Virus record (IMG/VR): IMGVR_UViG_3300031344_000002 | Coordinates: 124,001-188,000 of that record | Direction: 5' to 3' (one strand) | Length of the DNA stretch: 64,000 bases | In this document: in pieces, positions 1 through 64,000 of the stretch | How the letters are laid out: each line of letters opens with the position of its first letter | Numbering within the stretch: position 1 is the stretch's first letter | Notes under the pieces: model-generated | What the model was told of the DNA's origin: nothing | Database searches by the model: none | The model's input: only the letters and a program-made list of their open reading frames with translations | Position numbers and translations under genes: made by a program

Positions 1-21
1 GAAAGTAATTTTAATAAGACC

Positions 22-2667
22 ATGCATAATGTTGCACCTGATGTTAAATTAAGTGAAAGTATCGTAATGAATGAAATTGATTCATATTTAAATGAAGAAG
101 ATTTTAAACTTAAGAAAAAAATATTTTCATTACCAAAAATGGAAGCATTAGTTTTTTCTGACCCAAAATTAAGTGCAGAATATAATAAAATGATGGGCGA
201 TGGTAAAGATGATAATACTGGAACAAATCGTTATGGATACCACGCAAACGAAACCGTTCAAAATATATTGTTCAACGACTATGTATTAAACAGTCCAAAA
301 TATTTACAAAAATATAAAATGGCAATACCTGTAAAAAAAGAACGCAGGGACCAAAGCGGAATCAATCAATTAAAACAAGCAGGAAAAGAAAAAATGAAAA
401 AGACAGATAGTACGGGAACTAAAATAGTCAAACCAACTGTTGATGAAAATGATGTGACAAAAACAAAAGTATTATTTTTAGTTAATGAAAAAGACCCAAA
501 AAATCCTGATTTATTTGCATATTTTCCTGAAGAAAATTATGATAATCGAGGAAATTTAAAAGTTGGATATTCTCATGTTGGTCAACATGGTGGGGTAGAC
601 CCAAGATATGCAAAAGAAAGTAGATTAGCAACTCCTGAAGAATATCAAAATCTTAAAACCGAACTTGAAAGTATTGGTTATAATTTTGATGTATTAAATT
701 CTACAAATGAAAGTACTGGTGCTGCAGGTGGTGCTGGTGCATTTAGTCCAGCATTAGGTTATGAAAAGAAAGTTAATGAAATGACTGGTACTGGTGGCGC
801 AGGTGGTGCTGGTGATTCTGGAAGTAATTCAAGTGGTTCTGGTGCATATGTTGGACCATCAGTATGGGGTAGTGGTGATTTGATGAAAGTTAATGGTAAA
901 TCAAAAGTAAAAACCAAACCAATGTTTCCCGGTGGTACAATAATTCAAGAAAATAAAAATTATCTTGTTGACCCAAGTGGTTTTGAAAATTTTGTTAAAG
1001 CATTAAATGAAGAAGACCTTTCATATCAAACAAAATTAGGTCAAGACTATAAACAATCACATACTGATAGTAATAAAGGATTGGGTGTTAGTGAAGTACC
1101 ACAATCAAAAGAACGTGAAAAGAGTAAAAAGGGAATTGATGATAACACATCATTATATATTGGTCAAGATGTTGATAAAATGCGAGATGATGATGTAAAA
1201 ATTCTCCATAATGATATGACACAGAAACATTCATATTTTCCACATCCAGATAATCCAAATTTAAAAAATGATGGAATTTCTGGAGTTAAAAATGAAAATA
1301 AAGAACATGAAGATAATGTAATAATTAATAAAACCAATGCTTTTAATAGTGATACTGTAAAAGATTGGGATAAAAATGATACCAATCTTGAAATGAAAAC
1401 ATTAAAAACAGGTAAAACCGATAATCCAAATCTAAATCAAATGGAAGAAAATAAAAAAATAGCAAAAGATGTTGAAGATTTTGCTTCAACAAAACATAAA
1501 AATTTGCCAGAAAAAGTAGATGAAGATTCTACAACAATGGCAAATGCATCAAAAATGCAACCTAAAGAAGATTCGATGTCTAATAAAATGGACAATACTA
1601 CAATGCCTATTGGTATACAACAACAAGGTGGTGGTATGAATGAAGAATTTAGTTTATTAGAAGAAATAAATAACGAATTGAATGCATATTCAATTCATCA
1701 TCAAAAATTAGTGAAAATGAGTGAAGATAGAAAACCATCTGCTTTGGTTCTTAGAGACCGTGTTGGCAGTGAAAATGAAAAAAACTTTAAGAAAGATTTA
1801 CAAAATAGTGATACCAAAGAAATTATTGACATCGAGAAGGAGTTGGAATGGAAAGACCAACAAAGTAATGTTGGCAAAGACCCACAAAAATTAGGGAAAG
1901 ATATCGAAGAAAAAGAAATTAAAACAACAGATGCTAAAGGTGATGAATCTTTAAAAGATGTTGGTGATAGTACAAACGATAATGGAGATGAAATTCCAAA
2001 ACGCAACATGACAACAGATGAGCAAGATGAAGTAAATATGTATCGTAATGGTCAACATAGTTTAGTATATGATAATGAACCCGGAAAACGTTTTGAAGAC
2101 CGTATGAAAAAAGATATGGGTGATAAAATTTATGATATGAGACAAAAACAACTTAAATTTAAAGGTAATCAGCCTCTTTATAACAAAGATAGTCAGCCAA
2201 TTGAAAAGGGTATCAATAAAACTCAATTTGATAAAGAAAAATCTGGATTTAATGATGGTAAGGGTCTTAATGAATCAATGATTACTGGTAGATATCATAA
2301 TGCATTAAATAAAAGATGTTTAATTGATTTTGCCGTAAATGAAGTTAAAATAATTACTGCAAATAAAATTAATGAAGGATTATTTGAACTTGACTTCACA
2401 GGTCTTGGTAATACATATAATGCAAAAACAATTGATAATAAAGTTGTTGTTAATGAGAATGTTGTTAAAATAATATCAGAACATAAATTTTATACCGATG
2501 GTAAAATAATATTTGCAATAAAAAATCTAGTTCAAAAATTAAATGAAAATATTGATAAAGAAAAACCTATGGTAAATGAACAATTTAATAAAATGAAACA
2601 TTTATTAAATTATAAGCCAGAAACATTTACTGATACGAATAATATAAAGAAAAATAGGGGATTTTAA
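22..2667 (+). CDS. large low-complexity protein, probable head-internal/virion protein with many (I/L/V/M)xE motifs; frame is open from base 1 so it may be 5'-truncated
   Basis: 881-aa ORF with Gly-rich linkers, repeated VNE/LNE/VDE motifs and a DUF3008-like segment DVEDFASTKHKNLPEKV. Confidence 0.55.
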   Translation: MHNVAPDVKLSESIVMNEIDSYLNEEDFKLKKKIFSLPKMEALVFSDPKLSAEYNKMMGDGKDDNTGTNRYGYHANETVQNILFNDYVLNSPKYLQKYKMAIPVKKERRDQSGINQLKQAGKEKMKKTDSTGTKIVKPTVDENDVTKTKVLFLVNEKDPKNPDLFAYFPEENYDNRGNLKVGYSHVGQHGGVDPRYAKESRLATPEEYQNLKTELESIGYNFDVLNSTNESTGAAGGAGAFSPALGYEKKVNEMTGTGGAGGAGDSGSNSSGSGAYVGPSVWGSGDLMKVNGKSKVKTKPMFPGGTIIQENKNYLVDPSGFENFVKALNEEDLSYQTKLGQDYKQSHTDSNKGLGVSEVPQSKEREKSKKGIDDNTSLYIGQDVDKMRDDDVKILHNDMTQKHSYFPHPDNPNLKNDGISGVKNENKEHEDNVIINKTNAFNSDTVKDWDKNDTNLEMKTLKTGKTDNPNLNQMEENKKIAKDVEDFASTKHKNLPEKVDEDSTTMANASKMQPKEDSMSNKMDNTTMPIGIQQQGGGMNEEFSLLEEINNELNAYSIHHQKLVKMSEDRKPSALVLRDRVGSENEKNFKKDLQNSDTKEIIDIEKELEWKDQQSNVGKDPQKLGKDIEEKEIKTTDAKGDESLKDVGDSTNDNGDEIPKRNMTTDEQDEVNMYRNGQHSLVYDNEPGKRFEDRMKKDMGDKIYDMRQKQLKFKGNQPLYNKDSQPIEKGINKTQFDKEKSGFNDGKGLNESMITGRYHNALNKRCLIDFAVNEVKIITANKINEGLFELDFTGLGNTYNAKTIDNKVVVNENVVKIISEHKFYTDGKIIFAIKNLVQKLNENIDKEKPMVNEQFNKMKHLLNYKPETFTDTNNIKKNRGF

Positions 2668-2705
2668 TTATAATATTATTATTTTTGTAAATTATAGAAT
2701 AATTT

Positions 2706-3797
2706 ATGTTGAAATTAACAACCGAAGATTTTATTAAAAAATCGAGGAATATTCATGGTTATAAATATGATTATTCATTAGTTAATTATATTAATAATCA
2801 TATAAAAGTCAAAATAATTTGCCCAAAACACGGAATTTTTGAACAGACAACATATACACATTATAATGGATGTGGTTGTCCTAAATGTGCTGGTCAATTT
2901 ATGAATACTAAATATTTTATTCAAAAAGCAAAAGAAAAACATAATAATAAATATGATTATTCATTAGTTAATTATATTAATAATTATATAAAAGTCAAAA
3001 TAATTTGCTCAAAACATGGTGAATTTTTACAAAGACCTAATGACCATTTATCTGATAAAGGATGTCCAAAATGTAATGGTGGTGTGAAATTAAATTGTGA
3101 GGAATTTATTGAAAAAGCAAAAATAAAACATAGCGATAAATATGATTATTCATTGGTTGATTATATTAACTCAATAACAAATGTTAAAATAATTTGTTCT
3201 ATTCATGGAATATTCAAACAAAAACCAGCCAATCATTTAAGAGGATGTATTTGTCAAAAATGTGCAGCAATAAAAAAAGCAAATAATCGTAAAAAAAGTT
3301 GTGAAGAATTTATTGAACAATCAAATAGAATTCACAATAATAAATATAATTATTCATTGGTTGAATACAAACATGATAAAATAAAAGTTAATATCATTTG
3401 TTCTAAACACGGTGAATTTTTACAAAAACCTAATCATCATTTAAACGGTAATGGATGTCCCAAATGTAATGATTCTAAAGGTGAAAAAAATATTAAAAAA
3501 TTCTTAATGGAAAAAGATATTAAACATGAATGTCAAAAAACGTTTAATAATTGTATAAATGAAAGAAAATTATTTTTTGATTTTTATTTACCCGAACAAA
3601 ATATATGTATTGAATATGATGGTGAACAACATTTTAAAATTGTTAAATATTTTGGAGGAGAAGTTGGATTTAATATACGACAAAAGAGAGACCAAATAAA
3701 AACTAATTATTGTATAGAAAACAACATAAATCTTATAAGAATAAGATATGATGAAAACATTGAAGATAAATTAACACCAATATTAATAAAAAAATAA
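2706..3797 (+). CDS. putative homing endonuclease: four Zn-ribbon repeats plus C-terminal Vsr/DUF559-like PD-(D/E)xK domain
   Basis: 4x KYDYSLVxY...KVKIICxxHG..F.Q...H..G.GCPKC repeats; FDFYLP..NICIEYDGEQHF nuclease motif. Confidence 0.8.
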   Translation: MLKLTTEDFIKKSRNIHGYKYDYSLVNYINNHIKVKIICPKHGIFEQTTYTHYNGCGCPKCAGQFMNTKYFIQKAKEKHNNKYDYSLVNYINNYIKVKIICSKHGEFLQRPNDHLSDKGCPKCNGGVKLNCEEFIEKAKIKHSDKYDYSLVDYINSITNVKIICSIHGIFKQKPANHLRGCICQKCAAIKKANNRKKSCEEFIEQSNRIHNNKYNYSLVEYKHDKIKVNIICSKHGEFLQKPNHHLNGNGCPKCNDSKGEKNIKKFLMEKDIKHECQKTFNNCINERKLFFDFYLPEQNICIEYDGEQHFKIVKYFGGEVGFNIRQKRDQIKTNYCIENNINLIRIRYDENIEDKLTPILIKK

Positions 3798-3826
3798 ATT
3801 TAAAACAATAAATAATATATAACAAA

Positions 3827-4195
3827 ATGGATATAACTACAATTACAAAAGAACAATTCGATACAGTATATAACAAATATTTACCAAATAAATGGATTAA
3901 ATTTGCCTATAAATATTTTTCAAGTGAAACTGAAAGAAAAAATATTGCATTAAAAAATACAATAATATATGTTTTATCCGGATTATTTGGTATTGGATTT
4001 ATATCGACAATTATTGGTTTATCCAAATCATTAATTATTACAATTACAATGATATATAGTATTTTACTTGCAATACTTGTGCTTTATTTATTTATTGCTG
4101 TTTTTCTTAATAATCTTAGGACAAATAAAATCTGTAAAGAACTTGGTGTAACTAAAGAAGAATATGATGATTTAGTTACAAAATTTTATAGCTAA
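3827..4195 (+). CDS. hypothetical membrane protein (2 TM)
   Basis: two hydrophobic segments; lies just upstream of the lysin. Confidence 0.6.
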   Translation: MDITTITKEQFDTVYNKYLPNKWIKFAYKYFSSETERKNIALKNTIIYVLSGLFGIGFISTIIGLSKSLIITITMIYSILLAILVLYLFIAVFLNNLRTNKICKELGVTKEEYDDLVTKFYS

Positions 4196-4220
4196 TTTAA
4201 ATTTTTTGTATTAAATTTGT

Positions 4221-4249
4221 AAAGGACATTGATATAAGTGTCCTTTTTT
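4221..4249 (+). terminator. intrinsic terminator
   Basis: AAAGGACA-10nt-TGTCCTTT hairpin running into a T-tract. Confidence 0.6.
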
Positions 4250-4280
4250 GTTTAACAGTATTTATGAGAAAATTAAAGTT

Positions 4281-4958
4281 ATGGCAAGTACAATTTCAAA
4301 ACAACGATTAGAAAATTTAAATTGTGTCCTAGGACTCGATTGTTCTAAATATCAAAAAGATATAACTTGGAATAAAGCAAAAGCTGCGGGAATTGATTTT
4401 GCAATTATAAAATCTACGGAAGGTGATTATTACTCAGAAGATAATATTTATAATGTAAAAAACAGGGTTCTTAGTGCACAACAAAATAACATAAAAATTG
4501 GTTATTATCATTTTGCCAGACCTTCGCTTAATATTAATCCTGTAGATAATGCAAACGCTGAAATACAAAATGTATTAAATCATTATAATATATTACCAAA
4601 ACCTAATTTTCCATTAGTTTTGGATATTGAAGCATATGCTAATAATGTGATTTGGAACGATACTGACCATATGAGCAAATATATTACAGCATTTATTAGT
4701 GGATTAAAACAACACGGTATTTCAGTAATTATTTATTCATATAGAAGTTTTATTGATACGAATACCAATCATTTATTTGGGATGCATTCACTATGGCTGG
4801 CATCCTATTTAGATGACCCAGAAAATTATCAACCAGCAATACCACAAGGATGGAATGAATGGAAAATCTGGCAATTTACTGAAAAAGGACAAATTGATGG
4901 TTATGTTGGCGATATTGATTTGGATATAATGAAGAAAGATTATTTTAATAATTTCTAA
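4281..4958 (+). CDS. GH25 muramidase (endolysin)
   Basis: LDCSKYQ, IKSTEG, YYHFA, LDIE, IWQF, DIDLD motifs of GH25; ATG 4281 preferred to TTG 4248. Confidence 0.9.
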   Translation: MASTISKQRLENLNCVLGLDCSKYQKDITWNKAKAAGIDFAIIKSTEGDYYSEDNIYNVKNRVLSAQQNNIKIGYYHFARPSLNINPVDNANAEIQNVLNHYNILPKPNFPLVLDIEAYANNVIWNDTDHMSKYITAFISGLKQHGISVIIYSYRSFIDTNTNHLFGMHSLWLASYLDDPENYQPAIPQGWNEWKIWQFTEKGQIDGYVGDIDLDIMKKDYFNNF

Positions 4959-5386
4959 TGAGTAATAATACTCAAAAACATATTATAGTTAAAGATAGGG
5001 TTGAAATCTATAAAGATTTTGCCATGAATTTATTATATTATATTTTTAATTATTATCTTGATAAAGAAAGTTTAAGTGTTGATGAAGATATTCGTAATCA
5101 CTATTTATGGTGTTTTAATAAAGTTTGTGAAGAATTTAAACAAGAAAATATTGATTTCACCCAAAATAAAGAGTTAAAAGAATATTTTTTTGCATATTAT
5201 TATCACCAATTTTATAAAGTTAACAATAATCAAGATATATCAATAGGATATTATGAAAGATTTTGGAAAAACATATTCGAAATCAATAATCAAAAAAACA
5301 AAAACATAATTAATATTCTAATTGAAATATATAAAATTTATGATACATCAATTTGTCAAGAAAATAATATTTTAGAGATTGTTTAA
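4958..5386 (+). CDS. hypothetical protein
   Basis: ORF overlapping the lysin stop codon. Confidence 0.6.
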   Translation: MSNNTQKHIIVKDRVEIYKDFAMNLLYYIFNYYLDKESLSVDEDIRNHYLWCFNKVCEEFKQENIDFTQNKELKEYFFAYYYHQFYKVNNNQDISIGYYERFWKNIFEINNQKNKNIINILIEIYKIYDTSICQENNILEIV

Positions 5387-5464
5387 AAATCCTTGCATAT
5401 TGTATTTATTGTTATTAAATTTACAAGCATAAAAAATAATTTTATTTTAAAACTATAAAGAATT

Positions 5465-5725
5465 ATGGCAAATTTGAAACTTGATTTATTAAATAAATTA
5501 AACAACGACAAGTATTATGAAGAACTTGAATTAGTACGTCTTGCATCAGACCCTAACACAAATTATAAAGAAAAAATTGATAATATGGCATATAGACTTC
5601 AAAGTATTTCAATTTTGAATGCACAAATTGGTTTGGTTGGACAATATTTTCAAGAACCTGCTCCTGCAGTAAATATTCAGCAACCAGTAGCACAAGTACA
5701 TCAAGGTCAGAGTCATGGTGAATAA
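5465..5725 (+). CDS. hypothetical protein
   Basis: ORF track; coupled to the next gene. Confidence 0.6.
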   Translation: MANLKLDLLNKLNNDKYYEELELVRLASDPNTNYKEKIDNMAYRLQSISILNAQIGLVGQYFQEPAPAVNIQQPVAQVHQGQSHGE

Positions 5726-5923
5726 ATGAACATATTTATTGAAACATATCGATTTTTATTTATATCTTCCATCATTTTTATGATATATATCTTTGGTGAT
5801 TTAATTATAAAAATGATTGGGAGGTTTTATCTAAATAAAGAAACACAATTTGTTTTAACAACACCTGAAAAAATCATATTATGGATTTCTTTGGGAATAT
5901 TTTTTACATATTTAATCAAATGA
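5726..5923 (+). CDS. small membrane protein
   Basis: two hydrophobic segments. Confidence 0.55.
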   Translation: MNIFIETYRFLFISSIIFMIYIFGDLIIKMIGRFYLNKETQFVLTTPEKIILWISLGIFFTYLIK

Positions 5924-6447
5924 AAACAATTAATTTAGCATTACAACCAGTAGAAGGACACTTAATTTCAATGACTCGAAATACTGTTAATGGATGGTAT
6001 GAAATAGAAGTTGGATTACCAAGTAGTTGGGTTTTTGATGAAAACAATGAAATTAAATGTGAAGTTTTGGCTGAAGATAAGACAGGTAAATTAATAAAAT
6101 TATCGCCAAAAAATCAGAATATTATAATTGATGATTTAATTACTTTTGTTGAAATTATTATTAATACCAATAAGAAAATTGCTGAGAAGGAAGAAGAATT
6201 TAAATTGCAAATGGAAGAAATGAAAAAAGGTCTTGAAAAAAAAGCAAGTGCATTCTTTAAAGAATTGGATGAATTGAAAGAAAATTCATTTAAAAAAATT
6301 AATGATAATTTTGTTAAAAACATACATAAATCTGATGAAGATGAAAAGAAAATAAAGAAAAATAAACAACCTAAAATAATATTACCTTCCGGAGAAACAA
6401 GTACAACCAAAACAACAACAGAATTATTAGAAATAGGTGAGGAGTAA
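5920..6447 (+). CDS. hypothetical coiled-coil protein
   Basis: ATGA overlap with the previous gene supports a start at 5920. Confidence 0.6.
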   Translation: MKTINLALQPVEGHLISMTRNTVNGWYEIEVGLPSSWVFDENNEIKCEVLAEDKTGKLIKLSPKNQNIIIDDLITFVEIIINTNKKIAEKEEEFKLQMEEMKKGLEKKASAFFKELDELKENSFKKINDNFVKNIHKSDEDEKKIKKNKQPKIILPSGETSTTKTTTELLEIGEE

Positions 6448-6495
6448 ACCTTTTTTGTTTTAAAATTTTAAATCAATAAATTATGAAAGGCGGAT

Positions 6496-6846
6496 ATGAT
6501 TTTTATGAAATCAAAAGAAGAAATTGAAAATATGAAAACTTTAATGAAAAAATATGTAGATGCTGGTGTTTTTCAAAACAAAATTATTGTATCATCATCA
6601 CCATCAGTTTGTAATTGGTCATTATCAAGGAAATGCTTGGTTGGCGAAAATGGTATTGAACCATTAGAATTATTAGATAATGGTGATGGAAACAAACGAT
6701 TATCATTTGAAAACAATAGAATGGTTTCGATGCAAAATAGAACTGAAATAAATGTTGATGAAATTAATAATTCAAATGGTATAATTATTTCAGATGCAAC
6801 TTATGGAAAACCATATTTTAGATTTGGATTTATACCAACAGAATAA
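6496..6846 (+). CDS. hypothetical protein preceding the first attC-like site
   Basis: ORF track. Confidence 0.55.
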   Translation: MIFMKSKEEIENMKTLMKKYVDAGVFQNKIIVSSSPSVCNWSLSRKCLVGENGIEPLELLDNGDGNKRLSFENNRMVSMQNRTEINVDEINNSNGIIISDATYGKPYFRFGFIPTE

Positions 6847-7026
6847 TGTTAAATCGAAGCACTATGGTAGCATTGTGTATAATGGTTCGCAGCTCATATA
6901 AAGGCAGGGTTTAAAAGGCACTTACCTGTCCAGTTACAAAAATTAACCAAGTGCCTGAAATGTTGGCAAACAACAACACCCCTGCTTTTATATGAGCTGT
7001 TGTTATAGCCAGTTAATTTTAATAAA

Positions 7027-7215
7027 ATGGAAAAACACAACAAAAATGATGAAACACGGCAACTTGGATACTATTGGGTTGAATGGGAAGATAAAGGCAA
7101 TTGGTTAATATTTTGGTTTAATCAAGGATATTGGCAATGTGTTGCAATGGGGGAAATAGAATTGAATGATGACTATATTTTATCAGTTGATGAAACCAAA
7201 TTGATTCACCATTAA
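7027..7215 (+). CDS. cassette-borne Trp-rich hypothetical protein
   Basis: single ORF filling cassette A. Confidence 0.55.
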   Translation: MEKHNKNDETRQLGYYWVEWEDKGNWLIFWFNQGYWQCVAMGEIELNDDYILSVDETKLIHH

Positions 7216-7344
7216 TTGGCTATAATGAAAAGCATATGGTTAGTAAGCCATACGCAAAATTATCAAATTAATATTAACCAACAACATTTATTTGAAAGTA
7301 ATGAAATAATTGCTTATATTTGTTGTTATAAAATCGTAAAAATT

Positions 7345-7530
7345 ATGGAACAGAAAAAGTTAGTAGAACAGTTGATTAAGGCAGCAAATGAAATTTATAA
7401 AAATAGAAAACCAAGTGCTAATTATATTCAACTAAGTGAAGAATTCATATAACAACAGGCAGATGAACGAGAAATTTCATTTGATGACATGGTAGAAATT
7501 ATCAAAAAAGAACTGATGTCTAATGAATAA
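7345..7530 (+). pseudogene. cassette-borne small gene with an internal TAA at 7450-7452
   Basis: MEQKKL...EEFI*QQADERE...MSNE*; the frame continues to the cassette end. Confidence 0.5.
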
Positions 7531-7633
7531 TTTTTATGTTTTATAACGGTGGCAAATATATTGTCGTTTTAATGCAATATATTTGTTGTTATAAGTATGT
7601 ATTATTTTTGTTTTACCTTATAAAAACTAAATT

Positions 7634-7879
7634 ATGAAAAGAACATTTTTAAAAGTTACAAAGAAGAAATTAAAAGAAATGACTTGCACTTTTTATGGTG
7701 CTGGAAAACAACTACAAAATAATGATAAGGTTTGTAGTGGATTTACAATAAACTATGCAAATTTGAATGGAACACCATCATCAGAATATAATCCAAATGA
7801 AATAACCTTATCATTAAAAATGTTCGTTGAAAAAGATGGTGTATTGTATGAATTATATAAAAATTCAAAACAAAAATAA
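7634..7879 (+). CDS. cassette-borne hypothetical protein
   Basis: single ORF filling cassette C. Confidence 0.55.
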   Translation: MKRTFLKVTKKKLKEMTCTFYGAGKQLQNNDKVCSGFTINYANLNGTPSSEYNPNEITLSLKMFVEKDGVLYELYKNSKQK

Positions 7880-7996
7880 TATTACTTATAACTATTATAT
7901 ATAAAGTTATATACTTAACTATTTGATTGTGAACAATAAATATGATAATATTTTAAAGATTTGTTTTAAATGATTAAAAAACATAAAAACTAATAT

Positions 7997-8344
7997 ATGA
8001 ATAAAGATATATTATCGATTGATTATGATGATGATAATAAAGATATTACCGCTTTTAATAAATATCTTGAAACTGACCTAATTCGAAAGAAAAATCAAAC
8101 TGCTTTTGAAATTGAAAAAATGGGTAATCTTTATCTAAAAGAAATTGATAAAAAAAGAAAACAAAAGGAACATAAAAAAACAAAACTAATTCCATATATC
8201 ATAAAACATTCAAAAGGTATGTATGATATAGAGGAATTAAATTCATATAGTTTTGAAGATATTCGAGACATTCATAATAAAATAAAAAAAGAAAGTCTTT
8301 CATCAATTTCAAAATTTTTTCATTTTATTTTTAATGTTAATTAA
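7997..8344 (+). CDS. hypothetical protein
   Basis: ORF track. Confidence 0.55.
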   Translation: MNKDILSIDYDDDNKDITAFNKYLETDLIRKKNQTAFEIEKMGNLYLKEIDKKRKQKEHKKTKLIPYIIKHSKGMYDIEELNSYSFEDIRDIHNKIKKESLSSISKFFHFIFNVN

Positions 8345-8385
8345 ATATTAACCACATTTATATTGTAATAAATAAAAACATTAAT

Positions 8386-9213
8386 ATGAGTCAATTATTT
8401 GATACTGTATTTAATCCAAGTAGCATTTATGAACCAAATATGCGTTTCATTAATGTAAAATCTGTTCTTATTTATCCTACATTGGAAGAACTTAAAAAAA
8501 ATAACAAACCTTTGTTTGATAGTTGGAGTAATTTGTCAAAAACCAAGTATGGCTTTGATATGAATGTTACTCATAGTATTGCTGGAACAATGACAGATGA
8601 AACTCCAATATGTGCACAAAAAATATATGAGGACAATGCACCAAACTATCCTGAATATAGTAGAATTATTGCTATAACATATGCAAAGGTATTTGTAGAA
8701 GATAATAAGCCGAAAAGTAATATAATGAATTTTTTTGGGGAAGAAGAACATCGCATACTTGAACAATTTATGGAAGTGTTATATCAATTATCAAGTGATG
8801 GCGTTCAGTCAACCCCAAAATATTTTCCGATGCTTTGTGGACATAATATTATAAATCATGATATTCCTTTTTTAATTAAAAGATTTATTATTAATAAAAA
8901 TAAATTTGAAATAAAAAAGGGATTGCCATTAATTTTAAAAAAGTGTTTAAGTGCAAAACCTTGGGAATCTGATATTGTTGATACTGTTAATGTTTGGAAA
9001 TTTAATGGTTATGATTATATATCATTAATGCTTATTGCTGATTTTATGGGTCTTAAAAAAACAGTAGATTTATTACCAAATAATGAATTATCGAAATATT
9101 ATTGGAATAATGTCAAAGAAAAACCAGAAGAAACACTTAAATTTATATTATTACAATCAGCAACACAAACAAATCTTGTCATTCACCTCATGAATGAATT
9201 GAGACGATTATAA
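8386..9213 (+). CDS. PolB-related 3'-5' exonuclease-like protein (DnaQ fold, possibly degenerate)
   Basis: ExoII-like LCGHNIINHDIPFLIKR and VDTVNVWKF; ExoI/ExoIII acidic residues not obvious. Confidence 0.6.
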   Translation: MSQLFDTVFNPSSIYEPNMRFINVKSVLIYPTLEELKKNNKPLFDSWSNLSKTKYGFDMNVTHSIAGTMTDETPICAQKIYEDNAPNYPEYSRIIAITYAKVFVEDNKPKSNIMNFFGEEEHRILEQFMEVLYQLSSDGVQSTPKYFPMLCGHNIINHDIPFLIKRFIINKNKFEIKKGLPLILKKCLSAKPWESDIVDTVNVWKFNGYDYISLMLIADFMGLKKTVDLLPNNELSKYYWNNVKEKPEETLKFILLQSATQTNLVIHLMNELRRL

Positions 9214-9398
9214 TAATATATTTTATTCACTGAATAGAAGTGGTTTTAATCGATTTTAAGTCATAATTTGTTTTTAATGTCTTCTCCCATATATTTTCAC
9301 AAACATCACCTAAATCCTATCTCAAAACTCTATTTTGATGGTAATTTGATTTGATATCTTATTTTAAGGACATATAAAATAATAATTTAAGAATTTAA

Positions 9399-9698
9399 CT
9401 AATTAATCCATTTTAATACATCAATAAATTTTCCTTCAATATATGGTGCATCATAATAACTATCATATTCTTCTTCATCCATATAAGCACATTTTATTTT
9501 ATATACGCCATTGAGTAAATAATTAAACATATCAAACATAGTATTAAAGAAAATATATATTTTATTTTCATGATTGAAAATAAAAATAAAACTTTCTTTC
9601 CAATCATCATTATCTAATGAATGATTAATTATAACGCCTAGTGTTTTACTACCATCAGAGTATTGTTCTTCATGTGCTGATTTTAATTTTGTTTTCAT
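9399..9698 (-). CDS. hypothetical protein
   Basis: ORF track. Confidence 0.55.
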   Translation of the reverse strand: MKTKLKSAHEEQYSDGSKTLGVIINHSLDNDDWKESFIFIFNHENKIYIFFNTMFDMFNYLLNGVYKIKCAYMDEEEYDSYYDAPYIEGKFIDVLKWIN

Positions 9699-10347
9699 TC
9701 TTTTTTATATTTGTGTAAAATTTATTATTTGAGTGTCTTCTTAAAATATAATCAATATAATCAATTGTTTCTTGAATTGGTGGAACACCACGAAATTTAA
9801 TTACTTTTTTAATACCTGCATTATAACATGCAAGTGTTAATTTCCATGAATATTTATCACTATAACCTTTTGTACGCCAATAATCATGCAAATCTTTTAA
9901 CATTGTTAATCCAATATATATATTTTTTCGATTATAATCCAAATTAAGTGCATTAATATTAAGGATTATAGAATATGCATCTTCTGTTTCTGGCATAAGT
10001 TGAAAAAAACCTTTTGCACCTACAGGTGAAATAATAGTATCAATAAATTTTGATTCTTGTGATATTAATCTAAAAACAGTTCTTATTGGTAATTTAAATT
10101 CAATTGATTTATTATAAATATATTCAATATAATTAGTATCAACATATTTTGGAATTTTAATTTCTGCTTGAAACTCAATTGTATCAATCATTTTACATAG
10201 TTTTTCCAATCTCATTTGTTGTTTGATTTGATTAAATTTTGTTTCATCATTAGCTCTATTATAAATCCCAAACATACTAATACTACCAATATTTGTGGCA
10301 TTCATACAAGTAAAAAGAATTATAATTATAAACAATATTTTTTTCAT
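9670..10347 (-). CDS. lytic transglycosylase (SLT domain) with N-terminal signal/TM segment
   Basis: ISQESKF, GAKGFFQLMP, ACYNAG, PPIQETIDY motifs. Confidence 0.9.
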   Translation of the reverse strand: MKKILFIIIILFTCMNATNIGSISMFGIYNRANDETKFNQIKQQMRLEKLCKMIDTIEFQAEIKIPKYVDTNYIEYIYNKSIEFKLPIRTVFRLISQESKFIDTIISPVGAKGFFQLMPETEDAYSIILNINALNLDYNRKNIYIGLTMLKDLHDYWRTKGYSDKYSWKLTLACYNAGIKKVIKFRGVPPIQETIDYIDYILRRHSNNKFYTNIKKNENKIKIST

Positions 10348-10609
10348 ATTTTAATTTTTAATAGTTCATGTTATTTTTTTGAAAATTAATTAGTTATTAA
10401 CTAAAAATTTTTAAATATTACCACAAATTAGTGGCATTTTTAAACTAAAATGCCTGAAAAATATTATTTTTTCAGGTATTGCTATATATATTGGAGAAAT
10501 TTGTCCTGTACTTTCAGTAGAATCGGCAAAATTGTATGTTCTTTTTAATTGTTTCAAATTTTAATTATTTAAATTTAGTAAATATAAATACTTAGACATT
10601 TTTAATTTA

Positions 10610-11344
10610 TCAACCAATTGATTTTACATATTTACGTTTCTCCAACATTCTTTCAATTGTTTTTTCTGGAGAATATATAAATAAATGAGAATTATTAATT
10701 CTATTAAAGCCACATTTATTAGCAATTGTAAATAACTTATATTCATTTATTTCAGTATCTTTTTTCTTGGTTAATTCATCAAGTGAATAGTATTTAAATG
10801 CTGGAACATTAATAATTTCAGTTAATTTAAGATTTTCTTTAACTTGAACTGATTTTCGATTATAATAATAATCAGCATCGATATAATTATTTTGAAATGG
10901 TTTAATTAATGCAATAATTGCAGTGTTTTTATAATAAAAATCTCTATAAATCATTTCAATGAATTCTTCAGTTATTCCACATTTCCGATAATCTTTACGT
11001 AAAATAAAAGAATGAATAAAAACAATTTTTTTGAAATCTTTTATTTCAATTTCTTTATCTTGAGCCATATCTATCAATTCAGAATAAGTATTTTCGACAA
11101 TACGTTCTGTAATTAATTTGTTTAAATTCGCACCAAATTTTATTCCTAATTCAATATCCCATACAGAGAATCCATATTCACCAATAATAAGTGGCGGTTT
11201 TTGATTAGCTATTCTAATTTCAGATACACATCCTTCATATTCAGTAATAATATTTTCATCATCATTTACAAGGTCAAAATTCTTACGATAACCTTGTGTT
11301 TTGAATGTGATATTACTCCATAATTTCAAATTTATATCATTCAT
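10610..11344 (-). CDS. hypothetical protein, possibly GNAT-like
   Basis: ILRKDYRKCGI resembles GNAT motif A. Confidence 0.4.
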   Translation of the reverse strand: MNDINLKLWSNITFKTQGYRKNFDLVNDDENIITEYEGCVSEIRIANQKPPLIIGEYGFSVWDIELGIKFGANLNKLITERIVENTYSELIDMAQDKEIEIKDFKKIVFIHSFILRKDYRKCGITEEFIEMIYRDFYYKNTAIIALIKPFQNNYIDADYYYNRKSVQVKENLKLTEIINVPAFKYYSLDELTKKKDTEINEYKLFTIANKCGFNRINNSHLFIYSPEKTIERMLEKRKYVKSIG

Positions 11345-11381
11345 TGTGCAAATATATGTAAAATTAATTTAATGTGCAAAT

Positions 11382-11816
11382 TCATTGTAATTCATTTGCC
11401 TTCCCCATTTTACCCAATAGGTCAACATAATAGTTCTTTATTTCATTGGTATGTAAATATTCTTTAGGTTCGAAATTCTCATCTATCCAGTCCATCCAAT
11501 AAAGTTGAATACCAAATCTTTGCATATCATTAATAAAATCATTAATAGTAATTGGTATTGATATTATGTATTTTATAGTATTTGAAACATTTTTATAAAT
11601 AATATAATGTTTTGGATAAAATTCGAGAATAATTTTATCATCATTCGTGAATTTATACCAATTCATCATGTTTTTACAATGCCAACCCTCAAAGAGTGTT
11701 TCACAAGATTTTTCATTAAATACCGGATATAACATATCAATAGTGAATGGAAGAGCGAGAAATTGTTTGAACTTCTCGCTCCCTGTTGTTTGTATGAATG
11801 GAACTACTTTTATCAT
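11382..11816 (-). CDS. hypothetical protein
   Basis: ORF track. Confidence 0.55.
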   Translation of the reverse strand: MIKVVPFIQTTGSEKFKQFLALPFTIDMLYPVFNEKSCETLFEGWHCKNMMNWYKFTNDDKIILEFYPKHYIIYKNVSNTIKYIISIPITINDFINDMQRFGIQLYWMDWIDENFEPKEYLHTNEIKNYYVDLLGKMGKANELQ

Positions 11817-11822
11817 GTTATT

Positions 11823-12596
11823 TTATTTTGAATAATGTTGCCAAATATCATACGTTCCATCATTATTTGGTGTAAAACGCCAAGTTTTCCAAGAATAATC
11901 TTCATCATGTCCATTATCACTGATAAATATCAATAATCGTATTTCTATATTACCATTATCTAATTTTTTTACGTATCCATTGCTAACACCATTTTTAACA
12001 TAAAGTAGGTCTTTAAGGTCATCTCTATTTAAATATGTATAGCTATATGATGCTACACCATCAGAAGTACAACCATAATAATCAGTTTGAATGGCATTTG
12101 ATGCAACATTCCATTTACCGTTATCATAACGAAGTAAATAAAGATTTCTTTCTATTTTTTCTCCATAATGTAAAACAGGAAAATTCCGAAAATTAAGTGT
12201 ATCTGCATATGAAATCAAATATAATTTACCATTTTCACCATAAAATGAATATGTTCTTGTTTTTAAATATTCATTTAAATCTCCACCCTTTTGAGCACAC
12301 CAAATACGAGATTTATCAACATCAACAAATGATGTGTTCGTTCCAAATTGACATATTTGCGACCCAACATGTTCTTTGTGACCAAAGAAATTGGAAGCCT
12401 TAGCGATACTGTCAGCTATAGCTTGAGCTTTAGCTGTAGAATCTGCAATACGCTGATTTTCTGCTTGAACTTTAGCAAGAGAGTCAGCCATTTTGGTAGA
12501 GTCAGCAATTCTTTGTGCTTCAAGTTCTTCAGCACTTGGTTCACATGCAGTGATTATTAAACCTGCAATAACGAATAATAATAATAACTTTTTCAT
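11823..12596 (-). CDS. Bacteroidota-type lipoprotein
   Basis: signal peptide ending in ITAC lipobox; repeated (I/M)ADS linker. Confidence 0.7.
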   Translation of the reverse strand: MKKLLLLFVIAGLIITACEPSAEELEAQRIADSTKMADSLAKVQAENQRIADSTAKAQAIADSIAKASNFFGHKEHVGSQICQFGTNTSFVDVDKSRIWCAQKGGDLNEYLKTRTYSFYGENGKLYLISYADTLNFRNFPVLHYGEKIERNLYLLRYDNGKWNVASNAIQTDYYGCTSDGVASYSYTYLNRDDLKDLLYVKNGVSNGYVKKLDNGNIEIRLLIFISDNGHDEDYSWKTWRFTPNNDGTYDIWQHYSK

Positions 12597-12619
12597 TTGT
12601 TTTATTTTTTCTTTACTTG

Positions 12620-12650
12620 ATTATACGGAAAACAAGTAAAAATGTTGCAA
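12620..12650 (-). promoter_or_regulatory. ECF-sigma-like promoter TGCAAC-N16-CGTATAAT
   Basis: minus-strand copy of the recurrent motif, upstream of the lipoprotein gene. Confidence 0.6.
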
Positions 12651-12679
12651 AAAACACGTATTTTTTGTACGTGTTTTTA
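12651..12679. terminator. bidirectional terminator-like hairpin
   Basis: AAAACACGTA-TTTTTTG-TACGTGTTTT. Confidence 0.55.
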
Positions 12680-12698
12680 TTTTTAGATAAAATATGTG

Positions 12699-12914
12699 TT
12701 ATTTTAATTCATATTCACCGACTACTAATACCATAAGATTGGTTGGCTTTTTTTTATCTTTCATTTCGGTTTTCATCACCGCATCAACATAATAATCAGA
12801 AAAAATTTCTCCAACATTTAACCATGTCCTGTCATTTATTTCAAAGAGTACTGCTTCAGTATCGGCATTAATAAATTTAACAGTTAGTCTTGGTGTTTCT
12901 TTTGTGTATTTCAT
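12699..12914 (-). CDS. hypothetical protein
   Basis: ORF track. Confidence 0.55.
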   Translation of the reverse strand: MKYTKETPRLTVKFINADTEAVLFEINDRTWLNVGEIFSDYYVDAVMKTEMKDKKKPTNLMVLVVGEYELK

Positions 12915-12936
12915 AATTATAATTAATTAATAATGT

Positions 12937-13464
12937 TTATGGTAATTTAATATTAAATTTATTCGATAAATATAATAATGCTTCTGCATTACCTTTACAG
13001 TCATCTAAGGGAAAATGCGAGTGATGTGTTATTCGATGTTTTTTCCATTTATACCACATATCATGTTCTGCTCCACAAAATAAATCACCAATCCTTCTTG
13101 AAGAATAGCCAAATGGATTACTACCATAAAATTTATGAAAATAATAATTAAGACATACACCAAAATCATATCCATTATTATCTGAAATACCAATGGGTTG
13201 ACCATTTACATTTTCTTTCAACCAATCCGCAAATCTTTTCATTACTATTTCTGGCTCATCAAATTTAAGATGTTCTTCACGACTAAAACCACTAATAGCT
13301 AATGCTTCGGGATTCCATTTATCAGAAATTGGTCGCATTTGTCCATAAAATGTTTTGGAAAGTGATGGTTCGACAATAATTGCAGCAAAACAAACTATTG
13401 AATAATCCGGCATATAACCGCCATCGCTCTCACAATCCACACATATTAGTCTATTTTTACTCAT
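12937..13464 (-). CDS. DEDDh 3'-5' exonuclease (Rv2179c/DUF5051-like)
   Basis: VDCESDG, SDNNGYD, HFPLDD motifs. Confidence 0.8.
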   Translation of the reverse strand: MSKNRLICVDCESDGGYMPDYSIVCFAAIIVEPSLSKTFYGQMRPISDKWNPEALAISGFSREEHLKFDEPEIVMKRFADWLKENVNGQPIGISDNNGYDFGVCLNYYFHKFYGSNPFGYSSRRIGDLFCGAEHDMWYKWKKHRITHHSHFPLDDCKGNAEALLYLSNKFNIKLP

Positions 13465-13706
13465 ACTTTTAATGCCATTTTTTGTAAATTTGATTTAAAT
13501 GCTTGTCTTGCAAAAATAAATAAAAATATTTCATAAAATGTATGCATTAATGCAAAACCATAATGAAATATTGTTATAAGTAAGGCAACAATTAAACCAA
13601 AGGTTAATTTATATAACCAGCCATTAAAACGATTAAATAATACTACAATTCGTTTCCAATGAATTTTTTCTTTTTTCCAAAGTATTATAAATAAATTTGT
13701 TTTCAT
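13461..13706 (-). CDS. small membrane protein
   Basis: hydrophobic segment; overlaps the next gene. Confidence 0.5.
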   Translation of the reverse strand: MKTNLFIILWKKEKIHWKRIVVLFNRFNGWLYKLTFGLIVALLITIFHYGFALMHTFYEIFLFIFARQAFKSNLQKMALKV

Positions 13707-13708
13707 AA

Positions 13709-14344
13709 TTAGAATGGTATTTTACGAATTAATGAATCTGGTATTAATTTATATTCTTTTGGCGGAATATAAAGAATTGTAATTGTTTTAATGCTTGGTA
13801 AACTAAAACCAACGAGCCAACTACTTTTACTTTTTGGTATATCATATATTAATTTTTTCTCGCATCGATATGCAATAGTATCTGATTGACTTGGCGCAAT
13901 GTATACTTCGTTCCATTTATCATAATCTTGTTGATATGACTTACAAAAAGTTCCAACATGAAAATTTTTTAATTTTACATCGTTGGTGTCATTAGTATAA
14001 AACAAAATTGTGATAGGAAATTGTTTATGCAACGTATCTTTTCTTTTAAAGAATTCTGTTGCATTATGATTTTCATAATAATTAAATCCTAAAACAACAT
14101 GACTTTTATGATAATCTTTAAAAAGACTTTTTTGCGTAAAAAATGTATGTAATGGACTTGTGGTAATAATTTCAGTTCTGGTTTGTAAACTTCCACGAAC
14201 TATGAAATTAGTTACAAGTGTAGCAACAAATGCTACACCACAAATAATTAAAAGTACTAAATATCTATTTTCCCAAAATTTGTTTTTGAAAAAACAAAGC
14301 GAAATTATTGATGTGATTATAGCTGATAATATAAACGTTAACAT
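13709..14344 (-). CDS. hypothetical membrane-anchored protein
   Basis: two N-terminal TM segments. Confidence 0.55.
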   Translation of the reverse strand: MLTFILSAIITSIISLCFFKNKFWENRYLVLLIICGVAFVATLVTNFIVRGSLQTRTEIITTSPLHTFFTQKSLFKDYHKSHVVLGFNYYENHNATEFFKRKDTLHKQFPITILFYTNDTNDVKLKNFHVGTFCKSYQQDYDKWNEVYIAPSQSDTIAYRCEKKLIYDIPKSKSSWLVGFSLPSIKTITILYIPPKEYKLIPDSLIRKIPF

Positions 14345-14373
14345 AATTTTAAGTTTTAAGTGTTAAAAAATTT

Positions 14374-15771
14374 TTACTTTTCTTCTTCAGTATCAACCCA
14401 TTCAATTCCGGGACAATAATCACTATAACTTGCATTGAAGTATTCACCAAATACCCCACTACTATTTTTGAGACCACTACCAAATGCTTTGAATATCTTC
14501 CAAATAAGGATACCTAATGGTGCAAGTATAAGTTTAAACATAAAACTATAGAATATAATTTTAATTGGTATACATATTACATAAAAAAATCCGTATGCAA
14601 ATCCAAGTACAATATATTTCACAGGATACCAAATTAAATAAATTAATGGTTCAACATACCAAACCTTTTTACCAATTTGATATTTATTAACTATATTTTG
14701 TAACCAACCGCTAATAAGCACATATAGTACATAAAAAATACCAATAATAATTGCAACACAACCAATAAATGCAAAAATCGCCCAATTTGCAATACACCAA
14801 TCAGTAACTACAATTATACAATATACTAATCCATTAACCCCAAAATAAGATACTGCAAGTAGGAATAAAGTAACAATGCCACCAACAAATTGTTTAGTTC
14901 TTTTAATAATGTTTTTTAAATTAGCTGGATTAAAAGTAAATGCGTTAGAAATTGAAGCAAAGATTTTCTCAAAACCATCATTAATTGGTTTCATTTTAGC
15001 ATCCCATTTAGCTTTTCTTTCTGCTTGAAGACGTTTACGTTCAAAATATTTACGTTTATTTTCTTCTTCTCTTTTTTGTGCTTCTTCTCTAATAAATTGA
15101 TGAGATTTTGCTAATTCTTCACGCCATTCTTCCCATTTTATTGTAAGTTCTTTTTTCTTTTTTTGATATTCTTCTGGATTTATTTTACCATCAAGATGAT
15201 ATTTTTCAAGCAAGAAATAATCTAAGAAATTCTCATCAGATTTGTTAAAATATATCTTTGCTGTTATTGGCATTTTTTTATTGCTATACCAATATATGTC
15301 CCATACTTGTCGTTCATCGACATTCATTATCCAATCATCAGTAAGTTTTTTTAGTCCCCAAACTAATGCTTTAGGAATTAATAAAAATATGAATTTAATT
15401 AAATATCCAAGCAATACAAATATTACCACAAATAGTGAAAACAGTAATAACCAGAAATAAGGACAACCATTTTGCATTGTTTTAGGTGTTGGTGCATTAC
15501 TGCGAAGTATGAATTTAATCAAACGATAATGCCATGATTTCATACTAACTCGCATAAGTTTAGGTTTTTCAGATAAAGTGATAAATTGTGCATCGCTTTC
15601 TTTTAAAGATACTTTCTCATCGATGGCAATATTACCATTATCAATTTCAACGACTTTTATGTAATAGCCATCAATACCATTTTTATAGAGAAATCCTCTA
15701 TAATGAGAAATAGTTGATTGATTATATTCAACCACTTTGTTCAACAATAATTCTAATTTTTCGTTTTTCAT
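14374..15771 (-). CDS. multi-pass membrane protein with coiled coil
   Basis: several hydrophobic segments; 465 aa. Confidence 0.6.
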   Translation of the reverse strand: MKNEKLELLLNKVVEYNQSTISHYRGFLYKNGIDGYYIKVVEIDNGNIAIDEKVSLKESDAQFITLSEKPKLMRVSMKSWHYRLIKFILRSNAPTPKTMQNGCPYFWLLLFSLFVVIFVLLGYLIKFIFLLIPKALVWGLKKLTDDWIMNVDERQVWDIYWYSNKKMPITAKIYFNKSDENFLDYFLLEKYHLDGKINPEEYQKKKKELTIKWEEWREELAKSHQFIREEAQKREEENKRKYFERKRLQAERKAKWDAKMKPINDGFEKIFASISNAFTFNPANLKNIIKRTKQFVGGIVTLFLLAVSYFGVNGLVYCIIVVTDWCIANWAIFAFIGCVAIIIGIFYVLYVLISGWLQNIVNKYQIGKKVWYVEPLIYLIWYPVKYIVLGFAYGFFYVICIPIKIIFYSFMFKLILAPLGILIWKIFKAFGSGLKNSSGVFGEYFNASYSDYCPGIEWVDTEEEK

Positions 15772-15772
15772 T

Positions 15773-16270
15773 TTATAATAAATTAATTAATTTAAAAATC
15801 TTATCTTTTATTCCGCTTTGTTTAATACCTTCGTTCGCTATTGGTGTTCTAATGAAATTATTAGGAAGCCATTTTGATAAATCAAGGTCATCAATTGCAA
15901 TAAATTTTTTAATATTATGGTCTTCAACATATTTTAATATTTCATTTGCACGACATTCTTCTAATTTGGCTAAATTGAAATATTTTATCCCCCATAATTG
16001 TGGGGTGACATCAAAAATTTTTGCATTAACCATATTTATTTCAAAAATGCGATTAAGTTGTTCAATAGTATAACTATCTTTCCAATCACTTGACAATACA
16101 ATAACTGGTTTTACTTTTTCAATAATTTGATTAAATACTTTTACGCATTTTTCATCAAATTTATAACGATGATATTCTGAATTCCATTTATCTTTATTAG
16201 TAAAATATTGTTCAGTAACACACAGAACTCCATCAATATCCGTAAACAAAATAATTGAATCATCATTCAT
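15773..16270 (-). CDS. HAD phosphatase, Swiss-Army-Knife RNA-repair family (HAD_SAK_2)
   Basis: FTDIDGVL, VLSSDW, IAIDD motifs. Confidence 0.85.
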   Translation of the reverse strand: MNDDSIILFTDIDGVLCVTEQYFTNKDKWNSEYHRYKFDEKCVKVFNQIIEKVKPVIVLSSDWKDSYTIEQLNRIFEINMVNAKIFDVTPQLWGIKYFNLAKLEECRANEILKYVEDHNIKKFIAIDDLDLSKWLPNNFIRTPIANEGIKQSGIKDKIFKLINLL

Positions 16271-16282
16271 TATTATAATTAT

Positions 16283-16831
16283 TTATTTATTTATATCATG
16301 TATATAATCCAATATTACCCAAAGTTTTTCAACTTCATCCATATTAAGATTATCTTTATACCAAGTTAATGCTTTTTTAAATATTGGTTTGCGATATTTA
16401 TATTCTTCAACATATTTTTTATACATCGAACTACCATGTTCTTTACTATATTGAGCATTGGCATAAATATCACACATTTTAAGAATTATTGCACGATAAT
16501 CTTTTACAGTTTTGGGCATTGTAAGTAAGTGTCGCATTAAACGATTTTCTGCAGGAACATCAGTAACTGCTAAAACAATATCGGCAACATCTTTACCACA
16601 AACTTCACAAATATTATTATATGTTAATTTTGCATCTTCAATACCATCATGAAGGAAAATTGCACCAATGGTTGGTTCAATATCTAATTTATTTTTATAT
16701 ATTAATACATGAGAATTAAATATGTCTTTCACCATATTAATATGAATAAAATAATTTCCACCATTATATTCACAATTAGCATCGTTATAAATTTTTTGTG
16801 CAAATCCTTTTATTTTTTCTAAATTTATCAT
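16283..16831 (-). CDS. HD-domain hydrolase, SpoT/Mesh1 small alarmone hydrolase-like
   Basis: YFIH..MV, LHDGIED, VLAVTD, LKMCD..AN motifs. Confidence 0.75.
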   Translation of the reverse strand: MINLEKIKGFAQKIYNDANCEYNGGNYFIHINMVKDIFNSHVLIYKNKLDIEPTIGAIFLHDGIEDAKLTYNNICEVCGKDVADIVLAVTDVPAENRLMRHLLTMPKTVKDYRAIILKMCDIYANAQYSKEHGSSMYKKYVEEYKYRKPIFKKALTWYKDNLNMDEVEKLWVILDYIHDINK

Positions 16832-16919
16832 GATGCAAAGATAAAACAAAATAATTAATATAAAAATTTTAAAGCAATATTATTATAAAAAATATTAATA
16901 ATTATTAACACCAATGTGT

Positions 16920-16951
16920 GAATTATGTAATTTTTTATCGGAATTATGTAA
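16920..16951 (+). promoter_or_regulatory. tandem direct repeat GAATTATGTAA with 21-bp period, candidate activator site
   Basis: identical 11-mers at 16920 and 16941 upstream of the ice-binding island. Confidence 0.45.
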
Positions 16952-17058
16952 CATTTATTTAAAACAGTTTTCTATTTATGATATATGATGTAATCATACT
17001 TATTCAACATTTACGTCTCTGTTAATTACACATAATAAATTAAGAACGAACATTAAAT

Positions 17059-18537
17059 ATGCAAAAAATGAAAACAAAAAAATTATTGTCAACTATTATG
17101 GGAATTATTATTACATTGATTGTATTAATCACATGTAAAAAAGATGATTTTAAAGAAATTGTTGGTACGTGCCCCCAATCACAAATAGAATTTACTGTTG
17201 CATTATCATCAAAACCTCTTGCTGGCGGAACAACAATTGGTGATGGAACATTTCCTAAAGATTCATCGATAACTGTTGCTGCAACTCCAAATACTGGATA
17301 TGTTTTTACTAATTGGACAAATGAAGCAACAATTGTTTCAACAAGTTCAAGTTATACATTTACTTTAACAAAAAATACAACATTAATTGCCAACTTTACT
17401 CCTGTAATTGCTGGAAATTTTGCTGTTATATTATCATCAAAACCTCTTGCTGGCGGAACAACAAATGGTGGTGGTTCATTTCTTGCTGGTTCTTCAGTAA
17501 CAATTAATGCAATACCAAATATTAATTATAAGTTTATTAATTGGACAAAAGGAACAACTATTGTTTCCGTAACCCCTAGTCATACGTTTATTTTAACAAA
17601 AGATACAACATTAATTGCAAATTTTTTACTTAATGCATATACATTAAATGTTACCGCAGTTAATGGTAGTGTCACAAAAACTCCCAATCAATTTACGTAT
17701 AATAGTGGTACTTCGGTTATCCTTATACCTATTCCTGCTTTAGGATATGTATTTAATTCTTGGAGTGGTGATGCAAGTGGTAATATAAATCCTTTAAATA
17801 TTACTATGAATTCTAATAAGAATATTATAGCTAATTTTACTGCAATTATTATTATTTGCCCTACAATTATTGATTTAGGATTATCAGGTAACTTTGCAAT
17901 ATTTGCAGAATCTGGAATTTCAACCACTGGTGTTACTTTAATTACAGGCGATATTGGAGTAAATCCTGTGACATCTACATCAATAACTGGATTTGGATTA
18001 ATTCTTCCAGCAGGTAGTGCATTTTCAACATCAAGTCTTGTTGCCGGAAAAATTTATGCTCCTGATTATGCTTCACCTTCACCTGCTAACATGGTAACCA
18101 CAAGTGGCAATATGCATACAGCATATACAACTGCAAATGGTTTAGTTGTTCCAGCACCTGTTAATGAATTCATGGCTGGTAATCTTAATGGTCAAACTTT
18201 AACTAAAGGTATTTACAAATGGAGTTCTGGCGTTTCAATAACAAATGGTATTGTATTGGATGGTGGTGGTGATAATTGTGCAACATTCATATTCCAAATA
18301 GCTAAAGACCTTACAGTAGCAAATAGTGCAATTATTACATTACAGAATGGTGCTCAAGCAAAGAATATATTTTGGATAGTTGCTGGTAGTGGTGCAATTT
18401 TAGGAACAAACGTTAATTTTAGTGGAAATATTTTATGTAAGACATTGATTTCAGTGAATACTGGTAGTAAAGTTACTGGTAGATTGCTTGCTCAAACGGC
18501 AGTTACATTAAATGCGGTAACAATAGTTAAACCATAA
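17059..18537 (+). CDS. ice-binding family protein (DUF3494) lipoprotein with Listeria-Bacteroides/InlB-B repeats
   Basis: LITC lipobox; three A.P..GY.F..W repeats; C-terminal FAIFAESGIST..ITGDIG..GIYKW..FIFQI..NIFW..GRLLAQTAVTL. Confidence 0.9.
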   Translation: MQKMKTKKLLSTIMGIIITLIVLITCKKDDFKEIVGTCPQSQIEFTVALSSKPLAGGTTIGDGTFPKDSSITVAATPNTGYVFTNWTNEATIVSTSSSYTFTLTKNTTLIANFTPVIAGNFAVILSSKPLAGGTTNGGGSFLAGSSVTINAIPNINYKFINWTKGTTIVSVTPSHTFILTKDTTLIANFLLNAYTLNVTAVNGSVTKTPNQFTYNSGTSVILIPIPALGYVFNSWSGDASGNINPLNITMNSNKNIIANFTAIIIICPTIIDLGLSGNFAIFAESGISTTGVTLITGDIGVNPVTSTSITGFGLILPAGSAFSTSSLVAGKIYAPDYASPSPANMVTTSGNMHTAYTTANGLVVPAPVNEFMAGNLNGQTLTKGIYKWSSGVSITNGIVLDGGGDNCATFIFQIAKDLTVANSAIITLQNGAQAKNIFWIVAGSGAILGTNVNFSGNILCKTLISVNTGSKVTGRLLAQTAVTLNAVTIVKP

Positions 18538-18567
18538 TAATTATAAAGAAAAATAATAAACAAAAAT

Positions 18568-19863
18568 ATGAAAACAAATATTATAAAGAAAATTTTTAAC
18601 ATTAAAACACTTACATTATGTATTTTAATGTTGATTGGTACAAATCTTCAATCACAAGAAAACCAGATAAATAAAAATGCTCAAAATTATGTAGATACTA
18701 CATTAACAAGAAAAGATACAATACCATCATGGTGGTTTGGTGCTGCTGTTGGTGGAAATTTAAATTATTACCGTGGTTCAACCCAAAATGTGAATGCTAA
18801 TTTATTTTCATATCCTGCTTTCCATAATGGTAATGGTATAGGATTATATATTGCACCTGTTGTTATATTTCATAATCCCGAAAAAGTTTTTGGTGGTATG
18901 TTCGAATTAGGATATGATAACCGTAAAGGTAAATTTAATGAAGTAACAACTCCATGTAATTGTCCTGCAGATTTAAAAACAAATTTAAGTTATATAACAA
19001 TTGAACCAAGTATACATATGACACCATTTAAAGGTAATTTTTATTTATTTGCCGGTCCTCGTATGGGAATTACAATCGGAAAATCATTTGTATATAATAA
19101 AGGTAAAAGTGTTGATGGATTAATACCAGCAGAACCTCAATTAAAAGGTAATTTTACTAATATGTATGAAGCAGTAATATCTATGCATATTGGTGCTGGA
19201 TATGATATTATACTTACATCAAATTTTAATGATAGTATTAAAGGTAGTAAAGAAGGTCGAAAATATAATGAAATGGTATTATCGCCATTTATAGATTTCC
19301 ATCCATACTTTGGTCAGAATCCACGCACAATTGAAACATGGAATCTAACTACAATTAGAATAGGTGCAGTACTTAAATTTGGTCATGTAAAGATTCAAGC
19401 AAAAACAAGACCAATTATAATACCAGTTTCTGATACAATAATACCAGTTCCTGTTCCTGTTGTTGTTATACCTGTTATTATAGTTGTTCCAGAACCAATA
19501 AAAATTACTACGGCATATACTTTATATTTCAAATTTGATGAATCAAACCTTGATAATCAAACAATTAATTATTTAGATAATTTAATTAATGATTTGAAAA
19601 AAGATACAACAATTGGTATTCAAATTAAATCATATGCAGATATGAGAGGAACTGAAGATTATAATATAAGTCTTTCAGAAAGACGTGGTAAAGCAGTTGT
19701 TGATTACATGATTAGTAAGGGTATTGATATATCAAGAATTAACTCAACAGCTTATGGTAAAACAAAAATATTTAATGAATATAAAGAAAGTACTAATGAA
19801 ATTGAATACGCATTAAATCGTAGGTCTAATATAATAGTAATTGGTATTGCAAGTAAAAAATAA
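18568..19863 (+). CDS. OmpA-family outer membrane protein (beta-barrel plus OmpA_C)
   Basis: signal peptide; YFKFDES, YADMRG..YN..LSERRG.AV, LNRRS motifs. Confidence 0.9.
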   Translation: MKTNIIKKIFNIKTLTLCILMLIGTNLQSQENQINKNAQNYVDTTLTRKDTIPSWWFGAAVGGNLNYYRGSTQNVNANLFSYPAFHNGNGIGLYIAPVVIFHNPEKVFGGMFELGYDNRKGKFNEVTTPCNCPADLKTNLSYITIEPSIHMTPFKGNFYLFAGPRMGITIGKSFVYNKGKSVDGLIPAEPQLKGNFTNMYEAVISMHIGAGYDIILTSNFNDSIKGSKEGRKYNEMVLSPFIDFHPYFGQNPRTIETWNLTTIRIGAVLKFGHVKIQAKTRPIIIPVSDTIIPVPVPVVVIPVIIVVPEPIKITTAYTLYFKFDESNLDNQTINYLDNLINDLKKDTTIGIQIKSYADMRGTEDYNISLSERRGKAVVDYMISKGIDISRINSTAYGKTKIFNEYKESTNEIEYALNRRSNIIVIGIASKK

Positions 19864-19891
19864 TTAGATTTTAATAAAAACTCCAAATAAA

Positions 19892-19996
19892 ATGATAATT
19901 AAGATAATATTATTTGTTATTATTGTAATAGTGGTAGTTGCCATATATTTCAAAATAATTAAAGAAAGAAAAAATAAAACAAAAAACTCGTTATAA
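19892..19996 (+). CDS. 34-aa single-TM protein (not in ORF track)
   Basis: MIIKIILFVIIVIVVVAIYFKIIKERKNKTKNSL. Confidence 0.4.
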   Translation: MIIKIILFVIIVIVVVAIYFKIIKERKNKTKNSL

Positions 19997-20032
19997 TCTT
20001 ATTGATTATAATATTTTAAAAAATATAAAATA

Positions 20033-20767
20033 ATGAAAAAAATATTTACATTATTTACTGTAATTAGTATTGCACTAAGTATTTTTATTGTTGAATGTAA
20101 AAAAGATAATAATTCTGTTATAAAAATTAATATCCCAATTCAAACAATAAAAATGACACAACCATCACTTGCAAGTATAACGAATTTTGTAATTCTTGCT
20201 GGTGCGTCAATTACAAGTACAAATGCAACTATAATTACAGGTAATCTTGGATTATGTCCGGGTACTTCTATAAGTGGTTTTCCACCAGCAATATTAAATG
20301 GAACTCTTCATGTTAATGATTTAATTGCAATTCAAGCAAAACTTGATTTGATTTCTGTTTATAATGATTTAATGGGACGTAAAAGTACTGATATTGTAAC
20401 ATTATCGGGAAATATTGGTGGTCTTACATTAACTCCGGGTTTATATAAATCAACATCTACGTTAGCAATATCTTCCGGTGATTTAACTTTTGATGCGAAA
20501 GGTGATACCAATGCTATTTTTATCATACAAATAGCATCAAGTCTTACAACTACTTCTGGACGTAAAGTTATTTTAACTGATGGTGCTGTTGCATCTAATA
20601 TTTATTGGCAAATAGGTAGTTCAGCAACATTTGGAACTACTTCAGTATTTAAAGGAACAATTATCGCATTACAATCAATTACATTTAATACTGGTGCAAC
20701 ACTTAATGGTAGAGCATTAGTAAGAAATGGTAGTATAACAATGATTGGTAATACAATTACAAAATAA
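20033..20767 (+). CDS. second DUF3494 ice-binding family protein
   Basis: FVILAGASIT..ITGNLG, TLTPGLY, IFIIQI, IYWQIGSSAT, LNGRAL motifs; signal peptide. Confidence 0.9.
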   Translation: MKKIFTLFTVISIALSIFIVECKKDNNSVIKINIPIQTIKMTQPSLASITNFVILAGASITSTNATIITGNLGLCPGTSISGFPPAILNGTLHVNDLIAIQAKLDLISVYNDLMGRKSTDIVTLSGNIGGLTLTPGLYKSTSTLAISSGDLTFDAKGDTNAIFIIQIASSLTTTSGRKVILTDGAVASNIYWQIGSSATFGTTSVFKGTIIALQSITFNTGATLNGRALVRNGSITMIGNTITK

Positions 20768-20775
20768 TAAATAAA

Positions 20776-20928
20776 ATGGGAACACTACTTTACATAATAG
20801 CATTTATATTTCTCATAGGATGGGCAATAGGTGTTTTTGTTTTTGCTGTTAGTGGATTTATTCACGTACTTCTAATTATTGCAATAATTGCAATATTATT
20901 TAGACTTATAAAAGGCAAAACAATATAA
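20776..20928 (+). CDS. lmo0937-family (DUF5670) small membrane protein (not in ORF track)
   Basis: MGTLLYIIAFIFLIGWAIG...GFIHVLLIIAIIAILFRLIKG. Confidence 0.75.
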   Translation: MGTLLYIIAFIFLIGWAIGVFVFAVSGFIHVLLIIAIIAILFRLIKGKTI

Positions 20929-20958
20929 AAATAATATTATTAATTAAAAACAAATAAA

Positions 20959-21144
20959 ATGAGTTTAATAAGTATTTTAATTGTACTAATCGTAGTAGGA
21001 ATTCTCCTATGGCTTGTTAATACATACATCCCATTAGACGGAAAAATTAAACAAATTCTTAATATCGTAGTAATAATTGCTATAGTGGTATGGTTACTTA
21101 AGGCATTTGGACTATTTGCTTATTTAAAAGGCATACACTTTTAA
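20959..21144 (+). CDS. Thivi_2564-family membrane protein
   Basis: IVLIVVGILLWLVNTYIPLDGKIKQILNIVV. Confidence 0.75.
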   Translation: MSLISILIVLIVVGILLWLVNTYIPLDGKIKQILNIVVIIAIVVWLLKAFGLFAYLKGIHF

Positions 21145-21232
21145 AAACAATTCTTTTATTTTTAAGAAATGAATGAATGGGATAATTATGTATTTATTCC
21201 ATCCATTTTTTGGATATTTCATTTATTTGTTA

Positions 21233-21240
21233 TATATTTG
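21233..21240 (+). promoter_or_regulatory. Bacteroidota primary-sigma -7 box TAnnTTTG (representative; also at 27696, 32509, 40344, 43008, 50461, 63211 on +, and 11349, 16836 on -)
   Basis: intergenic and co-oriented with the downstream gene at each site. Confidence 0.6.
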
Positions 21241-21307
21241 TCAAACTTTTTAATAAAATATTGTAACCTTTATTATGGAAGATTCGTATTATAGAATAAA
21301 AAATATT

Positions 21308-21526
21308 ATGAATATAATTAAAGTTAGTGGATTTCATATTTTCTCCAAAGGAGATGTAACAATTGATACGAATGATATTCAATGGAAATTACAAGATAAT
21401 TTTTATTTTGATAATGAAGAAGAACTTGAAGTTTTTCAAAAAGACATAAAAACTTTGTTTGAAAATTATTGTGGTGAAGTTACTGTAAAAACTTTTGAAG
21501 AAGTCGATGGAAGCAATATTAAATAA
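21308..21526 (+). CDS. hypothetical protein
   Basis: ORF track; start moved downstream of the promoter motif. Confidence 0.5.
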   Translation: MNIIKVSGFHIFSKGDVTIDTNDIQWKLQDNFYFDNEEELEVFQKDIKTLFENYCGEVTVKTFEEVDGSNIK

Positions 21527-22094
21527 ATATAATTCGGTCCTATTCTTAGATATTGATGGTGTAGTAAATTCGGAGCTATTTTATAAAGAAAAATTTGCGC
21601 ATTTGGATAAATATAATAACATACCTTTATATAGGGTAGTAAAAAAACATTTACTTAAATTGGTTAAATCAAAAGAAATTTTGGAATTGGATTTTTATAA
21701 AAGTCAAATGTGTTCAATTCGAATTGGTTGGTTAAATGCATTATGTGAAGAAACTAATTCAGCAGTTGTTCTTTCAGCTTCAATGAGAAGTCATCATGAT
21801 GTGGAAAAATTAAATCAGATTTTTAAATATTGTGGAGCGACATTCACAATTATTGATAAAACCCCATATACTGGATATGAAAGAGGAACTGAAATTAGTA
21901 AATGGTTAAAAGAAAATTGTATGAAATGGTTTGGTGTTCATTATTATGATTTTTATCGTTTCGCTATAATTGATGACGATAGTGATGTTCTTTTAAATCA
22001 ACAATTTAACTTTTTTCAAACAGATAATTATTCAGGTTTAACCCCAAATATTTGTTATAGAATAAAAAGATTTTTAACACATAAAACATTTTAG
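21507..22094 (+). CDS. HAD phosphatase, HAD_SAK_2 family
   Basis: FLDIDGVVNS, VVLSAS, RGTEI..WL, IIDDDSD. Confidence 0.85.
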   Translation: MEAILNKYNSVLFLDIDGVVNSELFYKEKFAHLDKYNNIPLYRVVKKHLLKLVKSKEILELDFYKSQMCSIRIGWLNALCEETNSAVVLSASMRSHHDVEKLNQIFKYCGATFTIIDKTPYTGYERGTEISKWLKENCMKWFGVHYYDFYRFAIIDDDSDVLLNQQFNFFQTDNYSGLTPNICYRIKRFLTHKTF

Positions 22095-22096
22095 AT

Positions 22097-22321
22097 ATGA
22101 AAAAAATTATATTTTTTTTATTTGTTGTACTAATTACAATAGATACATTTTTTATTATTAAAATTAAACAAAAACATGATAGTTTTAAACCAAATTACGA
22201 GCAAGGACTTCGGGATGGTTTTATAAGAACTTTAAAATATCTTGAACATAAAAATTATCTTACAAAAGATACTGTTATAATTAAAAACAGAGAAATTGAT
22301 AGTATTTTACATCCAAAATAA
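22097..22321 (+). CDS. small membrane-anchored protein
   Basis: N-terminal TM. Confidence 0.5.
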   Translation: MKKIIFFLFVVLITIDTFFIIKIKQKHDSFKPNYEQGLRDGFIRTLKYLEHKNYLTKDTVIIKNREIDSILHPK

Positions 22322-22327
22322 ATAATT

Positions 22328-22519
22328 ATGAGTAATATTAGGATTCAATCAACAATTAGACAAGGAAATGTCTATATTAGACAAAGTGATATCATTAAAT
22401 CATTATATTCTGATTTAGCAAATGCTACTGATGATATTCTTAAAAAATATTTAAGAGCGCAAATTGAATTATGGGAAGAATATGAAATAAATATTTTGAA
22501 ACAAGCAAATTTATTATAA
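22328..22519 (+). CDS. hypothetical protein
   Basis: ORF track. Confidence 0.5.
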   Translation: MSNIRIQSTIRQGNVYIRQSDIIKSLYSDLANATDDILKKYLRAQIELWEEYEINILKQANLL

Positions 22520-22521
22520 TT

Positions 22522-23271
22522 ATGATAAAGTTTTTAATTCAAAAAATCAATAAAGAAATTAGACATGATTTTGCATTTACATTGCTTGAATCTGTAAATT
22601 ATAATAATTGGTATAATCCCGCATCAAATATGCGTGTAATGTTCTTTAATACTAAAGCTGAACAAACAGATTTTGTGTTCAATGAACGATTTCATACTTA
22701 TATTCCTATTGGTAGTGTTGAATTTGTATCAGCATTTTTACGACAATTTTATAATAAAGAATTAAAACCATTAAATGTTCCTGAAGAATTATTTGGTTTC
22801 GCAGGTCGTGATATACTTAATGGTAATCAAATGTCTTTAAATGAAACTAATGTTGGTACATATTTTATTAAAAGTAATGATAAAATAAAAGGATTTACTG
22901 AAGTAATTAGAATGGACTCTAAGCATTTAGTAAATATTCCAATAGGTAATTATCAAATATCAGAATATATAATCATTGATAGTGAATGGCGTGCATTTGT
23001 GTATCAAAATAAATTAGTTGGATTACAAAACTATTTGGGAGATTTTACCATGTTCCCAAATATTAATAAAATTAATGGCATGATTAAAGCATTTAAATCA
23101 GCACCTATTGCATATACTCTTGATGTGGGTATTAGTAATTCAGATACATTTGTAGTTGAATGCAATTCTATGACAAGTGTTGGTCTTTATGGATTTTCTG
23201 ACTATAGAATATTACCACATATGTTTTATAGATGGTTTTATCAATACGTAAGAAATATTAAAAATAAATAA
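22522..23271 (+). CDS. ATP-grasp protein (DUF4343/R2K-like)
   Basis: PIGSVEFV, FIKS..KIK, SEWRAFV, YTLDVG, VVECN..SVGLYG. Confidence 0.75.
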   Translation: MIKFLIQKINKEIRHDFAFTLLESVNYNNWYNPASNMRVMFFNTKAEQTDFVFNERFHTYIPIGSVEFVSAFLRQFYNKELKPLNVPEELFGFAGRDILNGNQMSLNETNVGTYFIKSNDKIKGFTEVIRMDSKHLVNIPIGNYQISEYIIIDSEWRAFVYQNKLVGLQNYLGDFTMFPNINKINGMIKAFKSAPIAYTLDVGISNSDTFVVECNSMTSVGLYGFSDYRILPHMFYRWFYQYVRNIKNK

Positions 23272-23445
23272 TAATATGAAAAATAAAAATATGAATCGTT
23301 TTTGTGAATATCATGTATATACAAAAGAAAATCCTGATGGAACTGATTGCGCAGCACATTTAGCTGAAGCAAGAGTTTTTAAATGTCCATATGACATTGA
23401 AAAGGCAAAACAAAAATGTTCGGATTATGAATCAATAAAAGATAT

Positions 23446-24825
23446 ATGAAAATTAAACAGATTTTTGACGAAATTGCTAATGAATCGAGTACTAATGAGA
23501 AGATGAATATCCTTTCAAAGTATAAAGATAATGAACTTTTAGTACGAGTATTATATTTAGCTAATTCAAAACGAATTAAGTTCTATATTAAGCAAATTCC
23601 TTCACATTCTGGAAGTTTAAAAATGTCATTAACTGGTGCGCTAGATTTGTTGTCGACTTTGAGTGATAGAAGTGTTACTGGTTATGATGCAATAGCACAT
23701 TTAATAAATATACTTAATTCAGTTGACCCCGATGATGGATATATTATTGAACGTATTATTGAAAAGGATTGCAAAATTGGTATGGGAACTAGAAATATCA
23801 ATAAGGTGATTCCTGATTTAATAGAACGAACTGGTTATATGGGTTGTAAGCCATATTCAAAGGAATTAATTAATAAATTGTTAGCTAAAGGTACTTGTTA
23901 TAGTCAAGAAAAAATGGATGGTAGATTTGTTAATATTATTATTCAAGGTGGAGAAGTATTGAATGAATCTCGTCAAGGTGAACCAACATTATTAGATAAT
24001 CCAGCATTTATGCAGGAATTAACGCAATTAAAAGATTGTGTATTGAATGCTGAATTAACTATGGGCAAATACAATGGAATTCCAATTTCACGCTATGAAA
24101 GTAATGGAATTATTGCATCTTTAATAAGTATAGCCAATAAAAAATCTGCTGGCGATGATGTTACAAAAGATATTCAAAAACTTGAAGCTAAACATTTACC
24201 ATATAGAGAAGCATTAGATTTAATTCGAGTTACTGCTTGGGATATTTTAACTATTGATGAATATTTTACAAGGAAATGTAATAGGAAATATAAAGAAAGA
24301 TTTGTAGATTTAAATTCAACCTTACAAGGATTTAAAATGTTATCGGTTGTTGAAACTAGAGAAGTTTCTACCATTGAAGAAGTAATGGCACATTTTAATG
24401 AAATTGTTTCTCGTGGTAATGAAGGTACTGTCGTTAAAAGTATGGATGGAGTATGGGCAGATACAAAACCTTCATATCAAGTGAAAATTAAACTGGAAAT
24501 TAATTTAGATTTAAAAATTGTTGGATTTAATTATGGAACAGGAAAGAATTTAAAACTGATTTCATCACTTAATGTTGAATCCGAAGATGGTTTATTAAAA
24601 ACTTCACCAACCGGAATAAATGAAGATGATATGGAATATATTACCACTAATCAAGATAAATTATTAAATACAATTGTTGAAGTTAAATGTTCTGGTTTGT
24701 CACAAGATAGTAGGGGAAATTATTCAGCACTTCATCCTGTTTTTAAATTACTTAGAACAGATAAGACAATTGCCAATACATTAACAGAATGTATTGAAAT
24801 TAATAAATCCTCATCATTACTATAA
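23446..24825 (+). CDS. ATP-dependent DNA ligase (T4 gp30-like)
   Basis: QEKMDG motif I, EGTVVK, VKIK, C-terminal OB fold with HPVF..LRTDK. Confidence 0.92.
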   Translation: MKIKQIFDEIANESSTNEKMNILSKYKDNELLVRVLYLANSKRIKFYIKQIPSHSGSLKMSLTGALDLLSTLSDRSVTGYDAIAHLINILNSVDPDDGYIIERIIEKDCKIGMGTRNINKVIPDLIERTGYMGCKPYSKELINKLLAKGTCYSQEKMDGRFVNIIIQGGEVLNESRQGEPTLLDNPAFMQELTQLKDCVLNAELTMGKYNGIPISRYESNGIIASLISIANKKSAGDDVTKDIQKLEAKHLPYREALDLIRVTAWDILTIDEYFTRKCNRKYKERFVDLNSTLQGFKMLSVVETREVSTIEEVMAHFNEIVSRGNEGTVVKSMDGVWADTKPSYQVKIKLEINLDLKIVGFNYGTGKNLKLISSLNVESEDGLLKTSPTGINEDDMEYITTNQDKLLNTIVEVKCSGLSQDSRGNYSALHPVFKLLRTDKTIANTLTECIEINKSSSLL

Positions 24826-24840
24826 TTAATTAAAAATATT

Positions 24841-25056
24841 ATGATAAAATTTTTAAAAGAAAATGGTTATCCAATGACAATATTTATTGAAACTTCAAAA
24901 ATAATAGACCTTGAAAATGAATTTAATGAATTCGAATCAATAGTTACTGATAAAAAAAGTAATGAAATATTAAGATTTAGTCATCATAATTTACGTGATA
25001 GAATTCATTGGGTATCTGGATTCTTCACTGCATTAAGAATGAATAATGGAAATTAA
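24841..25056 (+). CDS. hypothetical protein
   Basis: ORF track. Confidence 0.5.
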   Translation: MIKFLKENGYPMTIFIETSKIIDLENEFNEFESIVTDKKSNEILRFSHHNLRDRIHWVSGFFTALRMNNGN

Positions 25057-25336
25057 AGGAACTTATAAATTAATATATAGCGTAGATAAACATGAAGAAG
25101 AATTACGAGTTGATGTTGAATTAAAACCAAACGAATTTCCATTAAAACCTTTTCAAAATGTTTATCGTGGCATTGCTTATGTAAACGGTTCAATATATAA
25201 TGGAATTGATATTTCTCATTCAGTAAATGCTAAATTTGCTGCAGAAGAAATTGGTTTAAATTTAAAAGAAGAATTAAAGAAAAATTTGCGACAAGAAGGT
25301 AAAAGTTTTAGATTAAAAAAAGAAGAAATAAAATGA
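25046..25336 (+). CDS. hypothetical protein
   Basis: ORF track. Confidence 0.5.
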   Translation: MEIKGTYKLIYSVDKHEEELRVDVELKPNEFPLKPFQNVYRGIAYVNGSIYNGIDISHSVNAKFAAEEIGLNLKEELKKNLRQEGKSFRLKKEEIK

Positions 25337-25650
25337 TAAATGAAGAATTTAAAGAACGGTTATTAAAAGAAATAATTCTTTGTAAAGAATTAAAAGAACT
25401 TACTATTGAAATTAAAGATTTGTTTTTCGAACTAATTAATAGTGAAATCGAAAAACGAGATATGAAAAGATTTAAATTAAATGAAGAAGAAAAAATTATT
25501 TTCGAAAATAATGCATATATTGCATGTAATAATAATGCATTAAAATTTAACTCAAATAAAACTAATAATGCATATGCATATGTAGTAACAATTATTAGAT
25601 GTTCTTTTTCAGATACAATTGTAAAAAGAAGAAAAGGTCTTGAAATTTAA
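25333..25650 (+). CDS. small protein resembling region 2 of T4 gp55-type sigma factors
   Basis: KFNSNKTNNAYAYVVTIIRCSF resembles F.P.KS.N.FAY.T.I...F. Confidence 0.4.
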   Translation: MINEEFKERLLKEIILCKELKELTIEIKDLFFELINSEIEKRDMKRFKLNEEEKIIFENNAYIACNNNALKFNSNKTNNAYAYVVTIIRCSFSDTIVKRRKGLEI

Positions 25651-25675
25651 AACTAAAATAATTTTAATATAAAAT

Positions 25676-26680
25676 ATGAAAAGTTTTACTGAAATTGGTC
25701 AATATCGACAAGTAGTTAGAGAAGTTAAATCACATCATGATTATACTGGTAAAGATGAAAATGGCGATGCCATATATAGTCATACATCTCCATATCCAGT
25801 ATTAACATTTCGTGGTACAGTTAAATTGCATGGAACTAATAGTTCTATTGTTAAATACATTAATGATGGTCAGATTAAATATGATTTTCAAAGTAGAGAA
25901 AGAATAATAGATTTGACCGGAAAAGATGGGGATAATTGTGGTTTCATGAGAGAATTTCAAAAAAAAGATTATCAAAAACTTTTTGATGATATTGATTGTA
26001 AATCATCAATTGCAATTTTTGGCGAATGGTGTGGAAATGGTATTCAAAAGGGCGTTGCAATTGTAGAATTGCCAAAAATGTTTGTAATATTTGCGGTTAA
26101 AATCGATGATGTATATCAAGATATGAATAGCTTCAAACATTTAAAAAATGAAGAACAAAATATTTACAATATTTTACAATTTCCTACATTTTCAATTGAT
26201 ATTGATTTTAACAATCCTGAATTAATTCAAAATAAATTGGTTGAATTAACCACTAATGTTGAAAAAGAATGCCCTGTTGCTAAACAATTTGGTATTACTG
26301 GTATTGGAGAAGGAATTGTTTGGGAACACATCAATGGCAATGAAAGATATATTTTTAAAGTTAAAGGTGAAAAACATCAAAATAGTAAAGTAAAAACTCT
26401 CACAACAGTTAATGTTGAAGAAATTGAAAACATTAAAACATTTGTTGAATATGCAGTAACTGAAAATAGATTATTGCAAGGAATTGATAAAATGAGAGAA
26501 CTTGGTTTACCTATTGAAAGTAAAACCACTGGTGATTATTTAAGATGGGTTTATAATGATGTTATTAAAGAAGAAAGTGATACTATTGCAGAAAATAATA
26601 TTGATGTAAAGAAAATAGGTTCTGCAATTTCAGCAAAAGCCAGAATGTTTTGGTTAAATTATTTAAACACGCATTTATAA
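25676..26680 (+). CDS. RNA ligase, Rnl2 family
   Basis: VKLHGTN, QSR, FGEWCG, GEGIVW, FKVKGEKH. Confidence 0.88.
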   Translation: MKSFTEIGQYRQVVREVKSHHDYTGKDENGDAIYSHTSPYPVLTFRGTVKLHGTNSSIVKYINDGQIKYDFQSRERIIDLTGKDGDNCGFMREFQKKDYQKLFDDIDCKSSIAIFGEWCGNGIQKGVAIVELPKMFVIFAVKIDDVYQDMNSFKHLKNEEQNIYNILQFPTFSIDIDFNNPELIQNKLVELTTNVEKECPVAKQFGITGIGEGIVWEHINGNERYIFKVKGEKHQNSKVKTLTTVNVEEIENIKTFVEYAVTENRLLQGIDKMRELGLPIESKTTGDYLRWVYNDVIKEESDTIAENNIDVKKIGSAISAKARMFWLNYLNTHL

Positions 26681-26722
26681 TGGAAAAAAAATTAATTAAA
26701 TCAAATATAAAAAAGTAATATT

Positions 26723-27196
26723 ATGAAAAAAACATTATTAACAATTATGATTCTATCACTTTCATTAGTGGTAATGGCACAAAATCCTTTTAAGTATTTT
26801 TTTAAATCGAATAATGAGATTGAAACTAGTACCAATACTTTAAAATCGGGAATGCTCAATACAACTCCAGTTCCAATCCCACAATGGTTTTTTAAATTAG
26901 ATGGGTCAGTATCTCTTTTAAGATTTCAGTATGTTGGAGGTACGCAAGGAGTAGAAGTAAGTACTTTCAAAATGGTTGGATTGGGAGTTTCTTATCAAGA
27001 AATTAAAATTATAAATAGCAAAAATTATGCCGATTTAACATTAAAGATTTTACTTGATTTACCTACAATAAATAATGAAAAAATGGGCGGATGTTTTGGA
27101 GTATCTTTATGGGATAATAAAATTGGTGCAATCATTGGTTATACTGTAGATGAAAAATATCCTTTTCTGGGCATAAACGGTAGTTATAACTTTTAA
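26723..27196 (+). CDS. secreted protein, possible small outer-membrane beta-barrel
   Basis: signal peptide (VMA-Q), amphipathic strands, terminal GSYNF. Confidence 0.5.
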   Translation: MKKTLLTIMILSLSLVVMAQNPFKYFFKSNNEIETSTNTLKSGMLNTTPVPIPQWFFKLDGSVSLLRFQYVGGTQGVEVSTFKMVGLGVSYQEIKIINSKNYADLTLKILLDLPTINNEKMGGCFGVSLWDNKIGAIIGYTVDEKYPFLGINGSYNF

Positions 27197-27324
27197 ATAT
27201 TTTATAAATAATTAACGCAATTAAAAAAATAAAAAATTATAAAAATATTATACTTAATTATCAAGGATACTAACATCATTATTTTCATTTTAACATATAA
27301 TTAATCCTTCTTCCTTTTCAAAAA

Positions 27325-27334
27325 AGTATTTATA
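27325..27334 (+). promoter_or_regulatory. AGTATTTATA motif, candidate late promoter (also at 41102, 41879, 50226, variant at 4257 on +, and 10583-10592 on -)
   Basis: recurrent and intergenic, usually ~20-30 nt before an ATG. Confidence 0.5.
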
Positions 27335-27348
27335 ATAAACTGTTTATT

Positions 27349-27630
27349 ATGAATGCTGTATCGTCAATTATCGCAAACATTAGTTTAAAGAAAATAGTAG
27401 ACTTAATGGCTGTTTATATTCATGAACAAGCGTTAGAAATTCGAAAAGAAAATAATATTGAAGATGGTCATATAAAAATATATTCCGATTATGTCGTTTA
27501 CCCAACAAATAATAATGAATATTATGCCTTTCATTATGTCGTTCATGTTGATAATCAAAGTGAAAGGTTTTTCATAGTATCTTGGACTCCTTCAACAGAA
27601 GATGAATTCTTAGACTCAATTAAATATTAA
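27349..27630 (+). CDS. hypothetical protein
   Basis: ORF track. Confidence 0.55.
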   Translation: MNAVSSIIANISLKKIVDLMAVYIHEQALEIRKENNIEDGHIKIYSDYVVYPTNNNEYYAFHYVVHVDNQSERFFIVSWTPSTEDEFLDSIKY

Positions 27631-27639
27631 CCGTATATT

Positions 27640-27665
27640 TGTAACATTATTTATTTTTTTTCGTA
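27640..27665 (+). promoter_or_regulatory. ECF-sigma-like promoter TG(T/C)AAC-N16-CGTA (representative; also at 36874, 37929, 42113, 47245, 48549, 54456; N17 variant at 21262)
   Basis: bipartite motif with fixed spacing, always intergenic and upstream of a co-oriented gene. Confidence 0.7.
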
Positions 27666-27724
27666 ATATATAGTATTGTTATTGAAATATTTATTTATCT
27701 TTGTCAAACAAAAAATAAAATGAA

Positions 27725-28615
27725 ATGAGAAAAGCATCTTGTGATAATGGAATAATCATTCATGAAAATAAATTTATTGGTATTTCGCTTGGTTATGATT
27801 ATTGTGCAGAACATGAGGGCGGTATTAAAGGAATAAAACGTATTGTTGGAATTCCAGAATCCTCCAAAGAAAATATTGGTGTTAAAAGTCGTAGCATAAC
27901 CATTTGTCCAAAAAATCTTATTTTCAAAGAAGAAATTGATGGTAAAGAAAAATATGCAACACTTATAATTGCATATATGGGATGGAATGAAGAAATTGAT
28001 GAAGGTCTTCCACATGACCTAATAAATTATAAGGATGATATAAAATGGAATATTAAATGGAGTAAAGGTAATCCTAATAGCGAGAAAAAAGACCAATTAA
28101 TTACTGCATGGGATGAAAATAGTTTTGGTATTGCAGTAATGGGTGAAAAAGAAGTTAGCTATCTTAAAGAACTTCATAAAGCATTTCAAAATAAAAATAT
28201 TACAATTGCCAGATTAAATTTTGGCGGTATAAATCCTTTTAGTAATGCAAGTCTATCTATATTAATAGCTGACCGTTTACCACAGATTGCATTAGATGGT
28301 TTTCTTCATTCCGATAAAGAACTTTATGACCGTGAAGATTATGAAGAAAAAATTGGTATGAAAGAAATAATCAAAAAATATGGCAATAAAAACGGTAATA
28401 AATATTTCTTGGCTTGTAGTCCTAAATGGATTGATTATGATAATGTGGATGCTCGTGAAAAAACTAAAACAGAATTAAAAACCGAGTATGACATCCGATA
28501 TTGGATTAATTATAGTGATGATGATAATAATTTTGGCTGGTATACTGTTGAAGAAATTAGAAAATGGTTAACAACGCCTAATTTACATCTTGTACAAATT
28601 AGAAAAAGAAAATGA
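27725..28615 (+). CDS. hypothetical protein
   Basis: 296-aa ORF. Confidence 0.6.
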   Translation: MRKASCDNGIIIHENKFIGISLGYDYCAEHEGGIKGIKRIVGIPESSKENIGVKSRSITICPKNLIFKEEIDGKEKYATLIIAYMGWNEEIDEGLPHDLINYKDDIKWNIKWSKGNPNSEKKDQLITAWDENSFGIAVMGEKEVSYLKELHKAFQNKNITIARLNFGGINPFSNASLSILIADRLPQIALDGFLHSDKELYDREDYEEKIGMKEIIKKYGNKNGNKYFLACSPKWIDYDNVDAREKTKTELKTEYDIRYWINYSDDDNNFGWYTVEEIRKWLTTPNLHLVQIRKRK

Positions 28616-28732
28616 ATGTAATTGATGATATTTTTAAAATTCTTTTTCTTGTTATTATATTTGTACTATTACTGTATGTGGGACATGTAATTAAACATGA
28701 AAAAGAAAAAAAAATTAAATTGAAATAAACAA

Positions 28733-29299
28733 ATGGAAGAAGAAAAAGTATTGGAATATAGAATGTATTTCTTTGTGCCTTATAATGTTAGCGAGATACA
28801 AAAAAGTTTACAAGCCGGGCATTCGGCATTAGAATATGCTCAAAGATATGGTCAATCAGAAGAATTTAAGAATTTTATGAATGATAAAACTTGGATTATC
28901 TTAAATGGCGGTACAACTAATGATGAAAGGGATTTTAATGAAATTGCATTAGGAACTCTAAATCAAATTGCTGATGGTTTATTGGAGAATGATATACAAT
29001 TCTCATATTTTCGTGAACCAGACCTTAATAATGCACTTACTGCAGTTTGTTTCATTTGTGATGAAAGAGTATTTAACGGAAAAGATTATCCAGATTTTGT
29101 GGATTATATTCTTGATATCAAAATGTATACCAAAACAGAAGCAGCAACACCCGCAGAAAATATGATTATGTTAAAAATAAAAACTAATGAAGAATTAATA
29201 ATAATGTTTCCAGAATATTATAAAGAATGGGTGCGCTTTATTGGTGGAATTAAGAATGTATTTCTACGTGAATTAATTAAAGATAAAAAATTAGCATAA
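28733..29299 (+). CDS. peptidyl-tRNA hydrolase Pth2-like protein
   Basis: QAGHSA..., WIILN, FREPDLNNALTAV motifs. Confidence 0.65.
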   Translation: MEEEKVLEYRMYFFVPYNVSEIQKSLQAGHSALEYAQRYGQSEEFKNFMNDKTWIILNGGTTNDERDFNEIALGTLNQIADGLLENDIQFSYFREPDLNNALTAVCFICDERVFNGKDYPDFVDYILDIKMYTKTEAATPAENMIMLKIKTNEELIIMFPEYYKEWVRFIGGIKNVFLRELIKDKKLA

Positions 29300-29336
29300 A
29301 TAACAAATAAAATTAACTTTTAAATAAATTATTAAT

Positions 29337-29744
29337 ATGGAAAAAGAAATAAAGATTAACGTACCAGATGGTTTTGAAATTGATAAAGATAATTCTACTT
29401 TTGAATTAATTAAATTCAAACCTGTTGTAAATAAGGAAGATAAGAATAAATCTATGTCAGATTTCTTATTTCAGATGTTTAATAATGCTGTATGCAAAAT
29501 TACTGGTGAAAAAGAATTAATATATTATAAATTAGATGGATATAATCCAAATTCTGATAATAATAAGTGGTTATTTCAACAGGATTGGAAAAGTGGTAGA
29601 CTTTGGATAAGATATACTTTAATTTGGCAAATTTTCGAAGAAAGATTTGGTCTTAACTACGAGCAAATCAGAGATTTCATTCAAGATTGGGTGGAAACCA
29701 ACCTAAATTGGAAGGGTTTAACACCCCAACGATTCTTGCCATAG
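29337..29744 (+). CDS. array-associated protein A, whose C-terminus is encoded by repeat 1 and spacer 1 of array 1
   Basis: 135 aa ending ...IQDWVETNLNWKGLTP-QRFLP*; paralog of 30748-31161. Confidence 0.8.
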   Translation: MEKEIKINVPDGFEIDKDNSTFELIKFKPVVNKEDKNKSMSDFLFQMFNNAVCKITGEKELIYYKLDGYNPNSDNNKWLFQQDWKSGRLWIRYTLIWQIFEERFGLNYEQIRDFIQDWVETNLNWKGLTPQRFLP

Positions 29745-30055
29745 ACTATTTTTTTGGTGGAAACCAACCTAAATTGGAAGGGTTTAACACCTGTAATTGG
29801 TGTTGAGATAAGTGCCAAAATGGTGGAAACCAACCTAAATTGGAAGGGTTTAACACCTGTAAATGCAATCTTTCTAAAGGAAGTAAAGGTGGAAACCAAC
29901 CTAAATTGGAAGGGTTTAACACCTAAACATCCTTATAGTCATCTTGTGTTCGGGGTGGAAACCAACCTAAATTGGAAGGGTTTAACACCACATAGACATT
30001 GACATAATCTGCGTTATACGGTGGAAACCAACCTAAATTGGAAGGGTTTAACATA
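29690..30055. CRISPR. CRISPR-like array 1: six 36-nt repeats and five 30-nt spacers; no cas genes
   Basis: GGTGGAAACCAACCTAAATTGGAAGGGTTTAACACC at 29690, 29756, 29822, 29888, 29954, 30020 (last ends TA instead of CC); spacers unique. Confidence 0.9.
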
Positions 30056-30111
30056 TTGATTGTAAAAATAATAACAATAATATCAACAACTGAAACTAAA
30101 TTTGAAGAATA

Positions 30112-30711
30112 ATGAATATACGAAAAATTTTAAATTTACCAAATAAAGCTCAAAGAAGATTTATTGAACTTAGTAATGAAATTGTTTTAAATAATTGTGA
30201 AGTTATTGCTCGTGAAGAAATGGAAGAACAGCAAGATAATAAACTTTTTCATGACAGTCGGTGTCCAATATGTAAAAGTAGAAAAGATATTATAAATAAA
30301 ATTGTTAATATTCAAAGTCTTAATCATATTGAAGGTAATTTCAAATTTGGTTTTGGTAAAATAAAAACTGTTATCACAACTAATACTTATAAAGTAAATC
30401 ATTGTAATTCTTGTGGTAATGAATGGGAAATGTATAAAACCAAACCAATTTCACGAACTAATATATTAAATGTTGCTTTTAAATATTTGAAAGAAATATT
30501 GGAAGACCCAGAAAAAAATAAACAAGATTATAAAATGGAAGCCATACAGGTTTTTGAAAATTCATATGCAGAAACATTGTATGAACTTAATGTATGGGTG
30601 AGAACTGATATTAAATTATCTGTTTTAAGAAAACATTATAAATCAGTATATGACAAATATATATTTCCACAAGTTTCTCAATCATTTGTTGATAAATATA
30701 TTAAAGAATGA
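30112..30711 (+). CDS. Zn-ribbon protein between the two array modules
   Basis: CPIC ... HCNSCGNEW. Confidence 0.6.
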   Translation: MNIRKILNLPNKAQRRFIELSNEIVLNNCEVIAREEMEEQQDNKLFHDSRCPICKSRKDIINKIVNIQSLNHIEGNFKFGFGKIKTVITTNTYKVNHCNSCGNEWEMYKTKPISRTNILNVAFKYLKEILEDPEKNKQDYKMEAIQVFENSYAETLYELNVWVRTDIKLSVLRKHYKSVYDKYIFPQVSQSFVDKYIKE

Positions 30712-30747
30712 TAATATTGAAATAATAATATTTAAAAATAATTTTTT

Positions 30748-31161
30748 ATGGAAAATAAAGAAATAAAGATTAACGTACCTGATGGGTTTGAAATTGATAA
30801 AGATAATTCTACTTTTGAATTAATTAAATTCAAACCTGTTGTAAATAAAGAAGATAATAAATCCAAAGAAATGTCGGATTTATTATTCTCAATGTTTAAT
30901 AACACTGTGTGCAAAATTACTGGTGAAAAAGAAATAACTTATTATAAATTAAATGGATATAATCCAAATTCTGATGATAATGAGTGGTTATTTCAACAGG
31001 ATTGGAAAAACGGTAGATTATGGGTAAAATATTCACTTATTTGGAAGGTTTTTGAAGAAAGATTTGGTCTTAACTACGACCAAATCAGAGATTTCATTCA
31101 AGATTGGGTGGAAACCAACCTAAATTGGAAGGGTTTAACACCAATTCAAGGCGGATATTGA
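30748..31161 (+). CDS. array-associated protein B, whose C-terminus is encoded by repeat 1 and spacer 1 of array 2
   Basis: 137 aa ending ...IQDWVETNLNWKGLTP-IQGGY*; paralog of 29337-29744. Confidence 0.8.
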   Translation: MENKEIKINVPDGFEIDKDNSTFELIKFKPVVNKEDNKSKEMSDLLFSMFNNTVCKITGEKEITYYKLNGYNPNSDDNEWLFQQDWKNGRLWVKYSLIWKVFEERFGLNYDQIRDFIQDWVETNLNWKGLTPIQGGY

Positions 31162-31340
31162 CGACAGCAAAAGGTGGAAACCAACCTAAATTGGAAGGGT
31201 TTAACACCGTTGCCAGTAATGCCCTTGCGGAACTATATGGTGGAAACCAACCTAAATTGGAAGGGTTTAACACCAGAAAAGGATAACTGGTTTTCCTATT
31301 GTTTGGTGGAAACCAACCTAAATTGGAAGGGTTTAACACC
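31107..31340. CRISPR. CRISPR-like array 2: four 36-nt repeats and three 30-nt spacers
   Basis: same repeat at 31107, 31173, 31239, 31305; no spacer shared with array 1. Confidence 0.9.
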
Positions 31341-31554
31341 AGATAAATAAATTAATAAGAAAAAATTATGAATAAAATTATATTAAAAATAATTGATAAA
31401 AAAATAGTTGAAAAGGATTTCAGTTTGATAACTAAAAAGTTTGAAACTATTGAAGAACAAATTATAGAAACGAAAAAAATGTATGAATTTGAGAATGATA
31501 AAATTCAAATGAATAAAATTATTAAACAAATAAAAAAAATATAAAATTAAAACT

Positions 31555-31932
31555 ATGCAATATCCTTTTGAATTTAGAGAATTATTATTAACTGATTTAC
31601 TTCTTAAAGAATTTGGATTTGTTAAATGGACAGATGATTGTGGAGATTCTAATCATTGTTCAATAACACTTGCAGGGGTGAAAATTGAAATTCATGAGAC
31701 CGATGAATTAAGTGATGGTGGTGTAGGTAGTTATGCAGAACCTGAATATTCTTCTGCACATTTTACTGATAAAAATTTTTATCCAATATATTTTCTTCAT
31801 GATTTATATGAATATATGATATCATTTAAAAATGAAGATGTTATATCAGAATTTTTAAAATTATGTAAAAAGAATAATATGTATAATTATATTGAAACAT
31901 ATATTAATTATAAAACAACATCAAAAAAATAA
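31555..31932 (+). CDS. hypothetical protein
   Basis: ORF track. Confidence 0.55.
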   Translation: MQYPFEFRELLLTDLLLKEFGFVKWTDDCGDSNHCSITLAGVKIEIHETDELSDGGVGSYAEPEYSSAHFTDKNFYPIYFLHDLYEYMISFKNEDVISEFLKLCKKNNMYNYIETYINYKTTSKK

Positions 31933-31956
31933 CTTTAAATGTTTAGTTTATGAAAA

Positions 31957-32493
31957 GTGGCTATAAAAAGAAAACCCAAACAAAAACTTATATCAACAAT
32001 TGAAATTGAAGTAGCAATTGCAGAACTTTTTGATGTAAGAAAACACATAATTGTTCCAAATATTTCTTGGGGTTTTAATTCGCACGAAATGGACATGGCA
32101 CTAATAGCTAAAACAGGTTTCTTAAAAGAAATTGAAATAAAAATAAGTAAATCTGATTTTATAAAAGATTTTAAAAAAAATCATCATCATGTTGATAGAT
32201 TTCATAGAATTAATCAATTTTATTATGCAATGCCATTATATTTATATGAAAAAGTTAAAGAATTAATACCTGAAGATGCTGGAATTATAACATGCAATAA
32301 TATTGAATATAGGTCAGGATTTTATGTACGAACAACAATTTTAAGACAAGCAACAAAAATTAAAGATAGTAGAAAACTTACTGTTGAAGAACAATTAAAT
32401 ATAGCTAGATTAGGTACAATGAGGATTTTTAAATTAAAAAGAAAATTAATTGTATTAAATAATGACATAAAAAATTTAAAAATAGTCAAATAA
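31957..32493 (+). CDS. PD-(D/E)xK nuclease-fold protein (MmcB-like)
   Basis: HEMDMA...EIEIKISKSDF..D..K, FYYAMP, AGII. Confidence 0.65.
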   Translation: MAIKRKPKQKLISTIEIEVAIAELFDVRKHIIVPNISWGFNSHEMDMALIAKTGFLKEIEIKISKSDFIKDFKKNHHHVDRFHRINQFYYAMPLYLYEKVKELIPEDAGIITCNNIEYRSGFYVRTTILRQATKIKDSRKLTVEEQLNIARLGTMRIFKLKRKLIVLNNDIKNLKIVK

Positions 32494-32534
32494 TTAAAAA
32501 TAAATAACTATCTTTGTGTTTTAAATTTTAAATT

Positions 32535-33101
32535 ATGAATGACAAAACAATTTGGAATTATTTCTATGAATGGATTGATTACCCACAAGAAGTAGCACAT
32601 AACCCAATTCCTTATGGAACTGTTTGGTGTTATATATCTTCAACATTTTTAAATGGATTTATTAATTATGTTACTCCAATTAAATGTTATTTAATTGATA
32701 GATATACACCAAATAATGAAAAAGTTGATGATAATCATACAAAAGGCGAATTAAAACAGAAAATTTTATATGGCGAAAATGAAATGTTTCATACCGAATT
32801 AAATTGTTTTAGAGACGATATTGTTATTCTTGCTGAAATTGATGCAGAAGATTATGATTCTAATAATAATAAATTAAATAAATTTATGTTTTTTTATTTT
32901 GATGAAGATGTTTCGGATTGTTGTATTGGTAAATTTGAAACTAATGATTCGAAAGAAGAAGTTATACAATCAATAATTAATTGGTTGGAAAGAGAAAAAT
33001 TAAATAATATTGGTAGAACAGTTAAAGAACATACTGAGAGTGGAATTATTAATTATACTGAACTTCCATTATCTTTTATCAAAGGTTGGGTTAAATTTTA
33101 A
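32535..33101 (+). CDS. hypothetical protein
   Basis: ORF track. Confidence 0.55.
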   Translation: MNDKTIWNYFYEWIDYPQEVAHNPIPYGTVWCYISSTFLNGFINYVTPIKCYLIDRYTPNNEKVDDNHTKGELKQKILYGENEMFHTELNCFRDDIVILAEIDAEDYDSNNNKLNKFMFFYFDEDVSDCCIGKFETNDSKEEVIQSIINWLEREKLNNIGRTVKEHTESGIINYTELPLSFIKGWVKF

Positions 33102-33113
33102 TGAATATTAAAA

Positions 33114-33707
33114 ATGGAAATAAAAAAATTTAATAATAGACCAAATGACCATATTATGTATGGTTTTGATTCTCAATCATCAGATGTTAAAATAAGACAG
33201 GATTATTGGATAAGCAGGTCTGTTACTACAGTTGGTATTGTATTTGTAATTCCTTCATTTAGTGATATGCAGATTCTTATTACTCAAAGGTCAAATAAAA
33301 TGCGTGACGAAAAAAATAAATATTGTTTACCTTGTGGTTACGTTGATTGGAATGAAACAATTTTTGAATCAATGATAAGAGAAGTTTACGAAGAAACTAG
33401 TTTATATCTTCCAGATTATAAAGATTTGTTAATTACAAATTATAATGAAAAACCAATAGAAATTAGGGATAATCCGGGTAATCATCTTCAAAATATATCA
33501 TTTATATATCTTTCAGTATATGATTTTACTAAAAATAATGAACGTTTTCCAATTGAAATTGAAAAATATTCAGATAAAGAAACAAAATTAGTTAAATGGA
33601 TATCACTTAATAATTTTTATAATAGTTATGATAAAGAACTTAATTGGGCTTTTGGTCATAACGAAACAATAAAAAGAGCAATTGAATTTTATAAAATAAA
33701 TGAATAA
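33114..33707 (+). CDS. NUDIX hydrolase
   Basis: GYVDWNETIFESMIREVYEETSL Nudix box; WAFGH. Confidence 0.85.
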   Translation: MEIKKFNNRPNDHIMYGFDSQSSDVKIRQDYWISRSVTTVGIVFVIPSFSDMQILITQRSNKMRDEKNKYCLPCGYVDWNETIFESMIREVYEETSLYLPDYKDLLITNYNEKPIEIRDNPGNHLQNISFIYLSVYDFTKNNERFPIEIEKYSDKETKLVKWISLNNFYNSYDKELNWAFGHNETIKRAIEFYKINE

Positions 33708-33710
33708 AAT

Positions 33711-34364
33711 ATGACTAATTTTAATTCTGATATAGATTGGATTGCTAATAAAATAGCAACAAAACCTATAAATGAAAACACAAGAATGGAATTTTTAAAT
33801 GATGTCAATAATTTAAAATATAGAATTATTTGTTATTTTGAAAATCATATTAATATTGATGATATTAAATTTAATGGATTAGATGAATATAAGATAAATC
33901 CTGCTGATTTATATACTGCTTGTCTAATTAATAAACTTGAACCATTTTCAACTGTTGTAAATAAGAAAGATTATATTGATTTTATTGGTGGAATTAGAGT
34001 TAGAAAAATTGGAGAAATAAATACATATAATTGTGCTAACTTTGATAATTTTTCAATTAAATATTATAATCCATATCAATTAACTAGATTTGAATATTAT
34101 TTAATTGAAAATAACAATAGTGATTTTTATGATAATATGGAATATGGACGTTTTTTAAATGAATGGCTTTTTTATTATCGGTTTCCGTTTACAACAAAAT
34201 GTAAAGTTTATTTATTATCTGATTATAAAGATATTGGATTTTATTGCAAGGGATTTTGTGATTTAATTGTAATTGATAAACTAACCAATGTCGAAAATTT
34301 CAAGAAATTTAAAGAAACTTGGGATTATAAAATAATTGAATTTCACGATAATTTGAATTTTTAA
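33711..34364 (+). CDS. hypothetical protein
   Basis: ORF track. Confidence 0.55.
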   Translation: MTNFNSDIDWIANKIATKPINENTRMEFLNDVNNLKYRIICYFENHINIDDIKFNGLDEYKINPADLYTACLINKLEPFSTVVNKKDYIDFIGGIRVRKIGEINTYNCANFDNFSIKYYNPYQLTRFEYYLIENNNSDFYDNMEYGRFLNEWLFYYRFPFTTKCKVYLLSDYKDIGFYCKGFCDLIVIDKLTNVENFKKFKETWDYKIIEFHDNLNF

Positions 34365-34369
34365 AAATT

Positions 34370-34828
34370 ATGTTACAAATTTTTGATGAAGAATATTCAA
34401 ATTTACAGCCAGTAATACCGGAAAAAAATGCTGTTGCTGTTTTTAAGATTAAATGTGCAAAAATGGCATTTCAACATCTACGTATGGATTTTGTTATAGC
34501 ATTAAATGAAAAAACTAATAAATTTGCATATTGTTTTAGTGTAAAAGAATGTGAAGATTTTTTTAGTGAATATAATGAAAGTATTTTTAAAGTAGATGAT
34601 AGAGTTATGGCTTTTGATGGTGTTGAATGGTCAAAAACTGGTGATTCACCAGAAGGAAATGATAAATTTTATAAACCTGCAACAGTAAAATTTATTAGAA
34701 TTGATAAAATGTCTGGAAGATGGCTTGCTGATATTATTTTCGATTTTGAACAAAAAGATAAAATATTAAGTAGAGGTCATTTTCAAGATGGATTAAAATT
34801 GATTTCTATTGATTATGATAAAATTTAA
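34370..34828 (+). CDS. hypothetical protein
   Basis: ORF track. Confidence 0.55.
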   Translation: MLQIFDEEYSNLQPVIPEKNAVAVFKIKCAKMAFQHLRMDFVIALNEKTNKFAYCFSVKECEDFFSEYNESIFKVDDRVMAFDGVEWSKTGDSPEGNDKFYKPATVKFIRIDKMSGRWLADIIFDFEQKDKILSRGHFQDGLKLISIDYDKI

Positions 34829-34842
34829 ATAAAATTAAAACT

Positions 34843-35361
34843 ATGAAAAACAAAGAATTGTCAATAAGAGAAATGGTTATTAAAGCAAATATAGCTTATT
34901 TAGATGGAAAAACATTTAAAGATAGATGGAACGAAGAAGATATCACCGATGCTGCTTTAATACGTGAAATAATAATTAATAATGAAAATAAATATTATGT
35001 TGAAAATTTTAAAGGTGGTATTTTATCTCTTAGAACAAAAATAAAAGAATCTCCAATAACCGAAAAAACTTTATTATCTTTGGGTTTTGAAAGAGAAGAT
35101 GTTTCTGCAGAAGAATCGGGTGATGAACCATATTTTTACTTTATATATAATTTAAAAAACGAAAGAGCAATACTAATTTCATGTGCAAATGATGAATGTA
35201 AAGATTATCCTTATAATGATGATAATGCTGATATAGATTATGATAGTAGATGTAATAATTATACGGTTGAATTCTTTAATGAAGAAGATGCTGGATATAT
35301 CGATAATGCAAATGTTCTTGAAAGTTTAGTTAATGCTTTAAAATCTTTGAAAAATAACTAA
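34843..35361 (+). CDS. hypothetical protein
   Basis: ORF track. Confidence 0.55.
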   Translation: MKNKELSIREMVIKANIAYLDGKTFKDRWNEEDITDAALIREIIINNENKYYVENFKGGILSLRTKIKESPITEKTLLSLGFEREDVSAEESGDEPYFYFIYNLKNERAILISCANDECKDYPYNDDNADIDYDSRCNNYTVEFFNEEDAGYIDNANVLESLVNALKSLKNN

Positions 35362-36845
35362 TGAGCGAAGAATTAATAACAGATGATGATATTTTAAGTT
35401 TCTTAGATGAAGAACCTGAAGAAAAAGTAACGGATAATCAATTATTACTTTCTTCAGGTAAACTTATTACTTTCAATGACCAACAATTCGAAGCAATTAA
35501 TAAAATTAAGAAATGGCTTAAAGAGAAAGATAAAACGTTCTTTACACTGGAAGGACAGGCTGGCAGTGGAAAATCGACAATTATTAAAAAAATTTTGGAT
35601 GATTATCGATATGGTGTTGTAGTGTCAGCACCCACGCACAAAGCTAGGAAGGTAATTGAGGATTTTACTGGAATACAAAGTAAAACTATTCATTCTTTGC
35701 TTGGATTAAAACCGGATTGTGAAATTGAGGCGTACAATCCTAACGACCCTAAATTTGCACCAATTGCCCCCTCAAGAATTACGGAATATAATTGGGTCAT
35801 TGTCGATGAAGCGTCACAAATAAATAATGAACTTTTTGAACTTATTAAAGAAAAAGTAAATGATAGTAGAACAAAAATATTATTTATGGGAGATGCGTGT
35901 CAATGTCCGCCTGTTGGTGAAAAGATTTCGGTTATTTTTAATCAATTAGATATTGAAATTTTTACACTTAATAAAATTGAAAGACAAAATGTTGGAAATC
36001 CATTAATTTTATTATTTAATATATTAAGAAATAATTTAAGCTCAATTGATGGTGGATTTGAAAGAAAAACAAATGTAAATAAGAAAGGGGAGGGCATAAT
36101 ATTTACGGTTGATAAAAAAGAATTTCGTAAAGCAATGCTTGAGAAATTTTGTTCGGAAGAATTTCAAAAAAATGACGATTTTTGTAAAACGATTGCATGG
36201 AAAAATGATACAGTCATGGCATCAAATAAAATAATTAGAACAGCAATTTTTGGTAATAATACTGAAATTATTAATATTAACGAATTATTATTTGGTTACA
36301 GAACCATAATGGATGAAAAACAAAGATATAATATTATTGAAAATTCTGCTGATTATCGGGTGGTTGAAAAATCAAATTTAGAAGAAAATGAATATGGTAT
36401 AAATGGATATCGTGTAAAATTAAAAGAAGACCTTGCCAGAGGAAAATTTAAATTTCAAGATGTTTTTATTATAAATTCAAATAATCATGAAAATTTACAT
36501 CTTTATGCTCAAATGCATGATTTCTTTAGAGATATGGCAAAAAATAATAAAAAATTGTGGAATAAATATTATGAATTTCGTAGACAAAATTTATTAATGG
36601 AAACAATTGATAAACATCAAAATGGTCAACTTAGAAGTTCTAAAGATATTATCGTTAAAGACATTTCATATGGATATGCCATTACGGGGCATAAGAGTCA
36701 GGGAAGCACATATAACACGGTTTTCGTTTTAGAATCTGACATAAAAGATAATTGGATGATTCGTGAGCGAAATCAAATTTTTTATGTAGCCGTAAGTCGT
36801 CCAACAACTTGTGCTTATGTCCTTTGTAATAGAATTGATAAATAA
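35361..36845 (+). CDS. dda: SF1B DNA helicase, T4 Dda/RecD-like
   Basis: GQAGSGKS, APTHKA, TIHSLL, IVDEASQ, MGD..Q..PV, IERQ, YAITGHKSQGSTY, YVAVSR. Confidence 0.88.
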   Translation: MSEELITDDDILSFLDEEPEEKVTDNQLLLSSGKLITFNDQQFEAINKIKKWLKEKDKTFFTLEGQAGSGKSTIIKKILDDYRYGVVVSAPTHKARKVIEDFTGIQSKTIHSLLGLKPDCEIEAYNPNDPKFAPIAPSRITEYNWVIVDEASQINNELFELIKEKVNDSRTKILFMGDACQCPPVGEKISVIFNQLDIEIFTLNKIERQNVGNPLILLFNILRNNLSSIDGGFERKTNVNKKGEGIIFTVDKKEFRKAMLEKFCSEEFQKNDDFCKTIAWKNDTVMASNKIIRTAIFGNNTEIININELLFGYRTIMDEKQRYNIIENSADYRVVEKSNLEENEYGINGYRVKLKEDLARGKFKFQDVFIINSNNHENLHLYAQMHDFFRDMAKNNKKLWNKYYEFRRQNLLMETIDKHQNGQLRSSKDIIVKDISYGYAITGHKSQGSTYNTVFVLESDIKDNWMIRERNQIFYVAVSRPTTCAYVLCNRIDK

Positions 36846-36934
36846 TTATAATTTTAGAAAAGTATTATAATTATGCAACAATTTAAATATTTTTTCGTAA
36901 TATTGCATAATATTTAATCTTAATTTAATGTATT

Positions 36935-37135
36935 ATGGATAAAACAATTGAATTAAATGGTGATATAATATCATCGGATGAACATGTTTTTACAACCAAT
37001 AATGGTTTAGTAAAAGCAAAAGAATTAAAAATTGATGATGAAATCATTGGTTTTGATGGAAACACCATAAAAATCACGAAAATCATGAAATGTGGTAAAA
37101 GACCTGACGCACCAATTATTGGTAATACGATTTAA
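36935..37135 (+). CDS. 66-aa protein resembling a Hint/intein block-B fragment
   Basis: IISSDEHVFTTNNGLVKAKELKIDDEI. Confidence 0.45.
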   Translation: MDKTIELNGDIISSDEHVFTTNNGLVKAKELKIDDEIIGFDGNTIKITKIMKCGKRPDAPIIGNTI

Positions 37136-37156
37136 AAACATTAATTTAAAAATATC

Positions 37157-37420
37157 ATGGCAAAGAAAAAAACAAAATCACTAGAATTACCCAAATATGT
37201 GAGTTTAAAAGGAGTTGCAATGCGTTTAACACCACATGAAGAACAGTATTATAGGCATGCTGGTCAATGGGGAGTTTATTATAAAATAGTAGATGGAAAA
37301 GTATTTTCGAAATGTCCACACTTACCTTGGATACATAATGTTGAATTAATACCAATAACTGAAGAACAATGGAAAATTGATAATCAAGGTTATTTACCTA
37401 ATGACAAAGAGATTGAATAA
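37157..37420 (+). CDS. hypothetical protein
   Basis: ORF track. Confidence 0.55.
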   Translation: MAKKKTKSLELPKYVSLKGVAMRLTPHEEQYYRHAGQWGVYYKIVDGKVFSKCPHLPWIHNVELIPITEEQWKIDNQGYLPNDKEIE

Positions 37421-37437
37421 ATAATAACATAATAATT

Positions 37438-37923
37438 ATGGAAAGAATAACTGATAAATATGTATTTTTTTATAAATCAAGAATATCTAATTGGCACATG
37501 TGTCAATTTAAGTATAAAGGAATTACATTTTTTAATACCGAACAAGCATTTATGTGGGAAAAAGCAATTTTCTTTGGTGATATGGAAACAGCAAAGAAAA
37601 TTGTTGAAACTCCAAATCCTGCTGAAAATAAAAAACTTGGTCGCATGGTTAAAAATTTTAATACGGAAAAATGGGATGATGCTTGTTTTGATTTTATGGT
37701 AGCTGTTAATTATGCTAAATTTAGTCAAAACAAATATTCAAAAGAATTGTTATTATCAACTAATGATAAAATACTAGTTGAAGCGAGTAAATTCGATAAA
37801 ATATGGGGTATTGGTTTACACTGGAGTGATGATGATGTACTTGATGAAACTAAGTGGCAAGGTAAAAATTTGCTTGGAAAAGCGTTGATGGTAGTAAGAG
37901 AACAATTAAAACAAGAAAATTAA
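37438..37923 (+). CDS. NADAR (YbiA-like) family protein
   Basis: SNW, EQAFMWEKA, KKLGR.V, AKFSQN, LVEAS..D.IWGIG, GKNLLGKALM.VR. Confidence 0.92.
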   Translation: MERITDKYVFFYKSRISNWHMCQFKYKGITFFNTEQAFMWEKAIFFGDMETAKKIVETPNPAENKKLGRMVKNFNTEKWDDACFDFMVAVNYAKFSQNKYSKELLLSTNDKILVEASKFDKIWGIGLHWSDDDVLDETKWQGKNLLGKALMVVREQLKQEN

Positions 37924-37980
37924 AATTTTGTAACAATTTCAATAATTATTCGTATAATTGCAATATTAATTAAAGTAATT

Positions 37981-38409
37981 ATGAAAAATAAAAATAATAT
38001 AAAAGAAGACTCTTCAAAATATTTGATTATTTTGAGGGGTCTTCCTTAACTTGGTTCGGGAAAAAGTTCATTTGCAGAATTGTTAAATACTAAAGCTATT
38101 TGTTGTGCTGATGATTATATTACACGTAATGGTGTATATAATTGGAAACCTGAAACTGTAAATGCTTCACATGAATGGTGTCAGCGTAAATGCCGTAGAT
38201 TCATGAAAATTGGCGTTGAACGTATTATTATTGCCAATACAAATACAAGAATGAAAGAAATGCAACCATATTTTGATATGGGAAAACAATTTGGGTATAA
38301 AATTTATTCGGTGATTATTGAAAACAGACATAATGGTACTAATAATCATAATGTACCAGAAAAAACAATTGAAAAGATGATAAATCGTTTCGAGATGAAA
38401 TTAAAATAA
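37981..38409 (+). pseudogene. P-loop kinase (AAA_33/PNK-like) with Walker A interrupted by TAACTT
   Basis: LIILRGLP-[TAA CTT]-GSGKSSFA...ADDY...IANTNT...HNVP. Confidence 0.75.
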
Positions 38410-38649
38410 TGAATAGAATTGAAATTAAAACAATAATAAAACCTGAAACAGGAATTGAAATTGCAATTATAAATGATGCTGATTTTATTATTGGTGCAAA
38501 TTGGGGAAAAAGCAAATAGTCTTATTAATGGACTTTTAGTTGAAGGTTATTTAGACCTTTACGTAAAGTTTTTTCATTGTGATAATGCAACTGGTGATAA
38601 ATCACAAGAAAATTATGAATGGTTTAAAAATTTAATTAAATAATTAATT

Positions 38650-38913
38650 ATGAAAACTGTAAAATTTGAAGAACAGAAAAAAGAAAAGATTTCAATATTA
38701 AGAAATGTTGAAGCAGGTAAAATAGTACGATTTGAACATATTTCTTATGAAGAAGCAATAAAAGATGATTTATTTTATTGTGTTGTTGGAAAACCTAAAG
38801 ATAATAGGATTAAATTATTTTGCATAAGTAATGCAGAATTAATTGAAAGAGATGATGATTGGAGAGTGATTGAGCATGAAAGTAAATTATATGTTAAACC
38901 AAACATAATATAA
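38650..38913 (+). CDS. hypothetical protein
   Basis: ORF track. Confidence 0.5.
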   Translation: MKTVKFEEQKKEKISILRNVEAGKIVRFEHISYEEAIKDDLFYCVVGKPKDNRIKLFCISNAELIERDDDWRVIEHESKLYVKPNII

Positions 38914-38919
38914 ATAAAA

Positions 38920-39240
38920 ATGAGTGATAACTTAGAAAATAAAACTTTTTTTGAAGAATTAAAACAGCAACATATTAATGATGGTGGTAAATGTCCAGAA
39001 GCATTTGCTATTACCGAATTAATTGAAAATGCAATTCGTAATAAAAATTATAAAATTTATTGTGGTGGTGGTGGTTACGAATATAATACTGAAAACGAAA
39101 TAAAAAAATTTGATATTGTTGTTTGGTTTAGTTGGGGTGGTGACCCTCATTTTCAGGTGTGCATAGATAATTCAGAAGGTGATTCTTGTATTTTAATTAA
39201 TTTTAATGATAAGGGTGAACTTGTTCAAACAATAAAATAA
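38920..39240 (+). CDS. hypothetical protein
   Basis: ORF track. Confidence 0.5.
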   Translation: MSDNLENKTFFEELKQQHINDGGKCPEAFAITELIENAIRNKNYKIYCGGGGYEYNTENEIKKFDIVVWFSWGGDPHFQVCIDNSEGDSCILINFNDKGELVQTIK

Positions 39241-39361
39241 TTATGAAAACATTCGTTGATTTTCTTAGAGAGGATGCCCCAATTATAACATTTTTGTTTA
39301 TTATGTTATTACTTCTTATTATTATAGGATTAAATGAATTTTCTTTTAAAAAGAAATAATT

Positions 39362-39550
39362 ATGAAAACAATAACTATTTCATTTGATATTAGTGTCCGC
39401 ATTAAATGGAAATGTCCTCATTGTGGCGCAGAACAAGAAACATTATTTAGTGCTTCACCATATAGAAGTATTGCTGAAGACCCGCCTGATGAAATGTGTA
39501 AAAAGTGTGAGGAATTTGTAACACTTAATTTTTATAAAAACGAAGAATAA
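39362..39550 (+). CDS. small Zn-ribbon protein
   Basis: CPHC...CKKC. Confidence 0.55.
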   Translation: MKTITISFDISVRIKWKCPHCGAEQETLFSASPYRSIAEDPPDEMCKKCEEFVTLNFYKNEE

Positions 39551-39568
39551 ATTTTAAAAATTAAATAT

Positions 39569-39697
39569 ATGTTCGAACTATTATTGGGTCATCTTTGTGG
39601 TGATTTTCTTTTTCAGACGGAAAATATGGCTTTAAACAAAAGTAAAAATACTTTTAAGGGTTGGTATTATGCCATAATTCATTGCCTAACTTATTAG
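39569..39697 (+). pseudogene. truncated DUF3307-like membrane protein
   Basis: MFELLLGHLCGDFLFQT..MA..K...HCLTY* stops at the junction with the IS remnant. Confidence 0.6.
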
Positions 39698-39752
39698 GAG
39701 TGATGACTTACGAAGCTCATCCCATCGCCTTTGGCGTGGGTGGGTAGTTCAC
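39682..39752 (+). mobile_element. remnant right end of an IS200/IS605-type tnpB element
   Basis: GC-rich hairpin CCCATCGCC-TTT-GGCGTGGG followed by TAGTTCAC; encodes LPNLLGVMTYEAHPIAFGVGG*, like TnpB C-termini as I recall them. Confidence 0.65.
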
Positions 39753-39785
39753 TTTGTAACACATTATGTATAATATAATTAAATT

Positions 39786-40307
39786 ATGAGAGAAGGTATT
39801 TCTAAACACTTAGCATTGATATGTATTAATTATTATGAAATTAGTGATAATTTCATTTATAAATTAAGAGAATCACATCCAAATCCACAACAAGCATTTG
39901 ATTATCTTCCCAAGTATACAATTAATACTAACGAAAAAGGTAATAATCAAATTATTGAAGCAGAATATTTTTTACAATTTGCTGGTTGTTTTGAAAACAC
40001 AAATGAAAATCCAAAATATTTGATGTTTGATATTGAAACATTGGATGCCACACTTAATCAAGAAATAAGTGATGCAGGTATTGATGAGGTTTTTAAAAAC
40101 ATTGATTTTAAAAACATATTATCTGTTTTTAAACCACAAACCGAAGAAGATGAAATGAGTTTTGTATTTCCAAATTCAAATTATTTAACTTTTGAAATAT
40201 CATATGACACTTCATATAATAATGAAAATGGATATGATTGTGAAGTGTATTATAAATTTATAGGTTATCTTGACGATATTATGAATGTGGTTTATTTTAA
40301 AGAATAA
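39786..40307 (+). CDS. hypothetical protein
   Basis: ORF track. Confidence 0.55.
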   Translation: MREGISKHLALICINYYEISDNFIYKLRESHPNPQQAFDYLPKYTINTNEKGNNQIIEAEYFLQFAGCFENTNENPKYLMFDIETLDATLNQEISDAGIDEVFKNIDFKNILSVFKPQTEEDEMSFVFPNSNYLTFEISYDTSYNNENGYDCEVYYKFIGYLDDIMNVVYFKE

Positions 40308-40373
40308 TTTTTTATTATTCTTGCATTTCTTCCGAAAATCAAATATATTTGTAATTAAATTAAAATAAAAATT

Positions 40374-41101
40374 ATGAAAAAATTTGAAGTAGAAGCAACT
40401 GGTCTAGTTTCTTTATTTATAGATAATATTGAAGCCGAAAATAAAGAAATCGCCAATGGAAAAGTATTAGAATTACTTGGGTGTGAACCCAATGAATTGG
40501 GTGGTTATTCTGTTACTTTCGAAAATTTAAGACTTCCAAATGGAATTGTTTTAGATGAATTAAGTATGTGTTTTAAAACATTTGTAGTCCCAGATGATAT
40601 CGTTAAAGATTTAAATGAATGTTTTAATACTGACGAAATTGAAGAAAATGATGATGTGTCATATAATTAAAATAATAATATGAATTTAGAAATTGGCGAT
40701 AAATTAAAATGTTTAAATTCAATATATAATATTTTTCAAAAACCATTATTCATTAAGAATTATATTTATGAAGTATTAGGTGTTGATGGAGATGAAATAA
40801 CATTGAATCATATATTATATGCTAATGAATATGATAGTTATAATATAAATTTTATTTTAGAAAATTTTGAAAAACAATAATTAATATTAAATAATAAAAT
40901 AATATGGAAATCGTAAAAGTTTATTCACCAATTGAAGACAAAAACATTCAAAAGAATCTTCAAGACTCACCAATTTGGAAGAATGCCCACCACTTTGATG
41001 AACTTACAGATACACAAATGAAATATGGAAATATGTTTGAGTATACCATAAAATTTTCTGGATTGCAGCCAGTAATGGTAACTAAAGTAAAGAAACTTTA
41101 G
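40374..41101 (+). other. three small hypothetical genes (40374-40670, 40680-40880, 40904-41101)
   Basis: tandem ORFs with AT-rich leaders. Confidence 0.5.
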
Positions 41102-41130
41102 AGTATTTATATATAGTAAAATTAAATACT

Positions 41131-41880
41131 ATGTATAAAGGTGTTATTTATTGTGCAATCTCTCCATCAAATAAAAAATATTATGGACTTACTTTAAATT
41201 TTTCAAGAAGAAAAAATGGTCATAAAAGATGTGCTGAATTTAAAAAATGTCGTTTTTATATTGCAATTAAAAAATATGGTTTTGATAATTTTATTTGGAA
41301 TATAATAGAAACACATGAAAATGAAAGTAAAGGGAATCTTCAAAATATTTTAAATGAAAGAGAAAAATATTGGATTGAAAAAGATAAAACATATTATTCT
41401 GAATTTGGATATAATATGACTCGTGGAGGTAATGGTGGTGATGCATTTACAAACAAATCTAATGAAGACAAGGAAAGAATACTTTTATGTAAAAGTAATA
41501 GATTTAGTGGTAAGAATAATCCAATGTATGGAAAAAAGGTTTATGATATTTGGTTAGAAAAATATGGAAAAGAAATTGCTGATGAAAAATTAATGGAAAG
41601 AAAAAAAAGAACAAGTAATTCGCTTAAAGGAAAAAGTCATCCTTGTTCAAATGAAACAAAAGAAAAAATAAGAAAAAAACTTTTAGGACATAAAATTTCG
41701 GAAATTTGTAGACAAAAACGTTTAGGCAAAAAAAATGCTGCTGGAAAAAGAAATGATGAATTTAAATTAAAAATGAGTATATCTCATAAGGGATTACCAT
41801 CACCAAGAAAGGGATGCCATCTTACAATTGAAACAAAAAGAAAAATTAGTGAATCAAAATTAAATAAAAAGATTAATTAG
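41131..41880 (+). CDS. GIY-YIG homing endonuclease with NUMOD3-type tail
   Basis: GVIYC..SPSNKKYYG.T, EKYWI, GYNMTRGG, GKNNPMYGK, ETKEKI/ETKRKISES repeats. Confidence 0.88.
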   Translation: MYKGVIYCAISPSNKKYYGLTLNFSRRKNGHKRCAEFKKCRFYIAIKKYGFDNFIWNIIETHENESKGNLQNILNEREKYWIEKDKTYYSEFGYNMTRGGNGGDAFTNKSNEDKERILLCKSNRFSGKNNPMYGKKVYDIWLEKYGKEIADEKLMERKKRTSNSLKGKSHPCSNETKEKIRKKLLGHKISEICRQKRLGKKNAAGKRNDEFKLKMSISHKGLPSPRKGCHLTIETKRKISESKLNKKIN

Positions 41881-42169
41881 TATTTATATTGAAATAATAT
41901 GAAAATAATATTCTATATGAATGAGGGTATTGAGAATTGTAATGTTCGCAATGTATTTTCTTATTTATGGATATTCAATGTCAAAAACCACAATTGAACC
42001 AAACCGTCCTGTTTGGGGATACATATGCACATTGGTATTTTCGATATTATCTATATGGGGCGTGGTAATTTTCATGGAAAATAATAAAAAAGATGAAAAG
42101 AACAAATGAATTTGTAACAATTTTTTCTAATTTTCGTATATGAACTATTAATTAATTAAATATAATATT

Positions 42170-42996
42170 ATGAAAAATAATGAAAAATTTACACCAAGAA
42201 TTAGCATGAAAGAACGTTGGTCATTAGAAGGTATGGCTAAAACGAACAAAATGACTGTTGAAGAATTCTTAGAAAATATCAAATTTCGGGAAGAATATAA
42301 ACAGAAATGTATTAAAAGTTTCATGGATAATGGTATGAATAGAGAAGGTGCTGAACTACAAACTATGAGAATGATGTATATTTGTGGATAAATTTATAAA
42401 ATAATTATGCATAAAAATTTTTTTAAATCTAATTCTGAACGTAATTTATGGATTAAATTAAATGCTGAACGCATTATGTATTCAAATCATGTTATCAATC
42501 CTGCACTAAATGAAGATATAGGGGGTGTTGATGAAATAGATACACCAATGTATATTTCAAGCAATCAATTGGGATATGATGAAAATGAACGTAATGTTCC
42601 TCGTTTTAGTTTTGAAGAACTTCTTTTACTTTCGCCAAATGATTTATTTAAACTTGCTAATGAAAGACATGGGATTAAAACGCAAGAATTCTCTGATATG
42701 AATGGACAACAGACCAAGTAAAACCAAAATAATTAAATTAATTAATACTTAATATTATGCTAAAAAATAAAAAGAATATTCTAAAGAAAATTGAAGAATT
42801 AAAGAAAATATATGAAATTAGACATCTATATGCAGGAACTTGTGGTATTAAATTGAATTGCGATTGTTGTGGTGGTGAAACACATAATGTTGAAAATCTT
42901 TATAATAAAGATTCTGAAAAGAAAGATGGAATTAATCTTTGTTTTGATTGTTCAATATTATGGAGAAATAATATTCCAATTAATGTTGTGGTTTAA
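42170..42996 (+). other. three small hypothetical genes (42170-42391, 42407-42721, 42757-42996)
   Basis: tandem ORFs; the last has CDCC..CFDC. Confidence 0.5.
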
Positions 42997-43050
42997 AATA
43001 ATATGATTATATTTGCAGTCTTAATTTTGTTTAACTAAAAACTTGAAGTC

Positions 43051-43992
43051 ATGAAAAAAAATAACTTAGTTCCAAATAAAGGTTTATCTCTTTCACAAGC
43101 ACAGTCAATTTCTAATCTTTGTAATCAAAGAGCAAATGAAATTGCTAATCAATTATCTGCTGTAAATAATTACAGTAAATCTGTAATGGTTGAAGGTAAA
43201 TCACATGAAACAGTTAAAGGTGTTAAACTTCCTGACGATGTTATTTCATTATTACAAGAAAAAGCAAAACTTCACTCTTGTCAGGCGTTTCTCATGGAAA
43301 ACATGAAAGCAAAAGAAAATTTGCTTAGTGTTGCAAAAAAAATTGCATATACTATACCTGATGGTTTAAAAAGTATTGCTCCTGAAAGACCTAAATTCGT
43401 TACTCCTATAATTTTATCACAAGTTAATGAAGAATTTGGTTGGGAACAACTTACTGCAGCCGAATATAATGAATATCTGGAAGCTGAAGCATATGCTTCA
43501 CACCTTGGTGAATTTATTCATAAAGGTTCAATTCTTGCAGGTTTACGTAATGAAATAAATAGTATTCCTTCAGTTGAATGGATGGTTATTAAAGGCGATG
43601 GAACTAAAACTCCTGTTGAAATAAAGGTGCATCACACTCCTGAACAACTTCTTACCATTCACGAAAAACTTGCTACAATACATCGTGCCTTCGAACAAAA
43701 TGTAAATTATTATAAAGCAAAAGTTAAAAATCTTACTACTGAAGAAAATGCACGTATTGCTAAACTTAATGCTGATGCTCAAAATGATGCAGAAAAAATT
43801 AACAATGACCTGCAACTTACTTACGATACTGCAATGAAAAAAGTGAGCGAAGCAATTAATACTGCTAAAGCTGAATTTGAAAAAGACCGTCAGGTAAAAA
43901 TTAAAGAAATTGCCAGTATGCGTATTGAAATCGATTTAAGATTTCAAGAAACAATTGATTTATTTTTAAATCAACTTCCAAAACAAGAATAA
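43051..43992 (+). CDS. coiled-coil-rich hypothetical protein immediately upstream of a structured RNA
   Basis: 313 aa, helical; own TAnnTTTG box at 43008. Confidence 0.7.
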   Translation: MKKNNLVPNKGLSLSQAQSISNLCNQRANEIANQLSAVNNYSKSVMVEGKSHETVKGVKLPDDVISLLQEKAKLHSCQAFLMENMKAKENLLSVAKKIAYTIPDGLKSIAPERPKFVTPIILSQVNEEFGWEQLTAAEYNEYLEAEAYASHLGEFIHKGSILAGLRNEINSIPSVEWMVIKGDGTKTPVEIKVHHTPEQLLTIHEKLATIHRAFEQNVNYYKAKVKNLTTEENARIAKLNADAQNDAEKINNDLQLTYDTAMKKVSEAINTAKAEFEKDRQVKIKEIASMRIEIDLRFQETIDLFLNQLPKQE

Positions 43993-44003
43993 AAATTTAA
44001 GGT

Positions 44004-44326
44004 GAAAGACAGATAGAGCACAAGCCGAGTTTGTTTTTCTTTGTATCATATGATGAGTTCTTTAATATATATGAAAAATTAACAACGTTAATTAGAAAAT
44101 GTCCCTTCGGGGGCGTTTCCGACATCTGAAAGTAAAATCGCTTCCTTTGCAAAAAAACAAGTTTTCTATGGGATTTTTACAAAACCACCATGACTACTAA
44201 CTAAGTTACCTTCGGGATAATTAGAGTAGGAAAACGACTTCGCTTTTGTCCTTGCCATTGTGCAATGGAAGGTCTGTAACTTTGGCGTTAACATTGATTT
44301 TATCTATATAAATTCATCATATGGTA
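44004..44326 (+). ncRNA. candidate structured non-coding RNA (~320 nt)
   Basis: long closing stem 44044-44059/44311-44326, two C(UUCG)G hairpins, several further stems with G-U pairs. Confidence 0.65.
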
Positions 44327-44359
44327 ACTTATTTTTAAATATTAAATAATAATAATATT

Positions 44360-45825
44360 ATGGGTATTAAACACGTAAGTTGGATGCCGGGATTTAATGG
44401 TGAACCCCCCAAACCAATGTATTATACAATTGGAATTACTGAAGAAATGTCTAATGCTGATTTAATGTGGCAAATTAGATGTTGTAAAGAACCGGGAAAA
44501 GTAGAATTAATAGCAGCATTTAAAGAAAGTAAAGACGCAGTATCTTATATGACATCTGTTATATTTAAAAATAATAAAAAAGATAATGAAACAATATTAG
44601 GCGGAAGTATTGAAGGATGTTCTTATTTTATTGAATATAATTCTTCAACCGAATATATGGTATTAACAACTTAGTGGTAAAAATTATGGATAGATTAGAA
44701 CAAATCGAAAAAGAAATTGAAATACTTGAAAATAAAGTAGATGAAAAGAATAAAATTTGGGATGATAAATTCAGAAGTAAACTTTCTTGGGATGAATATC
44801 AAATGTATATGTTCAAAGAATGGAAAGCAATTGCCAAATTAGATAGAGAAAGACGAATGATAATGCCATATAAACTATCTGAATTACCAAATTATGGCGA
44901 TGTAATGTCTTTAAATGATTTTATTAAATGTGTTAAATGTGGCGGATTTATTGATTATGATGGTTTTGGCAATTATGTTAAAGATGGTAAAGAAACTGAC
45001 ATTGTAATACAGCCAAGTGATGTTAAATATAAAGCAATTAGAAAAGATTTTGATACAATAATTTGGTATAATAGATAATATTATGATAACAAAAATAAAA
45101 GAAATTATTAATAGTGCTAATGATAAAAAATCATTAATTTCTGAAAAATTTGATAATTCTAATAGGACAATTTCTAATATAGCTGAATACTATATGGATA
45201 ATTCTAATGCATTTATTGAATTACTTGGAGATTTAAATAAAATATTGGATAAAGATGAATCATATTGTACTTGTGGAAATCCAAGTAAAGAAGGTAATTG
45301 TCATTTTGAAGGTGATGAAAATTTAATATATTGTTGTGCTGATTGTGGTAAACAAGTGAAAGATAACGAAAAATTTAGTGATGATGAAAATTAAAAAAGG
45401 GGATAAATTAAAATTATTTAATTTATTAATTAGTTTTGGTTTTATTAAACATATAACTCAACATTATATAATGTTTATAAAAGATAAACAACTTTTAATT
45501 TATCCTAAAGGTAAATTAAATATTCAACATTTTGAATCAGCAAGACATCAATTAGATATGAATGGTCATATAAATAAAAGAGAATTTGCTTTAATGTTTA
45601 ATTTTTTAATTAAATGAAATTATGAAAGTAGAAACACAAGTTCACATCTATGTGATAGATGGTAAAGAAACTAAAGTAGGTGACAACAAAATTCTTAATG
45701 TTAGAAATGTTTGGAACAGAAACCAATTAGTAGAAATACAGATTGGTGAGAATGGAGAAAAGGTTGTCGTTCATGAAGTTGATTTAATTAAGGCAATTAG
45801 TAATGCAACAGGTAATGAACGATAG
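44360..45825 (+). other. run of small hypothetical genes (44360-44674, 44674-45078, 45083-45394, 45378-45617, 45622-45825)
   Basis: tandem ORFs. Confidence 0.5.
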
Positions 45826-45850
45826 ATATAAATAATTTAATAAATAAATT

Positions 45851-46405
45851 ATGATATTTGAAATAATTCCAAATCAGCAAACTCCATGTATATTCGAACT
45901 TGTTCATGATTTCGAAGCCAATAAAGAAATATTTAATACATTTCTCGAATTTGCTTCTAATCATCGCAATGCGGTTGGACTAGCAGCAAATCAATGTAGT
46001 ATTGATGGAGAAAGATTTATGCAAAATGTCTTTGCTCTTAGAAATTTAAAAATCAATACTTGGAAATTAATTATTAATCCAAAAATCGATTTATATTTTG
46101 GAATGGTTGAACCCAAACTTGAAGGTTGTCTTACTTGGGTAGGCAAATCTATTCTTGCTGATAGATTGCGTGCGGTTAAAGTTAGTTATGATGATATTGA
46201 TGGTAATCATTATACTAATCAAATTTATGGTGGTTTTGAAGCTCAAATCTGGCAACATGAGATTAATCATCTTAATGGTATTGAAGAAAATGTTGTCGAT
46301 TATAATTATAAATTACCACCAATAAAAAAGATTGAAAGAAATGATAAATGTCCTTGTCTTTCAGGTAAAAAATATAAAAACTGTTGTTTAATATTTGAAA
46401 GTTAA
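45851..46405 (+). CDS. def: peptide deformylase with C-terminal SEC-C motif
   Basis: GLAANQ, EGCL, QHEINHLNG; ERNDKCPCLSGKKYKNCC. Confidence 0.92.
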   Translation: MIFEIIPNQQTPCIFELVHDFEANKEIFNTFLEFASNHRNAVGLAANQCSIDGERFMQNVFALRNLKINTWKLIINPKIDLYFGMVEPKLEGCLTWVGKSILADRLRAVKVSYDDIDGNHYTNQIYGGFEAQIWQHEINHLNGIEENVVDYNYKLPPIKKIERNDKCPCLSGKKYKNCCLIFES

Positions 46406-46416
46406 AACAATTTATA

Positions 46417-49400
46417 ATGAGAAAACATACTATATTGATACAATATTTACGTAAATTGGGATTTATTATTGATATGCAACCAGATGAAACTGTTTGTACA
46501 CATGGAAATAATATAATTGTATTTAAACGTGGTAAATTAAGTGAACCGCATTATCAGGTAATTAAAACGCAATTGATGTATCAAGGTTATAAAATTCCTG
46601 ATTATGATTCATTATTTCTTACAGCAAAAAAATATAATAAATTCGTTTATGTTACGGTTGACCCCTTATTAGAAGAAGTGATTTGTGTTCATGCTAAACC
46701 AAATAAACTATGCTCTATATGTAATGACACATATTTTACCAGAATAAAAGAAGATTCATTTTATCTACTATATGAAAAAAAAATGTTAATTAGAACAAAT
46801 TTAATTATATTATGATAACAAAATTTGAATTAAACGAAAATGAGGCTAAAGCAGCAGAAGAATTTATTGCTAAATTGCCTAAGAAATATAAAAAAATGTC
46901 ACAAGAATTAATTATTACTTCTGGTGGTGGTATTGGTATTGGCGTAACAATTAGAGTTGGAGATAGAGAAAAAGATATAACTGATTATAATGCTTGGTAA
47001 TATGAAAAAACAAATAACAATTGATTTGGATTTAACTGAAGAACAAATATTAGAATTTATTTCAAATGAGTCAACAAATAATTATTCAATGTTTAAGATA
47101 GCGGATAAAGCATTGAGTGAAGTTAGTTGGCATAATAATATGCCCAAATCAAGTAAATTATACTATATCGCAATGTTACAAAAACACATCAATGCATTTT
47201 TAAAAGATATTGATTATAATAATGATTTAAATGTGTTATGATTTTGTAACATTTTTCATTAAATTTCGTATTAATGCTCATGATGATACCAAAAGAACAT
47301 ATTGAAAAGCAAAAGGAATTTGTAATGACTCTTCAAGATAGTAAATATCTTCATTATCGAGATATTTACAAAAATATTGATAAATACAATTTTCAAATTT
47401 GTACTAAAGTGGATTTTAAAGCTGTAGGAAATTCTTGCGGTGATATTTTTGAAACATGGGATAAGCTAAAACAAGCAAGTAAAATCACATATGAAGCCAA
47501 TACCAAATCAGGTAGTAGGTATTTTATTGATGAATACAATAATGTATATCGACTTTCAAATCATTGGGGTGCAGTTGCAACTTGTGAATGGACACGAGAA
47601 GGTAAAGGTCAATTAAGTATGTCTATTTTTGAAACAGGTGAATGGGAAATTGGTGTTGCTAATCTTAAAGATTTTAAAATATTTAGAAGAAAACAAGATA
47701 GAAATATAGATTTTATAATTAATCCTAAGTGGCTTAATCAAATGAAAGAAGTAATTCAACTAAAAAAGGAATTATTTAAATTAAAATCTTTACCAGAATT
47801 TAAAGAACTTCCTGTTGAAGATAAAATATTAATTGGAACTTCTTATCATTTTTTTAATAAAGAATTGGGTGGAATTGAAAAAAGAAAATGATAAAACAAA
47901 AAGAATTTATATTGTGTGCAGCTATTGATTATAATGGAACAATTATTTGTGGGCATAGACATAGTGATTGTTATTTTGTTTTAAAAGAATTAATAACGAA
48001 TCCAGTCTTACCACCTAGAGAAAAACAAGGTTTTCTTACTTCGAAAAATCGTTTTGTCAATAGAAGTGAAGCATGGAAAATAGCTAAAGAAAATAATCAA
48101 ATAAAATATGGTTATGATGCAAGTGAAAATGATGAAGATTCAATACTTATTTCTGAAAATTTATACTAAAATTTAATGTATGGGATGGCGACTTGAAATA
48201 AAAGATGAAAAATATCGTATCTATAGTACAGTAGTTGACGATTATATTTCTAATTATATGAATAAGAATGAATTAATTAGATTTTTATTTTGGCATAGAT
48301 TTGAAGAATTAATGAGAAAAATGTTAGAAGATATAATCATTTTTCCAAACAATTGGATAGATAAAGAAACTGAAAAATATTTAAATTGTGATGAAGAAAA
48401 ACGTAATGAATTCTTTACGATGCTAAATGATAGAAAAAAGGTATTTGAACAGTTTTTCACTAAAATAAAAGACGTGGGAATTGATATTTCGTTAAGTGAT
48501 ATTGATGGCGTTGATATACATACTAAAAAGTTAATATAACTTAATTGTTGTAACATTTTTAATTAATATTCGTATAATCATTTGTTATTAGTATTCACTA
48601 AAAAAGAAAGAAGATGAAAAAATTATTTAAAATCACAGTCTTATTAGTTGTTTTAGGAATTTTTGCATTCAGTTCAAATCCTATAATTACTAAGGTTAGA
48701 ACCTTTACTATTGAAAATGGCAAGAAAGCCTATGATTATTGCACTGGTTCGTTGAAAGAAAGTAAGAACGAAACTGTTAAGAAATACAGTTCAATAATTC
48801 TTTAATCTCAGAAATATGGTAAGAACTATAGAACAAATTAATGAGCAACTTGATAGAGTTGCAGAAGCCGAAAAGAATGGCGGAAAATATCATGGAATGA
48901 CCTATGAAGGAGGCGTAAAATACGCACTTGATTGGATATTAGGTAACAGTGAAGATGAACCAATGCCAAATGAAGAATAATTATGAAAAATTTAGCAGGA
49001 GATAAAGATGCAGACAAAATCGTAAGAGAAGAACTCTGGCTTGCTGACATACCAATGGAAAAAGAAATATCAAAAGGTGAAGTACCTTATAATACTATTG
49101 GTAAAATTGCTAATTGGACTTTTAGACGTGCATGGTATTATTGGATAGTCAATATACCTGATGGCGAAAAAGGTCTACCTTTAGCAATTGCAATGGAATT
49201 GCATCTGAGAAAAAATCCAACTGATGGCAATAAAATCATGGGTAATTCAATTAGATGTGGTGGTCATGCAGGTGCTCCTTCTCCTATAGAATATGGTTCT
49301 TATCCATTTTATGATGAAAAAGGTGAACCAACTATTGAACGTTATGTCAGTTCTTATCATGTTGATGACCAAATTGGTTTGAATATGTTAGCGGACGTGC

Positions 49401-50162
49401 TGAAAAAATATTATCATTTATAAATTGAAATATTATGTTAATGAATTCAGAAATACAAATAAGTAATCCAAGTGTAAATCAAATAGTATTTTTTAAACCT
49501 TGGCAGGATAAATATGATAAAAGAAGAAAAGCATATCCTGTCATAATTAATTCCGGTCATTATGAAATTGACGGTAGACTTTCAAATTTCTGGTATTGGC
49601 AAAGAATATCTCCATCAGGTAAAATTAACCCAATTGTTGAACATGGTTATGGTAATTTTACTGAAGCTACTGGATATGAAGTTAAAAGAAAAATAATAGT
49701 TATAAAATGAGCATATATTCTGATAAAAAGATGGATATTTGGTATAATGGCGATATAATACAAATACCAATAGCCAGAATACAAATACGCAGTAAAAAAG
49801 CAAAAAAAATTCTTAAAGACCCAACTAAACATTATCCAAATAAGAATGAAATGCGTTTATTGCGTAAAATAAAAGCAGAAACCGGGTTAAGTGAAGAAGA
49901 AATACGTGCAGATAAGAAGTATCGTAAAATGCTTTCAGAAGCACAAAAACAAGGTCAAAAAGGTAAAAAAACTGAACTTGAAAAGTTTTATCGGAATCTT
50001 ATTAAAGAAGCGTGTAAAAAAACTGGTTTAGTACCACAACATCCAGATACATTAGCTGCTCTCGATGAAATAATAAAAGAAAGAGGTGGTCAGGATTTTT
50101 TTAAGTATTATCATGCTTCTCTGACTACTGCAAAAAGTATTGTTAAATATTACTCAAAATGA
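46417..50162 (+). other. run of small hypothetical genes (46417, 46812, 46990, 47274, 47888, 48180, 48614, 48983, 49435, 49707)
   Basis: co-directional tandem ORFs with no recognisable motifs. Confidence 0.5.
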
Positions 50163-50183
50163 AATATTCACAACTTATAATAC

Positions 50184-50216
50184 AAACCCTGTAATTAATC
50201 ATTGCAGGGTTTTTTA
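50184..50216 (+). terminator. intrinsic terminator
   Basis: AAACCCTGTAAT-TAATC-ATTGCAGGGTTT followed by a T-tract. Confidence 0.7.
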
Positions 50217-50246
50217 TTGTCATTAAGTATTTATATTAAAATACTC

Positions 50247-50438
50247 ATGGTAGATATTAAACAAATTGTTAAAGAAGAATCTCAAAAGTTTTTAAATGAG
50301 GTTGATGTTGCTAATTTTCCTTCTTTTGGTGACCATTTACCTAGTATAAGTGAAGAAGATGAAGAACAAAATCAAGAATTAATAACAACAGTATTAAAAG
50401 AAATAAATAATTTTATTAAAAAATATAAGAAAAAATAA
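50247..50438 (+). CDS. small acidic protein, possibly late/virion-associated
   Basis: follows AGTATTTATA; IKQIVKEE..FLNE motif. Confidence 0.45.
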   Translation: MVDIKQIVKEESQKFLNEVDVANFPSFGDHLPSISEEDEEQNQELITTVLKEINNFIKKYKKK

Positions 50439-50526
50439 TTGTTATTAAATAAATTATTAGTATATTTGCCCTTGTAATAATACAAGGGTTTTTTATTTAA
50501 AATAATAAACATTAAAATTCACTAAT

Positions 50527-50811
50527 ATGAGTATGTCAACTTACATTAAAGCATTCACTCCAGATACTGACCCTGAATATCAGAAACATAAAAAACTTTG
50601 GGATATTTGTGAAGAAATGGGAGTAAGTCTTCCAAAAGAAACTGAGGAGTATTTTAAAAATTGTGATACACCCGAAGATAAACTTGAAATCGATTTAGAA
50701 AAAGATGTTCATTTTGAAGAATATGAAGATGATTCAAGTCAAGGTGTTGAAGTCGATATTACAAAACTTCCAAAAGGTGTAACAAAACTCAGATTTTATA
50801 ATAGCTGGTAA
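50527..50811 (+). CDS. hypothetical protein
   Basis: ORF track. Confidence 0.6.
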   Translation: MSMSTYIKAFTPDTDPEYQKHKKLWDICEEMGVSLPKETEEYFKNCDTPEDKLEIDLEKDVHFEEYEDDSSQGVEVDITKLPKGVTKLRFYNSW

Positions 50812-50844
50812 AAAAATAACTTTATATATAATCAATAAAAAATA

Positions 50845-51288
50845 ATGTCAAAAAAAGTAATTTATTTAATAGGTAGTTTAAAAAATGAACAAATACCTCA
50901 TATTGCCAATAAAATCAGAGAATTAGGATTTGAAGTTTTTGATGATTGGTTCAGTCCCGGTCCTGAAGCAGATGATTTTTGGCGTAATTTTGAAAAAGTT
51001 AGAGGCACTACACATAAACAAGCACTTAGCAATTATGCTGCGAAACATATTTATGAATTTGATAAGTTTCATATAGACAGAAGTAATATGGGTGTTTTAG
51101 TTATGCCAGCAGGAAAATCTGGTCATTTGGAATTGGGTTATATGATAGGGCAAGGTAAACCTTGTTTTATTTTATTTGATGAAGAGCCTGAAAAATGGGA
51201 CATAATGCATGCTTTCACTAAGGAAAATGGTGGTGACATTTGTTATTCTTTTGAAGAATTACAAGAAGGATTAGAAAAATTAAAATAA
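50845..51288 (+). CDS. nucleoside 2-deoxyribosyltransferase-like protein
   Basis: IYLIGS, FD..HID, GKSGHLELGY..G.GKP. Confidence 0.7.
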   Translation: MSKKVIYLIGSLKNEQIPHIANKIRELGFEVFDDWFSPGPEADDFWRNFEKVRGTTHKQALSNYAAKHIYEFDKFHIDRSNMGVLVMPAGKSGHLELGYMIGQGKPCFILFDEEPEKWDIMHAFTKENGGDICYSFEELQEGLEKLK

Positions 51289-54200
51289 TTGAATTTATTT
51301 AAAAAATTAAAACATATGAATTTTATCACATCACATATTATATTAACACTAATTTTAATATTATATTTAATTGGTGTTATTTATTCGTATTATTACTTCA
51401 ATAAAGAAGTTAGGAAAGAAATAATACTTTTATCAACACGAAATTATTTTGGTTTAATAATTATTTCATTATTAAGTTGGTTTTCATTAATTATTGAAAA
51501 ATATAGTAAATATAAAACAAATGAATATGATTAAACAAAGTAATTCAGGTATGGTAAATTATAATACTGATTTAAGTACTGCAATTAATACACCAATAAT
51601 AACCATTGAAGAAGTGTTACAACAACAATCCAAACCCGATGGTTGGATTTGCCTTGATTGTATTCATCATGATGGTAATTTAAAGTGTGAGAAAAATATG
51701 TTTATATCCTTTGTTGGTTGTTATACAAAGGATTGTCAAACTTTTAAAGAAAAAATTTAATATTTAAAATAATGGAAGAAGTAAAAAATGAAATCGATGC
51801 TCTAATTCAACAGAAAGAAAAAGAAATTAAGATTTGGCAAGATATGTTGAACGAAACCAAATTTGAAGGACTTACAGTAATGTATAAAATTATGTACGAA
51901 TTACATATATCTCAAACTAAAGATATAATTGAAATTCTTAAAATTTTAAAAGAAAAGTAATGAAAAAACAAAAATTAGAAGCATCTAATTCGATTATTAT
52001 TGATGCTGGAATAGATGTATGGAAACCAACAAATAATCTTAGATTTGTGTATAAGGATATGAAATATCCAAAAGAACATTGGGTAGATGTTATAAGAGAA
52101 AAAACATTACAACAAATGTGGATTTCAAATTTAGGAAAAGTAGATTGGAGAGATATTGAACTTGTAAATATAGTTATTTAATGATATCATAAAATTTTAA
52201 AAGCAAATGAAAAACAGCGAAATTCATCATGGTTTAGAAAAAAGTGAAATAAGAGATTTCCTTTCAATTGGATTGTTAAAATTAAATAAAGAAGAAAGTG
52301 AAAATCAAAAAGAAAATGTATTATTGAAACACAATATTCTTCTTGATAGAGATGACTCATTTGAATGGTGCATAAATGATGCGAAAGCACAAATTATCTT
52401 CTTAGAAAAATATATTAGAATTAATAGAAGTAGACAAGCAATCATAACATTAATTAAAATGAATGGTTGGGAAGAATTTGATGTAAGTGATTTAACAACT
52501 GAAACTGATACAATGTGTTTCATTGGTACTGCAGAAGAATATAATAAATTATTAAGTAAAATCGAAGATTTATATTCATAAATAATGAAGAAAGTTTTAT
52601 TAAATGGTAAGTTTGTTGATGCAACAATAATTGATGCAAATAAACATAAATTTATTGGTTTGTTTAGAACACCAACACAACCCGATACATCATTTTTAAA
52701 TGAAAATAATATAAAAGAATCTGCAGATATTTATGCTTGCCCATGTGGACAAATGCTATGGACAATTAATGGAATATTTAACCATTGGAGAGATGGACAT
52801 ATGGATATACCGCAATATATTGATATTATATAAATTAAATAATAAATAATGCTACCTACGCCTATAATAAAAGAAATAATATTTTCGGGAATTAAATTTT
52901 CTTACGAAAGTTATAATTATAAAAAAGCAAAAGCTGAAGTTGAAGCACTTAATACTATACAACCATCAACTCCATTTCCACAAAATTTTTTTAAAATGGC
53001 TGGCATTCATGGTAATGGTATTCCTAATGAAATAAAGAAAAATCACGTGGTTTGGCGTACAGGTAAATTATGGGAAGTAAAATTTAATCATACTGGTGAT
53101 ATTACTTCATTAAAAATTGGAAGATACTATGGTTATTTTAAAACTTTTTTTATATCTGAATTTGGTGTTAAATTTAAACCATTATTATTTAAATCCGAGG
53201 ATAAATATGATTTAATTAAACAAGGTCTAGCAATTGAAGAAACAATATAAATTAAAAATAATAAATATATGAAAAGAATGTTTAAATTTTCACTTAAATG
53301 GTTAATTATTCTTATAATGACATTTGGATTCTTAGCTATGTGTAACTGGTCATATCATCTGGCAAGTTGGAATGGTTTTTCAAGATTTATTCTTGGAACA
53401 GAAGGAATTTTATTTCTTCTTGATTTATTTCATGAACTATAAAAAATAAAATATTATGAACATATCTTATTTCAGCAAGTATGAAGGTGAAGTAAAAACA
53501 CTAATACTTAAAAAAAATCCATTATATTATGGATTAGGAAACTATACTGATATTAATGGAATTGTTTGGGATGTTATGTGTGTTTTTGGTGCAGGTGTAT
53601 TTAATGATTGTAATAAACCAGTGATAAATGCACGACCAGTAACTGATATTCCATATTATTCTACAGCTACTAATGCAAATTCATATGGAATTCATGAATG
53701 GCTACCATATTATTTCGAAGTACAAGAAATTGGAGCAAAAGAACAAAAACCAACTATTTTTATTGGAGTTATTGCAAAAAATATTAAAGATTTTATTAAC
53801 TGGAAAGAAGAAAATCTTCATGTTGCAACACATAAAGATACACAAAGAATATATACTGTCGATAATACAACATATGTTTGTTTATCTTCTCCAAATCATT
53901 GTAAAGGTTATAGTTTTGATGAACTCAAGGAAACAAGTGCAGCATACCTTAATCCAAACTATCAAAAGATATTGGAATGTGTGAAACATAATCTTAAACC
54001 ATCAAATGAATTTAAAATTTAATTATGGAAATAATTAAACAAACTAAATTTCTCATCTTTGTTCAACTAACACGTGATAAAGATAGAAAAACTGAAGTTG
54101 TTACAGTTAATAACAAACACCACAACATGACTATTGGTGTCATTAAATGGTATGGGAGTTGGCGACAATATTGTTTCTTTCCAAATGGTGAAACAATTTG

Positions 54201-57200
54201 GAATAAGGATTGTCTTGATGATATTAATTCAGTTATTCGGGATTTAATGAATTTAAAAAATAAGAAAAAATTAGAAAAATTATGAGATATATATTTAGTG
54301 TTCTGGTATTATTAATTTACTTAATTATTATAGGAATTGGTATGTTTTTCTACATTATTTGGTATTTAAAATTACCAAAACATAAATATCGTGCAAAAAT
54401 TATAAAAGAAGTAAAAAACTGGTTTTGATAATTTTAATTGAAATTAGATATTTTTTGTAACATATTTAAATATTTTTCGTATTATTGCATAATATTTAAT
54501 TTAAAATAAAAATATATTATAATGAAAAAACTTGATATTCAATACGATTTAAAGCCAAATGGTGCTGTTATTCGAATAAATAATTACAGTGGTTGCATAT
54601 TTAGAATATGTAGAATACCTAAAGAACTTGTCTTTGATGAAAATGGTAATGTTAAAGAATTTATTGATTTAGCTTATCCACAATCAAAAGTTATTAAAGA
54701 AGATTTAGAAAATAACATTTCTAAGTGTAAAGAAAATGACTCATATCAAACTGATAGTGGTATATATTTGTTTTATATATGACAATAAAACATAAATGTG
54801 AGGATAAGACTATTTCAAATAAAGCAACATTTGAAACAGTTAGAACCAGTCATATCATGAAAATTTTAATTATGATGGTGATGGCTGGTCATATTGGGAT
54901 GAAACAACGTTTTATGTAAAAAATTGTAAAAATTGTGGTGAATCACATACAATAGAGGAAGAAGAATTATTATGAAAATAGAACGCAAAGGATTTGTTCA
55001 AGCCATGAATGGTGAAGAACTTTGGGTGAATACTGAACAAGATGAAATGGTTAAATTTGTTGTAAAAGATAATAATCTGAGGTGGAAATTATATTGTGCT
55101 CATGTAAAAGTAACTATAGAAATTATTGATTAAATGGAAAAACCAGTAGTTAATGAAGTTTTTACAGATAATGGAGAACATAGTCATTGGAATTTGATTG
55201 ATGCTGAAACAGGTGAAAATCTGTGGTCTGAATTTCCAGAAGAAGATTTAGCAAGAGGTCATCCAGTAAAATCATTCGAATATGGTGATGAAAAATTAAA
55301 AATAAATAACACTAGTATTGAAAAAAAACTTGGACGTAGATATTATAGAGATTGGATTCAAAAACTAGCATGGGAAGAAGAAGATTAATAATTAAAATAT
55401 AAAATGATGAAAACTGTAGTTCAATTAATACTTATGATAGTTATTATAATTATCTTATCAATACTTGTTAATATATTTAAGTTTGAAACTATTGTAATTG
55501 GTGCTTTAGGAGTAATAATTTCAAAAATGATTGTAAATGAAATCTGGAAACAATAAAGTTGTAAAAAAATACTTACTTAATTTAATTGATTATGATTTAC
55601 GTAAGTTACGTACTGCAATAAATTTTCTTTTGTTAAAAATAAAAGAAAATCCTGATGATACTTATTGGATAAAAAGAAAAGATACTACAACAAAAAAATT
55701 ACAAACAAGAGAAAAATATTATCAGAAAATATTAAATGAAAAATATTTTGCGCAAAATATGAAGAAAGCAAAGACTTCAATAAGGATTGATAAAACAATT
55801 GAACAATTAGAAAAAGAAATTGATGATTTATCCACTAAGTTAATTGATTTAACCTTTGAATTAAATTATAATAAAGAAAAGGAATTACTTGAATTGGTAA
55901 GAGAAATTTATAAAAGCATAAATGAAGAACTTGTTTGTAAAGAAAGTAGACTAACAAAAAAACAAATTCTAATGAATATTAAAAGATATTTGGAAGAATT
56001 TGCAAAAAATACTAAACTAAAATTATGAAAATTTTAATTACAAATTGTAGCGGTGAATATTATTGGTATGGAAATGATATTGGAAAAACATTTGAACTTG
56101 TCTCAAATCAAATTTGTTTTAAAGGTGTAAAACATCAAGTAATTAAATCAGGTTTTTTAGAATATTTCGTTGATTATAACGATGCTAAAGTTATAGATGA
56201 AGTTGATATGAATCATGAAGTATTGCTTGATTCAAATTTTATGTATTGGCTAATGACAAATAAAAACTCGACTTGGATTAGTTTAATCGAAGATATAAAA
56301 TTATACAAATTAATTAATAATTTAAAATCATGAAAACATTAAAAATTGAAATTGGCGATAGGATTAGAATAAATAGTAATCCTAATATATGGTCTGGTTC
56401 TGCTGGCGGTCAATATCCGGGAAATTTAAAGTACCCCGTAGAGGGTGTTGTTAAAAATAAAAAACAGTGTTCCGAACCTAATTTTATTGCTATTTGTATA
56501 ACAATAGATGGTGTAGATTATGGTTTTAGTGATGATGAACTTTTTCCAGTTTGTGAATTACTACCTAAATTCGACAAACTCCCAGAAGAATACATAGTTG
56601 AATGTAAGAATCAGGAAGAAACAAGAAAGATAGTGAATGAATTAAACTATGAATATCGTTGGAGTTATTGGAGTTATGTTATAAAATCTAATAAATTTGA
56701 TGGGGATGATAATGTTGCTCTTCAAAATTCAATTGGTTCGAAATTTATTCATCTTCCAGTTTTAACATTCCAAGAATGGGAAGAATTATATTATACTACC
56801 TCGGTAAATCCTGCCAATAAAAATGTTGATTTGGATTGTGACCCAAATTCTGCTAATAAAATAGCTGATTTGTATTGTAAACCAAATACTGCCAATAAAA
56901 TAAAAGAAGCTGATTATTATAAATTAAAAGAAAATCTTGAGCTTGCGCTTAGTAAGGTTAACGAAACTTTAAAAAATATAAAACCTAAATATGAAGTAAA
57001 TGATATTGTTACTTGTTTACCAAAATTTCAAAATGGTAATTATTCTTATGATAAAGATATGGGAGGGTGCGGATATGAAAAGGGTTTAACATTTAAAATT
57101 GGTAAAATAACTGAAACAAATAAAGATTATAATGTTTTATGGTTTGGTCATAATAATAATGGTGTTTATGATTATGCTGTTCGCTATGCTACATTAGAAG

Positions 57201-59059
57201 AAATAGAAACATTTAATAAACAAAATATTACTATTTCTGGTTATAATGCCGATATATATAGAGACAAAAAATTTGTTAAATTCGGTTGTAAATCAATAAC
57301 ATTAAAAGAACTAGAAGCGGTTTTAACTGTGATAGAATTAAACAAAAAATTTGAATTTGCTTTTTTGGTTGGTTCACATAATATCAAACCCTCAACAGGG
57401 AATGAATTTGAACAAGTTTCAAAGGAAACCATTGAAAAACTCATTAATTTAATTAAATAATATTATGAAATACTATAATGGTGACATGGATGAAAAAATG
57501 TTCTTAAGATATGTTGAATCACATAGCGAATCAGAACGAGCATTATTTTCTAAAGCAATGGTTGCGGAAATATGTGAACTTAATGATGACCACGAAACAG
57601 CCGAAGCAGTTTCAAACGGAATTAAAGAATGGTTTAGTATTGATATGAGGGAAGATGTAAAAGAAATTCGTGCAAAGAAAAAAGTTATTGAAAAACAATG
57701 TGATGTAAAGGAAGAAATGAAAGAAGAAATGAAAGAAGAAATGTATTATATCCAAAATGGATATGTGGGCAATGCAATACTTTGGTGGGCAATAAATTCT
57801 AAAGGCTATACAACTGATTTAACTAATGCAGGTAAATATACTAAAGAACAAGCCGAAAAAATCATTGAAAGACCACAAGATATTGCATGGAAATGTTCTT
57901 ATGTTGATAATTGTATAGATGCCCAGAAATTAATTATTGATGGGCAGTATCTTGATGGCAAATATAAACTTGTTGGTAAAATTAAATAATTATAAAATGA
58001 AAAATCAGGTAATTGAAGTGTTAAATTTAGAACACGGACAGAAAGTAATCAAATACTGGAAAAGTAAGGGTGTGAAGAATGCATCAGCATTTTTGGGTAC
58101 TTATACTAAAGAAGCTGGGGAATCTCATCGTTATTATGGTATAATTAATAATCATTTTAGTAATTATTCAGAAAACACAGTAAGACAATATAATGCTGAA
58201 ATTATAACATTACTAACATTTCCTAGAAAAATGTTAGTGTGGGATTATCATGAAAAGAATGCAATAGAAAAAATTGTAATACGTGATTTAGGTGTAAAAG
58301 TTAAGAATCGTTATATAGCTGTTAATACTTTTAATGTTGAGGATTACGAAGAAGGGAATAAATTTTCAGTTACTACTTGGAATTATGCTAAAGAACTTTC
58401 CAAAATAAATAGTAAAAAACAAGAATTATTAAATAAAGCTGACGAATTAATCCAAAATGCAAAAGAGTTAAAAGAACAAGCTGAGGAATTATGAACTATT
58501 TTCAAAAAATAAATGATTATGAAAATAAATTTTGAATATAAAGAAACTAAAATGATATTAGATTATGATAACGAAGGTTATTTAAATCATATCACAAATT
58601 CTGAAACTGGTAAGAAAATGATGGTTGAATATACTCAATATGGGAGTGGTTATGAATTTACTCATAATAATGGATATGTTGCTATGGATATGTGTCATGC
58701 AGTTTATGTAAGAATAATGGAATTAGATTTATTCATTCCAAAATTCATTTTCATACCAAACAAAAAAGAATAATATGGACAGTATGTGCTTCAATTTAAG
58801 GATATTTAATATTCACATTCAAGTTTTTCGTAATTTTAAAATTAAACCAATATGTAAATGGTATGATTTGTGGATAGGGGTATTCATAGACACTAATAAA
58901 TGTTGTACATACATATTTTTATTACCAACATTAGGAATACAACTAATTGGTTTTAGATTGGTTGTTAATCAAAAATATTCATTTAAGAAAGATTCAATAA
59001 TACGATTGATTCAATGTGGTAACAACTATTATCCAATGCAAGATTATAATAATATATAA
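51289..59059 (+). other. long run of co-directional hypothetical genes (largest: 53456-54022, 55537-56028, 56330-57460, 57465-57989, 57997-58494)
   Basis: tandem ORFs typical of jumbo-phage accessory regions; no motif recognised with confidence. Confidence 0.5.
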
Positions 59060-59234
59060 AAATAAAAATTATTAATATAATGAGAAAAGTTAAGATTTTT
59101 TTTATTAAATTTGCATATTATTATGCTAAGAAAAATTATGAACACCATGAAGTTTTTCATTCTGAAAGAGAATGGATATTATTTAAATGGTATTTGTTGA
59201 GAAAAATAATTAAAATTAATGAAAAAAATTTAAT

Positions 59235-60266
59235 ATGAAAAGAAAAGAATGGCGGGAAAATTCCGAAGTAAGAGAAGAAAAACCAGCAATTATATTTGAA
59301 GAAGATGCAGAAAGAAAATCAACTACATCTGATAATTATTGCGAATGGATTGAATCAAAAAATAATAATTATATTCCAACATCTCCATTAATAATTAGAA
59401 AAAAATTACCTGCAGGAATTTATGATATTAGTTGGGATGGTGAGAGACATGTTTATATTTTCAACAAACAAAAACTTGAATTGGATGAATTATTAAATCT
59501 ACCAAATCCATTATTTAAACAAATTTTAAATGATATGGAATATTTCTGGGACAATGAAGATAAATTCAAGAAATATAAATTTGCATATAAAAGAGGCATT
59601 TTACTTCACGGTCCAGCAGGAAATGGTAAAACATGTTTAAGTGCATTATTAACTCAAATGATAATAGATACTAAACAAGGTGTTGTTTTTTCCATTAAAT
59701 CAACAAGAGACTTAGAAAATTACTTTGATGCAGTTACTAAATTTTTTAGAATAATAGAAGAACATACACCAATCTTAACAATTATTGAAGACCTTGATGG
59801 ATTACTCGAATATCAAGAAAATGAAACGAGGCTGTTAAACATACTTGATGGGTTTTATCAATCACAAAACATTGTTTATCTCGGTTGCACAAATTATCCT
59901 GAAAAATTAAAAGATAGAATATTAAATCGACCCTCAAGATTTGATAAACGATATTATATCGGTAATCCTGAAGCAAGTGTTAGAAAATTTTATTTTGAAC
60001 ATAAAATAAAGGGTGATGATTTAAAAAAAATTAATATTCAAGAAATGGTCGATAATACTGAAGGTCTATCATTATCACATTTGGGTGAATTAATTAAGTC
60101 TGTTTTTATTTTTGGTAAAAATATAGATGAATCAATTCAAGAATTAAAAAATATGGGCAAGTTTATTTCTAGTACAAAATATAATGATAAACCCACAGGA
60201 TTTACAGCAGGTATTTCAAAAGCAGCAAGTATTTCAAAAGCAGTAGATAAAATAAATGATAAATAA
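59235..60266 (+). CDS. AAA+ ATPase
   Basis: KRGILLHGPAGNGKT, IIEDLD, LLNILDG, TNYPE, RPSRFD. Confidence 0.9.
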   Translation: MKRKEWRENSEVREEKPAIIFEEDAERKSTTSDNYCEWIESKNNNYIPTSPLIIRKKLPAGIYDISWDGERHVYIFNKQKLELDELLNLPNPLFKQILNDMEYFWDNEDKFKKYKFAYKRGILLHGPAGNGKTCLSALLTQMIIDTKQGVVFSIKSTRDLENYFDAVTKFFRIIEEHTPILTIIEDLDGLLEYQENETRLLNILDGFYQSQNIVYLGCTNYPEKLKDRILNRPSRFDKRYYIGNPEASVRKFYFEHKIKGDDLKKINIQEMVDNTEGLSLSHLGELIKSVFIFGKNIDESIQELKNMGKFISSTKYNDKPTGFTAGISKAASISKAVDKINDK

Positions 60267-60272
60267 ATAGAA

Positions 60273-60488
60273 ATGAGAAATATTATAATTGAAAAAATAA
60301 GTGAATTAATTAACTTGACTAATGAAAACGATGAAGTTAGTGTTAAATTGATATTGTGTTCATTAAAAGGTGCAATATTGGCAAATGACGATGAATTACT
60401 TGCTAATATGGTTGGTGAATTTACTAAAAATGTATTATTGCCAAGGCTAGTTCAAAAACAAAATGAACATTTAAGTAGAAATAATTAA
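60273..60488 (+). CDS. hypothetical protein
   Basis: ORF track. Confidence 0.5.
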   Translation: MRNIIIEKISELINLTNENDEVSVKLILCSLKGAILANDDELLANMVGEFTKNVLLPRLVQKQNEHLSRNN

Positions 60489-60502
60489 TTAAAATTAATG
60501 TT

Positions 60503-60988
60503 ATGTTAAAATACGCATATTTATACAAAGAAAAAATACAAAAATTATTAACAATGAATGTTGTTACTGATAGATGTAAATATTATCAATTAGGGGGATA
60601 TGTTAGATTTGAGACCGAAATTGATGATAATAATTACTATAAAGACCAATATGTATCTATTGATGCAAATAATAACATTATGGGTTATTTATGTGCTTAT
60701 ATAGATAGACCAATAAATAATGTTAGTCAAATTGCTGCAATGTCATTTCCTGATTGGAATAATTGTAATAAAAGTATTTGGATAGAAGATAAACACGAGT
60801 TTTTTCGTCTAATGTTAGAAAAACACAACAAAATTAAATTTTCAACATTGGTTGGAAGTAATGGCGAAAAAATGTGGGATGCATTGGTTGAAAAAATGAA
60901 TGGCAGAATCGTGGGAATATTTAAAAATGATGAAATGAATACTGAAGGCAAGATTTTCGACCAAAAATGGTATGAAATATTAAAATAA
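60503..60988 (+). CDS. possible GNAT/RimJ-like fold protein
   Basis: C-terminal N....W..L..K..G..VG..K......G..FD...YEIL pattern. Confidence 0.4.
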   Translation: MLKYAYLYKEKIQKLLTMNVVTDRCKYYQLGGYVRFETEIDDNNYYKDQYVSIDANNNIMGYLCAYIDRPINNVSQIAAMSFPDWNNCNKSIWIEDKHEFFRLMLEKHNKIKFSTLVGSNGEKMWDALVEKMNGRIVGIFKNDEMNTEGKIFDQKWYEILK

Positions 60989-60998
60989 ATATAATATA

Positions 60999-61184
60999 AT
61001 GAAAACATTTTGGATTATTTATGGAATAATTGCTTTAATAAATGGAATATGGGCAATTAAAATGCAAAAGAAATATCATCCATTATCTATGGAATGGTGG
61101 CGAATAACATTAGTATTTGTATTAAATAGCATTGGATTTCCAATTACTATTCCATTGGCAATTTATTTTAAAAAACTTTGGTAA
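60999..61184 (+). CDS. small membrane protein
   Basis: two TM segments. Confidence 0.5.
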   Translation: MKTFWIIYGIIALINGIWAIKMQKKYHPLSMEWWRITLVFVLNSIGFPITIPLAIYFKKLW

Positions 61185-61185
61185 T

Positions 61186-61623
61186 ATGAGAAATAGATAC
61201 ACAATTGGAATATATTTTGATTCTTCTTTAAAGAAAGTGGCATTAATTCTTAAAAGAAGACCAGAATGGCAAGTAGGTAATTATAATTTTCCCGGTGGAC
61301 ATATAGAAGAAAACGAAAATGGTTATGCCTGTGTAATTCGTGAGTTTAAAGAAGAGTGTGATATTAATACAATTACTTCTGATTGGCGTTATATTGGTAT
61401 TATTAAAGGTGATGATTATACTGTTGAAATTTTTACTGCGCTTCATGGTTTAAAACACGGTAATTTAACCACAATAACAGATGAACTTGTAACTTGGGTT
61501 AATATTAATGAAATACCTAATAATATAGTACCAAATGTATCATGGTTATTACCATTTGCAATTAATTATTGGAATGATAAAAATTTAAAATTTGGAACTT
61601 TTGAATATAATGAACTATTATAA
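61186..61623 (+). CDS. NUDIX hydrolase
   Basis: PGGHIEENE....CVIREFKEECDI Nudix box. Confidence 0.85.
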   Translation: MRNRYTIGIYFDSSLKKVALILKRRPEWQVGNYNFPGGHIEENENGYACVIREFKEECDINTITSDWRYIGIIKGDDYTVEIFTALHGLKHGNLTTITDELVTWVNINEIPNNIVPNVSWLLPFAINYWNDKNLKFGTFEYNELL

Positions 61624-61635
61624 ATAATTAAAACT

Positions 61636-62585
61636 ATGAAATTAAAAGAAGCAATGTCGATTATCAATGAAAAAGAAAAAGGTTTTATGGTAAGTTTTGA
61701 AAAAAGAAATGGCGGTATTTTATCGAATGACCATTTTCCAGATAAGCATGCTGGTGAAGGTTTAATAACAACTGAAAAATATGCGTGGGAATTAGCAGAA
61801 AGATTTGCAAAAGCTACTGATGATACTTATGTGAATATTTATGTTATTGATAATAATTTTTCGCCTGTAATAGGATATGAAGGAAGATTATTGAAAAAAT
61901 ATTAATAATTGACCTAAAGAAAATTTATAATGAAAATCGAATATAATAAAGCAATTGAAGTAAACAAGGAACAATATGATTTCTTGGTTAGAGAATTTTC
62001 TGGCATTATTGCACATAGTAGAAAGCATGATGGAAAAGATGGTTATTTTATTTTTGTGTGGATAATGAAATATGCTTCAATAATTGAGCAATTTATCGAA
62101 AAAACTGCAAGAGGCATCCATATCACAACTCAATAAAATGATATAATTGTCATGAAAAAGAATATACAATATCATGTATCATATAATTTCGATGCCCCAA
62201 CATTAAAATTTGAATGTAATAATTGTGGTGAAAAATTGGAAATCAAATTTCCTGAAACAATGAAAGAATTATCTGAAATTGGTATAAGCAATCCTACTAA
62301 AGAATGCATTTCTTTCATAGAAAAACATGATAAATGTAAAAAGAAAAATAATGTTAAATTATTAAATAAAAGGAAATAAAAATCATGTGGCGTTCATTAA
62401 AAAATAGTAGACCTCATGAAGGAATAAGAGTTAAGTTAAAACATATAATAACTGGAACTGGAGCACCTGAACGTGAAGGATGGGAAAGTACCGGAATATA
62501 TAAAAATGGAAACTGGATTATTAAACAAAATGAAACAGTAAAAATTGAACTCAAACCAACTCATTGGGACTGGATACCAAAATAA
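61636..62585 (+). other. four small hypothetical genes (61636, 61930, 62152, 62385)
   Basis: tandem ORFs. Confidence 0.5.
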
Positions 62586-62588
62586 ATC

Positions 62589-62969
62589 ATGAAATTAATG
62601 TTTGTTGGAATGCATAATAAGATTGGTAAAATGCCTTTATGTAGTAGTACAAGGTCAGGGAAACTTATTGATAAAATTATCGATAAATTAAAACCAATTG
62701 AATGTATAAAAACAAATTTATATGATGTTGATTATCTTCCTAAAACTAATGAAGAAAAGTTTAGTTTAGCTGCTGAATGGCATAATAGAATTGAACCAAA
62801 ATTAAATGATATAATTGTTTTACTTGGTGCTGAAGTTCATAAAAACTATATTTTAATTTCAAGTAATAAAATTATAAAAATTGCACATCCTAGTAGCAAT
62901 AGAAGTCATGAAGCAATGAATAAATATGTTTCAAATACTGTCGAAAAAATAAATAAAATTTTATTATGA
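62589..62969 (+). CDS. uracil-DNA-glycosylase-like fold protein
   Basis: MFVG, SGK.I, TNL, IVLLG, HPS motifs. Confidence 0.5.
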   Translation: MKLMFVGMHNKIGKMPLCSSTRSGKLIDKIIDKLKPIECIKTNLYDVDYLPKTNEEKFSLAAEWHNRIEPKLNDIIVLLGAEVHKNYILISSNKIIKIAHPSSNRSHEAMNKYVSNTVEKINKILL

Positions 62970-63148
62970 AGGAAGAACAAATACATTATCACAAACTAAC
63001 TAATGGTGATATGGGAAGATTTTATTTTTATTCTCTGTGTAGAAAAAAACTAACATTACCTATCTATTACCCTAATTCCACTAGTGTTCCAGAATATGTT
63101 ACTTGCGAGAAATGTTTAAAAATGCTCAAACAAAAACATTTAATATGA
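62966..63148 (+). CDS. small Cys/His protein
   Basis: H..SLC...VTCEKC. Confidence 0.45.
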   Translation: MKEEQIHYHKLTNGDMGRFYFYSLCRKKLTLPIYYPNSTSVPEYVTCEKCLKMLKQKHLI

Positions 63149-63261
63149 AATTAATCAATGATAACAATAAAAAATAGTCATAATTTATTGTTTATTATTG
63201 AAATTATTATTATATTTGCCGTTGAAATTGTTTATTATTAATTAACTAAATAAATTTTATT

Positions 63262-64000
63262 ATGAAAACACCTAAGTATGACAATAATGTTTATAAAAAG
63301 AAACTTATTGAATGTCAATCACAACAATCAGCAACATTAGAAACTATAACTCCTGCAGTTGCTGCTCGTTATCTTGCTTCAAATTATATTGATAAAGAAA
63401 ATCGAGTTAAAAACAGGGAATTGGATGATAAAACCATTGCTAGATACATGAATGATATTAAAAACGGTAGATGGGAAGTTGCAGAACCTATATTATTTGA
63501 TAATCAAAATCGTTTAATTGATGGTCAGGGCAGATGTACTGCCGTAATAAAAACCCAAACACCTATTATTTCTTGGGTAATAAGAGGATTATCACCAAAT
63601 GCATTTGCTGTAATTGACTGTGGTAAAAAAAGAAGTCTTAAAGATAGTCTTACTACATTAATGATAGAAAATTCAGAAGGTCATTCACTATCACTTAGTA
63701 GTCCTGCACGTGTTGGAACTGCCATTAATATTATGCATAATATGAATAACAATTCTCCAAATATAGATAAAGATAGATATCTTACTACACCAGAAATTAC
63801 TGAAATGGTAAGAAATGATTTTGATTTCTATGAAGAACCATTTCAATTTGGTGGTAAATCCAAAATTAAATTCTGGCAAAAAAGAATTAAATATTCAATT
63901 CCTGCAAGTTATTTTGCTGCATTTTATTATATGTATAAAAGAACTTATGGCGATACTACCGATGAATTTTTAAATGTTTTAACTTCTAATGATAATACTA
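63262..64000 (+). CDS. ParB/Srx-like N-terminal domain protein, truncated by the window end (not in ORF track)
   Basis: ITPAVAARYL..N..NR....IARY..DI..GRW...PILFD....LIDGQGR. Confidence 0.65.
   Translation, partial: MKTPKYDNNVYKKKLIECQSQQSATLETITPAVAARYLASNYIDKENRVKNRELDDKTIARYMNDIKNGRWEVAEPILFDNQNRLIDGQGRCTAVIKTQTPIISWVIRGLSPNAFAVIDCGKKRSLKDSLTTLMIENSEGHSLSLSSPARVGTAINIMHNMNNNSPNIDKDRYLTTPEITEMVRNDFDFYEEPFQFGGKSKIKFWQKRIKYSIPASYFAAFYYMYKRTYGDTTDEFLNVLTSNDNT

Follow-up and report, generated by a model that had tools for sequence, protein, structure and literature searches.

Three small genes in a soil jumbo phage appear to be mobile cassettes of a widespread phage system, apparently undescribed, which resembles a bacterial integron in having folded AAC...GTT boundary sites and an associated tyrosine recombinase of its own, of which only a 14-codon stump survives here. 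We read the region as a decayed, recombinase-less copy of an integron-like cassette platform, although the action of the recombinase on these sites is inferred. The window (the whole 64,000-nucleotide stretch that was analysed) is part of a 218 kb, 26% GC virus contig from rhizosphere or peat metagenomes that is estimated to be 66% complete, and it carries phage genes including an endolysin, DNA ligase, Dda helicase and HNH endonuclease. The features of the region are as follows, where handles beginning with G or L are our designations for related virus genomes and loci.

6448-7996, + strand: inserted block with one upstream small gene, three cassettes, a junction box and a recombinase stump
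6496-6846, + strand: 116-aa ORF at the distal end of the block, with an N-terminus homologous to a cassette ORF of the G002 array
6850-6883, + strand: right-arm-like remnant ending TATAAT (6878-6883), with AAT in place of AAC
6884-7001, + strand: site 1, a structured spacer of "family A", with P1 arms 6890-6909 and 6980-6999, inner stem 6916-6923/6949-6956, loop motif ACCTGTC at 6924-6930 and a conserved wobble G6903.T6986
7002-7226, + strand: cassette 1, with left arm 7002-7017, ORF 7027-7215 (62 aa) and right arm 7211-7226 ending TATAAT
7227-7324, + strand: site 2 spacer, with a hairpin at 7232-7255, then promoter-like TTTG (7291-7294), 20 nt and TATATTTG (7315-7322)
7325-7547, + strand: cassette 2, with left arm 7325-7346, ORF 7345-7452 with a premature TAA at 7450-7452 (frame open to 7530) and right arm 7527-7547
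7548-7587, + strand: site 3 spacer, with stem 7551-7563/7575-7587 containing two G.T pairs, and TATATTTG at 7578-7585
7588-7892, + strand: cassette 3, with left arm 7588-7614, ORF 7634-7879 (81 aa) and right arm 7867-7892
7893-7928, + strand: junction box TATTATATATA (7893-7903) and leader of the recombinase gene
7929-7973, + strand: remnant of the tyrosine recombinase gene, GTG plus 13 codons, then TGA

The initial annotation, made from sequence alone, described three imperfect palindromes separating single small ORFs, with each cassette starting at GTTATA and ending in the reverse complement of its own start, and these observations are confirmed: every feature it listed is present. The arms of site 1 are 20 nt long and 95% complementary, and the site folds at -50.8 kcal/mol (z -5.95). 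The TTATAAC-GGT-stem...stem-GTTATAA hairpin of site 3 lies at 7541-7594. The decamer TGTTGTTATA occurs exactly three times in the window (6998, 7321 and 7584), and these are the only intergenic copies in the 218 kb genome, which rules out the idea that it is a genome-wide promoter. AAT replaces AAC at 6881-6883 and 7224-7226, and the nonsense codon that had been noted in one cassette gene is the TAA at 7450-7452. One claim, that no integrase is in the window, holds only for intact genes, because of the recombinase remnant at 7929-7973.

To test the own-end complementarity, we aligned the reverse complement of the 32 nt starting at each GTTATA against the next 60-450 nt. The scores for cassettes 1 to 3 were 12.5, 16 and 21, against a genome null with a 99th percentile of 13 and a 99.9th percentile of 15, so p is about 0.02, 0.0007 and <0.0003, respectively. 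All three alignments are in register with GTTATA, and each right arm overlaps the TAA of its ORF. A genome-wide test of complementarity between the 5' UTR and 3' end over 326 ORFs showed no excess outside this cluster, so this is not a general property of the mRNAs of this phage.

The block is an insertion. In the relatives G003/G002 (loci L250/L251) and L254, which keep the same gene order and whose flanking proteins are 50-88% identical to those of the window, the homologues of the genes at 5881-6447 and 7997-8344 are adjacent, and they are 4 nt apart in L250, so that 6448-7996 is an extra 1.55 kb. The empty site in the relatives shows no AAC/GTT target, and there is no target-site duplication at the block ends. 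At the distal end of the block, 6498-6568 matches the G002 array (L257:10861-10928) at 73% by blastn, and the right-arm-like remnant that follows, also found in a search for the right-arm pattern, is conserved with L001 upstream of the AAC of that locus. Neither the 116-aa ORF nor any cassette protein has a Pfam or PHROG hit.

The cassettes belong to a large family, and the same grammar recurs in hundreds of uncultivated phage contigs. Scanning IMG/VR for the left arm of cassette 1 gave 100 loci, and in 48 cases the matching right arm lies 160-900 nt downstream, around completely unrelated ORFs, in contigs ranging from 4 to 429 kb and from 25 to 47% GC. An unanchored count of pair types was swamped by AT-rich noise, and a pattern search with trailing N in five genomes was uninformative, but anchored alignment of 26 distinct arm types gave a common grammar in which the left arm is GTTATRNNNNG... 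and the right arm is ...TNNNNYATAAC. Positions 6-10 and 12 onward vary but stay complementary, while position 11 is always a G opposite a T. Cassettes 2 and 3 of the window fit this grammar with one extra bulged T.

The arms contain the stop codon and sometimes the start codon, and ORFs are fused to arm-encoded tails such as ...NWL, ...E and ...SKQK before the stop. Cassette 1 encodes the N-terminal domain of a 129-aa protein found in L236, cut and fused to the right arm. Homologues of the cassette 3 protein in L234 and L235 sit in ordinary operons without arms, while the same arms surround an unrelated ORF in L122. The identical frame of cassette 2 surrounds three other, unrelated ORFs in other phages that all end ...GAA TAA inside the same right arm, and the TAA at 7450 is therefore a premature stop, with the frame staying open to the TAA at 7528-7530. 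ORFs or gene fragments are therefore captured into long-lived arm frames.

The spacers are structured. Site 1 belongs to a family of about 130 nt with a 20-bp outer stem and invariant loop bases. In an alignment of 20 family members, 16 of 18 P1 pairs show compensatory double changes, and a G.U pair is kept in 17 of 20; in the window this pair is G6903.T6986, the single imperfection of the palindrome. A 71% homologue of site 1 is found in the huge phage LR745206. Other spacer families (B/D and C) show similar compensatory changes by eye, and a family B spacer has no match in GenBank phages. Searches of Rfam 15 at the gathering score returned no hit in the window and only tRNAs in 11 related loci, and ARAGORN found no tRNA in the window. 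Across 56 spacers, isolated stem mismatches are G(5').T(3') 66 times, against 2 T.G and 5 A.C or C.A. As RNA, all three spacers of the window fold better on the + strand (site 3 at -19.4 kcal/mol, against -12.7 on the - strand), whereas with DNA parameters the two strands are nearly equal at sites 1 and 2 (site 3 at -11.0 against -8.7). We infer that selection acts on a single-stranded form of the sense strand, which may be either RNA or sense-strand DNA.

Sites 2 and 3 also contain TATATTTG, within the 3' arm of the stem in site 3, and site 2 has TTTG 20 nt upstream, which is the Bacteroides -33/-7 promoter consensus and places +1 at the G of GTTAT. The site 2 boxes can also be read as TTGAAA-17-TATATT, at 10 of 12 positions. 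These are consensus matches only, so the promoters are putative. Site 2 is 93% identical to LR756500, and the 20-mer GCTTATATTTGTTGTTATAA was found exactly in 13 viral contigs, most of which share the upstream promoter region by eye. The promoter-like spacer is better conserved across contigs than the ORFs are.

No tyrosine or serine recombinase is encoded in the 218 kb record, and there is no PF00589 hit. However, 7889-7978 is 83% identical to the leader and gene start of a 269-aa tyrosine recombinase of G002/G003, and by tblastn residues 1-14 of the G002 protein align at 7929-7970 with 79% identity. No other part of the gene is in the window. The intact protein is about 270 aa, belongs to the Xer/IntI superfamily and is Xer-like: its best matches are the XerA model and, among structures, XerA and IntI4, and the catalytic R-K-H-R-H-Y residues are invariant. 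It scores 151-153 bits on the integron-integrase model TIGR02249 against a cut-off of 265, with the match split where the IntI-specific insertion should be, and 98-104 on NF011946 against a cut-off of 435.

The position of the recombinase gene is strongly one-sided. In G001, G002/G003, G007 and G032 it follows a cassette array on the same strand, and G005 keeps another remnant after a cassette. IMG/VR holds 372 relatives, and of the best 80, 64 have at least 700 nt of upstream sequence. In these 64 loci there are 111 strict same-strand cassettes upstream and none downstream, and 51 of the 64 have at least one. In 55 of the 64 the last right arm abuts a conserved box, TAAC|TATnATATATA (consensus from 50 distinct recombinase loci), which the window has at 7893-7903. 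On the other hand, 35 of 41 cassette-bearing records, including 12 of the 15 that are at least 90% complete, lack the recombinase. Homologues in cultured phages occur mainly in Flavobacteriia phages (28 of 33 records), and cultured relatives at 38% identity are annotated as lysogeny integrases (PMC8776804).

Absence of shuffling at the junctions had been proposed as grounds for rejecting the cassette reading, and shuffling was found. L307 and L323 share a 97% identical recombinase and backbone but carry 100% identical array blocks in different order, and both breakpoints fall right after ATAAC. One cassette is next to the box in L307 but is internal and followed by a hairpin spacer in L323. 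Where the same cassette interior occurs in different contexts, the downstream flank is conserved in 0 of 8 informative pairs, while the upstream spacer is at least 80% identical in 4 of 8 and 72-79% identical in the rest. L002 against L150 shows a sharp block of 94% identity from GTTAT to ATAA with unrelated spacers on both sides, so spacers and cassette bodies also assort separately, which a single crossover point does not explain. In the source environment, contigs of a strain variant start matching at 7889, the end of cassette 3, but no joints were seen among the assembled contigs, nor any recombination product, circle or junction read, and a metagenome scan with the flank downstream of cassette 3 returned only the contig of the window itself.

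Based on these results, the initial interpretation of the region as an integron-like cassette array is partly supported. Its core idea, cassettes bounded by AAC...GTT palindromes with ends complementary in the excised circle and signs of decay, survives much better than we expected, and we favour an integron-like, recombinase-driven mechanism with moderate confidence. An intact platform, read on the sense strand, would consist of an array of small-gene cassettes, the conserved box and the recombinase gene, where each cassette is a structured spacer, a left arm, an ORF and a right arm. In this view, the sense strand folds so that ATAAC pairs with GTTAT at the base of the spacer hairpin, the recombinase cuts at or next to AAC in the 5' arm, and the cassette leaves as a circle in which its own two arms lengthen the stem, which would explain both the own-end complementarity and the linkage to the upstream spacer. 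The circle would re-enter at the box or at another AAC site, and the invariant G opposite T at position 11 would mark strand and polarity. Because the ORFs are sense on the folding strand, each cassette appears to bring its own host-type promoter in its spacer. The insertion, the box and stump, the one-sided association, the covariation of arms and P1, and the reordering at ATAAC are what the analysis itself shows, while the folding of the strand, the cutting and rejoining of these sites by the recombinase and the formation of circles are inferred. In the window, we propose that the block was inserted between two conserved genes, after which the recombinase gene was deleted down to 14 codons, cassette 2 acquired a stop codon and two AAC ends became AAT. 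An 11-nt repeat, TTTGTTTTAAA, lies at 6454-6464 and 7960-7970, and there is no hairpin after cassette 3.

The main alternative, which we at first favoured but now consider unlikely though not negligible, is a set of mobile regulatory cassettes like the PeSLs (promoter-early stem-loops) of T4-type phages, in which the spacers are composite stem-loop and promoter elements, the arms pair in the mRNA as a 5'-3' panhandle that protects both ends, shuffling happens by homologous recombination between conserved spacers, and the neighbouring recombinase does something else, such as lysogeny, element integration or dimer resolution. This has real support in the promoter-like boxes and their conservation, in the G.U polarity on the sense strand in arms and stems, which fits an RNA structure of the sense transcript at least as well, in the better folding of the + strand as RNA and in the many arrays without the recombinase. 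PeSL stems also overlap the -10 box and contain G-T pairs, and they give mini-circles (PMC2839356). However, it does not explain the strict one-sided link between recombinase and arrays or the box that starts exactly after AAC, and the one-sided link together with the stump led us to demote it. In some family A spacers the start codon lies inside the loop, so the transcript cannot start at GTTAT there. In addition, a fixed G.U at position 11 has no evident RNA rationale, the arms cover start and stop codons and would hinder translation if they paired, and arm complementarity is absent from the other genes of the phage.

We consider a fragment of a classical integron (a CALIN, with true attC sites served in trans by a bacterial IntI) very unlikely, although AAC...GTT palindromes do lie between single ORFs and CALINs recognised by IntI1 have been reported in virulent phages, including a Polaribacter phage (PMC9892861). 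The cores TTATAAC and GTTATA[AG] differ from RYYYAAC and GTTRRRY at two positions each, the bottom strand shows an asymmetric 2 x 5 nt internal loop rather than single extrahelical bases, with no single bulged G or T, the sense strand is favoured, the ORF is inherited with its upstream rather than its downstream site, and the recombinase is not IntI and is downstream and co-directional rather than divergent with an attI and a common promoter Pc. The motif is nearly absent from 185,579 bacterial and archaeal species genomes, with hits on 4 MAG contigs, two of them from Bacteroidota, and neither P12002L, the CALIN-bearing Polaribacter phage of that report, nor the Polaribacter phage Freya_10 contains strict cassettes. 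Small MITE-like transposable elements are similarly improbable: each unit does have 15-27 nt terminal inverted repeats with conserved tips, but the interiors are unrelated while the tips are shared, which is the opposite of a MITE family, target-site duplications are lacking at the block ends, the units are always in tandem, co-oriented arrays, and the linked enzyme is a tyrosine recombinase. Ordinary terminators, REP-like palindromes or chance repeats might be expected in such AT-rich DNA, where 169 inverted pairs were found in 2 kb, but this reading is refuted by the in-register scores, the covariation across dozens of contigs and the one-sided association with the recombinase, and the motifs are not spread through the genome. 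The + strand hairpins are not followed by a T-run, and the only terminator-like hit is on the - strand (7255-7232).

Among known systems, integrons and CALINs share with these arrays the tandem single-ORF cassettes separated by imperfect palindromes (with an AAC/GTT closing stem, a short unpaired spacer, an inner stem and a variable top), the complementarity of each cassette's end to its own start, an adjacent gene for a Xer/IntI-superfamily recombinase, reordering with breakpoints at the AAC junction and many arrays without a recombinase. On the folding strand, the order array, box, recombinase matches the order array, attI, intI on the recombinogenic bottom strand of integrons. They differ in that the recombinase here has no IntI insertion, the core is GTTAT[AG]/[CT]ATAAC, the own-end complementarity is 15-27 nt rather than 7, a fixed G.T at position 11 takes the place of extrahelical bases, the sense strand folds better, the ORFs are co-directional with the recombinase and appear to carry their own promoter in the upstream site, and the arrays are found in phages and almost never in bacterial genomes. 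PeSLs (Arbiol 2010, Comeau 2014; PMC2839356, PMC4122927) are likewise arrays of small orphan genes in a plastic region of a large phage, with a conserved stem-loop plus host-type promoter between genes, G-T pairs in the stems and modular shuffling between related phages, but they have no per-gene terminal inverted repeats, conserved AAC/GTT tips or linked recombinase and are exchanged by homologous recombination, whereas here the spacers include multi-stem families of about 130 nt and the boundaries are nucleotide-sharp. In Xer-exploiting elements that recombine as folded single strands, such as the CTX phage attP with XerCD, a Xer-type recombinase acts on a hairpin formed by one DNA strand, as it would here, but here the enzyme is encoded by the element rather than the host, serves arrays of cassettes rather than one integration event and shows no resemblance to a dif site. 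Morons of temperate phages are also self-contained extra genes with their own promoter inserted between conserved genes, but have no common boundary sequence, arm pairing or dedicated recombinase. We found no description of this motif system in the searchable literature, where the nearest reports are those of PeSLs and of true attC clusters in phages (PMC9892861).

A more far-reaching possibility, which we hold only tentatively and consider slightly less likely than not, is that Bacteroidota phages, from 30 kb siphoviruses to 350 kb jumbo phages, share a second, independently evolved integron, in which a short Xer-like recombinase captures and reshuffles promoter-bearing small-gene cassettes through single-stranded hairpin sites on the sense strand, with a G.T wobble one helical turn from the cut as the polarity mark. 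The cassette pool would then be a communal store of early or counter-defence genes exchanged during co-infection. Integrons are the textbook example of a gene-capture machine and are regarded as bacterial, with only fragments reported in phages, whereas the evidence here points to a parallel system native to phages, with its own recombinase clade, its own site grammar and cassettes that appear to express themselves. If confirmed, this would explain how the large pools of tiny orphan genes in phage genomes are exchanged so precisely, would offer a new recombinase and site pair for engineering, would add several new families of structured nucleic-acid elements, and would provide a simple sequence signature (the arm grammar and the box) for mining cassette cargo, likely early or anti-defence genes, from metagenomes.

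Elsewhere in the window, the HNH endonuclease gene at 2706-3797 also looked as if it were flanked by a repeat, but this repeat is low-complexity AT and not of the GTTAT type.

In the 122 kb contig G001 (L122:1800-8000 and L256, G001:103407-107919), we found at least 13 strict cassettes in two arrays, one of which ends 37 nt before the recombinase ATG, while the second lies 8 kb further downstream on the same strand. Loss of the recombinase gene appears in a second independent case of platform decay, in the 429 kb phage related to LR756500 (L261, G005:311200-312600), which also keeps only a degenerate fragment of the recombinase (residues 33-109) after cassettes. In the window, the 11-nt direct repeat TTTGTTTTAAA occurs at the left edge of the inserted block (6454-6464) and at the point where homology to the recombinase gene stops (7960-7970); it may mark the deletion that removed the gene.

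In some family A spacers (L185:7022-7154, L196:8669-8801, and L195:431-564), we noted that the ATG of the ORF lies inside the spacer loop, and translation reads through the 3' arm and the GTTAT arm, giving N/Q/E-rich N-termini. Site 1 of the window, a family A spacer, keeps a short relic of this arrangement, an 11-codon ORF from 6960. In other loci (e.g. L185:3100-3192, L148:8095-8185, and L183), there are at least two further spacer families: B/D, with a possible pseudoknot (GAAACG/CGTTTC nested with GTTGCC/GGCAAC), and C. Compensatory changes are visible between B and D, and neither family is in Rfam. In the window, the hairpin after cassette 1 (7232-7255) looks like an intrinsic terminator only on the - strand, where a T-run follows it, while on the + strand it is followed by an A-run.

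A DNA run and a metatranscriptome run from related samples (runs X5 and X17) hold contigs that match the window from 7889 onward. Upstream of that point the sequence is unrelated and ends ...GCATTGTTGC before TAAC, so this is a strain with different cassette content. In the RNA library, the listed contig pieces with 0-1 differences include 7889-8087 and pieces outside 6503-7888, and depth inside 6503-7888 is near zero. The ten isolates of one Polaribacter phage species, Freya_1 to Freya_10 (MT732463-MT732472; L343, L344), differ mainly by 0.08-4.2 kb of small genes placed directly upstream of a 38%-identical integrase. They have large structured intergenic regions but not the GTTAT/ATAAC grammar; this may be a sister system.

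The full-length relative of the cassette 1 protein (129 aa; L236:1486-1875) lies in a higher-GC contig and has a GGAGG ribosome-binding site, indicating that the domain has crossed between phages of hosts with different translation signals. Elsewhere in the window, an HNH homing endonuclease gene (2706-3797; PHROG 559, E 2e-91) lies between conserved genes, and in L250, a locus from a related phage, the homologue sits after, not before, the gene matching 3827-4195.

What the first reader, a model, noticed from the sequence alone, without database searches (positions are those of the whole stretch)
17059..21144. Host-like island with two ice-binding (DUF3494) proteins, OmpA and small membrane proteins
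Seen: a DUF3494 lipoprotein with three stalk repeats, OmpA, a second DUF3494 protein, and lmo0937-like and Thivi_2564-like genes, all intact and co-oriented at a strand switch. Established: DUF3494 beta-solenoids bind ice and inhibit recrystallisation, although not every member is active. Inference: an operon captured from a Bacteroidota host that remodels the infected cell surface for freeze tolerance or adhesion, which is unusual phage cargo. The AT-rich codon usage like the flanks argues against a chimeric assembly.
Basis: partly seen in the sequence, partly recalled or inferred. Interest (0 to 1): 0.65.

Follow-up and report, generated by a model that had tools for sequence, protein, structure and literature searches.

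The report
Phage-borne ice-binding surface protein cassette
A large uncultured tailed phage, and at least seven diverged relatives, carry a compact cassette copied long ago from Bacteroidota bacteria that should decorate the infected cell's surface with stalked proteins closely related to proven ice-binding proteins, which suggests phages can equip their hosts for freezing habitats, although ice binding itself is untested.

Summary
Window 17059-21144 holds five intact, co-oriented genes: a stalked DUF3494 lipoprotein, a beta-barrel/OmpA protein, a small DUF3494 lipoprotein, an lmo0937/DUF5670 protein and a Thivi_2564 protein. They sit at a strand switch inside a contractile-tailed phage record of 218 kb.

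It is not an assembly artefact. The same junctions occur in at least six other assemblies, and the island's GC3 matches the phage's.

It is also not a recent capture. A core of stalked DUF3494 + OmpA + Thivi_2564 occupies the same slot in at least seven diverged phage contigs. Phage copies of both main genes are monophyletic. The DUF3494 head is 90-93% conserved with dN/dS 0.04-0.11, while its neighbours are 45-66% identical.

The origin is a Bacteroidota two-gene module: in 72 of 79 bacterial loci a DUF3494 gene lies directly upstream of the OmpA homologue.

The small DUF3494 protein is 69% identical to EfcIBP (PDB 6EIO), a tested ice-binding protein. The stalked head is 50-54% identical to Cryosericum ice-binding proteins (TM 0.95).

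Best reading: surface display of ice-binding heads on infected Bacteroidota cells, for cryoprotection or ice adhesion. Activity, expression, host and habitat remain untested. Virus-encoded PF11999 genes have been reported before; the conserved multi-gene module appears to be new.

The parts
16850..17058 (.). Divergent intergenic region at the strand switch, presumably holding the cassette's promoter. It contains an exact direct repeat, GAATTATGTAA, at 16920-16930 and 16941-16951.
   Evidence: Sequence read. The repeat was found and is not enriched across the window. The sigma-70 scan was uninformative: 51 sites against 58 expected.
17059..18537 (+). Stalked DUF3494 lipoprotein ('IBP1'), 492 aa (probably 489 aa from Met4 at 17068). 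Signal peptide and lipobox Cys26 followed by K-K-D-D, about 17059-17148. Three InlB-B-repeat beta-sandwich stalk domains, about 17194-17868. DUF3494 beta-solenoid head, 17875-18534.
   Evidence: Pfam. AlphaFold model with pLDDT 87: three beta-sandwich domains plus a solenoid braced by one helix. Foldseek TM 0.95 and 50-54% identity to Candidatus Cryosericum odellii ice-binding proteins 9LI0/9LHN/9LHS; phmmer E 1.9e-65. Lipobox and export signal conserved in relatives. Head dN/dS 0.04-0.11.
18568..19863 (+). OmpA-like outer-membrane protein, 431 aa. Signal peptide. N-terminal beta-barrel, about aa 54-276 (18727-19395). Pro/Val/Ile-rich linker, aa 279-314 (19402-19509). C-terminal OmpA-type peptidoglycan-binding domain, aa 316-425 (19513-19842).
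   Evidence: Pfam OmpA. Relatives also score OMP_b-brl_2. AlphaFold model. Foldseek: E. coli OmpA full-length model, and Pal, OprF and PorE C-terminal domains. Invariant D358, R360 and R373 and the 'PCNCP' motif in the alignment. Phage copies form one clade, SH-aLRT 99.
19892..19996 (+). Possible 34-aa single-helix membrane ORF in the 170-bp gap between the OmpA gene and the second DUF3494 gene. Uncertain; may be a chance ORF in AT-rich DNA.
   Evidence: The relative has only a 20-bp gap at this position, so the ORF is not conserved.
20033..20767 (+). Small DUF3494 protein ('IBP2'), 244 aa, EfcIBP type. N-terminal signal with a lipobox-like Cys22 followed by K-K-D-N, but with an atypical Glu at position -1.
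   Evidence: Pfam E 2.8e-60. phmmer against PDB 6EIO (EfcIBP): E 1e-88, 145 of 210 identities = 69%. About 5000 relatives; named ones at 66-71% identity are in Bacteroidia MAGs. The phage trio is monophyletic within that clade. Lipobox comparison.
20776..20928 (+). lmo0937-family / DUF5670 small membrane protein, 50 aa, with two hydrophobic helices.
   Evidence: Pfam DUF5670 E 8.5e-12. NCBIfam NF033488 at 47.3 bits against a cut-off of 30. Present in some relatives' cassettes and within 7 kb of 21 of 79 bacterial modules.
20959..21144 (+). Thivi_2564-family small membrane protein, 61 aa, with two hydrophobic helices. It is the third conserved core gene of the phage cassette.
   Evidence: NCBIfam NF041949 at 77.8 bits against a cut-off of 33. 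phrog_23151 E 3.1e-7. Found downstream of OmpA in every related phage locus with enough sequence.

Best explanation
The island is a phage-adapted, shortened copy of a Bacteroidota cell-surface module. During infection the host's own export machinery would handle the products as follows.

1. The OmpA-like protein inserts its beta-barrel in the outer membrane and ties it to peptidoglycan through its C-terminal domain.
2. The stalked DUF3494 lipoprotein is lipidated at Cys26 and flipped to the cell surface by the Bacteroidota lipoprotein export signal (K-K-D-D). Its beta-solenoid head then stands on three Ig-like repeats above the membrane.
3. The small EfcIBP-type DUF3494 protein is added at or near the surface.
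4. The two small membrane proteins sit in a membrane.

The heads most likely bind ice. This would either inhibit recrystallisation around the infected cell or hold it to ice or ice-veined particles, keeping the infected cell intact through freezing until the phage completes its cycle.

Shown here: gene content, domain architecture, folds, bacterial origin, conservation in a phage clade, and strong purifying selection on the head.

Inferred, not shown: export route, surface exposure, cooperation between the OmpA protein and the lipoprotein, ice binding, and the benefit to the phage.
For: Architecture and sorting signals. The export signal K-(D/E)2 is defined for Bacteroidetes surface lipoproteins in PMC5080379.

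Closeness to proven ice binders: the small protein is 69% identical over 210 aa to EfcIBP (6EIO). A review reports for EfcIBP a thermal hysteresis of 0.53 C at 50 uM and protection of bacterial cells from freezing damage (PMC10992025). The stalked head has TM 0.95 and 50-54% identity to Cryosericum odellii ice-binding proteins.

A functional pair: a DUF3494 gene lies directly upstream of the OmpA homologue in 72 of 79 Bacteroidota loci (examples) and in all related phage loci.

Maintained by selection in phages: the cassette occupies the same slot in at least seven diverged phage contigs. Phage clades have SH-aLRT 99 for the head, the small DUF3494 protein and the barrel. The head's dS of 0.55-1.46 equals its neighbours', but its dN/dS is 0.04-0.11 against 0.21-0.34 for OmpA and 0.25-0.59 for the stalk.

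Long residence and a real junction.

Precedent: PF11999 auxiliary genes in Arctic viral contigs, with homologue abundance peaking at -1 to +3 C (PMC11515562).
Against: - No ice-binding assay, no expression data and no habitat metadata could be obtained.
- Both proteins fall far below NCBIfam's curated ice-binding equivalog cut-off.
- The same DUF3494 subfamilies are widespread in Bacteroidota MAGs from groundwater, lakes and unspecified metagenomes. The literature treats DUF3494 as both ice-binding and substrate-binding (PMC12337378).
- All solved DUF3494 structures are ice binders by ascertainment, so nearest-structure arguments are biased.
- The 90-93% conservation of the head exceeds what ice binding usually imposes on this family, which hints at an additional or different constraint.
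- The small protein's lipobox has Glu at -1, unlike all relatives, so its processing is doubtful.
- The complex prediction gave no verdict.
Confidence: 0.5

Rival explanations
1. Same surface-display machinery, but the DUF3494 heads bind something other than ice, such as a polysaccharide, mineral, plant or particle surface, or other cells. The cassette would then change the adhesion or aggregation of infected cells rather than their freeze tolerance.
For: [quoted passage not shown] Bacterial relatives carry adhesin-type domains (Big_5, Ig, PKD, CHU_C) and lie next to PorP/SprF genes. Relatives occur in MAGs from many habitats not known to be icy. The NCBIfam ice-binding equivalog cut-off is not met. 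The very high conservation of the head would suit a specific ligand.
Against: The small protein is 69% identical to EfcIBP, a demonstrated ice binder. The head's nearest solved relatives are all titled ice-binding proteins. No non-ice ligand is established for any close relative.
Confidence: 0.27
2. Superinfection exclusion or receptor masking. The phage places an outer-membrane protein and surface lipoproteins on the infected cell to block adsorption or DNA entry by competing phages, or to stop progeny re-adsorbing to lysing cells. Known phage outer-membrane lipoproteins work this way (for example T5 Llp and the Cor proteins; from general knowledge).
For: Exported lipoprotein and OmpA-type proteins are typical phage 'moron' cargo. 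The OmpA protein hits PHROG families, one of them labelled 'moron ... membrane protein'. The cassette sits among early-type nucleic-acid metabolism genes. The strong constraint on the head could reflect binding to a conserved host receptor.
Against: The pair is a common chromosomal module in Bacteroidota (72 of 79 loci) with no phage or defence context. PADLOC gave only a generic MotB-domain hit. Exclusion proteins are usually small and fast-evolving, unlike a 90-93% conserved ice-binding-type solenoid.
Confidence: 0.13
3. Artefact or passenger: either a mis-assembled piece of host DNA, or a neutral, decaying insertion with no role in the phage.
For: The content is host-like, and the island's GC is slightly higher (0.28-0.35) than the phage mean of 0.26.
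Against: An independent contig is 99.98% identical across both borders, and further assemblies share the junction. GC3 is 0.07-0.13, within the phage range, against 0.30-0.34 in bacterial homologues. All frames are intact. The cassette is conserved at the same locus in diverged phages under purifying selection.
Confidence: 0.03

Closest known systems
EfcIBP (PDB 6EIO), ice-binding protein from the bacterial consortium of the Antarctic ciliate Euplotes focardii
   Same: The small DUF3494 protein (20033-20767) is 69% identical over 210 residues (E 1e-88). It is the same size, a single DUF3494 domain and has an N-terminal export signal. EfcIBP shows thermal hysteresis and protects cells from freezing damage (PMC10992025).
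   Different: This copy is phage-encoded and sits in a five-gene cassette. Its lipobox has Glu at -1. Its activity is untested.
Bacteroidota two-gene module: stalked DUF3494 lipoprotein followed by a ~650-690-aa beta-barrel/OmpA protein (for example Sphingobacteriales bacterium 17-39-43, L035; Bacteroidetes GCA_013390605.1, L036)
   Same: Same gene order and orientation, same lipobox with 'CKKDD', same InlB-B-repeat stalk and DUF3494 head, and the same barrel motifs (PSWWFGAA, TPCNCPADL, PYFGQ.PR..ETWN).
   Different: The phage versions are shortened: 3 (or 2) stalk repeats and no Big_5 domain, against Big_5 plus 5 repeats in the bacterial protein. The OmpA partner lacks about 250 residues between the linker and the C-terminal domain. 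The phage adds Thivi_2564, and in some lineages DUF5670 and the small DUF3494 protein. Identity to any bacterial copy is at most 78% for the head and about 58% for the barrel. No searchable paper mentions DUF3494 together with OmpA.
Virus-encoded 'ice-binding-like' (PF11999) auxiliary genes reported from polar viromes (PMC11515562; the Southern Ocean viral antifreeze protein cited there)
   Same: The Pfam family is carried on viral contigs and is proposed to cryoprotect the host. Flavobacteriales/Bacteroidota affinity is noted there too.
   Different: Those reports are single-gene annotations. This is a conserved multi-gene surface module with an OmpA partner and small membrane proteins, traced through a phage clade with selection analysis, and with 69% identity to an assayed protein.
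Ice adhesins with stalk plus ice-binding head (Shewanella frigidimarina SfIBP_1, PDB 6BG8; Marinomonas primoryensis MpIBP, from general knowledge)
   Same: Ig-like repeats carry a terminal ice-binding domain away from the cell surface. The 6BG8 head is a DUF3494 domain, matched at E 1.2e-27 and TM 0.82.
   Different: The anchor here is an N-terminal lipid with a Bacteroidota export signal. The stalk is short (three repeats). It is encoded by a phage.
Candidatus Cryosericum odellii ice-binding proteins (PDB 9LHN, 9LI0, 9LHS)
   Same: Nearest solved structures to the stalked protein's head: phmmer E 1.9e-65; Foldseek TM 0.95, rmsd 1.2-1.7 A, 50-54% identity.
   Different: These are single-domain proteins from another phylum, with no stalk or lipid anchor in the crystallised constructs. 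No paper on them was found in the library.

Membership tests
Pfam PF11999 Ice_binding (DUF3494) | Profile HMM score above the gathering threshold (28.7 bits) | tested here: met
   223.6 bits for the stalked protein and 204.0 bits for the small one.
Pfam PF11999 Ice_binding (DUF3494) | Discontinuous beta-solenoid braced by one long alpha-helix | tested here: met
   The stalked protein's model (pLDDT 87) has a solenoid plus a helix at 342-357, with TM 0.95 to solved DUF3494 structures. The fold of the small protein is inferred from its 69% identity to 6EIO.
Functional ice-binding proteins | Measured ice-recrystallisation inhibition, thermal hysteresis or ice shaping | not testable with these tools
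   Only homology is available: 69% to EfcIBP, and 50-54% to Cryosericum ice-binding proteins.
NCBIfam NF045625 IBP_CFB (ice-binding protein, equivalog) | Score at or above the curated cut-off of 400 bits | tested here: not met
   156.6 and 111.8 bits. The proteins are related to this curated equivalog but are not members of it.
OmpA family outer-membrane proteins | C-terminal OmpA-like peptidoglycan-binding domain (PF00691) retaining the conserved Asp/Arg pair | tested here: met
   PF00691 at 60.5 bits. D358, R360 and R373 are invariant in 22 relatives. The fold matches Pal, OprF and OmpA C-terminal domains. Binding itself was not assayed.
OmpA family outer-membrane proteins | N-terminal membrane beta-barrel preceded by a signal peptide | tested here: met
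   The model has long antiparallel strands at 54-276, with block pLDDT mostly 77-93. PF13568 passes its threshold in close relatives P0122 and P0124 but was not reported for the window's own protein. The top Foldseek hit is the full-length E. coli OmpA model.
Bacteroidota surface-exposed lipoproteins (lipoprotein export signal, PMC5080379) | Lipobox Cys followed by K-(D/E)2 or Q-A-(D/E)2 | tested here: met
   Stalked protein...LIT-C-K-K-D-D-F, conserved in phage and bacterial relatives.
Bacteroidota surface-exposed lipoproteins (lipoprotein export signal, PMC5080379) | The same, for the small DUF3494 protein | tested here: inconclusive
   ...IVE-C-K-K-D-N-N has only one acidic residue after K, and Glu at -1 where all relatives have Gly, Ala or Ser.
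NCBIfam NF033488 lmo0937 family / Pfam DUF5670 | Score above the curated cut-off | tested here: met
   47.3 bits against 30; Pfam 45.4 against 23.5.
NCBIfam NF041949 Thivi_2564 family | Score above the curated cut-off | tested here: met
   77.8 bits against 33.
Phage auxiliary ('moron') gene cassette | Host-derived genes flanked on both sides by phage genes on a viral genome, reproducibly | tested here: met
   Phage genes on both sides. Virion genes on the record. The same junctions in independent assemblies and in diverged relatives.
Known anti-phage defence systems (PADLOC) | Match to a defence-system protein model | tested here: not met
   Only a weak MotB-domain match to ZorB for the OmpA C-terminal domain (E 3.7e-6). 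The other proteins gave nothing.

The most novel reading that the evidence does not exclude
A clade of large uncultured Bacteroidota phages has for a long time maintained a dedicated 'virocell surface kit': a peptidoglycan-tethered outer-membrane barrel that partners with a stalked, surface-flipped ice-binding lipoprotein, plus small membrane proteins. The kit would actively make infected cells freeze-tolerant or ice-adherent, so that phage reproduction in seasonally frozen peat, sediment or ice depends on phage-encoded ice binding. The near-invariance of the head would reflect a dual constraint: the ice lattice and its OmpA-type partner. The same work would also define a previously undescribed DUF3494-OmpA surface complex that is widespread in Bacteroidota.
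Probability: 0.3. Interest if true: 0.8.

Novelty: new variant of a known kind. Interest (0 to 1): 0.62.

Why it matters
Ice-binding proteins are a textbook case of horizontally spread cold adaptation, and phages are an obvious but poorly documented vehicle for them. This cassette is a concrete, experimentally tractable example. One of its proteins is 69% identical to an assayed ice binder. It is paired with a membrane anchor, conserved across a phage clade and under strong purifying selection. If the proteins are active, it would show that phages can invest in host freeze survival or ice attachment, which bears on viral ecology in thawing permafrost, fens and glacial systems. The work also reveals a near-universal DUF3494-OmpA gene pair in Bacteroidota, which suggests how these proteins are mounted on the cell surface. 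Finally, the unusually invariant phage head domain may be a useful compact scaffold for ice-binding studies.

Tried and rejected
- **Read coverage across the borders.** Independent assemblies served as the substitute.
- **Complex prediction.** The mature stalked lipoprotein with the OmpA barrel gave no verdict (score 0.00). This is evidence neither for nor against binding.
- **Habitat from accession numbers.** No paper holds them. Labels such as 'fen_' MAGs, 'WOOD18-1' and 'GFS_' hint at fen, permafrost and glacier-fed systems, but I could not verify this and do not rely on it.
- **Literature on 9LI0/9LHN.** The search returned only unrelated materials-science papers. The entry titles came from the fold search instead.
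- **Promoter and terminator scan.** At chance level. The GAATTATGTAA repeat is not a recurrent phage motif.
- **Recent gene exchange as the cause of the 90-93% head identity.** Rejected, because synonymous divergence equals that of the neighbouring genes.
- **Identifying a donor lineage.** The bacterial locus with the nearest head (L093, 78%) does not have the nearest barrel, and head and barrel identities are uncorrelated (rho 0.09).
- **Defence-system membership.** Rejected.
- **Terminase.** The Pfam search of the record found none, but the record is only 66% complete. Tail sheath and baseplate genes settle the virion question.
- **Large representative-protein search and protein atlas.** Not used, because the word search and the family scans left nothing open.
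- **Other constraints.** No alternative genetic code was needed.

Full report
**1. What is there.**

The window is bases 124001-188000 of a 218,381-bp IMG/VR virus record that CheckV rates 66% complete. The record is a contractile-tailed phage:
- tail sheath (phrog_23, E 1.5e-64);
- baseplate wedge, DNA polymerase and helicases;
- ATP-dependent DNA ligase, RNA ligase, a Dda-like helicase and HNH endonucleases inside the window.

Its polymerase is only 23-30% identical to that of any cultured phage, so the lineage is uncultured.

Genes up to 16849 run on the minus strand: an HD phosphohydrolase, a HAD_SAK_2 protein and a 465-aa membrane protein. From 17059 the five island genes run on the plus strand. 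They are followed by a second HAD_SAK_2 gene, an R2K ATP-grasp gene and the ligases. Details are in the observation check.

**2. Anatomy of the products.**

*Stalked DUF3494 protein.* Its parts, in order:
- a signal helix;
- a lipobox Cys followed by K-K-D-D;
- a disordered tether with a second conserved Cys ('VGTCP');
- three beta-sandwich InlB-B-repeat domains;
- a DUF3494 beta-solenoid head braced by one helix.

These come from an AlphaFold model with mean pLDDT 87. The head superposes on the ice-binding proteins of Candidatus Cryosericum odellii (9LI0, 9LHN, 9LHS) at TM 0.95 and 50-54% identity. It also superposes on LeIBP, FfIBP, TisAFP, ColAFP and SfIBP_1. C-K-K-D-D fits the K-(D/E)2 lipoprotein export signal, which sends Bacteroidetes lipoproteins to the cell surface (PMC5080379). 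The motif is conserved in phage and bacterial relatives.

*OmpA-like protein.* It models as a signal peptide, a beta-barrel (about 54-276), a disordered Pro/Val/Ile linker and an OmpA-type C-terminal domain. The C-terminal domain matches Pal, OprF, the PorE C-terminal domain and OmpA. The Asp/Arg positions D358, R360 and R373 are invariant in 22 relatives.

*Small DUF3494 protein.* It is 69% identical (145 of 210 residues, E 1e-88) to EfcIBP (6EIO). Published summaries report for EfcIBP a thermal hysteresis of 0.53 C at 50 uM and protection of bacterial cells from freezing damage (PMC10992025). The two DUF3494 domains in the island are only 34% identical to each other.

*Two small proteins.* Each has two hydrophobic helices. 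The founding member of the lmo0937 family is a sigma-B-dependent stress-regulon gene in Listeria (PMC7690807). This is only a weak hint for the phage protein.

**3. Not an artefact.**

- IMG/VR contig 3300028653_000065 comes from a different metagenome and is 99.98% identical to window 14033-26764, so it spans both borders.
- The identical small DUF3494 protein lies next to the same downstream phage genes in two Logan assemblies and at least one ENA assembly.
- Island GC3 is 0.07-0.13 (0.21 for Thivi_2564). That falls within the range of 40 other phage genes (mean 0.14, range 0.08-0.21). Bacterial homologues average 0.30-0.34.

**4. Where it came from.**

- *Small DUF3494 protein.* It has about 5000 relatives. 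Named ones at 66-71% identity are in Williamwhitmania, Bacteroidales and Bacteroidia MAGs. In bacteria these genes typically follow PAS histidine-kinase and response-regulator genes, and often precede larger DUF3494 adhesin-like proteins.
- *Stalked protein.* Its named bacterial relatives are ~755-aa lipoproteins with Big_5, five InlB-B repeats and a DUF3494 head, at about 50% identity. They come from Daejeonella, Mucilaginibacter, Lutibacter, Gillisia, Psychroflexus and Dysgonamonadaceae.
- *OmpA protein.* Its named relatives are ~680-aa Bacteroidota proteins. There are 515 matching stretches in species-representative genomes, and the best 79 are almost all Bacteroidota, with at most about 44% full-length identity.

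The key result is synteny. In 72 of those 79 bacterial loci a DUF3494 domain ends within 1.2 kb directly upstream of the OmpA homologue on the same strand. Six of the remaining seven have less than 1.5 kb of contig upstream of the OmpA gene, so the test could not be applied to them (gene maps). DUF3494 followed by OmpA is therefore a bacterial two-gene module. No searchable paper mentions the two terms together.

DUF5670 lies within 7 kb of 21 of the 79 modules, and Thivi_2564 within 7 kb of 3, at variable positions. The phage proteins are shortened relative to the bacterial ones. There are fewer stalk domains, and about 250 residues are missing from the OmpA partner.

**5. A conserved phage module, not a recent capture.**

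Relatives at 56-66% OmpA identity lie on phage-like contigs with the same flanking genes:
- the phage, which has three DUF3494 genes and a GIY-YIG gene inserted in the cassette;
- L029 and L031;
- L033/L034;
- six further IMG/VR contigs besides the window phage's own copy.

The shared core is stalked DUF3494, then OmpA, then Thivi_2564. DUF5670 is present in some of these phages. The small EfcIBP-type gene is present only in the window phage and the phage.

In trees, the phage copies form single clades with SH-aLRT 99 for all three proteins:
- the stalked head: 12 proteins, of which four were confirmed directly on phage contigs, and three more phage loci carry 90-93% heads by tblastn;
- the small DUF3494 protein: three proteins, nested within the Bacteroidia EfcIBP-like clade;
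- the OmpA barrel: 8 phage copies against 79 bacterial ones.

The donor lineage could not be resolved.

**6. Selection.**

Against the window phage, the neighbouring genes in these relatives are 45-66% identical, and the DNA ligase is 76% identical. The 220-aa DUF3494 head is 90-93% identical.

Its synonymous divergence (dS 0.55-1.46) is like that of the adjacent stalk (0.57-1.41) and OmpA gene (0.70-1.51). Recent exchange between phages is therefore not the cause. Its dN/dS is 0.04-0.11, against 0.21-0.34 for OmpA, 0.25-0.59 for the stalk and 0.115 for the DNA ligase.

The head is the most constrained protein segment in the neighbourhood, which shows that it matters to the phage. The estimates are Nei-Gojobori values in a very AT-rich genome, and several flank comparisons are saturated.

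**7. Interpretation.**

The anatomy points to a surface-display device: a barrel tied to peptidoglycan, plus a surface-flipped lipoprotein holding a DUF3494 head on a short stalk. A second, small DUF3494 protein and two small membrane proteins complete the cassette.

The host is inferred to be a member of the Bacteroidota, from the export signal and from the source of every relative.

Ice binding is the most likely activity, for cryoprotection of the infected cell or for attachment to ice. The reasons are the 69% identity to EfcIBP and the head's close fit to solved ice binders. I put this at about 0.5.

The main rival (about 0.27) keeps the same machinery but has it bind a non-ice substrate. 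DUF3494 proteins are regarded as both ice- and substrate-binding (PMC12337378), and the relatives occur in many habitats. Superinfection exclusion is possible but less likely (about 0.13). An artefact is effectively excluded.

**8. Novelty.**

No relative of the small DUF3494 protein was found among 50,697 deposited phage genomes. A motif-limited IMG/VR scan found only this clade plus four distant carriers of a different kind. One of those has a 2746-aa ORF with two DUF3494 domains and no OmpA partner.

Single PF11999 'ice-binding-like' auxiliary genes have already been reported in Arctic viral contigs, and an antifreeze protein in Southern Ocean viromes (PMC11515562). A phage carrying DUF3494 is therefore not new in kind. 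The new elements are:
- the conserved multi-gene module with its OmpA partner;
- its descent from a widespread Bacteroidota gene pair;
- its persistence across a phage clade;
- the exceptional constraint on the head.

**9. Limits.**

- There was no activity assay, no expression data and no host assignment.
- Habitat metadata could not be obtained.
- The complex prediction gave no verdict.
- Trees used the quick search, with SH-aLRT support only.
- The IMG/VR and genome scans rely on short peptide patterns and are not exhaustive.

Noticed in passing
window 15773-16270 (-) and 21495-22094 (+); also 22522-23271, 23446-24825, 25676-26680: Two HAD_SAK_2 paralogues (about 26% identical to each other, judged from cross-hits of the two probes on a relative's copy) flank the island on opposite strands. 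Next to them are an R2K ATP-grasp gene, an ATP-dependent DNA ligase and an RNA ligase, which together look like an RNA-repair neighbourhood. The arrangement is conserved in the related phages.
   Followed up: partly
window 20033-20767, codons 19-22: The small DUF3494 protein has Glu at lipobox position -1 (IVE|C). All 119 other top relatives, including the two phage ones, have Gly, Ala or Ser there when a Cys is present. The exact protein recurs in several assemblies, so this is not a sequencing error. Signal peptidase II processing may be impaired.
   Followed up: partly
window 19892-19996 (+): A 34-aa ORF encoding one hydrophobic helix and a basic tail lies in the 170-bp gap between the OmpA gene and the small DUF3494 gene. 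It is not conserved in the relative, where the gap is 20 bp.
   Followed up: partly
window 16920-16930 and 16941-16951: An exact direct repeat, GAATTATGTAA, occurs twice, 21 bp apart, in the divergent intergenic region upstream of the cassette. It is not enriched elsewhere in the window.
   Followed up: yes
related phage contigs: ENA ERZ1426851/ERZ1426849; L029; L033:6214-7359; L034:11872-12585: Mobile elements pepper the same region in relatives. A GIY-YIG gene lies between DUF5670 and Thivi_2564. L029 has LAGLIDADG and GIY-YIG genes. The RNA ligase of L034 contains an intein. A TnpB-like (Cas12f1-like_TNB) gene lies upstream of the cassette in L033.
   Followed up: no
L133:1824-10064 (IMGVR_UViG_3300029922_000007, 166 kb; also L131, L132): An unrelated viral contig with 46% GC encodes a 2746-aa protein containing two DUF3494 domains and has no OmpA partner. 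This is a different use of the domain in viruses, possibly as a fibre or adhesin.
   Followed up: partly
L023, L025, L027 (bacterial loci): In three Bacteroidia lineages the small EfcIBP-type DUF3494 gene lies directly downstream of PAS histidine-kinase and response-regulator genes. In L025 a CsbD-like stress protein gene follows the DUF3494 genes. In L023 the cluster continues with a CHU_C protein, PorP/SprF and a PD40/OmpA protein. This suggests regulated, stress-linked surface clusters.
   Followed up: partly
window 14374-15771 (-): A 465-aa multi-helix membrane protein (phrog_944, labelled 'moron ... membrane protein', E 1.7e-12) lies just upstream of the cassette's flank. It is conserved at 45-53% identity in relatives. 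Its function is unknown.
   Followed up: no
L006:1392-1480 (G000:C1:61392-61480): The only tRNA gene found on the scanned parts of the record (the window and the loci outside it) is a tRNA-Met of 89 nt, which is unusually long for that type.
   Followed up: no
cassette versus flanks in L029, L034, L039: Synonymous divergence of the cassette genes (about 0.55-0.9) tends to be lower than that of the flanking phage genes (about 0.9 to saturated) in the same genome pairs. This could reflect codon constraints or occasional exchange of the cassette between phages.
   Followed up: no
Logan run SRR7151659 (L030, L032): Two different members of the cassette-bearing phage clade, with OmpA 66% and 56% identical to the window's, occur in the same sequencing run.
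   Followed up: no

Follow-up and report, generated by a model that had tools for sequence, protein, structure and literature searches.

CRISPR-like arrays that begin within the coding 3' end of a phage gene family

In the 64,000-nt stretch of viral DNA analyzed here (referred to as the window), two small paralogous genes run directly into arrays of a 36-nt repeat with unique spacers. This arrangement raises the question of whether the coding end of a gene can double as leader and first repeat for an array of the CRISPR type and, if so, how such an array grows and what its spacers are used for. The window covers about 30% of a 218-kb contig, an IMG/VR viral genome in which phage genes are found around the gene-array modules and in which the helicase is closest to the helicases of crAss-like and Bacteroides phages. 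A third module is located on the same contig, outside the window.

The repeat, GGTGGAAACCAACCTAAATTGGAAGGGTTTAACACC, is present in ten copies in the window, all on the + strand, where shuffled sequences yield an expectation of zero. Nine of these copies are identical, the exception being the last repeat of array 1 (Table 1), and all eight spacers are exactly 30 nt long and unique. A CRISPR array is defined by direct repeats of 23−55 nt and unique spacers of near-constant length, which is the composition of both arrays in the window. A non-coding, AT-rich leader, which also belongs to the definition, was found at neither of them; here, the upstream sequence together with repeat 1 constitutes an open reading frame (ORF) under purifying selection. 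Repeat 1 is translated in both genes, where it provides the codons for VETNLNWKGLTP, and in the module 1 gene it makes up the final 36 bases ahead of a variable tail. The repeat scan and the ORFs confirm the description given in a first-pass annotation of the window, i.e., two paralogous genes that each continue into an array of 36-nt repeats and unique 30-nt spacers, with a coding first repeat and without a non-coding leader. The suggestion in the same annotation that spacers were acquired independently after the duplication is upheld by the observation that arrays 1 and 2 have no spacer in common.

Table 1. Features of the two gene-array modules, with positions counted from the first base of the window
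Feature	Position	Strand	Evidence or remark
Module 1 gene, 135 aa, unnamed phage protein family	29337..29744	+	ORF, dN/dS 0.2, homologues, fold model
Array 1, 6 repeats and 5 unique 30-nt spacers	29690..30055	+	Identical in a second strain
Array 1, repeat starts	29690, 29756, 29822, 29888, 29954, 30020	+	
Array 1, coding first repeat	29690-29725	+	
Array 1, degenerate gene-distal terminal repeat	30020..30055	+	2 mismatches at 3' end
Intervening ORF, 199 aa, CxxC...CxxC motifs	30112..30711	+	Sub-threshold zinc-ribbon matches only
Module 2 gene, paralogous to the module 1 gene, 137 aa	30748..31161	+	ORF, dN/dS
Array 2, 4 identical repeats and 3 unique 30-nt spacers	31107..31340	+	
Array 2, repeat starts	31107, 31173, 31239, 31305	+	
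Array 2, coding first repeat	31107-31142	+	
Array 2, 2 gene-proximal spacer-repeat units	31143..31274	+	Missing in a 98.9% identical strain
Original short C-terminal tail (Pro-Asp-Lys-stop), displaced behind last repeat of array 2	31339..31350	+	

The module genes are real genes under purifying selection because pairwise comparisons of the three paralogues on the contig yield dN/dS ratios of 0.20−0.23 at dS values of 0.32−0.38. The ORF that lies between the two modules does not belong to the conserved module; the genes that adjoin the module differ at other loci.

The direction of growth is apparent from a comparison of strains. In strain L038, which is 98.9% identical, exactly two units of array 2 are missing, both gene-proximal, and in L038 as well as in L037 only the distal spacer of this array is found. 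Array growth occurs at the gene end because it is the gene-proximal units that the 98.9% identical strain lacks, and these two units are the most recent acquisitions of array 2; the strain pair also shows that the locus is active now. The opposite end is degenerate, i.e., the polarity is that of a CRISPR array. Mismatches to the repeat rise distally (0/2/4 in L010 and 0/1/4 in L026), and distal decay like that in array 1 is also seen in L012, L014 and L015. That the 3' end of the gene is the growing end, which had been proposed from the degenerate repeat of array 1, agrees with both this distal divergence and the strain difference. The fate of the protein's own C-terminus is consistent with the same direction. 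In L008 and L022, the sequence behind the last repeat is a similar Asp-Lys(-Lys)-stop tail, and in L011, which has no array, a tail of the Asp-Lys type directly follows the single repeat; other short Lys-rich tails are found in L021 and L006.

The linkage between gene and array extends to the entire family. The last 36 coding bases of family genes recurrently constitute the first repeat of an array with a 66-nt period, and homologues with as little as ~25% identity are followed by arrays with a repeat that co-varies with the 3' end of their own gene, as had been predicted for a protein dedicated to its array. At every locus analyzed the repeat matches the 3' end of its own gene. Among 21 gene copies in relatives, five have no array; a tabulation across these copies comprises 29 spacers, of which 25 are 30 nt long, two are 29 nt and two are 31 nt. 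These arrays hold up to five spacers, with two to five modules per genome, and the 66-nt period is kept in distant members from phages of 24−42% GC. Of 40 family ORFs that continue far enough to encode their C-terminal peptide a second time, 39 have the two copies 22 aa apart. Within the repeat, positions G1, T3, G5, A6, A7, T30 and A32−C36 are conserved, and the middle is variable. In 22 of 23 repeats, from several divergent lineages, the last Thr codon has an A at its wobble position, and phages with 25−30% GC retain the rare codons AAG and ACC; both features point to selection at the nucleotide level.

The family to which the protein belongs is large and unnamed; it comprises 753 clusters and includes 46 close homologues of the module 1 protein. 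Neither close nor distant members have a match in Pfam, PHROG, PADLOC or NCBIfam, and a tblastn search of 50,697 GenBank phages did not return a homologue. The predicted toxin domain Ntox23 of Pfam was rejected as an assignment, with 17.4 bits against a gathering cut-off of 26.2; even at E = 0.1 or 0.01 it is seen in eight of the 46 close members and in none of 111 distant members. The structure prediction proposed in the first-pass annotation gave a confident model (pLDDT 96) with a disordered C-terminal tail, but the relatives sought with it did not appear: no significant Foldseek match was obtained in PDB or BFVD for the full-length model, or in PDB for a model of the high-confidence core. 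Across the wide family only a Tyr, a Trp and the terminal Thr-Pro are nearly invariant, and no invariant polar residue of possible catalytic role was found, i.e., neither a recognizable fold nor a catalytic motif was identified in the module protein. The family is mostly acidic, with a median pI of 5.8, which is unusual for a nucleic-acid binder. The fusion of gene and array is maintained throughout the family, which makes it probable that the protein serves the locus as an accessory or partner.

The machinery that normally accompanies a CRISPR array was sought in the phages and in potential hosts. Among the PADLOC and Pfam matches listed for the 60 window ORFs of at least 110 aa there is no Cas1, Cas2, Cas6, Cas9, Cas12 or Cas13, so that the absence of cas genes from the 64 kb, noted at first reading, stands for these matches. 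Cas genes were also not found within 10 kb on either side of the module in four other phage contigs (L021, L022, L023 and L030). A codon-degenerate pattern of the repeat identified no bacterial array in 185,579 species, represented by one genome each, and a 30-nt repeat core recovered only phage modules and no bacterial array from JGI metagenomes; these are fixed patterns, which would miss any host repeat with other bases at the fixed positions. In genome contigs the degenerate pattern matched three loci, i.e., two chance matches and one phage module, and in a plasmid collection the repeat search gave a chance match only. ORFs derived from the arrays in two reading frames matched nothing outside this phage contig among 5.8 billion proteins. 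At the RNA level, the repeat matches no CRISPR-DR family of Rfam, either at the gathering threshold or at E = 10. The window repeat has complementary ends, GGUG and CACC, and a loop CUAAAU, while the 5' end in relatives is GGUA or GAUA. A conserved repeat hairpin was rejected, as the fraction of paired cells (69%) is no better than in shuffles and RNAalifold yields no consensus structure, and a tracr-like anti-repeat in the 64 kb was likewise rejected, its complementarity being no higher than the shuffled level.

The spacers are foreign in composition. In 25 of the 29 spacers the GC content is higher than that of the carrier locus (p = 2e-5), and a coding signal is absent. All spacers were compared with the window and 355 kb of loci, and those of three arrays also with GenBank phages; a significant protospacer was obtained for one spacer of the 29, and this is the only near-match to survive the shuffled controls. 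The spacer is the second one of L012, which matches the gene just upstream of the module at 27 of 30 positions, with two of the three differences being synonymous and with flanking repeats that are identical to each other. Because the differences are mostly synonymous and the flanking repeats are identical, it looks, from these alignments, as if this spacer came from a close relative's orthologue of the neighboring gene. No spacer was found to match its own carrier exactly. For the 13 spacers of the phage studied here there is no protospacer in the window, the compared loci or GenBank phages, and in a search of IMG/VR with five exact spacer pieces of 22−24 nt, the four that represent this phage's spacers as exact 24-mers returned no protospacer.

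From these observations we propose a model in which each new 30-bp spacer would be inserted between the gene body and repeat 1, with duplication of the 36-bp repeat each time, such that older units and the original Asp-Lys-stop tail are pushed downstream. Insertion of this kind, with repeat duplication, would be the reaction of a Cas1-Cas2 integrase, and the 36/30 geometry, the conserved repeat ends and the variable middle correspond to type II adaptation. Growth of the arrays by CRISPR-type integration is, taken by itself, likely. Because no such integrase is encoded in the window, its source would be either the host or a region of the 218-kb phage genome beyond the window. Repeat 1 would serve both as the template for every new repeat and as a coding stretch under purifying selection, for which reason all repeats of an array would copy the 3' end of their own gene. 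The spacers would be of foreign origin, some of them taken from phages closely related to the carrier. We further infer that the array is transcribed as a 3' extension of the gene's mRNA and processed, and it would most likely supply guides to a Cas effector acting in trans, for competition between phages. The complete statement, i.e., a phage-borne, cas-less CRISPR-type array with a coding leader and first repeat and with spacers that are used as guides, has in our estimate about an even chance of being correct. Several results count against it: the searched genomes and metagenomes contain no source array, Rfam has no similar repeat, the hairpin is not conserved and the window has no anti-repeat, the spacers of this phage have no protospacer in the sequences compared, the protospacer evidence consists of one spacer among 29, and no cas gene was found near the modules.

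Several other readings of the same data were considered. The spacers may never be used as guides if the gene 3' end mimics a leader-repeat junction as an adaptation decoy (a "spacer sink"), where host Cas1-Cas2 would deposit prespacers in the phage DNA during its replication, sparing the array of the host, and the phage arrays would be a record of this diversion. Such a role would explain why the needs of an integrase alone, the repeat ends and the 36-bp spacing, are conserved and those of an effector are not, as seen from the missing conserved hairpin, anti-repeat and host array that shares the repeat; a sink would also be more effective with several modules per genome. Prespacers captured during infection should, however, be mostly self, yet exact carrier matches are missing and spacer GC is higher, and the sole protospacer found is a relative's rather than the carrier's. 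Considering also that the arrays are inherited stably across samples and that the benefit would be at the population level only, we regard a decoy as unlikely. It is very unlikely that the arrays are neutral scars of accidental off-target integration ("neo-CRISPR") into a V-E...T-P C-terminus on which the protein's own function would depend and which is by chance tolerated as a Cas1-Cas2 target. The C-terminal tail, disordered in the model, is free to vary, some gene copies are array-less and distal repeats decay, all as expected for scars, but selection on the wobble A of the last Thr codon and on AAG and ACC is not, and neither is the presence of arrays, with their period kept, in most members of a very wide family.

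A self-contained protein-RNA or protein-DNA module would require no canonical Cas effector: the protein would recognize the repeat in its own 3' end and either recruit an integrase to its own gene or carry antisense guides, a design similar to that of TnpB/IscB or of insertion-sequence transposases. The protein is the sole component common to all loci, where neighboring genes differ, its fusion to the array is kept across the 753 clusters despite repeat drift, gene and array are duplicated as a unit, and a cognate host repeat was found neither in genomes nor in JGI metagenomes. Nevertheless, this reading is quite unlikely given a protein that has no invariant polar candidate for catalysis, a pI uncommon among nucleic-acid binders and a fold without a relative among solved structures, and a 135-aa protein alone cannot explain the measured 36-bp duplication and 30-bp insertion. 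The related statement that the protein and the repeat in its own 3' end form a co-evolving self-contained unit that directs spacer insertion or carries guides is doubtful; if true, phages would own a minimal adaptive module, with protein and repeat tied to each other as TnpB is to its omega RNA. An interpretation outside the CRISPR realm, where the cassettes are translated as alternative C-terminal tails or as a multi-core precursor peptide, is almost certainly wrong. The 66-nt period equals 22 codons, such that repeats stay in frame, and some ORFs read through several units, but the frame is lost across spacers of 29 and 31 nt, and spacer 1 contains a stop in both window arrays. This interpretation was rejected on the spacer stop counts by frame: 12 in-frame stops were counted against 18.9 expected, and the other two frames, with 22 and 10, bracket the observed number.

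The preferred reading, a CRISPR-type array with a coding leader and first repeat, differs in scope from what was first suggested. The designation "undescribed system" is too strong because virus-borne CRISPR arrays without cas genes are already known; an array with a leader and first repeat that are the coding end of a conserved gene was not found in the literature searched. A single natural sequence would here be both a protein C-terminus and an integration target, an arrangement kept across hundreds of protein clusters in phages of widely different GC content. The loci offer a testable system for studies of spacer acquisition by phages, of an integrase that accepts divergent repeats, and of use against other phages or against host adaptation.

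In OMEGA systems (TnpB/IscB) the guide-RNA scaffold overlaps the 3' end of its own ORF, and in insertion sequences the transposase ORF runs into the terminal repeat. As in OMEGA, the end of the ORF is here the start of an adjacent guide-like RNA element and both are inherited together. In contrast to OMEGA, the protein has 135 aa and lacks RuvC and HNH domains, multiple spacer units take the place of a single guide, and transposon ends are absent.

Known virus-borne arrays normally copy the repeat of their host. The phage modules share with virus-borne mini-CRISPR arrays, including phage mini-arrays (Medvedeva et al. 2019, PMC6858448), a location in a viral genome, the absence of nearby cas genes, a small number of spacers and, in the case of L012, a spacer whose target is a close relative's copy of the neighboring gene rather than the carrier. 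They differ from these mini-arrays in that the coding 3' end of a conserved gene, from a 753-cluster family, is the leader and first repeat, in that the repeat matches no host array found, and in having up to five spacers and two to five modules per genome.

RNA anti-CRISPRs (Racr, or solitary repeat units) carried by phages lie outside coding sequence and share at least 90% identity with a known host repeat; in the survey of these units and of viral crRNA-like arrays, confident ORFs were masked and units of type VI were not found (PMC10651486; bioRxiv 10.1101/2024.10.29.618823). The likeness lies in repeat-like elements that are carried by phages, sometimes in array form, near small proteins, while the modules described here start with a coding unit and match no Rfam CRISPR-DR family up to E = 10. 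Because confident ORFs were masked, such a survey would miss a class with coding repeats, and the family described here points to a large class that escapes surveys of this kind.

The repeat of type VI-B systems is 36 nt long, starts with 5'-GUUG, ends with CAAC-3' and has a poly-U loop (Smargon 2016 preprint), and a VI-B array can be fed in trans by the Cas1 of a II-C system, with 36-bp repeats in both (Hoikkala 2021, PMC8092290). The phage modules resemble type VI-B (Cas13b) loci in the 36-nt repeat, the 30-nt spacers, the four complementary end bases of the window copy and the absence of adaptation genes of their own. They are distinguished from them by the GGUG/CACC ends, a loop that is not poly-U, a hairpin that is not conserved and the lack of cas13b in the window.

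Integration by the type II-A Cas1-Cas2 into a 36-bp repeat requires the leader-repeat junction and a ruler element at positions 28−32 (Kim 2019, PMC6895254). Compared to type II arrays, the window has no cas9, cas1, cas2 or anti-repeat, the leader is coding and the repeat is unrelated to the Rfam CRISPR-DR families. What the phage modules have in common with type II arrays (PMC6895254) is the 36-bp repeat, the 30-bp spacers, leader-proximal insertion, conserved repeat ends and an unstructured repeat, and the conserved ends of the phage repeat parallel the leader-repeat junction and the ruler element of type II-A (PMC6895254).

The 36-nt repeat GGTGGAAACCAACCTAAATTGGAAGGGTTTAACACC occurs in ten copies in the window, all on the plus strand, where none would be expected by chance. 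As claimed in the first-pass annotation, the copies are separated by unique spacers of exactly 30 nt (eight, no two alike), and a small gene runs straight into each of the two arrays (see the table below), the first repeat being coding sequence that translates to VETNLNWKGLTP in both ORFs; the stop codon of each is the first stop within spacer 1. A third module, i.e., a gene and an array with six repeats, is found outside the window on the same 218-kb IMG/VR contig. Its repeat differs from that of the window by two base changes (ACC-AAC to ACT-AAT), both synonymous in the frame of the third-module gene, and the 3' end of this gene bears the same two changes. Within its array (L006/L007), repeat 5 (4623−4658) is the ACC-AAC variant typical of both window arrays, while the remaining five are ACT-AAT, which suggests that units may be exchanged between arrays within one genome. 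Pairwise comparison of the three paralogues yielded dN/dS values of 0.20−0.23 at dS 0.32−0.38, and the module protein is therefore real and under selection.

Positions of features in the window (locus coordinates where a locus is named)
Feature	Position	Strand	Remarks
Module 1 gene ORF	29337-29744	+	extends through own first repeat
Array 1	29690-30055	+	six repeats, period 66 nt
Module 2 gene ORF	30748-31161	+	extends through own first repeat
Array 2	31107-31340	+	four repeats
881-aa ORF	22-2667		largest unexplained protein in the window
Free-standing HNH homing endonuclease	2706-3797		phrog_559, E = 2e-91
Ice-binding-like protein with InlB B-repeats, then OmpA-domain protein	17059-19863
ATP-dependent DNA ligase	23446-24825		adjoins RNA-repair set
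RNA ligase	25676-26680		part of RNA-repair set
Five tandem gene and mini-array modules	L023 10001-12283		read as one 760-aa ORF

Fusion of gene and array is a trait of the family and not an accident of the window phage. A word-indexed search identified 46 homologues (alignment identity 38−98%), all of which end in W-[VI]-E-T-N-x-x-W-x-G-L-T-P followed by an unrelated tail, and several of which read on through ten spacer residues to reach their own peptide a second time. When 1.84 billion representative proteins were searched with a profile, 753 clusters were returned (E ≤ 0.001); in distant members the C-terminal peptide has drifted (e.g., VEEHFKWNGLTP), yet the ORFs still run into a second copy of it. 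Such a copy is found in 40 of the 179 members of at most 210 aa, at a spacing of 22 aa in 39 and of 21 aa in the remaining one. In nucleotide sequence, viral, metagenomic and NCBI contigs yielded 21 distinct gene copies with one to six repeats, and in each the repeat is that gene's last 36 coding bases; the homologue search proposed in the first-pass annotation thus found that arrays follow and that the repeat covaries with each gene's 3' end, also in distant members. Spacers in these relatives are mostly 30 nt long (25 of 29 tabulated; two of 29 nt, two of 31 nt), and the 66-nt period is kept in members with only ~25−35% identity, on contigs of 24%, 39% and 42% GC. In L023, a 148-kb phage contig of 42% GC, all spacers of the fused ORF are free of stops, and 9 kb upstream of it is an IS605 OrfB/TnpB gene. 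Five of the 21 copies have a single "repeat", which is the gene's own end, and hence the C-terminus exists without an array.

In the crAss-like phage cr116_1 (L004 2501−2605, MT774389.1 9303−9407), an unannotated stretch of ~105 bp between two genes resembles the module-gene start (METKELKIQAPKGYEIDKE...), with the C-terminal part and the array absent, and looks like a remnant of the gene. A 7.4-kb contig binned to a Melioribacteraceae MAG (L020, JALNXG010000108.1) carries a gene, repeat and spacer identical to those of the IMG/VR viral contig L017, i.e., either a binning artefact or a hint of the host (Ignavibacteriota).

Mismatches to repeat 1 rise away from the gene (0, 2, 4 in locus L010 and 0, 1, 4 in L026), and the last copies in L012, L014 and L015 have 7−8. 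A short Asp-Lys(-Lys)-stop tail is found directly after the single repeat in an array-less gene and after the last repeat in arrays. The clearest evidence for growth at the gene end is provided by a near-identical strain, L038 (with fragment L037), which is 98.9% identical to the window in nucleotide sequence over the module region. Here, array 1 is unchanged and array 2 holds the distal spacer only, such that the window strain has two extra spacer-repeat units at the gene-proximal end of array 2 (31143−31274). This pattern is characteristic of leader-proximal acquisition and means that the locus is active at present; it agrees with the earlier proposal that the growing end is the 3' end of the gene. 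HNH genes lie immediately 3' of the arrays in L010−L012; the third repeat of L012 is degenerate and has lost its 3' end, and the HNH endonuclease gene downstream now has its start codon within this repeat.

Spacer GC exceeds that of the carrier DNA in 25 of 29 spacers (mean z +0.81, p = 2e-5), and in-frame stops are no more depleted than stops in the other two frames, from which it follows that the spacers are foreign and non-coding. The window, 355 kb of related loci and the GenBank phages contained no protospacer for any of the 13 spacers of the window phage, and four of the 13, searched as exact 24-mers, had no match in IMG/VR. Spacer 2 of L012 matches the gene directly upstream of its own module at 27 of 30 positions (null maximum 22−23 of 30), and two of the three mismatches leave the protein encoded by that gene unchanged. 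Because the two repeats bordering this spacer are identical to each other, it has not drifted, and its source would be an orthologue in a close relative; another relative's orthologue (88% identical) matches at only 20 of 30. Medvedeva et al. noted the same pattern in phage mini-arrays, whose spacers target adjacent genes in close relatives rather than the carrier itself. The L012 array transcript would be antisense to the mRNA of the upstream gene, a single case of little weight. Within spacer 1 of L012 (4292−4321), 12 nt are directly duplicated (TGTTGCTCGATT twice).

Among 23 diverse first repeats, positions T3, A6, A7, G22, C33, C35 and C36 are invariant and G1, G5, A12, A18, A23, T30, A32 and A34 are conserved at ≥90%, i.e., the ends GGTnGAA and ACACC are retained and the middle is variable. 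Third codon positions account for much of the variation, as selection on the protein would predict. In 22 of the 23 repeats, however, the last Thr codon has A at its wobble position, and the rare codons AAG and ACC are retained in very AT-rich phages; both observations point to a further constraint on the nucleotide sequence itself. A hairpin is predicted for the window repeat (−10.9 kcal/mol), but it is not conserved across the family (69% of cells pair, on par with shuffles), and RNAalifold gave no consensus structure for the family repeats.

The structure prediction suggested earlier produced a confident model of the 95-aa core domain (pLDDT 95.8, pTM 0.84), with a predicted fold of a helix, a four-stranded meander and two helices, in which the repeat would code for the transition from the end of the last helix into a disordered tail; the accompanying Foldseek search found no relative in the PDB (best E-value 0.56). 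None of the family libraries names the protein (median pI 5.8). Only a Tyr, a Trp and the terminal Thr-Pro are nearly invariant across the wide family, and an enzyme therefore seems unlikely. Genes adjoining the module vary between phages, which leaves this protein as the array's only constant partner. Elsewhere in the window, an RNA-repair set (RNA ligase, two HAD "Swiss Army Knife" RNA-repair domains, NADAR, two NUDIX and two R2K ATP-grasp proteins) could serve against host defences that cleave RNA, and the ice-binding-like and OmpA-domain proteins are of surface type, unusual in a phage, and would fit a Bacteroidota host. The 881-aa ORF has no match in Pfam, PADLOC or NCBIfam, no PDB sequence match, and a single marginal PHROGs match (phrog_30268, a family of unknown function, E 0.00035).

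The reported lack of cas genes holds, among the matches listed, for 60 ORFs of at least 110 aa in the 64-kb window, ~30% of the phage genome, and in four other phage contigs the 10 kb flanking the module on each side contained no Cas family; the window contains no tracr-like anti-repeat. Searches with fixed patterns, which would miss a host repeat sharing only the ends, found no bacterial array with the window repeat in 185,579 species (one genome each), in JGI metagenomes or, in the form of array-derived ORFs, among 5.8 billion proteins.

The anatomy is probably best explained by integration of the Cas1-Cas2 type, where the enzyme would insert a 30-bp spacer at a leader-repeat junction inside the gene and duplicate the 36-bp repeat, because this accounts for the 36-bp duplication with 30-bp insertion, the polarity, the distal decay, the foreign spacers and the strain-level gain. 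The purpose of the array is less certain. Given the one protospacer and the precedent, the best-supported reading is that the array may supply an effector acting in trans with guides that serve in inter-phage competition. Less certain are a sink (decoy) for host adaptation and a self-contained, protein-coupled unit, both of which stay in play given the absence of a cognate host repeat from the searches and of a conserved RNA structure. The repeat could also be a tolerated off-target integration site, although retention of the fusion throughout the family and the constraint on the nucleotide sequence speak against pure accident.

The type II-A Cas1-Cas2 acts on a 36-bp repeat, recognizes the leader-repeat junction and then places the second cut at a distance set by an element in repeat positions 28−32 (Kim 2019), a requirement matched by the conservation pattern of the family repeat. 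The 36/30 layout is shared with type VI-B arrays, which Cas1 of a II-C locus can fill in trans, but the GUUG/CAAC ends and poly-U loop of type VI-B are absent from the module repeat. Solitary repeat units, viral crRNA-like arrays and CRISPR arrays on viral genomes that lack cas genes are already known; in the literature searched there is no account of arrays in which the coding end of a conserved protein family forms the leader and first repeat, and in the main survey of such units in phages confident ORFs were masked ahead of the search. The locus adds to the known phage arrays, with a real chance of being more.

What the first reader, a model, noticed from the sequence alone, without database searches (positions are those of the whole stretch)
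29726..31172. Both genes stop at the same position in different first spacers; the 66-nt unit keeps every spacer in frame as an alternative C-terminus
Seen: gene A stops at spacer-1 nt 17-19 (TAG 29742-29744) and gene B at spacer-1 nt 17-19 (TGA 31159-31161), although the spacers are unrelated. Both proteins therefore end LTP plus five residues (QRFLP, IQGGY). The unit is 66 nt (22 codons) and the repeat is stop-free in the gene frame. Five of the six later spacers are open in that frame (VIGVEISAKM, VNAIFLKEVK, KHPYSHLVFG, LPVMPLRNYM, EKDNWFSYCL); one stops early (HRH*). Inference: any acquisition or repeat-repeat recombination rewrites the protein tail, so there may be selection for a short tail, or the array may act as a tail-diversifying cassette library or a feedback switch. 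With n=2, coincidence is possible.
Basis: partly seen in the sequence, partly recalled or inferred. Interest (0 to 1): 0.7.

Follow-up and report, generated by a model that had tools for sequence, protein, structure and literature searches.

The report
Phage gene ending in CRISPR repeat
In this giant phage, two copies of a small conserved gene each end in the first repeat of a short CRISPR array, so the protein runs into whichever spacer comes first; the two genes stopping at the same spacer position is chance, but the gene-repeat overlap is shared by a large phage protein family and I found no description of it.

Summary
Gene A (29337-29744) and gene B (30748-31161) are paralogs. Their last 12 conserved codons are repeat 1 of two arrays with 36-nt repeats and 30-nt spacers, and both stop at spacer nt 17-19.

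The shared stop is chance (null 0.02-0.03):
- A third paralog in the same 218-kb phage genome reads through spacer 1 and has a 35-aa tail.
- A 99.5% identical strain lacks spacers B1 and B2, giving gene B a 24-aa tail.
- Among 184 family proteins, tails run from 1 to over 40 aa.
- Relatives have 29-, 31- and 32-nt spacers that break the frame.
- The gene frame is no more open than the other frames.

These are real CRISPR mini-arrays:
- Every spacer is unique.
- The last repeat is degenerate.
- Spacers are gained at the gene end.
- Two spacers match foreign DNA from the same habitat.

The gene is a real protein gene (dN/dS 0.2). It belongs to a family of at least 753 clusters in which the gene's 3' end is repeat 1.

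No cas gene was found here. A complete relative carries Cas12f beside an array whose repeat is 67% identical.

The tails are by-products. The protein-coding leader and first repeat look like a new variant of phage-borne CRISPR.

The parts
29337..29744 (+). Gene A, 135 aa. Member of an uncharacterised phage protein family. Its conserved C-terminus WVETNLNWKGLTP is followed by a 5-aa read-through tail (QRFLP) and TAG.
   Evidence: ORF list and translation. 46 close homologs and 753 clusters at 50% identity. dN/dS 0.20-0.23 against paralogs B and C. No Pfam or PHROG family.
29690..29725 (+). Repeat 1 of array A. It is also the last 12 conserved codons of gene A, so this stretch is both coding sequence and CRISPR repeat.
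   Evidence: Exact repeat match. Reading frame. Alignment of first repeats from 20 loci shows mostly synonymous change plus invariant ends.
29690..30055 (+). CRISPR mini-array A: 6 repeats of 36 nt and 5 unique 30-nt spacers (29726-29755, 29792-29821, 29858-29887, 29924-29953, 29990-30019). The last repeat (30020-30055) is degenerate at its 3' end, which marks the trailer end.
   Evidence: Spacers 1 and 2 are found inside unrelated DNA in contigs from the same habitat. The array is identical in a 99.5% identical strain.
30112..30711 (+). Unrelated 199-aa ORF with CxxC pairs, lying between the two modules. It is not part of the module.
   Evidence: Only weak family hits. Neighbouring genes differ between modules and between phages.
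30748..31161 (+). Gene B, 137 aa, paralog of gene A (about 89% nt identity). Same conserved C-terminus, then tail IQGGY and TGA.
31107..31342 (+). CRISPR mini-array B: 4 repeats and 3 unique 30-nt spacers (31143-31172, 31209-31238, 31275-31304). Repeat 1 (31107-31142) is the 3' end of gene B. The codons DK and a stop follow the last repeat.
   Evidence: A near-identical strain has only the third spacer, so the two gene-proximal spacers are the variable ones. 'DK then stop' after the last repeat recurs in relatives.
29630..29688 (+). Predicted hairpin within the coding region just upstream of repeat 1. The equivalent in gene B is about 31050-31103. Its meaning is unknown.
   Evidence: strand folding z-scores -2.4 and -3.2. 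Repeat 1 keeps its own internal fold and does not pair with the upstream sequence.

Best explanation
The region holds two of the three 'gene plus CRISPR mini-array' modules of a jumbo phage (IMG/VR record of 218 kb, 26% GC, from rhizosphere/peat metagenomes).

Shown:
- Each module starts with a real protein gene of about 130 aa under purifying selection.
- The last 36 nt of its conserved coding sequence are the first repeat of an array (36-nt repeats, 29-32-nt unique spacers).
- Gene and array lie on the same strand.
- The distal repeat is degenerate (array A; array B's last repeat is intact), and strains differ at the gene-proximal end. That is the polarity of a CRISPR array whose leader is the gene.
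- The ORF therefore runs past ...GLTP into whichever spacer lies first and ends at the first chance stop.
- The equal stop position of genes A and B is coincidence, and the 66-nt unit is simply 36 + 30.

Inferred:
- Each spacer integration duplicates the gene's own last 36 nt, as CRISPR integration duplicates the first repeat. This would explain why the repeat co-varies with the protein C-terminus across the family.
- The array is co-transcribed with the gene, and the crRNAs guide a Cas effector against competing mobile elements.
- The effector is unidentified. The best lead is a Cas12f-type (type V-F) nuclease: a complete 365-kb relative encodes Cas12f beside a canonical array whose repeat is 24/36 identical to the gene-embedded repeat.
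- The integrase must come from the host or be unknown, because neither phage has Cas1.
For: - Repeats, spacers and frames.
- Third module, with read-through and 31-nt spacers.
- Real gene: dN/dS 0.20-0.23 with dS 0.32-0.38; 46 homologs; 753 clusters at E<=1e-3.
- Family-wide overlap: at least 43 of 184 proteins read into a second in-frame copy of their own last 12 aa after about 10 variable residues. This was confirmed on DNA in diverged lineages with different repeats: L016, L017, L019, L036, L038, L040, L042, L051, L054, L057, L058.
- Repeat under two constraints: third codon positions vary most, yet the ends (GAA near the 5' end, ACACC at the 3' end) are invariant at synonymous sites.
- Polarity and turnover: degenerate distal repeats; spacers B1 and B2 absent from a 99.5% identical strain.
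- Foreign origin of spacers: A1 and A2 lie inside unrelated flanks in contigs of five runs from the habitat.
- Scattered tail lengths.
- Frame test.
- Cas12f lead; repeat similarity reached by 0 of 100,000 shuffles.
- No Cas1.
Against: - No cas gene was recognised in the 218 kb held, which CheckV rates 66% complete. The only RuvC-type protein is an IS-type TnpB with no array beside it.
- No host genome among 185,579 species carries the repeat.
- No spacer target was identified by name.
- No anti-repeat or tracrRNA was found.
- The two protospacers have a 3' GG flank, not the 5' T-rich PAM expected of Cas12f.
- Transcription and processing are not shown. The one RNA run holds only contigs of a related strain.
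- Tails of 0-2 aa are rarer than a geometric null predicts (5 against about 35 of 184), so some constraint just after ...TP cannot be excluded.
Confidence: 0.8

Rival explanations
1. Tail-diversifying cassette library: the array stores in-frame alternative C-termini that repeat-repeat recombination or acquisition swaps onto the protein for a functional purpose.
For: In the window all eight spacers are 30 nt, so the frame is kept. Five of six later spacers are open. Among later spacers of all loci the gene frame is the most often open, 16/22 against 11/22 and 9/22. Tails really do change between strains.
Against: - The third array of the same genome has 31-nt spacers that break the frame.
- Relatives have 29- and 32-nt spacers.
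- Over all 37 spacers the gene frame (26) is not more open than frame +1 (25).
- Spacers are pieces of foreign DNA.
- Tails share no sequence or length.
Confidence: 0.03
2. Selection for a short tail, or a feedback switch: the protein tolerates only a few extra residues, or processing at repeat 1 regulates the protein.
For: Both genes in the window have 5-aa tails. [quoted passage not shown]
Against: Gene C has a 35-aa tail. Gene B has a 24-aa tail in a 99.5% identical strain. 109 of 184 family proteins have tails of 10 aa or more, and very short tails are depleted, not enriched. Nothing here shows processing.
Confidence: 0.05
3. RNA decoy (Racr-like): the repeats mimic a host CRISPR repeat and soak up host Cas proteins, and the spacers are incidental.
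For: Some family members carry only the solitary gene-end repeat with no array (L039, L041, L044). Single repeat units acting as RNA anti-CRISPRs are known in viruses (PMC11656645). No effector was found in this phage.
Against: Most loci examined have arrays with unique spacers, gene-proximal gain and habitat protospacers. No host array with this repeat was found. The repeat diverges along with the phage protein, which does not suit mimicry of one host's repeat.
Confidence: 0.08
4. Accidental neo-CRISPR: a host Cas1-Cas2 integrates spacers off-target into a gene end that happens to resemble a leader-repeat junction. The arrays have no function for the phage.
For: No Cas1 in G000 or in the complete relative G001. 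The repeat is simply the gene's own last 36 nt in every lineage. Arrays are short.
Against: The overlap is kept across a very large and old family. Synonymous sites at the repeat ends are invariant, which points to selection on the DNA or RNA. Modules are multiplied within genomes, 3 in G000 and tandem in L054. A related canonical array sits beside a phage Cas12f.
Confidence: 0.12
5. Not CRISPR at all: a tandem-repeat protein with variable linkers, or an assembly artefact.
For: Gene callers extend ORFs through the repeats.
Against: There are in-frame stops inside the spacers and frame-breaking spacer lengths. The same arrays were assembled independently in several samples and collections. One strain differs by exactly two 66-nt units. 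Foreign protospacers exist.
Confidence: 0.01

Closest known systems
Virus-borne CRISPR mini-arrays and compact orphan arrays of huge phages (reviewed in PMC11656645; Al-Shayeb et al. 2020, PMC7162821)
   Same: Short arrays on a phage genome without an adaptation module and without an adjacent effector, presumably used against competing elements. Al-Shayeb et al. report compact arrays (median six repeats) and systems lacking Cas1, Cas2 and Cas4 in huge phages.
   Different: Here repeat 1 lies inside the conserved 3' end of a protein gene, in a family of at least 753 clusters, and the repeat diverges together with that protein. Known mini-arrays have repeats identical to the host's, and no host match was found. 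Neither paper, nor six text searches, mentions repeats inside ORFs.
Type V-F (Cas12f / Cas14) CRISPR systems of huge phages
   Same: A complete relative (G001, 364,702 nt) has a 482-aa Cas12f (PADLOC 3e-82; PDB 9nzr 6e-48) followed by an array with 36-nt repeats and 29-30-nt spacers. That repeat is 24/36 identical to the gene-embedded repeat.
   Different: The window's genome has no Cas12f beside an array, only an IS-type TnpB. No tracrRNA or anti-repeat was found. The two protospacers lack a 5' T-rich flank.
Type VI-B (Cas13b) arrays
   Same: 36-nt repeat, 30-nt spacers and 4-nt complementary repeat ends, as described by Smargon et al. (bioRxiv 10.1101/092577). The repeat folds into a terminal stem.
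   Different: The ends are GGUG/CACC, not GUUG/CAAC. There is no poly-U loop. The fold is not kept in relatives. No cas13b was seen. There is no leader-repeat hairpin of the kind reported for VI-B (PMC13187072).
TnpB omega-RNA overlapping the 3' end of tnpB (from my own knowledge of IS200/IS605 elements)
   Same: A guide-RNA scaffold encoded within the 3' end of a protein-coding gene, so one stretch serves both protein and RNA.
   Different: The protein here is not a nuclease and has no RuvC domain. The RNA part is a spacer-acquiring repeat array, not a fixed transposon end. This is an analogy only and was not tested.
Off-target ('neo-CRISPR') spacer integration by Cas1-Cas2 (from my own knowledge; not retrieved here)
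   Same: Integration duplicates whatever sequence lies at the target site, which would make a gene's last 36 nt into a repeat.
   Different: Here the site is conserved in a large gene family, the arrays are polar and multiplied, and synonymous sites at the repeat ends are fixed. That suggests a selected arrangement, not an accident.

Membership tests
CRISPR array (generic) | Near-identical direct repeats of 23-47 nt separated by unique spacers of similar length | tested here: met
   Ten exact 34-36-nt copies in the window, none in 100 shuffles. Eight unique 30-nt spacers.
CRISPR array (generic) | Polarity: degenerate trailer repeat, and new spacers at the leader end | tested here: met
   The last repeat of array A is degenerate, as are the distal repeats of L017, L042, L051 and L054. 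A 99.5% identical strain lacks only the two gene-proximal spacers of array B.
CRISPR array (generic) | Spacers derive from foreign nucleic acid | tested here: met
   Spacers A1 and A2 lie inside unrelated flanking sequence in contigs of runs X1, X3, X5, X6 and X8 from the same habitat. The other spacers have no match.
CRISPR array (generic) | Associated cas genes in the locus or genome | tested here: not met
   No Cas among the 19 largest ORFs. No Cas1. Only an IS-type TnpB at genome 214,945-216,183. The genome is 66% complete, so this is not final.
Type V-F (Cas12f) array | Cas12f effector next to the array | tested here: not met
   Absent beside arrays A, B and C. Present in relative G001, but 13 kb from its gene-linked arrays and beside a different, related array.
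Type V-F (Cas12f) array | Repeat related to a repeat known to serve a Cas12f | tested here: met
   24/36 ungapped identity to the array adjacent to Cas12f in G001. None of 100,000 shuffles reached this.
Type V-F (Cas12f) array | tracrRNA with an anti-repeat | tested here: inconclusive
   No complementarity beyond shuffled controls near the G001 cas12f gene. An 11-nt match was found in G000 near the TnpB gene, and the genome-wide duplex scan gave no usable result.
Type V-F (Cas12f) array | 5' T-rich PAM beside protospacers | tested here: not met
   The two protospacers have 5' flanks ending ...GACT and ...GCTC, and both have a 3' GG. n = 2.
Type VI-B (Cas13b) array | 36-nt repeat and 30-nt spacers | tested here: met
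   criteria from bioRxiv 10.1101/092577.
Type VI-B (Cas13b) array | 5'-GUUG and CAAC-3' repeat ends, and a poly-U loop | tested here: not met
   The ends are GGUG/CACC (GGUA in many relatives). The loop reads UAAAUU. The fold is not conserved.
Type VI-B (Cas13b) array | cas13b (two HEPN motifs) in the genome | tested here: not met
   No PADLOC Cas13 hit in the large ORFs of G000. No ORF of at least 400 aa in the complete G001 has two RxxxxH motifs (a crude test).
Viral mini-array that uses the host's system | Repeat identical or nearly identical to the host's CRISPR repeat | tested here: not met
   The 3' 20-mer of the repeat has one isolated hit in 185,579 species genomes, in a Peribacteria MAG and not in an array. 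The host is unknown, so absence from the collection is weak evidence.
Viral mini-array that uses the host's system | Spacers target related viruses | tested here: inconclusive
   No spacer matches G000, G001 or any held locus. The flanks of the A1 target are AT-rich and phage-like, but the target is unidentified.
RNA anti-CRISPR (single repeat unit) | A solitary repeat with no spacers | tested here: not met
   The window's modules have 5 and 3 spacers. Solitary gene-end repeats do exist in relatives L039, L041 and L044.

The most novel reading that the evidence does not exclude
A large, old family of small phage proteins (at least 753 clusters at 50% identity) has a 3' coding end that is itself the founding repeat and leader junction of CRISPR arrays. 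In this reading the gene is a dedicated, protein-coding seed for arrays, and the overlap is functional: co-transcription of the gene and the pre-crRNA, and possibly the protein acting on its own gene end or transcript. That would let jumbo phages grow and use guide arrays without carrying cas1 or cas2.
Probability: 0.3. Interest if true: 0.8.

Novelty: new variant of a known kind. Interest (0 to 1): 0.6.

Why it matters

What lies under it could matter. CRISPR leaders and repeats are taken to be non-coding. Here the leader is a conserved gene, and the first repeat is under both protein and nucleic-acid constraint across hundreds of phage lineages.

If the arrangement is functional, it would show a new way for phages to own and extend guide arrays. 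It would give a sequence signature (family gene end = repeat 1) for finding orphan phage arrays that array finders and gene callers both misread. It would also offer a natural case for studying how spacer integration picks its site, and how translation and crRNA production share one transcript.

There is a practical point too: many database proteins of this family carry meaningless C-terminal extensions translated from spacers and repeats.

Tried and rejected
- **Alternative genetic code** (TAG read through in gene A): rejected. Under code 11, ORFs of at least 100 aa already cover 206 kb of the 218 kb, and opening TAG adds little.
- **Rfam:** no family at gathering score over the whole window. 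Only chance-level hits on the array. No omega-RNA family near the TnpB gene.
- **tRNAs:** none in the window.
- **Function of the gene A protein:**
  - No Pfam or PHROG family.
  - AlphaFold model with pLDDT 82.
  - No significant match in PDB by Foldseek or by VIA-align, best Z 4.4, which is noise level.
  - In AlphaFold DB clusters, only uncharacterised proteins matched.
- **Longer family members:** Pfam on the fused members gave no informative partner domain.
- **Host search** by repeat: one chance hit.
- **Spacer targets:**
  - Nothing in the phage collection.
  - Nothing in IMG/VR for A1, A2 or B2.
  - No self-targeting and no cross-targeting among held genomes.
- **Read-level first-spacer turnover:** the runs are kept as short assembler contigs that break at the repeats, so they could not show array variants. 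Strain contigs answered the question instead.
- **Collecting distant loci with the search for related loci:** the alignments were too diverse.
- **Leader-repeat hairpin** of the type VI-B kind: not present.
- **tracrRNA / anti-repeat search:** nothing above shuffled controls.
- **Published Cas13b repeat** for a direct comparison: none found in the text library.
- **Promoter and terminator scan:** uninformative in 26% GC DNA.
- **Canonical G001 repeat:** found in no other IMG/VR contig.
Full report
**1. What is in the window**

The window is bases 124,001-188,000 of a single 218,381-nt IMG/VR virus record (26% GC, CheckV completeness 66%). The genome has a tail sheath, a family B DNA polymerase and an SbcCD-like fusion, which fits a jumbo myovirus-like phage. 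Public runs that hold the region are rhizosphere and peat metagenomes. The standard code fits: ORFs of at least 100 aa cover 206 kb, and opening TAG adds little.

**2. The observation**

A 36-nt repeat (window:29690-29725) occurs six times in array A and four times in array B, always 66 nt apart. No shuffle of the window gave a match.

- Gene A (29337-29744) and gene B (30748-31161) are paralogs.
- Both run through repeat 1, which encodes VETNLNWKGLTP after a Trp, and both stop at nt 17-19 of spacer 1 (TAG 29742-29744; TGA 31159-31161).
- The tails are QRFLP and IQGGY.
- Five of the six later spacers are open in that frame.

**3. Is the coincidence meaningful? No.**

- The chance of two first spacers stopping at the same in-spacer codon is 0.02 from shuffles of the two spacers. 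It is 0.027 from the stop density of this genome's spacers.
- The same genome has a third module on the minus strand at genome 3625-2902. Its spacer 1 is open, and its spacers are 30, 31, 31, 30 and 30 nt. The ORF reads through repeat 2, shifts frame after the 31-nt spacer and stops in repeat 3, giving a 35-aa tail.
- A strain 99.5-99.9% identical to the window (L060, L059) has array A unchanged but array B with only its third spacer. Gene B there carries a 24-aa tail.
- In 46 close homologs, tails range from 2 to 50 aa. In 184 family proteins with a defined end they range from 1 to over 40 aa, and only five have a 5-aa tail.
- Peaks at 14 and 26 aa come from reading into the next repeat, out of frame or in frame.
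- Over 37 spacers from 16 arrays, 26 are open in the gene frame, 25 in frame +1 and 19 in frame +2. All frames are more open than mononucleotide shuffles, as expected for pieces of real genes.
- Relatives L057 and L058 have 29-nt spacers (65-nt period), and L016 has a 32-nt first spacer. The 22-codon unit is therefore not a family property.

**4. These are CRISPR arrays**

- The spacers are unique and have no copy elsewhere in the genome.
- The distal repeat is degenerate in array A and in several relatives.
- The only difference between near-identical strains is two whole units at the gene-proximal end.
- Spacers A1 and A2 occur, with unrelated flanks, in contigs of five runs from the habitat, so their sources coexist with the phage. 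Both protospacers are followed by GG (n = 2).

**5. The gene is real and the overlap is family-wide**

- Among paralogs A, B and C, dS is 0.32-0.38 and dN/dS is 0.20-0.23.
- A profile of the 46 homologs finds 753 clusters at 50% identity with E<=1e-3, and 126 with E<=1e-10. Most are proteins of 110-140 aa.
- Their C-termini share a pattern of roughly ...IQxFIxxxVExxLxxxGxTP.
- At least 43 of the 184 read into a second in-frame copy of their own last 12 residues after about ten variable residues, even where those residues differ completely from the window's motif.
- This was checked on DNA in lineages with 21-37% GC: L051, L054 (a 551-kb scaffold with tandem modules), L057 and L058. In each, the repeat is that gene's own last 36 nt.
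- A few members have only the solitary gene-end repeat (L039, L041, L044).
- In an alignment of 20 first repeats, third codon positions are the least conserved (1.11 bits against 1.25 and 1.40). However, the third positions of the Glu and Thr codons and the terminal CACC never change. This indicates protein constraint plus a nucleic-acid constraint at the repeat ends.
- I infer that integration copies the gene's last 36 nt each time, so the array follows the gene.

**6. Which machinery?**

This remains open.

- No Cas was recognised among the 19 largest ORFs of the genome.
- There is no Cas1.
- No host array with the repeat exists in 185,579 species genomes.
- The repeat has the size and end-pairing of a type VI-B repeat. 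It lacks the GUUG/CAAC ends and the poly-U loop, and it shows no leader-repeat hairpin.
- The best lead comes from G001, a complete 364,702-nt relative with terminal repeats and two family modules.
  - It has a 482-aa Cas12f: PADLOC Cas12u3/Cas12f 3e-82, PDB 9nzr 6e-48, Pfam Cas12f1-like TNB.
  - This gene is followed by a canonical array with 36-nt repeats and 29-30-nt spacers.
  - That repeat is 24/36 identical to the gene-embedded repeats, and none of 100,000 shuffles reached this.
  - G001 has no Cas1.
- G000 and G003 have only an IS-type TnpB with no array beside it.
- No anti-repeat was found.
- The two protospacer flanks do not look like a Cas12f PAM.
- I therefore put the type V-F link at roughly 0.35-0.4.

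**7. The protein**

There is no Pfam or PHROG family. The AlphaFold model (pLDDT 82) has a four-stranded sheet and three helices. It has no significant structural match. The function is unknown.

**8. Known or new**

Compact orphan arrays on huge phages, and viral mini-arrays, are known. I found no description of a repeat embedded in a conserved ORF family. That search covers only the held library.

I rate this a new variant of a known kind. The flagged stop coincidence itself is ordinary.

Noticed in passing
outside the window: genome G000:C1:2902-3625, minus strand (locus L001): Third gene-array module. Its repeats differ from those of A and B at two sites, both synonymous in the gene frame, except repeat 5, which is the A/B type. 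That suggests exchange between arrays.
   Followed up: yes
window 29295-30109 and 29299 onward: Some strains in the habitat lack the whole gene A + array A module. A contig in run X8 joins 29295 to 30109, and contigs in X4, X5 and X7 continue with other sequence after 29299. The module is therefore an insertion/deletion unit.
   Followed up: partly
window 29726-29757 and 29791-29825: Both habitat protospacers (for spacers A1 and A2) are followed by GG (GGTG for A2), the same bases that begin the repeat. This may be an acquisition motif or a shifted repeat boundary. n = 2.
   Followed up: partly
window 29630-29688 and 31050-31103: Predicted stable hairpins inside the coding sequence directly upstream of repeat 1 (z -2.4 and -3.2).
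   Followed up: partly
relative G001 (IMGVR_UViG_3300044712_001937), 217,417-219,451; loci L071, L083: Compact type V-F system on a complete 365-kb phage: a 482-aa Cas12f followed by a 6-repeat array that abuts a tRNA cluster. No cas1 in the genome.
   Followed up: yes
outside the window: G000:C1:214,945-216,183 (L080:2946-4184): IS200/IS605-type TnpB of 412 aa, 51% identical to one on another family-bearing phage fragment (G003). No array and no Rfam omega-RNA family beside it.
   Followed up: partly
outside the window: G000:C1:217,813-218,381 (L080:5813-6382): The contig ends in a tandem repeat that is open in several frames (repeating NTL-type peptide units). This may explain why the assembly stops there.
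   Followed up: no
L054:10001-11228 (551-kb scaffold, 21% GC): Family genes in tandem. The degenerate last repeat of each mini-array supplies the ATG of the next family gene. A long run of small LRR-protein genes lies downstream.
   Followed up: partly
family proteins: Tails of 0-2 residues after ...TP are rare: 5 of 184 against about 35 expected. This could be a bias from cluster representatives being the longest member, or a real constraint.
   Followed up: partly
L040:2549-2571: Spacer 2 of the L040 array has a 22/23 match to its own contig about 700 nt upstream of the family gene.
   Followed up: no
L015 (crAss-like phage cr116_1, MT774389.1:9303-9407): A 105-nt stretch 76% identical to the 5' part of genes A and B lies in an unannotated gap of a human-gut crAss-like phage. 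The N-terminal module of the family may be shared more widely.
   Followed up: no
L010:5145-5166 (Peribacteria MAG contig): An isolated 22-nt exact match to the 3' part of the repeat, in an intergenic stretch with no array. Probably chance.
   Followed up: partly
window 25676-26680 and 33114-33707: The neighbouring genes include an RNA ligase and a NUDIX hydrolase, from Pfam labels on the near-identical strain contig L060.
   Followed up: no
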